The notes beneath the pieces are model-generated. The model was not told the DNA's origin. It saw only the letters and a list, made by a program, of their open reading frames with translations, and did not search any database. A stretch of DNA of 32,000 nucleotides, taken from NCBI RefSeq assembly GCF_000008385.1, contig NC_006833.1, forward strand, positions 660,001-692,000. Reading direction: 5' to 3'. Positions 1 through 32,000 of this stretch are shown here, piece by piece (within the stretch, counting starts at the first letter, position 1; each line of letters begins with the position of its first letter). This DNA comes from Wolbachia endosymbiont strain TRS of Brugia malayi (lineage in GTDB: Bacteria > Pseudomonadota > Alphaproteobacteria > Rickettsiales > Anaplasmataceae). A program made the translations under genes and the position numbers.

Positions 1-160
1 TTGCAGTTTTCTTCGACACACTCGGCATCTGTAGGTAATGCTAATAGTAAAATATAAGTGCAAAGCTTTTCACACTGAATATTTAAGACTAATTGCGTTA
101 TAAACCTATTAATAGTAAAGGAGAAGAACTTATCAATTTTCTGTCTTTTGGAGTATATAT

Positions 161-538
161 CTATTTAATTATATTTCGTATTAGAAAACATCCTATTAGT
201 GGAATTACAAGTGGAATGAGCCATAAAATGTAAGTACTAAATTTTACAGGTGGGACAATTATAATTGAATCTCCATAAGAATTTCTTAGCTCTGAAGTTA
301 TTTGCTCGTCAGTATATCCATCACTGATTTTTTCACGAATCATTTTGCGCATATTATATGCAACTTGGGACCCGGACTCAGATAACGACTCACCAGAACA
401 TATTGGACATTTTATCATTTCAAATAAATTAGTTGCTCGTTTTTCCATATTTTTGTCTCTGAGTTTGTCATCCAAAGTAAAAGCATTTGCGCTTGAGTAG
501 AATATCAATATGAAAAGTAAACTAATTAATATTTTCAT
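161..538 (-). CDS. ccmH: Cytochrome c-type biogenesis protein CcmH/CycL family
   Basis: 125-aa ORF. It has an N-terminal signal-like segment (MKILISLLFILIFYSSANA), the CPICSGES CXXC motif and a C-terminal TM helix typical of CcmH/NrfF. Its start overlaps the upstream ORF by 17 nt. Confidence 0.8.
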   Translation of the reverse strand: MKILISLLFILIFYSSANAFTLDDKLRDKNMEKRATNLFEMIKCPICSGESLSESGSQVAYNMRKMIREKISDGYTDEQITSELRNSYGDSIIIVPPVKFSTYILWLIPLVIPLIGCFLIRNIIK

Positions 539-1571
539 TCTTGGTTAGTTTGGTGATTTTACTTAGTTGGTTCATAAAATCAGTGGTGGATAACTTCCCA
601 ATAAAACTTGACCCTAAGTTATCATCATATTTTATTGAAAATTGAATGCTGTCATCAGTTGTTTTTTCTGATAAGGAAGATATTAGTTTTTCAAACGCAT
701 CTGAAGTTTTTGAGTGATTTTTCTCACCAGCCAAAAGCAAGATTAATTCTTTATAATTGGATACGGCCACATTAACCTTGTTTGTGAATGAAGAGGTAAT
801 CAAGTTGTAATTTTGCACTCCACCATCTGCGGTAAGAGAAAAGTTATCACTCTGAATTAAAAATCTTTCTATATTGAAATTAACTCTGGAAGCTGAGATA
901 TGACTTATAAACTCATAATCTAATTTAGTATCAATACTAAGATAATGTTCAGGACTTGCAACATTCTTGTATCGGTAGGTATAAAAATCAAATCCTAGCT
1001 TAGTGTTTCCGCTAGGTTCTTTATTGAAATGAAATTGAATGTAGTTACTTTTACCACCTGCTTCAGTTATAACACTTTGTTGATTTCCTGAAACATTGCA
1101 TTTTAATCCATAATCTTCGTAACGAAGTATGTTTACATAGTCTATCATGGTACTATTTTTAGTAAATCGCAACGAAGATGGTAAGTCGTTTAGCTTGATA
1201 ACAAAATGGTTGTTATTACTTGTGTAGCATTTTATATTCTTTTTCTCATCATCATGAGTAGTAATATTGACTTCATTGCTTGGTATATAGATGTACACCG
1301 ATTTATCGAATAACCTGTTTTTTATCAGCAAAGCTTCAGACGAAATAGTTAACTGCTCGTTAGAAAATTTTGGGTTTGTCATGTGGAAAGTTAGGCTAGA
1401 AGGAAATCCGCTGAAGTCATAGGAAACATCGAATTTTTCATCGTTAGTATATAATATTGTTTCAGCTAAAAGATTTTTTGTCTTCCATACAGAAAAATAC
1501 CAAAAACCACTGTAAGCTATGGGGACAAACAGAAATAAAGAAATTATTGTATAGATGAAAACCTTACGCAT
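522..1571 (-). CDS. Conserved-looking hypothetical membrane-anchored protein, function unknown
   Basis: 349-aa uninterrupted ORF with one N-terminal TM helix (IYTIISLFLFVPIAYSGFWYF). It is packed between fdx (3-nt gap) and ccmH (17-nt overlap). I recognise no catalytic motif. Confidence 0.6.
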   Translation of the reverse strand: MRKVFIYTIISLFLFVPIAYSGFWYFSVWKTKNLLAETILYTNDEKFDVSYDFSGFPSSLTFHMTNPKFSNEQLTISSEALLIKNRLFDKSVYIYIPSNEVNITTHDDEKKNIKCYTSNNNHFVIKLNDLPSSLRFTKNSTMIDYVNILRYEDYGLKCNVSGNQQSVITEAGGKSNYIQFHFNKEPSGNTKLGFDFYTYRYKNVASPEHYLSIDTKLDYEFISHISASRVNFNIERFLIQSDNFSLTADGGVQNYNLITSSFTNKVNVAVSNYKELILLLAGEKNHSKTSDAFEKLISSLSEKTTDDSIQFSIKYDDNLGSSFIGKLSTTDFMNQLSKITKLTKNENIN

Positions 1572-1574
1572 AAC

Positions 1575-1934
1575 TTAATCGTTCCCTTGTTTATCCAGTG
1601 ATATATTTCTTGTACCCTTTGGTATGGTTACACATAAACCATCGATGTCTTTTGTAATTTTTATTTGGCATCCAAGCCTTGACGTCTCTGTTAAGCTAAA
1701 AGCTAGATCTAGCATATCATTTTCTTCATCAGATATAGGATTATGTGTTTCTACAGCATCATAAAAATTTTGATCAATAATTACATGACATGTAGAACAG
1801 GCAAGAGAGCCTTCGCATGCACCTTCAAGCAGATCAGGGTCACTTCTGTGAGCTAAATTAAGTAGAGTTTCCCCCTCTGCAGCTTCATAGCTTTTCTTAC
1901 TTCCATCAGGTAAAATAAAAGTGACAGATGGCAT
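1575..1934 (-). CDS. fdx: Adrenodoxin-type [2Fe-2S] ferredoxin
   Basis: 119 aa. It carries the C-x5-C-x2-C cluster (CEGSLACSTCH) plus a distal Cys (RLGCQI), the classic vertebrate-type 2Fe-2S ferredoxin pattern. Confidence 0.85.
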   Translation of the reverse strand: MPSVTFILPDGSKKSYEAAEGETLLNLAHRSDPDLLEGACEGSLACSTCHVIIDQNFYDAVETHNPISDEENDMLDLAFSLTETSRLGCQIKITKDIDGLCVTIPKGTRNISLDKQGND

Positions 1935-1994
1935 ATTACCTTCCTATTAAGATCCTTACTAATTTTCCTATATCTTACAGGTAATAACTAGTAT

Positions 1995-2023
1995 TTGCAA
2001 ACTCTTTACGTTAAGCCTATTAA
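1995..2023 (+). promoter_or_regulatory. Candidate sigma70-like promoter for murD (TTGCAA-N17-TATTAA)
   Basis: TTGCAA at 1995-2000, a 17-nt spacer, then TATTAA at 2018-2023, about 30 nt upstream of ATG 2055. Such hexamers arise easily in an AT-rich background. Confidence 0.25.
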
Positions 2024-2054
2024 TAATTTATATGACGCCTTCCTAAAACAAGTA

Positions 2055-3551
2055 ATGCAACTGAGCAAATACAAAAATCAAAGTGTTGCTGTTTTTGGCC
2101 TTGGCAAAACTGGTTTGTCTGTCATCAATGTTCTAATAAAGAGTGGTGCAAAAGCGTATGCGTGGGATGATAGTAAAGAACAAATGGCAAATGCAAAAAC
2201 AATGTACAAAGAGTGTAATTTTATCCATCCAAAAAAATACGATTGGCACGAGATAAAAGCATTGATTTTAAGCCCTGGAGTACCAATTTCATATCCGAAG
2301 CCACATTGGATAGTAAAACTTGCAAGAAGTTTTGACTGTAAAATAAAATCGGATATTGAACTATTTCTAGAAGCTAAAGCTAAGAACCAGAAAATTGTAG
2401 GCGTCACAGGAACGAATGGCAAATCAACCACTACGTCATTAATAGGTCACATATTAAAATCTGCGGGGAAAAAAGTAGCTATTGGTGGAAATTTAGGTGT
2501 TCCTATTTTGGATCTAGAAAAAGATGCGGAAATTTATGTAATTGAAATTTCCTCTTTTCAATTAGAACTAATAAACATGCCTGCCGTTATTCCAGTGCAT
2601 GACCATACCTTTTTTTCTGGATCACAGTATCGTGCTGCTTGGATGATAAAAAGGGTATCTGAGATGACAAAAAAGATGACCGAGGTGACGAAAAGGATGG
2701 CTGGAATGATAAAGGTAGATATTTCAGTATTGCTCAACATTACCCTAGATCATATAGATAGACATGGAAGTATGGAAAATTATATAGCAGTTAAATCAAA
2801 GCTAATAGGCGGTAGTAAGGTCGCAGTGATAGGATGTGATAATGAAATTACCGCTGATATATTTAATAAATTTACTGGAAATAAGATTCCAATCTCAGGA
2901 GTACGCTCCTTATTGGATGATAAAAAGGGCGCTGAGATCCAGGAAATTTCGTTAAAACTAGAAAATCATAACTTATCAGCAAGTGACGCGAAAATAAACT
3001 TAACATCCAATGCAGAAAACATAGCAGCTTCATGTGCTGTGTGTAAGTTGCTTAAAGTAGATAGCAGCACTATTATCGACGGGATCAAATCTTTTTCAGG
3101 GTTAAAGCACAGAAATGAACTACTTGGCAAAATAGAAAATGTGCTTTTTGTAAACGATAGCAAAGCAACTAACGCTGAATCGAGCAAAAAGGCGATTTTG
3201 TCTTATAAAAACATATATTGGATCGTTGGTGGAAGAAGTAAAGAAGGTGGTATAGAGTCATTAAGCAAGCATTTTGCAAGAATTAGAAAAGCTCTTCTTA
3301 TTGGAGAATCAACAGAAGTTTTTGCAAGCACTATGGAAAATAAAGTGGATTATGTTAGATGTTGCAATTTAGAAGACGCATTTAGACTGGCTTTTGAAGA
3401 GGCTATAAAGAGCAAAGAAAAAACAACAATACTACTTTCTCCTGCATGTGCTTCTTTTGATCAGTGGAGAAATTTTGAAGAGCGTGGTGAAGCATTTTGC
3501 AGAATGTTTGAAAAACTCAGGGATTCATTTACAATTACACGTGTTGTTTAA
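2055..3551 (+). CDS. murD: UDP-N-acetylmuramoylalanine--D-glutamate ligase (MurD), carrying two in-frame repeat-derived insertions
   Basis: Mur ligase motifs are present: GVTGTNGKSTT P-loop, SSFQLE, NITLDHIDRHG and NDSKATN. The ORF opens at TTG 1995, but ATG 2055 gives the usual N-terminus (MQLSKYKNQSVAVFGLGKTG). Confidence 0.9.
   Translation: MQLSKYKNQSVAVFGLGKTGLSVINVLIKSGAKAYAWDDSKEQMANAKTMYKECNFIHPKKYDWHEIKALILSPGVPISYPKPHWIVKLARSFDCKIKSDIELFLEAKAKNQKIVGVTGTNGKSTTTSLIGHILKSAGKKVAIGGNLGVPILDLEKDAEIYVIEISSFQLELINMPAVIPVHDHTFFSGSQYRAAWMIKRVSEMTKKMTEVTKRMAGMIKVDISVLLNITLDHIDRHGSMENYIAVKSKLIGGSKVAVIGCDNEITADIFNKFTGNKIPISGVRSLLDDKKGAEIQEISLKLENHNLSASDAKINLTSNAENIAASCAVCKLLKVDSSTIIDGIKSFSGLKHRNELLGKIENVLFVNDSKATNAESSKKAILSYKNIYWIVGGRSKEGGIESLSKHFARIRKALLIGESTEVFASTMENKVDYVRCCNLEDAFRLAFEEAIKSKEKTTILLSPACASFDQWRNFEERGEAFCRMFEKLRDSFTITRVV
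2586..2715. repeat. Short palindromic repeat element (RPE/WPE-like) inserted in frame in murD
   Basis: Inverted termini (ttattccag ... ctggaatgataa) and reiterated GATGAYAAAARG units. It is colinear with the intergenic copies at 11438-11497 and 13678-13736 through shared blocks attccagtg, ctggatcNcagt, ggatgataa and ctggaat. It encodes the extra peptide between the SSFQLE and NITLDH motifs. Confidence 0.7.
2890..2943. repeat. Second, shorter copy of the same palindromic repeat family inside murD
   Basis: atctcag (2892-2898) and ctgagat (2932-2938) form inverted arms. The core ttggatgataaaaagggcgctgagat nearly matches 2639-2665 (ttggatgataaaaagggtatctgagat). The reverse complement begins ctggatctcag, identical to 13681-13691. 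Confidence 0.55.
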
Positions 3552-3563
3552 TACAATATTGTT

Positions 3564-4163
3564 GTGGAACAAGATGAAATAAGGTTGATAATAGATGAGC
3601 TAATCAGGATTATTCCATTTGAAGGGATAAGCGATAAGACTCTATTAAAAGTGTGCACAGACCTTAATCTAGCCAATAGCTTTTGCAAATTTCAGAATGG
3701 AATATATAGTGCTTTGGAGTGCATAGTAGAGGACTTGAATAGTTCAATGGAAGCTGAACTTCGGAATTTTAACTTGGAAGATATGAAAGTGCAGGAGCAA
3801 ATAAAGTTAGCTGTTCAAATATGCCTATCAAACTATGCTACGCTACCAAATTACAGAGAGTTTTTAAAAAATATTCTATCCTTTTCTGTATTACCAAAAA
3901 ATATATACTTTTCTAGTAAACTCTTATGCAGAATAGTCGATATGATTTGGTATGGTATTCACGATCAATCAACAGATTTTAATTACTATACAAAACGGGC
4001 AATATTGGCTGGGGTATATTTAAGCATAATACTCTTTTTTATTAATGACTATTCAGAAGGTTTTGCAGATACTCTATCATTTCTTGATAGGTGCATTAAC
4101 AATGTCATGACGTTTCAAAAGTTTAAAATCCATCTAAAAGAAATTGTAGGAAGTTTTCTATAG
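3564..4163 (+). CDS. COQ9 / RpsU-divergently-transcribed family protein (ubiquinone-biosynthesis associated)
   Basis: 199 aa with a GTG start. The N-terminal TetR-like helical segment (LIIDELIRIIPFEGISDKTLLKVCTDLNL) and the overall length resemble the alphaproteobacterial COQ9-like family. The assignment is from memory of that family. Confidence 0.6.
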   Translation: MEQDEIRLIIDELIRIIPFEGISDKTLLKVCTDLNLANSFCKFQNGIYSALECIVEDLNSSMEAELRNFNLEDMKVQEQIKLAVQICLSNYATLPNYREFLKNILSFSVLPKNIYFSSKLLCRIVDMIWYGIHDQSTDFNYYTKRAILAGVYLSIILFFINDYSEGFADTLSFLDRCINNVMTFQKFKIHLKEIVGSFL

Positions 4164-4251
4164 GCCTTTTATTATATTAGGCTATATTTTAGAGCTACCT
4201 TGGTTTTTTTCAATTTTTATGTTAAAATGACTGAATATTCACTAATGGTAA

Positions 4252-4494
4252 ATGAGAGTTATTTATTATACCGATGGTAATATTAAGCTAAAAGAAGGTA
4301 CGCAACATATAATAAACTTTTTTGGAGTGCTTAAATGTATTAAGGTTAATACGTTTGGTAAAGGTGCACCTAAAAAGCAAGAAAGTAAATTAGTTAAGCA
4401 TTATTTTGACTATCCTTATTTTTCTAGAATTGTTAATCCAAAATTCTTTGAAGAGGAACTGAAGGATAAAGCAAAAAATTTGTTGCAAGGATAA
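4252..4494 (+). CDS. Hypothetical protein (80 aa), possibly a gene remnant
   Basis: ORF only, with no recognisable motif. It lies in a low-density tract upstream of the mobile-element remnants. Confidence 0.3.
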   Translation: MRVIYYTDGNIKLKEGTQHIINFFGVLKCIKVNTFGKGAPKKQESKLVKHYFDYPYFSRIVNPKFFEEELKDKAKNLLQG

Positions 4495-4508
4495 TATCGC
4501 TATGGATC

Positions 4509-4739
4509 ATGTTCTGCAATATTATCTACGCTTCTGCTACATTACTATACTTAGTGTATAATAATCAAAGATCAAAAAAGATACTTACTGGGTTAGCTTT
4601 TATGTCAATAGTGTTATTAATTTTAGCTACCATATATTTTTTTGTGATTTGCTTATGGATGTTTTTCGACCTTATTAAGGAAAGGTTTGTTGTACATAGA
4701 ATAAAAAGCTTTTTAGAAAATGAAGTCAGCCCTGAGTAG
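4509..4739 (+). CDS. Hypothetical small membrane protein (76 aa, two predicted TM helices)
   Basis: ORF with two hydrophobic stretches (IIYASATLLYLVY; LAFMSIVLLILATIYFFVICLWMFF). I recognise no family. Confidence 0.3.
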   Translation: MFCNIIYASATLLYLVYNNQRSKKILTGLAFMSIVLLILATIYFFVICLWMFFDLIKERFVVHRIKSFLENEVSPE

Positions 4740-4925
4740 ATAAAGCGTTATGAAAAAGAACTTATAAAAAGTTCAGAAATGGGTACAAAAGCTCACAATC
4801 AAGAGTCGGAAAAAGATATAGAGGATATTATAGAGTTCCTTTTAAAAAGAGAAGGTCGTAGCACTATATAACTTTCCAACAAATGGAGAAGAATTAGTTC
4901 AAGCTGAAATGGCAATGGGGTAAAC

Positions 4926-5135
4926 ATGTTGCCTGTAAATGAGATACATCTAAACAACATAGTTTTAGATATTAACTCTATTGGAGCGAGAATTGCAGCA
5001 GAAGTTTTAAAAAGGTTTGAAGATCATGGTATTCATTTGACACTAATTCACAGTAATTCTTATAGTTTGCTTAAAGATGCAACTAATAACTTTCCTCATG
5101 GAATAAGGACTTTTTCACAAGGTGGCTTCCTATAA
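4926..5135 (+). CDS. Hypothetical protein (69 aa), possibly the tail of a frameshifted gene
   Basis: ORF only. Upstream frames 4790-4925 contain short compatible ORF pieces (MGTKAHNQESEKDIEDIIEFLLKREGRSTI; NFPTNGEELVQAEMAMG), which suggests fragmentation. Any STAS-like resemblance is weak. Confidence 0.25.
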   Translation: MLPVNEIHLNNIVLDINSIGARIAAEVLKRFEDHGIHLTLIHSNSYSLLKDATNNFPHGIRTFSQGGFL

Positions 5136-5164
5136 AATCCTTGAATTTTTGGTTTTGGTGTTAC

Positions 5165-5441
5165 AGATTAGATTTTAATCCACGGGAAGTTGTAAAATAC
5201 AAAATGCTCTGTATTAATTGCTAGTAGGAAAGGCGATAATGTAATTCCAAGGAAGCGCAATTTGTCGATAAACTTAGCGATCAACTAGCTGAAATAGGGT
5301 AGCTCAGAAGAAACATAGTGCTTAAACATGACCCTAAAGAAAAAGATTGTAAAAATAAAAATATTCATACCGATCATAAAGGACATTTAATTTATCGTGA
5401 GAGTAATAGTGGTATGGCAAATTACAAAGATATAGAAAATG
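5165..5441 (+). repeat. Diverged R1-family repeat sequence, left side of the copy interrupted by the IS element
   Basis: 5420-5441 joined to 6698-6735 is colinear with the reverse complement of 25195-25250 (ctacaaatatttaaaaaacttactaagtaaaaaaaaggcaaaaaaacc). Separately, 5175-5260 resembles the reverse complement of 24960-25040 (ttttaatc...gggaagtt.taaaata). Confidence 0.35.
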
Positions 5442-6697
5442 GTATCCATTCAGCGGAGTAGCAAAATAAGATAGACAAGGTAGTATAAAAGATAACGATA
5501 GAGCAAAAGTGAGGTAATATGGTAAATCTTTTAGAACTTTACAGAAGTCTGGAGCAGAAAATAGCAAAGTTAGAAACAAAAATAGAAAGATTGGAAAGAG
5601 AGAATGAAAGTCTAAAGGCAGAGAACAAGACTTTGAAGATAGAAAATGCTGAGTTAAAGGAAAAGCTCGGTTTAAATTCAAAAAATTCATTATGTGATAA
5701 ACCATACATCCACCAAGTTGATCTTCCGAAGATCGAGTCTTATGTAATGGAATATCAACTTACCGGAAGGTGTTATACCAGACACATTTAGGCCAAGGGT
5801 TAAGTTGATAATTGCAGCATTCAGCAAGTTTTATAAAAATTCGAAATATGGAATAGCGAATATTATAATGACATTTTCAATGTGAACATAAGTGTTGGTA
5901 GCATATCAAACAGTGAACATAGAATAGCTTCAAAATGTGAAGAAATGTATTAGCAGATTAAACAAGAAGTAAGTACAAGCAAAGTTCTTTATATTGACGA
6001 AACCAGCCATTACAATAAAGGTAAGCTTAGTTAGTGCTGGATGTTTACAAGTAATACGGCAAGTTTTGTAAAGTTGACAGAGTTAAGAGGAATGAAAGTT
6101 TAAAAAAATAGTAAATTCTGCAATTGTCATAGCTTAGTAATAACTAACAGGTATGCAGCATACGGTTATTTTACTGATAAAAAGAGACAGATTTGTTGGA
6201 CTCATTTATCAAGAGATTTTGAAAGATTAGCCTATAGTTGTAACAGAGAAGTCAAAGTTCTCGCCTGTTATTTAAGAAACGTTGCTGCTGAGTTATTTGC
6301 ACTAAAAGAGCCTTACTAAAGAATGAGATAGATATTTTAAGATTTGTCAGGCGTACCAGAAAATTGTGAAAGTGCACAAGGTATTACTTGAAGGAGATAT
6401 CCCAGTTACCTAAAACAATTGGAGCCTCTCGAGTTGCAAAAAATATTTTGAAGTTGAAAGGACGATGTGGAAATTTTTGGATGAACCAGGAAACATTCTG
6501 CTAACGAACAACCATACTGAACGGCAAACACTGCATTATATCGTTTATACAAAAATCCATATTTTACATAATCGGGACAAAGAAATGCATTTTTTGAATG
6601 GGTAATTTCATTATACTTAACATGGAAACAAAAGGAGCTAAATCCTTTCCATAATCTCCTATCTATCGTCTCTCACACCGCTTAGCTGAATGGATAC
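5442..6697 (+). mobile_element. Degenerate IS66-family (ISBst12-like, single-ORF type) insertion sequence; transposase is a pseudogene
   Basis: 13-bp terminal inverted repeats: GTATCCATTCAGC at 5442-5454 and its complement at 6685-6697. The conceptual transposase begins with a coiled coil (MVNLLELYRSLEQKIAKLETKIERLERENESLKAENKTLKIENAELKEKLGLNSKNS). Across more than 10 stops and frameshifts it continues with YIDETSHYNKGKL, ITNRYAAYGYF, RQICWTHLSRDFERLA and a broken NN..ER remnant (ANEQPY*TANT), which are IS66-type DDE signatures. I see no target-site duplication. Confidence 0.75.
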
Positions 6698-7055
6698 GAA
6701 TTTACTAGGCAGAAAAAAGGCAAAAAAAACCTTTGTTAGATAGTGTTCACTCTCTAATCCTACAAATTTGGCGCACTATACTGTCTTAAATGGTTTATAA
6801 GCGCATTTCAGCTTATATAGATAAAACCTAGATGGTGTAAGACATAAGGTGCACATAGTGCAAAAGATTAAATATTAAGATGCCAAACACATAATAATTT
6901 GTCATTTAACCTGCACAGATCAAAGATAACTGAATACTTTTACTACTATAGTAAGAAAGCTGGCAGAGTTTACCAAGCAGTTTTTTCGGGATACTTAAAT
7001 GACGGCTTGGCAAAAACTACATAGTTTGCAAAAAGTACAATGAACCATGGCTGTC
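6698..7055 (+). repeat. R1 dispersed repeat, copy 1 (probably derived from the 3' end of an IS110-family element)
   Basis: Multi-block colinear similarity to the reverse complements of 24830-25260 and 10440-10975. Shared blocks include aaaaaaggcaaaaaaaacc, gtcttaaatggtttataagcgcatttcagcttatatag, gtcatttaacctgcacagat and taagaaagctggcagag. Confidence 0.6.
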
Positions 7056-7147
7056 GAAAACCTCATCTTCATTGGTCATAGATAAGGCAGTTTTTGTTCA
7101 AGTAATGCTGAAACTCTACGTATATAAAACTATTTTGGCTCTAGTAT

Positions 7148-10100
7148 CTAAACGTTTTGTATTTGCTGTAATGACTTCACTTCCATCTCACTATTCTTTA
7201 CATATTGAATTGCAAGCACTAATGCTTTACTTCCAGAAGCTGTGGTACTGTAAGCTATATTCTGCAAAATAGCAGTTCTGCGAATATCTCTGCTATCTGA
7301 AACTGATTTCACACCTTTTGAGGTATTAATCACTAGATTTATTTTTCCATCTTTAAGCATGTCAACTATGTGGGGTCTGCCTTCTCTCACTTTATTTACA
7401 GCTTTCGCAGCAATGCCATTATTATTCAGATATGAAGCTGTACCTTTGGTAGCATATATTCCAAAATTCATCTCTTTCAACATTCGTGCAATTGGCAATA
7501 TATACTCTTTATCGTCATCTTTTACTGAAATTAGAGCTGTTCCTTTTGTTGGTAACTTATATCCTGCAGCCATGTGCACTTTTGCAAGTGCTGCTTCAAA
7601 GGACAAGTCAATTCCCATTACTTCCCCTGTTGACTTCATTTCTGGGCCAAGTAGAGTATCAATCCCTGAAAAACGCGTAAACGGAAAAACAGCAGCTTTA
7701 ACTGCGAAGTGATTAAGAGATTTTTTTTCTTGGTCTAATTTTTTGCCCAAAATAACCTGAGTAGCAAGCTTTGCAATAGGAACATTAATTACCTTGGAAA
7801 TAAAAGGAACTGTACGGCTAGCTCTTAGGTTCACTTCAAGTATGTATATATCATTTTCTTGTATGGCAAATTGAATGTTTATCAGACCTCTCACTTTTAA
7901 TTCAAGAGCTACTCTTTCAGTCTGTAGCTCAATCTCTTTTACGACTTCATCATTTAACGTGTTTGTCGGTATTGAGCAGGTTGAATCACCAGAGTGAATT
8001 CCAGCTTCTTCAATATGCTCCATAACTGCCGCAATGAAAACTTTTTCTCCATCACATATAGCGTCAACATCAACCTCAACTGCATTAACTAAGAACTTAT
8101 CAAGCAGCAGTGGTCCATGTTCAAAAATTTTAGTTTGACCCAGGACATATTCCTTAAAGCTCTCAATATCGTGCTTAATTGACATGGATTGACCACCTAA
8201 GACATAGGATGGCCTAACTACTAATGGAAAACCCACTTTTTCTGCGTTAGCCAACGCTTCTTCTACTGAATGACAAATAGAATTTTCAGGTTGTTTTAAA
8301 TTAAGTTGCAAAGCAAGGTTTTTAAACCTCATACGATCTTCAGCAAGATCTATAGAGTCAAAAGACGTGCCCAGGATATTAAAACCCCTTTTATTCAGTA
8401 CCTTTGCTAACCTTAAAGGTGTTTGACCACCTATCTGAACTATGGCACCTACTAGTGTACCATTTTCTTGCTCTTTACTTAGTATCTCAAGTACATCCTC
8501 TATAGTTAACGGAGCAAAATACAAACGATCAGCAGTATCATAATCAGTTGAAACAGTTTCAGGATTACAGTTAATCATTATTGTTTCGTATCCCATCTCT
8601 TTGGCAGCAGAAACTGCATGCACACACGCGTAGTCAAACTCAATACCTTGACCAATACGGTTTGGTCCACTACCCAAAATTACAACCTTTTTTCGATTAG
8701 AAACGTCCGCTTCGCATTCTGTCTTATTTACAACGTCTCCCTCATAACAACCATACATATAAGCAGTGCTCGATTCAAATTCAGCCGCACACGTATCTAC
8801 ACATTTATAAACTGGGCTAACACCAAACTTTTTTCTCATTTTTTCAATCTGTTCTATTTGGTCTACAGTGCATGAAGCTGGAATAGATTTATTGCTTAAC
8901 TTTGCCAACCTTGCATCTGAAAATCCCATCTTTTTTAGTTCTAATATTTCGTACGCGGTTTCAGGTAGGCCAGTTTCTTTAATTTTCTGTTCAGCCAAGA
9001 TGATTTGCTGTATGTTCTGCAAAAACCATAAGTCATACCCTGTAATTGAATTTATCTCTTCTATGCTAATTCCATGACGCATTGCGTCAGCAGCAATTAA
9101 TAATCTATTTGGCAACAATTTCGCTAATTGAGATTTTATGTGATCAACATCCGTATCCTCAGGAAACACCTCATCAAGTCCTGTAAGGCCAGTTTCAAGT
9201 GAGCGGAAAGCTTTCTGTAGTGACTCATTAAAAGTGCGACCTATAGACATTACTTCTCCTACTGATTTCATGGAAGTTGACAGTTCACAGTCCGTTTCTT
9301 TAAATTTTTCGAACTCAAAACGAGGAACCTTAGTGACAACATAATCAACCACTGGTTCAAATGCAGCAGGTATAGTTGGTGCACAATCGTTGCGTATTTC
9401 ATCAAGTGAATAGCCAATAGCAAGCTTAGTTGCAACTTTTGCTATGGGGTAACCTGTTGCCTTTGAGGCAAGCGCAGAAGAGCGGGAAACTCTTGGATTC
9501 ATTTCAATTACAACAAGGCTTCCATCTTCTTTAGGATTAACCGCAAATTGAACATTTGCACCACCTGCACTAACATCAATTTCCCTAAGCACTGCTATAG
9601 ATGCATTTCTCATTTGTTGGTACTCCGCATCACGCAGAGTCAAAGCGGGGGCAACGGTAATGCTATCACCTGTGTGAACTCCCATGGGATCAACATTTTC
9701 TATCGAACAGACTATTATACAGTTATCTTTGCAATCGCGAATAACTTCCATTTCATATTCTTTCCAGCCGATAATCGATTCATCTACCTGAACTTCATTT
9801 ATCGGTGAAACTTTCAAAGCATTCTCCACAATGTTGAAAAACTCCTTCTTATTGTACGCTATGCCGCTACCTGCACCACCAAGAGTAAACGATGAACGGA
9901 TGATCGCAGGTAACCCTACATAATCGAGAGCTTCCTTTATTTGTTCTCGATTTTTTATAATGATACTTCTAGGGTATTTTAATCCTATTTTATCCATAGA
10001 TTGGCGAAATAATTCTCTATCCTCTGCTTTTTTAATTGCTTCTCTATTTACGCCAATTAACTTTACGTTATATTTATCCAATACTCCATCATCTGCAAGT

Positions 10101-10402
10101 TTCATTGCACAGTTCAAAGCAGTTTGCCCGCCCATTGTTGGTAATATTGCATCTGGCTTCTCTTTAATTATGATTTCTTCTATGATTTCAGGCAGTATAG
10201 GTTCAATATACGTTGCATCAGAAAACTCAGGATCCGTCATTATAGTCGCAGGATTAGAATTAACCAAAATAACCTTATAATTCTCGTTCTTTAATACCTT
10301 GCAACTCTGAGTTCCGGAATAATCGAATTCGCATGCCTGACCTATAATTATCGGACCTGCCCCTATTACTAATATAGATTCTATATCTGTACGTTTTGGC
10401 AT
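7148..10402 (-). CDS. carB: Carbamoyl-phosphate synthase large subunit
   Basis: About 1084 aa from ATG 10402 ([32 protein letters not shown]). It has duplicated ATP-grasp halves (a second [21 protein letters not shown]) and a C-terminal MGS-like domain. The ORF track extends 12 codons further upstream. Confidence 0.95.
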
Positions 10403-10439
10403 AATTATAATAATGATCTCTCTAGGTAATGTTACCAAT

Positions 10440-10975
10440 CTTTCCTATATATGTGAATTTTTATTAGACTTATGTGCCAACCACTTCAGGCCCACAACTA
10501 TACAAACATCGTGATTTGATAACAGGATTCAAGTAGCTCATAAAAATGTAAAGCCCATTTTACAGGCCTTAAGAACCCTTATATGGGGATGTTTTAGACC
10601 TAAAATTTATCCTTAATCTTTATTTAAGTGACAAAAGCACATTATTAAACTAGGTGTGTTATGTTTAATTTTTCTTATATAGACACTCCATGTCTTTATA
10701 AATTTTTATCTACGTTAGCTGAATCTCGCTTATTAAGTAATGTAATAAGCGCCAAGTTTTTGAGAGAACAGTAAACAACTCACATTGCATTGTTCTTTTT
10801 GTCTTTATTTAAGAATTAGTTCAAAAATCAACTAATCTTCTTTTTTTATAAAGAAATTATTTGAAAAACTTCTGCATTACCCTTATCGTGACGTTATGGA
10901 TATTTATAATTCCAAGGTTGACTACTTACCAAGCATATAAGACATTAATGTCAAGTTCCTACAAGAGATATCACT
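10440..10975 (-). repeat. R1 dispersed repeat, copy 2 (inverted relative to copy 1), contiguous with the IS110 transposase fragment
   Basis: The reverse complement is colinear with 6698-7055 (for example ttatctacgttagctgaatctcgcttattaag against its counterpart in copy 1). It has extra internal sequence or a partial duplication, and its distal end is poorly alignable. Confidence 0.5.
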
Positions 10976-11000
10976 AGGGTTTCTTTTGCCCTTTTTCTTC

Positions 11001-11255
11001 CTAAGAAACTTCTTCAACCAACTCCTCTTGTTGAACCAACATATAACCAAATTCCTGTGCCCTTTTGATCAAATTTTTCACACTTTCTTTTTATAACGTG
11101 TTTCATAGTAGCTTATACCTCTTTCCACATATCCTTGTCCACATTTCAACATTTGATAGAAGATACGTGCTAACTTTCTTGTAGTAGCAGTAATTGCCTC
11201 TGGGGTTCTTAAAAACTTAAATTAAGGAGCTTCTTCCTGGTTTGACAGATTTCTT
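11001..11255 (-). pseudogene. IS110-family transposase, C-terminal fragment (frameshifted, truncated)
   Basis: The minus-strand translation reads RTPEAITATTRKLARIFYQMLKCGQGYVERGISYYETRYKKK, then after a frameshift VKNLIKRAQEFGYMLVQQEELVEEVS*. This is the characteristic C-terminal ..A.ARKLARI.Y.ML..G..Y.. block of IS110 transposases. No N-terminal catalytic part is present. Confidence 0.7.
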
Positions 11256-11343
11256 CCGTCCGGTGCTACTTGGTAAATTTCTTAATATTTATAGCCACCG
11301 ATAACTGCCGCTTGTCAGCAGCTGAAGGATACCGTGAGTGAAT

Positions 11344-11497
11344 CGCAGTATGACATAGGGGCTGCCGATATCCAGCACGTAAAGCTGGCTTCTCATACTG
11401 GAAAATCATGAGGCAACAGAAATAGTAAATAAATTTACCAGATTCCAGTGTCATACACTGGGACGACAGAGGAAAGAGGCACTGGAGCAATAGAGGG
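11344..11497. repeat. Cluster of nested hairpin repeats (same family as the murD inserts)
   Basis: Hairpins are cgcagtatgaca...tcatactg enclosing tccagcacgtaaagctgg, and the unit at 11438-11497 (ccagattccagtgtcatacactgggacgacagaggaaagaggcactggagcaata). That unit is about 76% identical to 13684-13732 by my manual count. Confidence 0.65.
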
Positions 11498-11989
11498 TAG
11501 CACAAAAAATTTAGTAATTTACATACAAATAATGTTTTCTATTGTAATTTAGAGTATATATTAATTTATTAATAAAATTAACCAATAGACATTATAATAT
11601 TAATAACTGCAAACTTATCGAAAGATTTCCATGAGTGAAAAAAATGTGTTTTTAAGATAGCAAAAGGTAGCCTAATAGAAACTGATGGCAAAAAGTGTTA
11701 CAAGGTAAAATTAGTAGAGAAAAATCTTCTCGGAGAGATAGAGCAAGAAGTCACATTCAATGAACATTTGCAGCACATTATAAAAATATATAATATCTGG
11801 GTGAGCATGATCCTAATGATGACTATAAAAATCAAATTTTCTGCTATTCTCATTGAAAATGAAACTTGATCGGTGTCCAACATGGTACGTAATGTGGCAT
11901 ATAATCCAATCGTAACTGATATAATATTAAGATTAGAATAGTTAAATACCATTTAAAGCTTGTTAACAAGTGAAATATTAATTTTTATA

Positions 11990-13600
11990 GGGAGATATAA
12001 CTCTACCTGACTCGTCGTTAAAATCTCATGTAAATAACCTACAATTAAAAGAATATTATGAAAAGCAGTCTGAGAAGGGAAAAGCTATACTGTATATTGA
12101 CTATGGTAATCCGGTACTGGCCGTTAGAGATTTACAAAAACAGATTGTTTGTGGACTACATGATAAAGCGTTGCCTGTAACAGATAAAATGAAACCCATG
12201 ATTTATAGACAAGGATGCCCTAATCCAGGTAAAAAGTAGGAGATTCTAAGTATGTACTGTGATAAAAAATGAACCGGACTTAATGATTCCCTTATCTATT
12301 TTTCAAGATAGGAAAAGTACGTTACAAAACTCACAAAGCCCACTTGACATTATATTCCAATCTTGCGAATCTGTAATTATTGAAAATCTGACAGATATCC
12401 AAATCCAAAGTTTAGCAGATCAACTAACTAATCATCAATTAAAGATCCTTACAAAAGATCTTAATAGCTACCAACTTCAAGCCCCAGCAGAACACCTAAC
12501 TGATGGTCAACCATATCTAACAAGAGATTTATCTGACCACCATTTAACCATCCTTTCCAAGGAACTGTAGCATGATCAACTTCAATTCCCAGTTCTACTT
12601 TAGAAGAAGATAAATTAAAGAATTTAGTTAACAACTGGATCATGAGAGCTCGCAGCAATAGCTCATGATTTAACCAATCATGTCAGAATCGGAGTTATAA
12701 TCGATTACCTAACCACTAACCAGAAAAACTTCAGACTTTTGCTAACAGTATATCTGATCAACAATTTGCAGAACTTTTAAACAATCTAAATGCAGAAGAT
12801 CTAAAAGATGTTCTTCATAAGCTGCCCTATGAGAAAGTCATATCTGTGGTTGTTCAATCAGGCGATAAAAGTCAACTTGATGCTGTTGCTGAGATGTTGA
12901 TAGAAAAGTTTGAGGAGCAGAACAAAAAAAATAAAAAAGTTATTGAGATACTCAAGCAAATCAAGGAGGATACATCAGGTCTCTTAGAAGCTCAGGATTT
13001 TACAATAGCGGAAGAAATAACGATCCAATGCTACTTCCATAGTAGCAATTTATGAGAATTAATTTCTCATAGGAATAACTTATTATGAGTAAAAATAATG
13101 CAAAATTATATTCTAGTGAAGAAGTTTCACAGTAAAATAAAATTACAACAACTTCAGAAACCTAAGTTTGACAAACCAAATTTCGTAAACTCAGAAGTAG
13201 GGAAAACAATTGATACAAAGACCAGTAAGATATTTGACATAACTCAGGAAATGAAGCAAAAAGATATGGATGATATACCGTGAATGCAAGTGTAAGTGCA
13301 AAATACCTAAAAAAGCTTTACGATGGCTTGATGGGAAGTATTCATAAGTATAACGAAGATGCAAGAGCTGAGACTATAAATAAAATAATAAAACACTGTC
13401 ATCAGCTATAGATAATATAGGGCAAAATACAAGCAAAATAGACAGTGAACTTAGAATATTCAAAATGAAGTTTAAGCAAGCTTCGTGATAAGATGCCAGG
13501 TCTTTTAGAAGCTCCCCAATTACCTTATACTATCGGAGAAGAGAATGGATTGTTTCAACAAAAAGTAATAGTCCTCTCTTCCCTTTTATTCTGGCATTGA
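11990..13600 (+). pseudogene. Remnant of a large repeat-containing protein (12-residue periodic L-[TS]-x-x-Q-L-x-x-L motif), fragmented by stops and frameshifts
   Basis: ORF pieces lie in all three + frames (12259-12570, 12846-13055, 13098-13283 and others). 36-bp tandem periodicity starts at 12388 (NLTDIQIQSLADQ / LTNHQLKILTKD / LNSYQLQAPAEH / LTDGQPYLTRD / LSDHHLTILSKE) and continues after a frame change (ISDQQFAELLNN / LNAEDLKDVLHK). A larger internal duplication pairs caggtctcttagaagctc near 12976 with caggtcttttagaagctc near 13498. Confidence 0.5.
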
Positions 13601-13677
13601 CGCTGAGTTACTTTGATAATAGTGTCATGAAAGTAACTGTTTTTTAATAGAGTATAACGTTTTTAATGATTATGAAA

Positions 13678-13736
13678 AACTGGATCTCAGTGTCAAGGCA
13701 CTGGGATGATAAGAGAAGGAGGCACTGGAATAATAC
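13678..13736. repeat. Palindromic hairpin repeat unit (same family as 11438-11497 and the murD inserts)
   Basis: ctggatctcagtgtcaaggcactgggatgataagagaaggaggcactggaataata. It contains the hairpin cagtgtcaaggcactg. Confidence 0.65.
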
Positions 13737-13793
13737 CCTTTCTAGCAAATCTAGGTGATAAACCCTTCCTGATTATTTTTCTATACATCTTTA

Positions 13794-14194
13794 TCAACAC
13801 ATTATGTGGAAGTTAAAGGGCGCTTTTGTATATTCAATTGGCTTCCAGTTGCATCCCTCACATGTGTAGTCAAATTTCTCTAAAGACGTTTTTTCCCTGA
13901 TTCTTTTTACTGCTTCACTCCAAGTCAAAGTTTCTCTAATTTTTATTCTTAAAACCTCATATACCTTCTGTCCAGTTCTAAAACTTTAGCTTGTGTAGTG
14001 CATTTATCTTGCTGAGTCTTGGTTTAGACAAGCACTACAGATACTATCAAGATTACCAGTTACTTTAATTTGAGTATTGGGATCAGTGATTACTTTACTG
14101 CTATCTTTCTGTAACTTTCTATAAAATCTTGAAGATATCCATATCCTTGCAACGCAAGAGCTTATATGAAATAGTGAGGACTAAATCTTATCAT
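13794..14194 (-). pseudogene. DUF1284-family (Cys-rich, putative Fe-S binding) protein pseudogene
   Basis: The minus-strand conceptual translation is MIRFSPHYFI*ALALQGYGYLQDFIESYRKIAVK, then after a frameshift VITDPNTQIKVTGNLDSICSACLNQ..., ending in LTWSEAVKRIREKTSLEKFDYTCEGCNWKPIEY...C*. This matches the DUF1284 pattern as I remember it (R.HH..C....GyGYs..F, D.iC..C, C..C.W). It has one in-frame stop and at least two frameshifts. Its ATG lies inside the last codons of bioY. Confidence 0.5.
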
Positions 14195-14717
14195 TCCTCA
14201 AATATCGTAAAGCTGCTACGAGTAGTAAAATCTTTACCAAACCAGAAAAGATAAACGGTAGCATGCCAACCATTATTGCTTGTTTCAGACCTACGTGAAT
14301 AGCAAGCCAACTGACACCACAAATAAAGATTACGGCTGTACCAGCCAGGCAGTTCAGAGAATTGCATATAAGTGACTCATATTTAGAATTCAGCGATTCG
14401 TTCACTTTACTCATCACTATAACAGCAGCTAAAAAGCCAACTAAGTATCCACCTGTTGGCCTGAGAAAAGTGTGATAGCCACCAAGAAAATCTGCAAAAA
14501 CAGGTAATCCTGCCGCACCAAGTGATAAATACGTAAGTACAGAAAAAAACGCTGCCCTGCAGTTAAACTTAAGTCCAATAAGCATCACTCCTAAACTTTG
14601 CAGTGTAATAGGCACGGGTTTTAATGGTATGTTTATTTGAGCTGTTAGAAATAAGAGCAAAACACAAAAGAAGACCTCGATTAACGCCGATTTACTGCTA
14701 GATTGCGTTGTAAACAT
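14181..14717 (-). CDS. bioY: Biotin transporter BioY
   Basis: 178 aa and multi-TM. The segments INIPLKPVPITLQSLGVMLIGL, GAAGLPVFA and LRPTGGYLVGFLAA are typical of the BioY family. Confidence 0.85.
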   Translation of the reverse strand: MFTTQSSSKSALIEVFFCVLLLFLTAQINIPLKPVPITLQSLGVMLIGLKFNCRAAFFSVLTYLSLGAAGLPVFADFLGGYHTFLRPTGGYLVGFLAAVIVMSKVNESLNSKYESLICNSLNCLAGTAVIFICGVSWLAIHVGLKQAIMVGMLPFIFSGLVKILLLVAALRYLRNDKI

Positions 14718-14881
14718 ACTCCTCTAAGTAAAAACATATTAAAGCTAATTATATTTTAGGAGCTTTGCAACTTAAATCTTGCTTTTGTTGCTCATAATTA
14801 TATTCCTTGTGTGGAACAAAAAGGTTAAACTTTTTTTAATATTCTACTATATATAGTTAATTTTTTTGTTAAGGATTAAAA

Positions 14882-15417
14882 ATGATAAGTAAAGAAGATC
14901 TACTGGAGTTGATGAAAATAAGGCACAGCAGACGTTCATATGGTCAAAGTAAATTAGCACATCAGGAAGAAATAAATATGCTGATAGAAACTGCATGGTT
15001 ATCTCCCTCACGTTATGGTGACGAGCCCTGGAGACAAGTGATATGCAATAGACAAAGCAATCAAGATGCATGGGAAAAATTACTGAGTTGCCCTACTGAA
15101 CCCAACCAAAAGTGGGCAAAAGATACACAAATACTAATTATATCATTGAGCACTAAAAATTTCCATGATCATACAAAAATAGTAAATTTTTGGGGCAGCC
15201 ACGATACTGGTATAGCAAATTATACATTTATGCTACAGAGCTACATCTATGAATTTAATGCTCATCAGATGAGTAGATTTGATAGGAATAAAATAGTAAA
15301 AAATTCAATATACCAGATGATTTTAATATAATGTAAGTAATAGCGGTTGATTACGAAGAAAAGGGTGCTGAAATCAAGGAAAAGACAAGAAAGCCAATAG
15401 AGGAAATGTTTTTATAA
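14882..15417 (+). pseudogene. Nitroreductase-family protein pseudogene (C-terminal frameshift plus internal stop)
   Basis: The N-terminal 140 aa look nitroreductase-like (RHSRRSY..., PSRYGDEPWR, HDTGIANYTFML). The frame breaks near 15300. The shifted frame reads KFNIPDDFNIM*VIAVDYEEKGAEIKEKTRKPIEEMFL*, the expected C-terminus containing a TAA stop. The terminal TAA overlaps the dapF ATG as TAATG. Confidence 0.65.
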
Positions 15418-16196
15418 TGAGTAGCCAAAGTCCTAAAAGAATGTATGGTACTGGTAACAATTTCGTTATCATAGACTCACGCTCGATAAACAACTTGAAT
15501 TGGAATTATAGAGAAATTGCCAATCAAAATGGCTGTGACCAAATTATAGTAATAACCAACTCCAGTGCAGCTGATTGCTTTATGCACATTTATAATGCTG
15601 ACGGTGGTGAAGTCGAAATGTGCGGAAACGCAGCACGTTGCGTTGGATATTTAATAATGTCAGAAAAAAGTACTGAGTATGCCACCATCGAGTTAGTAAA
15701 CAAGCGCATTTTAGAGTGCTTCAAAGTGGGTGGCAGATCCATAAAGGTCAATATGGGCAAACCACTGTTTAAGTGGCATGAAATTCCTCTTTCCGCTAAG
15801 TGTGATCCACTTCATTTACCCATAGAGCTTGAGATGCTAAAAGATCCAGTTGCAGTAAATATTGGTAATCCGCACATGGTTTTTTTTGTTGATAACATAA
15901 GCGAAATACCGTTGCAAAGCTTAGGACCAAAGCTAGAAAAGCATACATTATTTCCCAAGAAAGTGAATGTTAACATTGCGCAAGTTGAAAAATCTGGGGA
16001 AATATCTTTAAGAGTTTGGGAAAGAGGTACAGGTATCACTGCCTCATGTGGTAGTGCAGCCTGTGCAGCACTTATTGCATCCGTGCTTCGTGGATACTTG
16101 ATTACTCGACAGACCTCAGTGAATTTGCCAGGAGGCAAATTACTAATCGAGTGGCCAGATAACATATTTATGACTGGCGATATAGGATTTCTATAG
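15417..16196 (+). CDS. dapF: Diaminopimelate epimerase
   Basis: 259 aa. It has the GTGNNFVIID motif and both catalytic Cys motifs (MCGNAARC and SCGSAACA). Confidence 0.92.
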   Translation: MSSQSPKRMYGTGNNFVIIDSRSINNLNWNYREIANQNGCDQIIVITNSSAADCFMHIYNADGGEVEMCGNAARCVGYLIMSEKSTEYATIELVNKRILECFKVGGRSIKVNMGKPLFKWHEIPLSAKCDPLHLPIELEMLKDPVAVNIGNPHMVFFVDNISEIPLQSLGPKLEKHTLFPKKVNVNIAQVEKSGEISLRVWERGTGITASCGSAACAALIASVLRGYLITRQTSVNLPGGKLLIEWPDNIFMTGDIGFL

Positions 16197-16203
16197 CCCC
16201 AGT

Positions 16204-17091
16204 TTAGGCAACATGAGCCTTATGCATCACTTCCAAAATTTTTTTGCCAATCATCGCAGGAGTTTCCGCAATTGCAATACCAGCACTGCTCATAACTTCT
16301 AGCTTTGCACCAGCACTTCCTCCACTAGAAGAGATAATTGCCCCAGCGTGTCCCATGCGTCTCCCTGGAGGTGCCGTTTGACCAGCTATAAATCCAACAA
16401 TTGGCTTTTTAGTTTTTTCTGTCTTCACAAAATGTGATACATCCTCTTCCTCATTTCCGCCTATCTCACCAATGACTACAATACCATGAGTATCCTCATC
16501 TTTTAAAAATAGTTCCATACAGTCAACGAACGTCATACCATGAATAGGGTCTCCTCCAATTCCAATGCATGTTGACTGACCAGGTCCAACAGCGGTTGTT
16601 TGCGCCACTGCTTCATAAGTTAAAGTCCCAGAACGAGACATAATTCCTATATGCCCACGCTTGTGAATATGTCCTGGCATGATTCCTATTTTGCATTCTT
16701 CAGGTGTAATAATTCCAGGACAGTTAGGACCAATCAATCGACTTTTTGAACTAATAAGCGCATGCTTAACCCTTACCATATCAAGTATAGGAATACCCTC
16801 TGTAATACAAACTATCAACTCTATCTCTGCATCTATTGCCTCGAGTATTGCAGCAGCAGCAAACTTAGCAGGTACATATATAACCGTAGCATTCGCATCA
16901 GTTTTTTCTTTAGCTTCTGCTACAGTATTAAAGACTGGTAAATTGAGATGAGAGCTTCCACCCTTTCCAGGGGTTACACCACCAACCATCTTTGTCCCGT
17001 AGCTGATAGCTTGCTCTGAATGAAATGTACCCTGTGCACCAGTAAAACCCTGGCATATTAATCTTGTATCTTTGCCTACTAAAACAGACAT
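16204..17091 (-). CDS. sucD: Succinyl-CoA synthetase alpha subunit
   Basis: 295 aa. It has a CoA-binding N-terminus ([16 protein letters not shown]) and the phosphohistidine loop (MGHAGAII). It lies 3 nt downstream of sucC. Confidence 0.95.
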
Positions 17092-17094
17092 GCT

Positions 17095-32000: not shown

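Follow-up and report, generated by a model that had tools for sequence, protein, structure and literature searches.

The murD gene of the Brugia malayi endosymbiont Wolbachia (strain TRS, wBm) contains two in-frame segments, and both are very probably ancient relics of a Wolbachia palindromic repeat family, which matches the protein model TIGR02697 and is built like the 'CGTC-4' REPs of Di Nocera 2013. The history that we propose below for each of the two sites is part of this conclusion. The gene lies in a window of 32,000 nucleotides (NC_006833.1, positions 660,001 to 692,000), to which all nucleotide coordinates refer. The features are collected in Table 1.

Table 1. Repeat-derived features in and around murD of wBm, with position in the window, strand and basis of assignment
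Feature	Position	Strand	Basis or remark
murD (UDP-N-acetylmuramoyl-L-alanine--D-glutamate ligase)	2055..3551	+	Intact, 498 aa
Site-1 insert, codons M175-K220 (net +43 aa): putative decayed WPE-type head-to-head hairpin dimer, reversed, with tandem tail	2577..2714	+	Codon alignment; DNA alignment to same-site elements of L027, L002 and, in reverse complement, wFol
Remnant of left hairpin unit, with tag CGTT, 5' arm ATTCCAGTG and loop	2585..2603	+	3' arm gone via a 9-nt deletion, common to MAG Zx50
Dimer spacer CATACCTTTTTTTCTGG, reverse complement of wFol CCAGAAAAAAAGGTATG	2604..2620	+	Codon and DNA alignments
Right hairpin unit, decayed: ATCACAGTA..TGCTTGGAT, tag GATA	2621..2648	+	DNA alignments
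Four 21-nt reiterations of the 3' half of the right unit: AAWMIKR / VSEMTKK / MTEVTKR / MAGMIK	2634..2714	+	Lag analysis; predicted helix, residues 193-215
Repeat-derived segment of site 2, about V283-Q296 (...RSLLDDKKGAEIQ); what is left of the right-hand module of a larger repeat cluster that other Wolbachia have	2899..2943	+	Alignment to L002
Possible third in-frame remnant: single unit in carB, ~KSIPASCTV	8866..8892	-	nhmmer E = 0.057; 9-residue insertion vs E. coli CarB exactly there
Non-coding family copy: hairpin ATTCCAGTG-TCATA-CACTGGGAC, tag GACA, tail with second half-site	11437..11497	+	nhmmer E = 1.1e-7; no ORF of note
Non-coding family copy: CTGG-ATCTCAGTG-TCAAGG-CACTGGGAT-GATA and tail	13676..13738	+	nhmmer E = 7.1e-8; blastn to insert 1 E = 0.026

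The start of murD was set at the ATG at position 2055 by homologues; the open frame itself spans 1995-3551. A preliminary description of this DNA had stated that both insertions are in frame and that the reading frame stays open despite the extra residues. This was confirmed, since murD is intact over 2055-3551 (498 aa). The product showed 100% identity and coverage against wBm MurD, a protein that is present in identical form on 5 contigs, and it scored 350.6 bits on TIGR01087 (murD; cut-off 211.95). Its AlphaFold model has a pLDDT of 88 and a TM of 0.76-0.86 versus E. coli MurD. Furthermore, the residues that never vary in 103 MurD sequences are all retained in wBm MurD, among them the P-loop (G119-T126), E164, D232/H233 and K247. 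From the alignment, we take Glu164 to be the Mg-binding Glu157 of E. coli MurD. Outside the inserts, dN/dS is 0.13-0.14. Judged from these comparisons and the model, the enzyme looks functional. The idea of murD as a gene in decay or an artefact of assembly, with junk of no further consequence as its extra segments, is hardly credible, even though several wBm cell-wall genes, including ftsW and ftsI, have been lost or disrupted (PMC1069646). This reading was rejected on the basis of the ORFs, which are uninterrupted in five supergroup D strains, the dN/dS of 0.14 and the retention of all invariant residues, and the occurrence of the same protein on several contigs also argues against it. In addition, two publications report that the lipid II pathway is complete in wBm and that the MraY inhibitor muraymycin D2 enlarges Wolbachia cells (PMC4062475, PMC11117252).

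At site 1, SSFQLE and LLNITxDH lie 68 residues apart in wBm, and 25 residues apart in almost every one of the 102 further MurD sequences compared. The extra residues previously noticed between SSFQLE and LLNITLDH, put at about 42, are thus real and number 43 by this comparison. The phmmer alignment to solved MurD structures is interrupted at the same site (query 12-173 = chain 11-171; query 219-488 = chain 174-447). Inverted ends are formed by ATTCCAG (2589-2595) and CTGGAAT (2701-2707), and also by CCTTTTTTTC and GATAAAAAGG. Inverted termini had been claimed for this insert and do exist, though they are short (7 nt when perfect). Reiterated GATGAYAAAARG units, likewise claimed, were borne out by a 21-nt periodicity: nucleotides 2634-2715 have 62% self-identity at lag 21, a value matched by none of 5000 shuffles at any lag from 6 to 44. 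Tandem Repeats Finder reported no repeat in 2400-3100, because the 21-nt array is too diverged. The right unit retains six of nine stem pairs, and the left unit has lost its 3' arm. In the site-1 dimer, the tags face outward and the spacer measures 14-18 nt; the 21-nt units number two in L027 and four in supergroup D. A target-site duplication was sought at site 1, and no defensible one was found.

The membership of the wBm inserts in the family rests on a chain of homology via orthologous sites, since their direct matches to the protein model and to the repeat profile are weak or absent. On TIGR02697 (WPE_wolbac), the site-1 peptide of wFol scored 38 bits (E = 1.2e-9; cut-off 27.55), and the reverse-strand translations of the L027 and L002 elements scored 27.6 and 22.3 bits, respectively. 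For wBm, the peptides of both inserts and those read from the reverse strand of insert 1 gave no match to the model in any frame tested. In the DNA alignment, the first ~80 nt of wBm insert 1 can be matched to the canonical dimers that L027 and L002 have at this codon and to the wFol element taken in reverse complement, and 46 columns are invariant. The wBm element corresponds to the wFol element reversed, with a 9-nt deletion, a decayed stem and the right end repeated four times at a period of 21 nt. TIGR02697 misses the wBm copy because it is reversed, truncated, decayed and tandem-extended. This case shows that curated protein models of this type miss old or reverse-oriented copies. The terminal tag is TGTC in wFol, L027, L002 and wCfeT and GACA in the copy at 11437; the wBm murD tags, CGTT and GATA, have one mismatch each. 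Folding z-scores of the site-1 element were -6.5 in wFol, -3.4 in L027, -2.3 in L002 and -1.3 in wBm, which was equalled by 15 of 200 shuffles. As they now stand, the wBm segments, which had been described as palindromic, do not fold significantly better as single strands than shuffled sequences (z = -0.9 to -1.6).

Site 2 is located after NKIPIS in wBm MurD. Its last 36 nt have 86% identity (own count) with the tail of the 190-nt site-2 insert of L002, and site 2 of both L002 and L006 is a cluster of units. A stem, ATCTCAG/CTGAGAT, is found at 2892-2898 and 2932-2938. In wBm, the repeat has displaced the ancestral G-x-S...LFDxGK hairpin. The region has 44 residues versus 41 in repeat-free orthologues, and the net gain is only 3-5 residues. 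The second piece of about 54 bp at 2890-2943, as first described, is repeat-derived, but its left end (2890-2898) consists of host codons for the conserved P-I-S, and it is a replacement of the hairpin and not a 16-residue addition.

An exact 17-mer, TTGGATGATAAAAAGGG, occurs at 2639 in insert 1 and at 2913 in insert 2, and is translated in two different frames, as AAWMIKRV and SLLDDKKG. Therefore, the likeness between the inserts is at the DNA level. By blastn, they matched over 40 nt with 77.5% identity (E = 1e-3). The basic unit is a hairpin of ~30 nt, (C/T)GTC-ATCCCAGTG-loop-CACTGGGAT-CCA, with a 9-bp stem ATCCCAGTG and a CCA tail. Relatives show the arrangement ATCCCAGTG-(5-6 nt)-CACTGGGAT-CCA, and so do the window's non-coding copies. 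The consensus unit is open in four of six frames, and these yield exactly the peptides seen in the MurD alignments. With a unit profile built from 10 non-murD copies, all from other Wolbachia, the nhmmer matches in the non-coding copies spanned 11437-11470 and 13676-13712. Insert 1 (130 nt) gave four of the weak matches of this profile (E = 0.09-1), and insert 2 gave no match to it. The proposal that insert 1 shares blocks with the non-coding repeats thus holds in part: both repeats are strong family members (E ~1e-7), but their direct likeness to insert 1 is marginal (blastn E = 0.026; profile E = 0.09-1). The wider proposal, that both segments derive from one palindromic repeat family with non-coding copies, is supported by the homology at the DNA level.

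At other Wolbachia loci, family copies were found in intergenic DNA, rsmH, a Mur ligase and an integrase-like gene. A pattern scan of a genome collection (TTGGATGAYAAAARN{4,7}CTGNGAT), with no wBm sequence among its returns, gave as relevant matches only four murD sites in other Wolbachia, including L027, together with ~20 chance matches in unrelated phyla. Pfam contains no family for the insert peptide. The modest likeness within the window (E = 1e-3 and 0.026) and the non-significant folding would also fit AT-rich, purine-rich coding DNA that only looks repetitive, with lineage-specific loops of ordinary origin. This explanation is extremely improbable and was rejected. The exact 17-mer is read in two frames, the lag-21 periodicity was reached in 0 of 5000 shuffles, and the DNA is homologous to canonical palindromes that relatives have at this codon, one of which, that of wFol, passes the WPE model TIGR02697.

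Site 1 is common to all supergroup D strains examined and is orthologous in the Wolbachia of B. pahangi, W. bancrofti, Litomosoides sigmodontis and L. brasiliensis. Homologous elements are present at the same codon in several other Wolbachia lineages. Apart from supergroup D, only seven of the 103 MurD sequences, all Wolbachia-type, exceed 25 aa at site 1; one of them, P0059, has an unrelated insert. Site 2 is repeat-derived in most Wolbachia supergroups. Both inserts are absent from the MurD of Anaplasma, Neoehrlichia and basal Wolbachia, in agreement with the earlier expectation that the segments are not conserved in distant relatives. wChironomus has neither insert, and its 21-kb locus is without unit matches. 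Judging from this distribution, neither insertion took place in wBm; both are old, neither recent nor strain-specific. The view that murD was hit twice in wBm itself does not agree with the sharing of site 1 across supergroup D and the wide occurrence of site 2. In the wBm DNA examined, nothing suggests that the element is still mobile, as had been considered; its copies there are decayed and sparse.

Filled and empty alleles of site 1 are interleaved on a neighbor-joining (NJ) tree of MurD (wFol versus P0051; Zx50 versus wCantharis), the element of wFol is in reverse complement to that of L027, L002 and wBm, and arthropod strains have near-identical units at non-orthologous loci. These observations could mean that insertions favour the codon after ...FQLELxN and struck it separately, in either orientation, in several lineages of Wolbachia. 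Such a target would imply a site-specific, perhaps still active, mobilisation mechanism. We consider this unlikely. The filled alleles, in either orientation, all have one non-palindromic 9-nt left flank in common (ATGCMTRCT) and all lack the host codons EIN, which suggests a single complex event and a later in-situ inversion. Wolbachia strains recombine with each other, and the patchiness is explicable by such recombination; moreover, the NJ tree is crude.

In insert 1, dN/dS is 0.6-1.1, and in insert 2, dN is 4-5 times higher than in the rest of the gene. A comparison of wBm with the W. bancrofti strain gave 5 differences among the 46 residues of insert 1 versus 8 among 436 elsewhere, and no change in length. 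Thus, the inserts evolve almost neutrally and constraint on them is relaxed. The low-pLDDT regions of the AlphaFold model are only at about 172-220 and 281-305, with values of 45-66 in the site-1 insert and 40-57 in the site-2 segment. The inserts are presumably translated and surface-exposed.

A very doubtful alternative is that the site-1 expansion of supergroup D (3.5 heptads, helix 193-215) has been kept by selection as a MurD module, for example as a surface, amphipathic or coiled-coil, that would contact partners in lipid II synthesis. The AlphaFold model predicts a helix here, and length and register are constant, bar one codon, in wBm, the B. pahangi and W. bancrofti strains, wLsig and wLbra. 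In all of these, M/V/I/T occupy the a/d positions of the heptads; these positions remain hydrophobic across the three supergroup D species compared, which could be a sign of some constraint, and dN/dS is low (0-0.58) in the left 17 codons of the insert. However, dN/dS is 0.7-2.4 in the helical part, and the pLDDT of the helix is only about 63. Furthermore, the M/V/I swaps are single transitions in an ATGA motif and so are expected under neutrality, and close relatives function with 0, 1 or 2 units. It is improbable that the codon after FQLELxN is an orientation-independent hotspot for an element still mobile in some Wolbachia, and/or that the 21-nt array was co-opted as a heptad helix giving a new interaction surface. 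If true, this would document one instance of a core enzyme gaining a new structural element from a selfish palindrome.

The protein-coding palindromic repeats of Wolbachia (WPE) were reportedly described by Ogata, Suhre and Claverie in 2005, in Trends Microbiol 13:253. A later paper credits their identification to wBm itself. The wBm murD inserts would, on the homology given above, be instances of the WPE family, that is, of a kind of selfish-DNA insertion already described in Wolbachia in 2005. WPE are thus a nearer precedent than the Rickettsia palindromic elements (RPE) named in the preliminary description. No link between WPE and murD was found in the literature searched, which excluded Ogata 2005. 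Like WPE, the family studied here is a palindromic Wolbachia repeat of coding and non-coding DNA that lies in frame without breaking ORFs. Unlike WPE, the wBm copy is opposite to the frame of TIGR02697, truncated, decayed and extended by the 21-nt array. In-frame WPE-like regions have been reported in addA, addB and priA (PMC4224334).

The CGTC-4 REPs of wRi and wMel (RPE-4 in R. conorii; PMC3733652), whose published definition also admits CCTC as a terminal tag, share with the basic unit described above the CGTC/TGTC tag, the 9-bp stem starting with AT, the ~5-nt loop, the CCA tail and the organization in head-to-head dimers and clusters, and the published wRi peptide VIPVLDTGI is a translation seen in MurD inserts. 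In contrast, the wBm tags are one base off (CGTT, GATA) and the stems are broken. Di Nocera 2013 reported a single intragenic Wolbachia CGTC-4 case, ComEC, and considered Wolbachia CGTC-4 unrelated to WPE (PMC3733652). A dimer of CGTC-4-type units matches TIGR02697, which, on sequence grounds, does not seem to fit that separation. RPE-1 to RPE-7 of Rickettsia are sister-family selfish palindromes tolerated within housekeeping genes, where they keep the frame and typically occupy surface loops, and the ATGAC motif is reported as common to RPE-4/6/7 and WPE (PMC3767692). They differ in genus and consensus sequences, and RPE-1 is 100-150 bp long; the wBm inserts were set against them by description only. 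REP/BIME and bacterial MITEs are also short hairpin repeats, often dimers, with proposed non-autonomous mobility. Classical REPs, however, are extragenic and mobilised by a RAYT transposase, and no RAYT or other mobilising gene was seen beside the wBm copies.

Based on these comparisons, we propose the following history. At site 1, a head-to-head dimer would have inserted between the strand with the invariant Glu164 and the strand with Asp232/His233. In the supergroup D lineage, the left hairpin would then have lost 9 nt, and the right end would have grown from two to four 21-nt units, most likely by replication slippage. This amplification may have created the heptad-patterned helix, and point mutation may have erased the palindromic pairing. 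At site 2, a repeat cluster would have taken the place of an ancestral surface hairpin early in Wolbachia evolution, and supergroup D would have retained only its right-hand module. Since four of six unit frames are open, in-frame copies could persist in tolerant loops of indispensable genes. The mechanism of insertion is one that we infer; no mobilising enzyme was identified.

The analysis opens no new mechanism and shows no ongoing mobility. MurD is a well-dissected example of a known phenomenon, in which one core enzyme has received the same repeat module twice, in two reading frames. The relatives form a graded series from the intact palindrome to the decayed, tandemly expanded relic of wBm, and this series shows how an insert ages by stem decay, small deletions, slippage and near-neutral drift. 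For filariasis research, the two segments are Wolbachia-specific and probably surface-exposed parts of an enzyme of the lipid II pathway. In alignments, homology models and inhibitor design, both should be left out or handled carefully.

The preliminary description had claimed two foreign segments in the MurD of wBm. We aligned this protein with 102 other MurD sequences from Wolbachia, Neoehrlichia, Anaplasma and more distant bacteria. The spacing from SSFQLE to LLNITxDH is 68 residues in wBm, whereas it is 25 in nearly all of the others, distant bacteria included. Thus, the extra in-frame residues at this position (site 1, insert 1) were confirmed. A phmmer comparison with solved MurD structures breaks at the same site (query 12-173 = chain 11-171; query 219-488 = chain 174-447). 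The inverted termini were detected, although they are short (ATTCCAG at 2589 and CTGGAAT at 2701). The reiterated units appeared as a 21-nt periodicity over 2634-2715 (lag-21 identity 62%, reached by 0 of 5000 shuffles), encoding the heptads AAWMIKR, VSEMTKK, MTEVTKR and MAGMIK. The core repeat of the second piece (site 2, insert 2, nt 2899-2943, after NKIPIS) was also found: exact copies of the 17-mer TTGGATGATAAAAAGGG lie at 2639 in insert 1 and at 2913 in insert 2, and about 40 nt around the two copies are 77.5% identical (blastn E = 1e-3). Since the copies are translated in different frames (AAWMIKRV and SLLDDKKG), the resemblance is at the DNA level, not the protein level.

Coordinates of murD, the repeat copies and related genes (positions in the window unless a fetched locus, L0xx, is named)
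Feature	Position	Strand	Remarks
MurD ORF	1995-3551	+	NCBIfam murD equivalog match
Site-1 extra codons M175-K220	2577-2714		codon positions
carB	7148-10438	-	
Possible third relic, in carB	8866-8892	-	weak unit-profile match, E = 0.057
Non-coding copy	11437-11470		profile E = 1e-7; ORF-poor DNA
Non-coding copy	13676-13712		profile E = 7e-8; ORF-poor DNA
wFol Mur-ligase gene, 604 aa	L003 1838-3652	-	Pfam Mur_ligase, _M, _C
Canonical hairpin unit in rsmH (Methyltransf_5), wLsig	L001 11403-11432		
Canonical hairpin unit in rsmH (Methyltransf_5), wLbra	L008 13569-13599		

The murD loci of eleven other Wolbachia-type genomes were fetched and codon alignments were made. In wFol (supergroup E), a near-perfect 71-nt palindrome, GTCATCCCAGTGCTTCGACACTGGGATCCAGAAAAAAAGGTATGGATTCCAGTGTCACGCACTGGAATGAC, occupies the codon position of wBm site 1, with a folding energy of -21.6 kcal/mol (z = -6.5). 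Two hairpin units of about 30 nt make up this head-to-head dimer, and each consists of the tag TGTC, a 9-bp stem ATCCCAGTG, a 5-6-nt loop and the tail CCA. The reverse complement of this element was found at the same position in L027 and L002, two metagenome-assembled Wolbachia, and the first ~80 nt of wBm insert 1 match both column by column (DNA alignment A3). In the left hairpin, a 9-nt deletion common to wBm, wLsig, wLbra and L002 has removed the 3' arm. The right hairpin is followed by two 21-nt units in L027 and by four in supergroup D. The site-1 element shows graded decay, its folding z-score going from -6.5 in wFol to -3.4 in L027, -2.3 in L002 and -1.3 in wBm. The folding check proposed earlier was negative for the wBm segments, which fold no better than shuffled sequence (z = -0.9 to -1.6). 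In four of its six frames the consensus unit is free of stop codons, and the resulting peptides (WIPVSRTGMTK, LDPSVTHWDDK, LSSQCVTLGS and VIPVRDTGIQ) recur in the MurD alignments.

The wFol site-1 peptide VIPVLRHWDPEKKVWIPVSRTGMT matched the whole 36-position model TIGR02697, the NCBIfam "WPE palindromic element domain" (38 bits, E = 1.2e-9; cut-off 27.55). Reverse-strand translations of the L027 and L002 elements scored 27.6 and 22.3 bits, and the wBm insert gave no match to TIGR02697 in either sense. The WPE was reportedly described by Ogata, Suhre and Claverie in 2005. A later paper credits its identification to wBm, and WPE-like in-frame regions have been reported in addA, addB and priA (PMC4224334). 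The hairpin units at the murD site have exactly the format of CGTC-4 REPs, which possess a CGTC or TGTC tag, a 9-bp stem starting with AT, a 5-nt loop and a CCA tail, are mostly head-to-head dimers and are clustered in Wolbachia (Di Nocera 2013, PMC3733652). The sole intragenic Wolbachia example in the supplement of that paper, VIPVLDTGI in wRi ComEC, is the same translation as a repeat unit peptide. R. conorii CGTC-4 was equated with RPE-4 and the Wolbachia repeats were called unrelated to WPE (PMC3733652); the latter statement does not fit a dimer of CGTC-4 format that passes the WPE model at full length. The two names may denote monomer and dimer of one family. The murD inserts belong to the WPE family, of CGTC-4 type, already known from Wolbachia.

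Site-1 inserts are present in supergroup D (wBm, the B. pahangi and W. bancrofti strains, wLsig and wLbra) and in L002, L027, wFol, wCfeT, P0045, P0046 and P0054. Because the loss of the host codons EIN and a non-palindromic 9-nt left flank (ATGCCTGCT or ATGCATACT) are common to all filled alleles, in either palindrome orientation, the alignments would point to a single complex insertion, followed by inversion in situ. Filled and empty alleles are interleaved in a crude NJ tree, so that either inter-strain recombination or an insertion hotspot is needed.

Repeat-free site 2 (wChironomus, wTyrophagus, Anaplasma and Neoehrlichia) has 40-41 residues containing G-x-S...LFDxGK. In most other Wolbachia the site is repeat-derived, for example LSSQCSDTGIQ, encoded by GTCATCCCAGTGCTCAGACACTGGGATCCAG. 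The cluster in L002, L006, L009 and wStri is about 56 residues longer than the 44-residue wBm segment, and its tail in L002 shares 86% identity with the wBm stretch TTGGATGATAAAAAGGGCGCTGAGATCCAGGAAATT (manual count; alignment A4). From these lengths and this match, wBm site 2 is, as judged by sequence, a remnant substituting for ancestral residues with a net gain of 3-5; a fresh insertion of 16 residues was not borne out. ATCTCAG at 2892-2898, the left arm of the 7-nt site-2 stem, is conserved host coding sequence for P-I-S. The MurD of wNeria (P0055, supergroup E) carries a further, different in-frame insert, EEHLSVSSQRVTLESRKKEEW, upstream of site 2, and that of a Wolbachia MAG (P0059) has 41 unrelated residues, rich in Ser, Arg and Glu, inserted at site 1. 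Therefore, both MurD loops accept varied foreign sequence.

A profile of ten units from other Wolbachia, all outside murD, detected the two non-coding copies. It gave four weak matches to insert 1 (E = 0.09-7, within 130 nt) and did not find insert 2 in the window. The ordered blocks said to be shared with the non-coding hairpins hold for architecture (A4); statistically, the relationship rests on a homology chain via orthologous sites. Both canonical copies fall in 10439-14180, about 3.7 kb from carB to the next solid ORF with short ORFs only, a stretch that resembles eroded or pseudogenised DNA. The wBm and wLsig loci have a unit density of 0.6 per 10 kb; the density is 2.6-8.8 in those of wFol, wStri and four MAGs (L002, L006, L009 and L027), and zero in that of wChironomus, whose murD has neither insert.

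Compared with E. coli CarB, the wBm protein has 9 additional residues (about KSIPASCTV) exactly at the weak match, which is probably a third in-frame relic, of a single unit. The rsmH unit of both Litomosoides Wolbachia is an additional orthologous in-frame copy within supergroup D. Seven repeat-unit matches cluster at L003 2438-3205 in the wFol Mur-ligase gene, so that another peptidoglycan ligase, in a different Wolbachia, also contains large in-frame clusters of the repeat. Among the MurD matches, P0005 (716 aa, from a MAG) is joined to a downstream COQ9-family gene, and the insect annotations (ant, mealybug) of P0037, P0058 and P0070 likely reflect host assemblies with Wolbachia contamination or lateral transfers.

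wBm MurD scored 350.6 bits on the murD equivalog (cut-off 211.95) and retains every residue invariant across 103 MurD sequences. Its AlphaFold model has a mean pLDDT of 88 and a TM of 0.76-0.86 against E. coli MurD; low confidence is confined to about residues 172-220 and 281-305, with a predicted helix at 193-215 (pLDDT about 63). Comparison of wBm, wLsig and wLbra gave dN/dS values of 0.13-0.14 for the gene outside the inserts, 0.6-1.1 for insert 1 and 0.7-2.4 for its tandem part; in insert 2, dN is raised 4-5-fold. Between wBm and a W. bancrofti strain, insert 1 differs at 5/46 residues and the remainder at 8/436, with length unchanged. The enzyme is still under purifying selection. The lipid II pathway of wBm is reportedly complete, and enlarged Wolbachia cells are reportedly induced by muraymycin D2, an MraY inhibitor (PMC4062475, PMC11117252).

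Both murD segments descend from a selfish palindromic repeat and persist as in-frame relics. The selfish-palindrome reading of the preliminary description stands in that these relics are tolerated in a constrained enzyme, but they are old, decayed, common to relatives and, instead of still mobile, apparently immobile in wBm. What is new here is the instance and its anatomy, not the repeat family: insert 1 runs in the opposite direction to the curated model, 21-nt tandem growth has yielded a predicted heptad helix, and one module is read in two frames inside a single protein.
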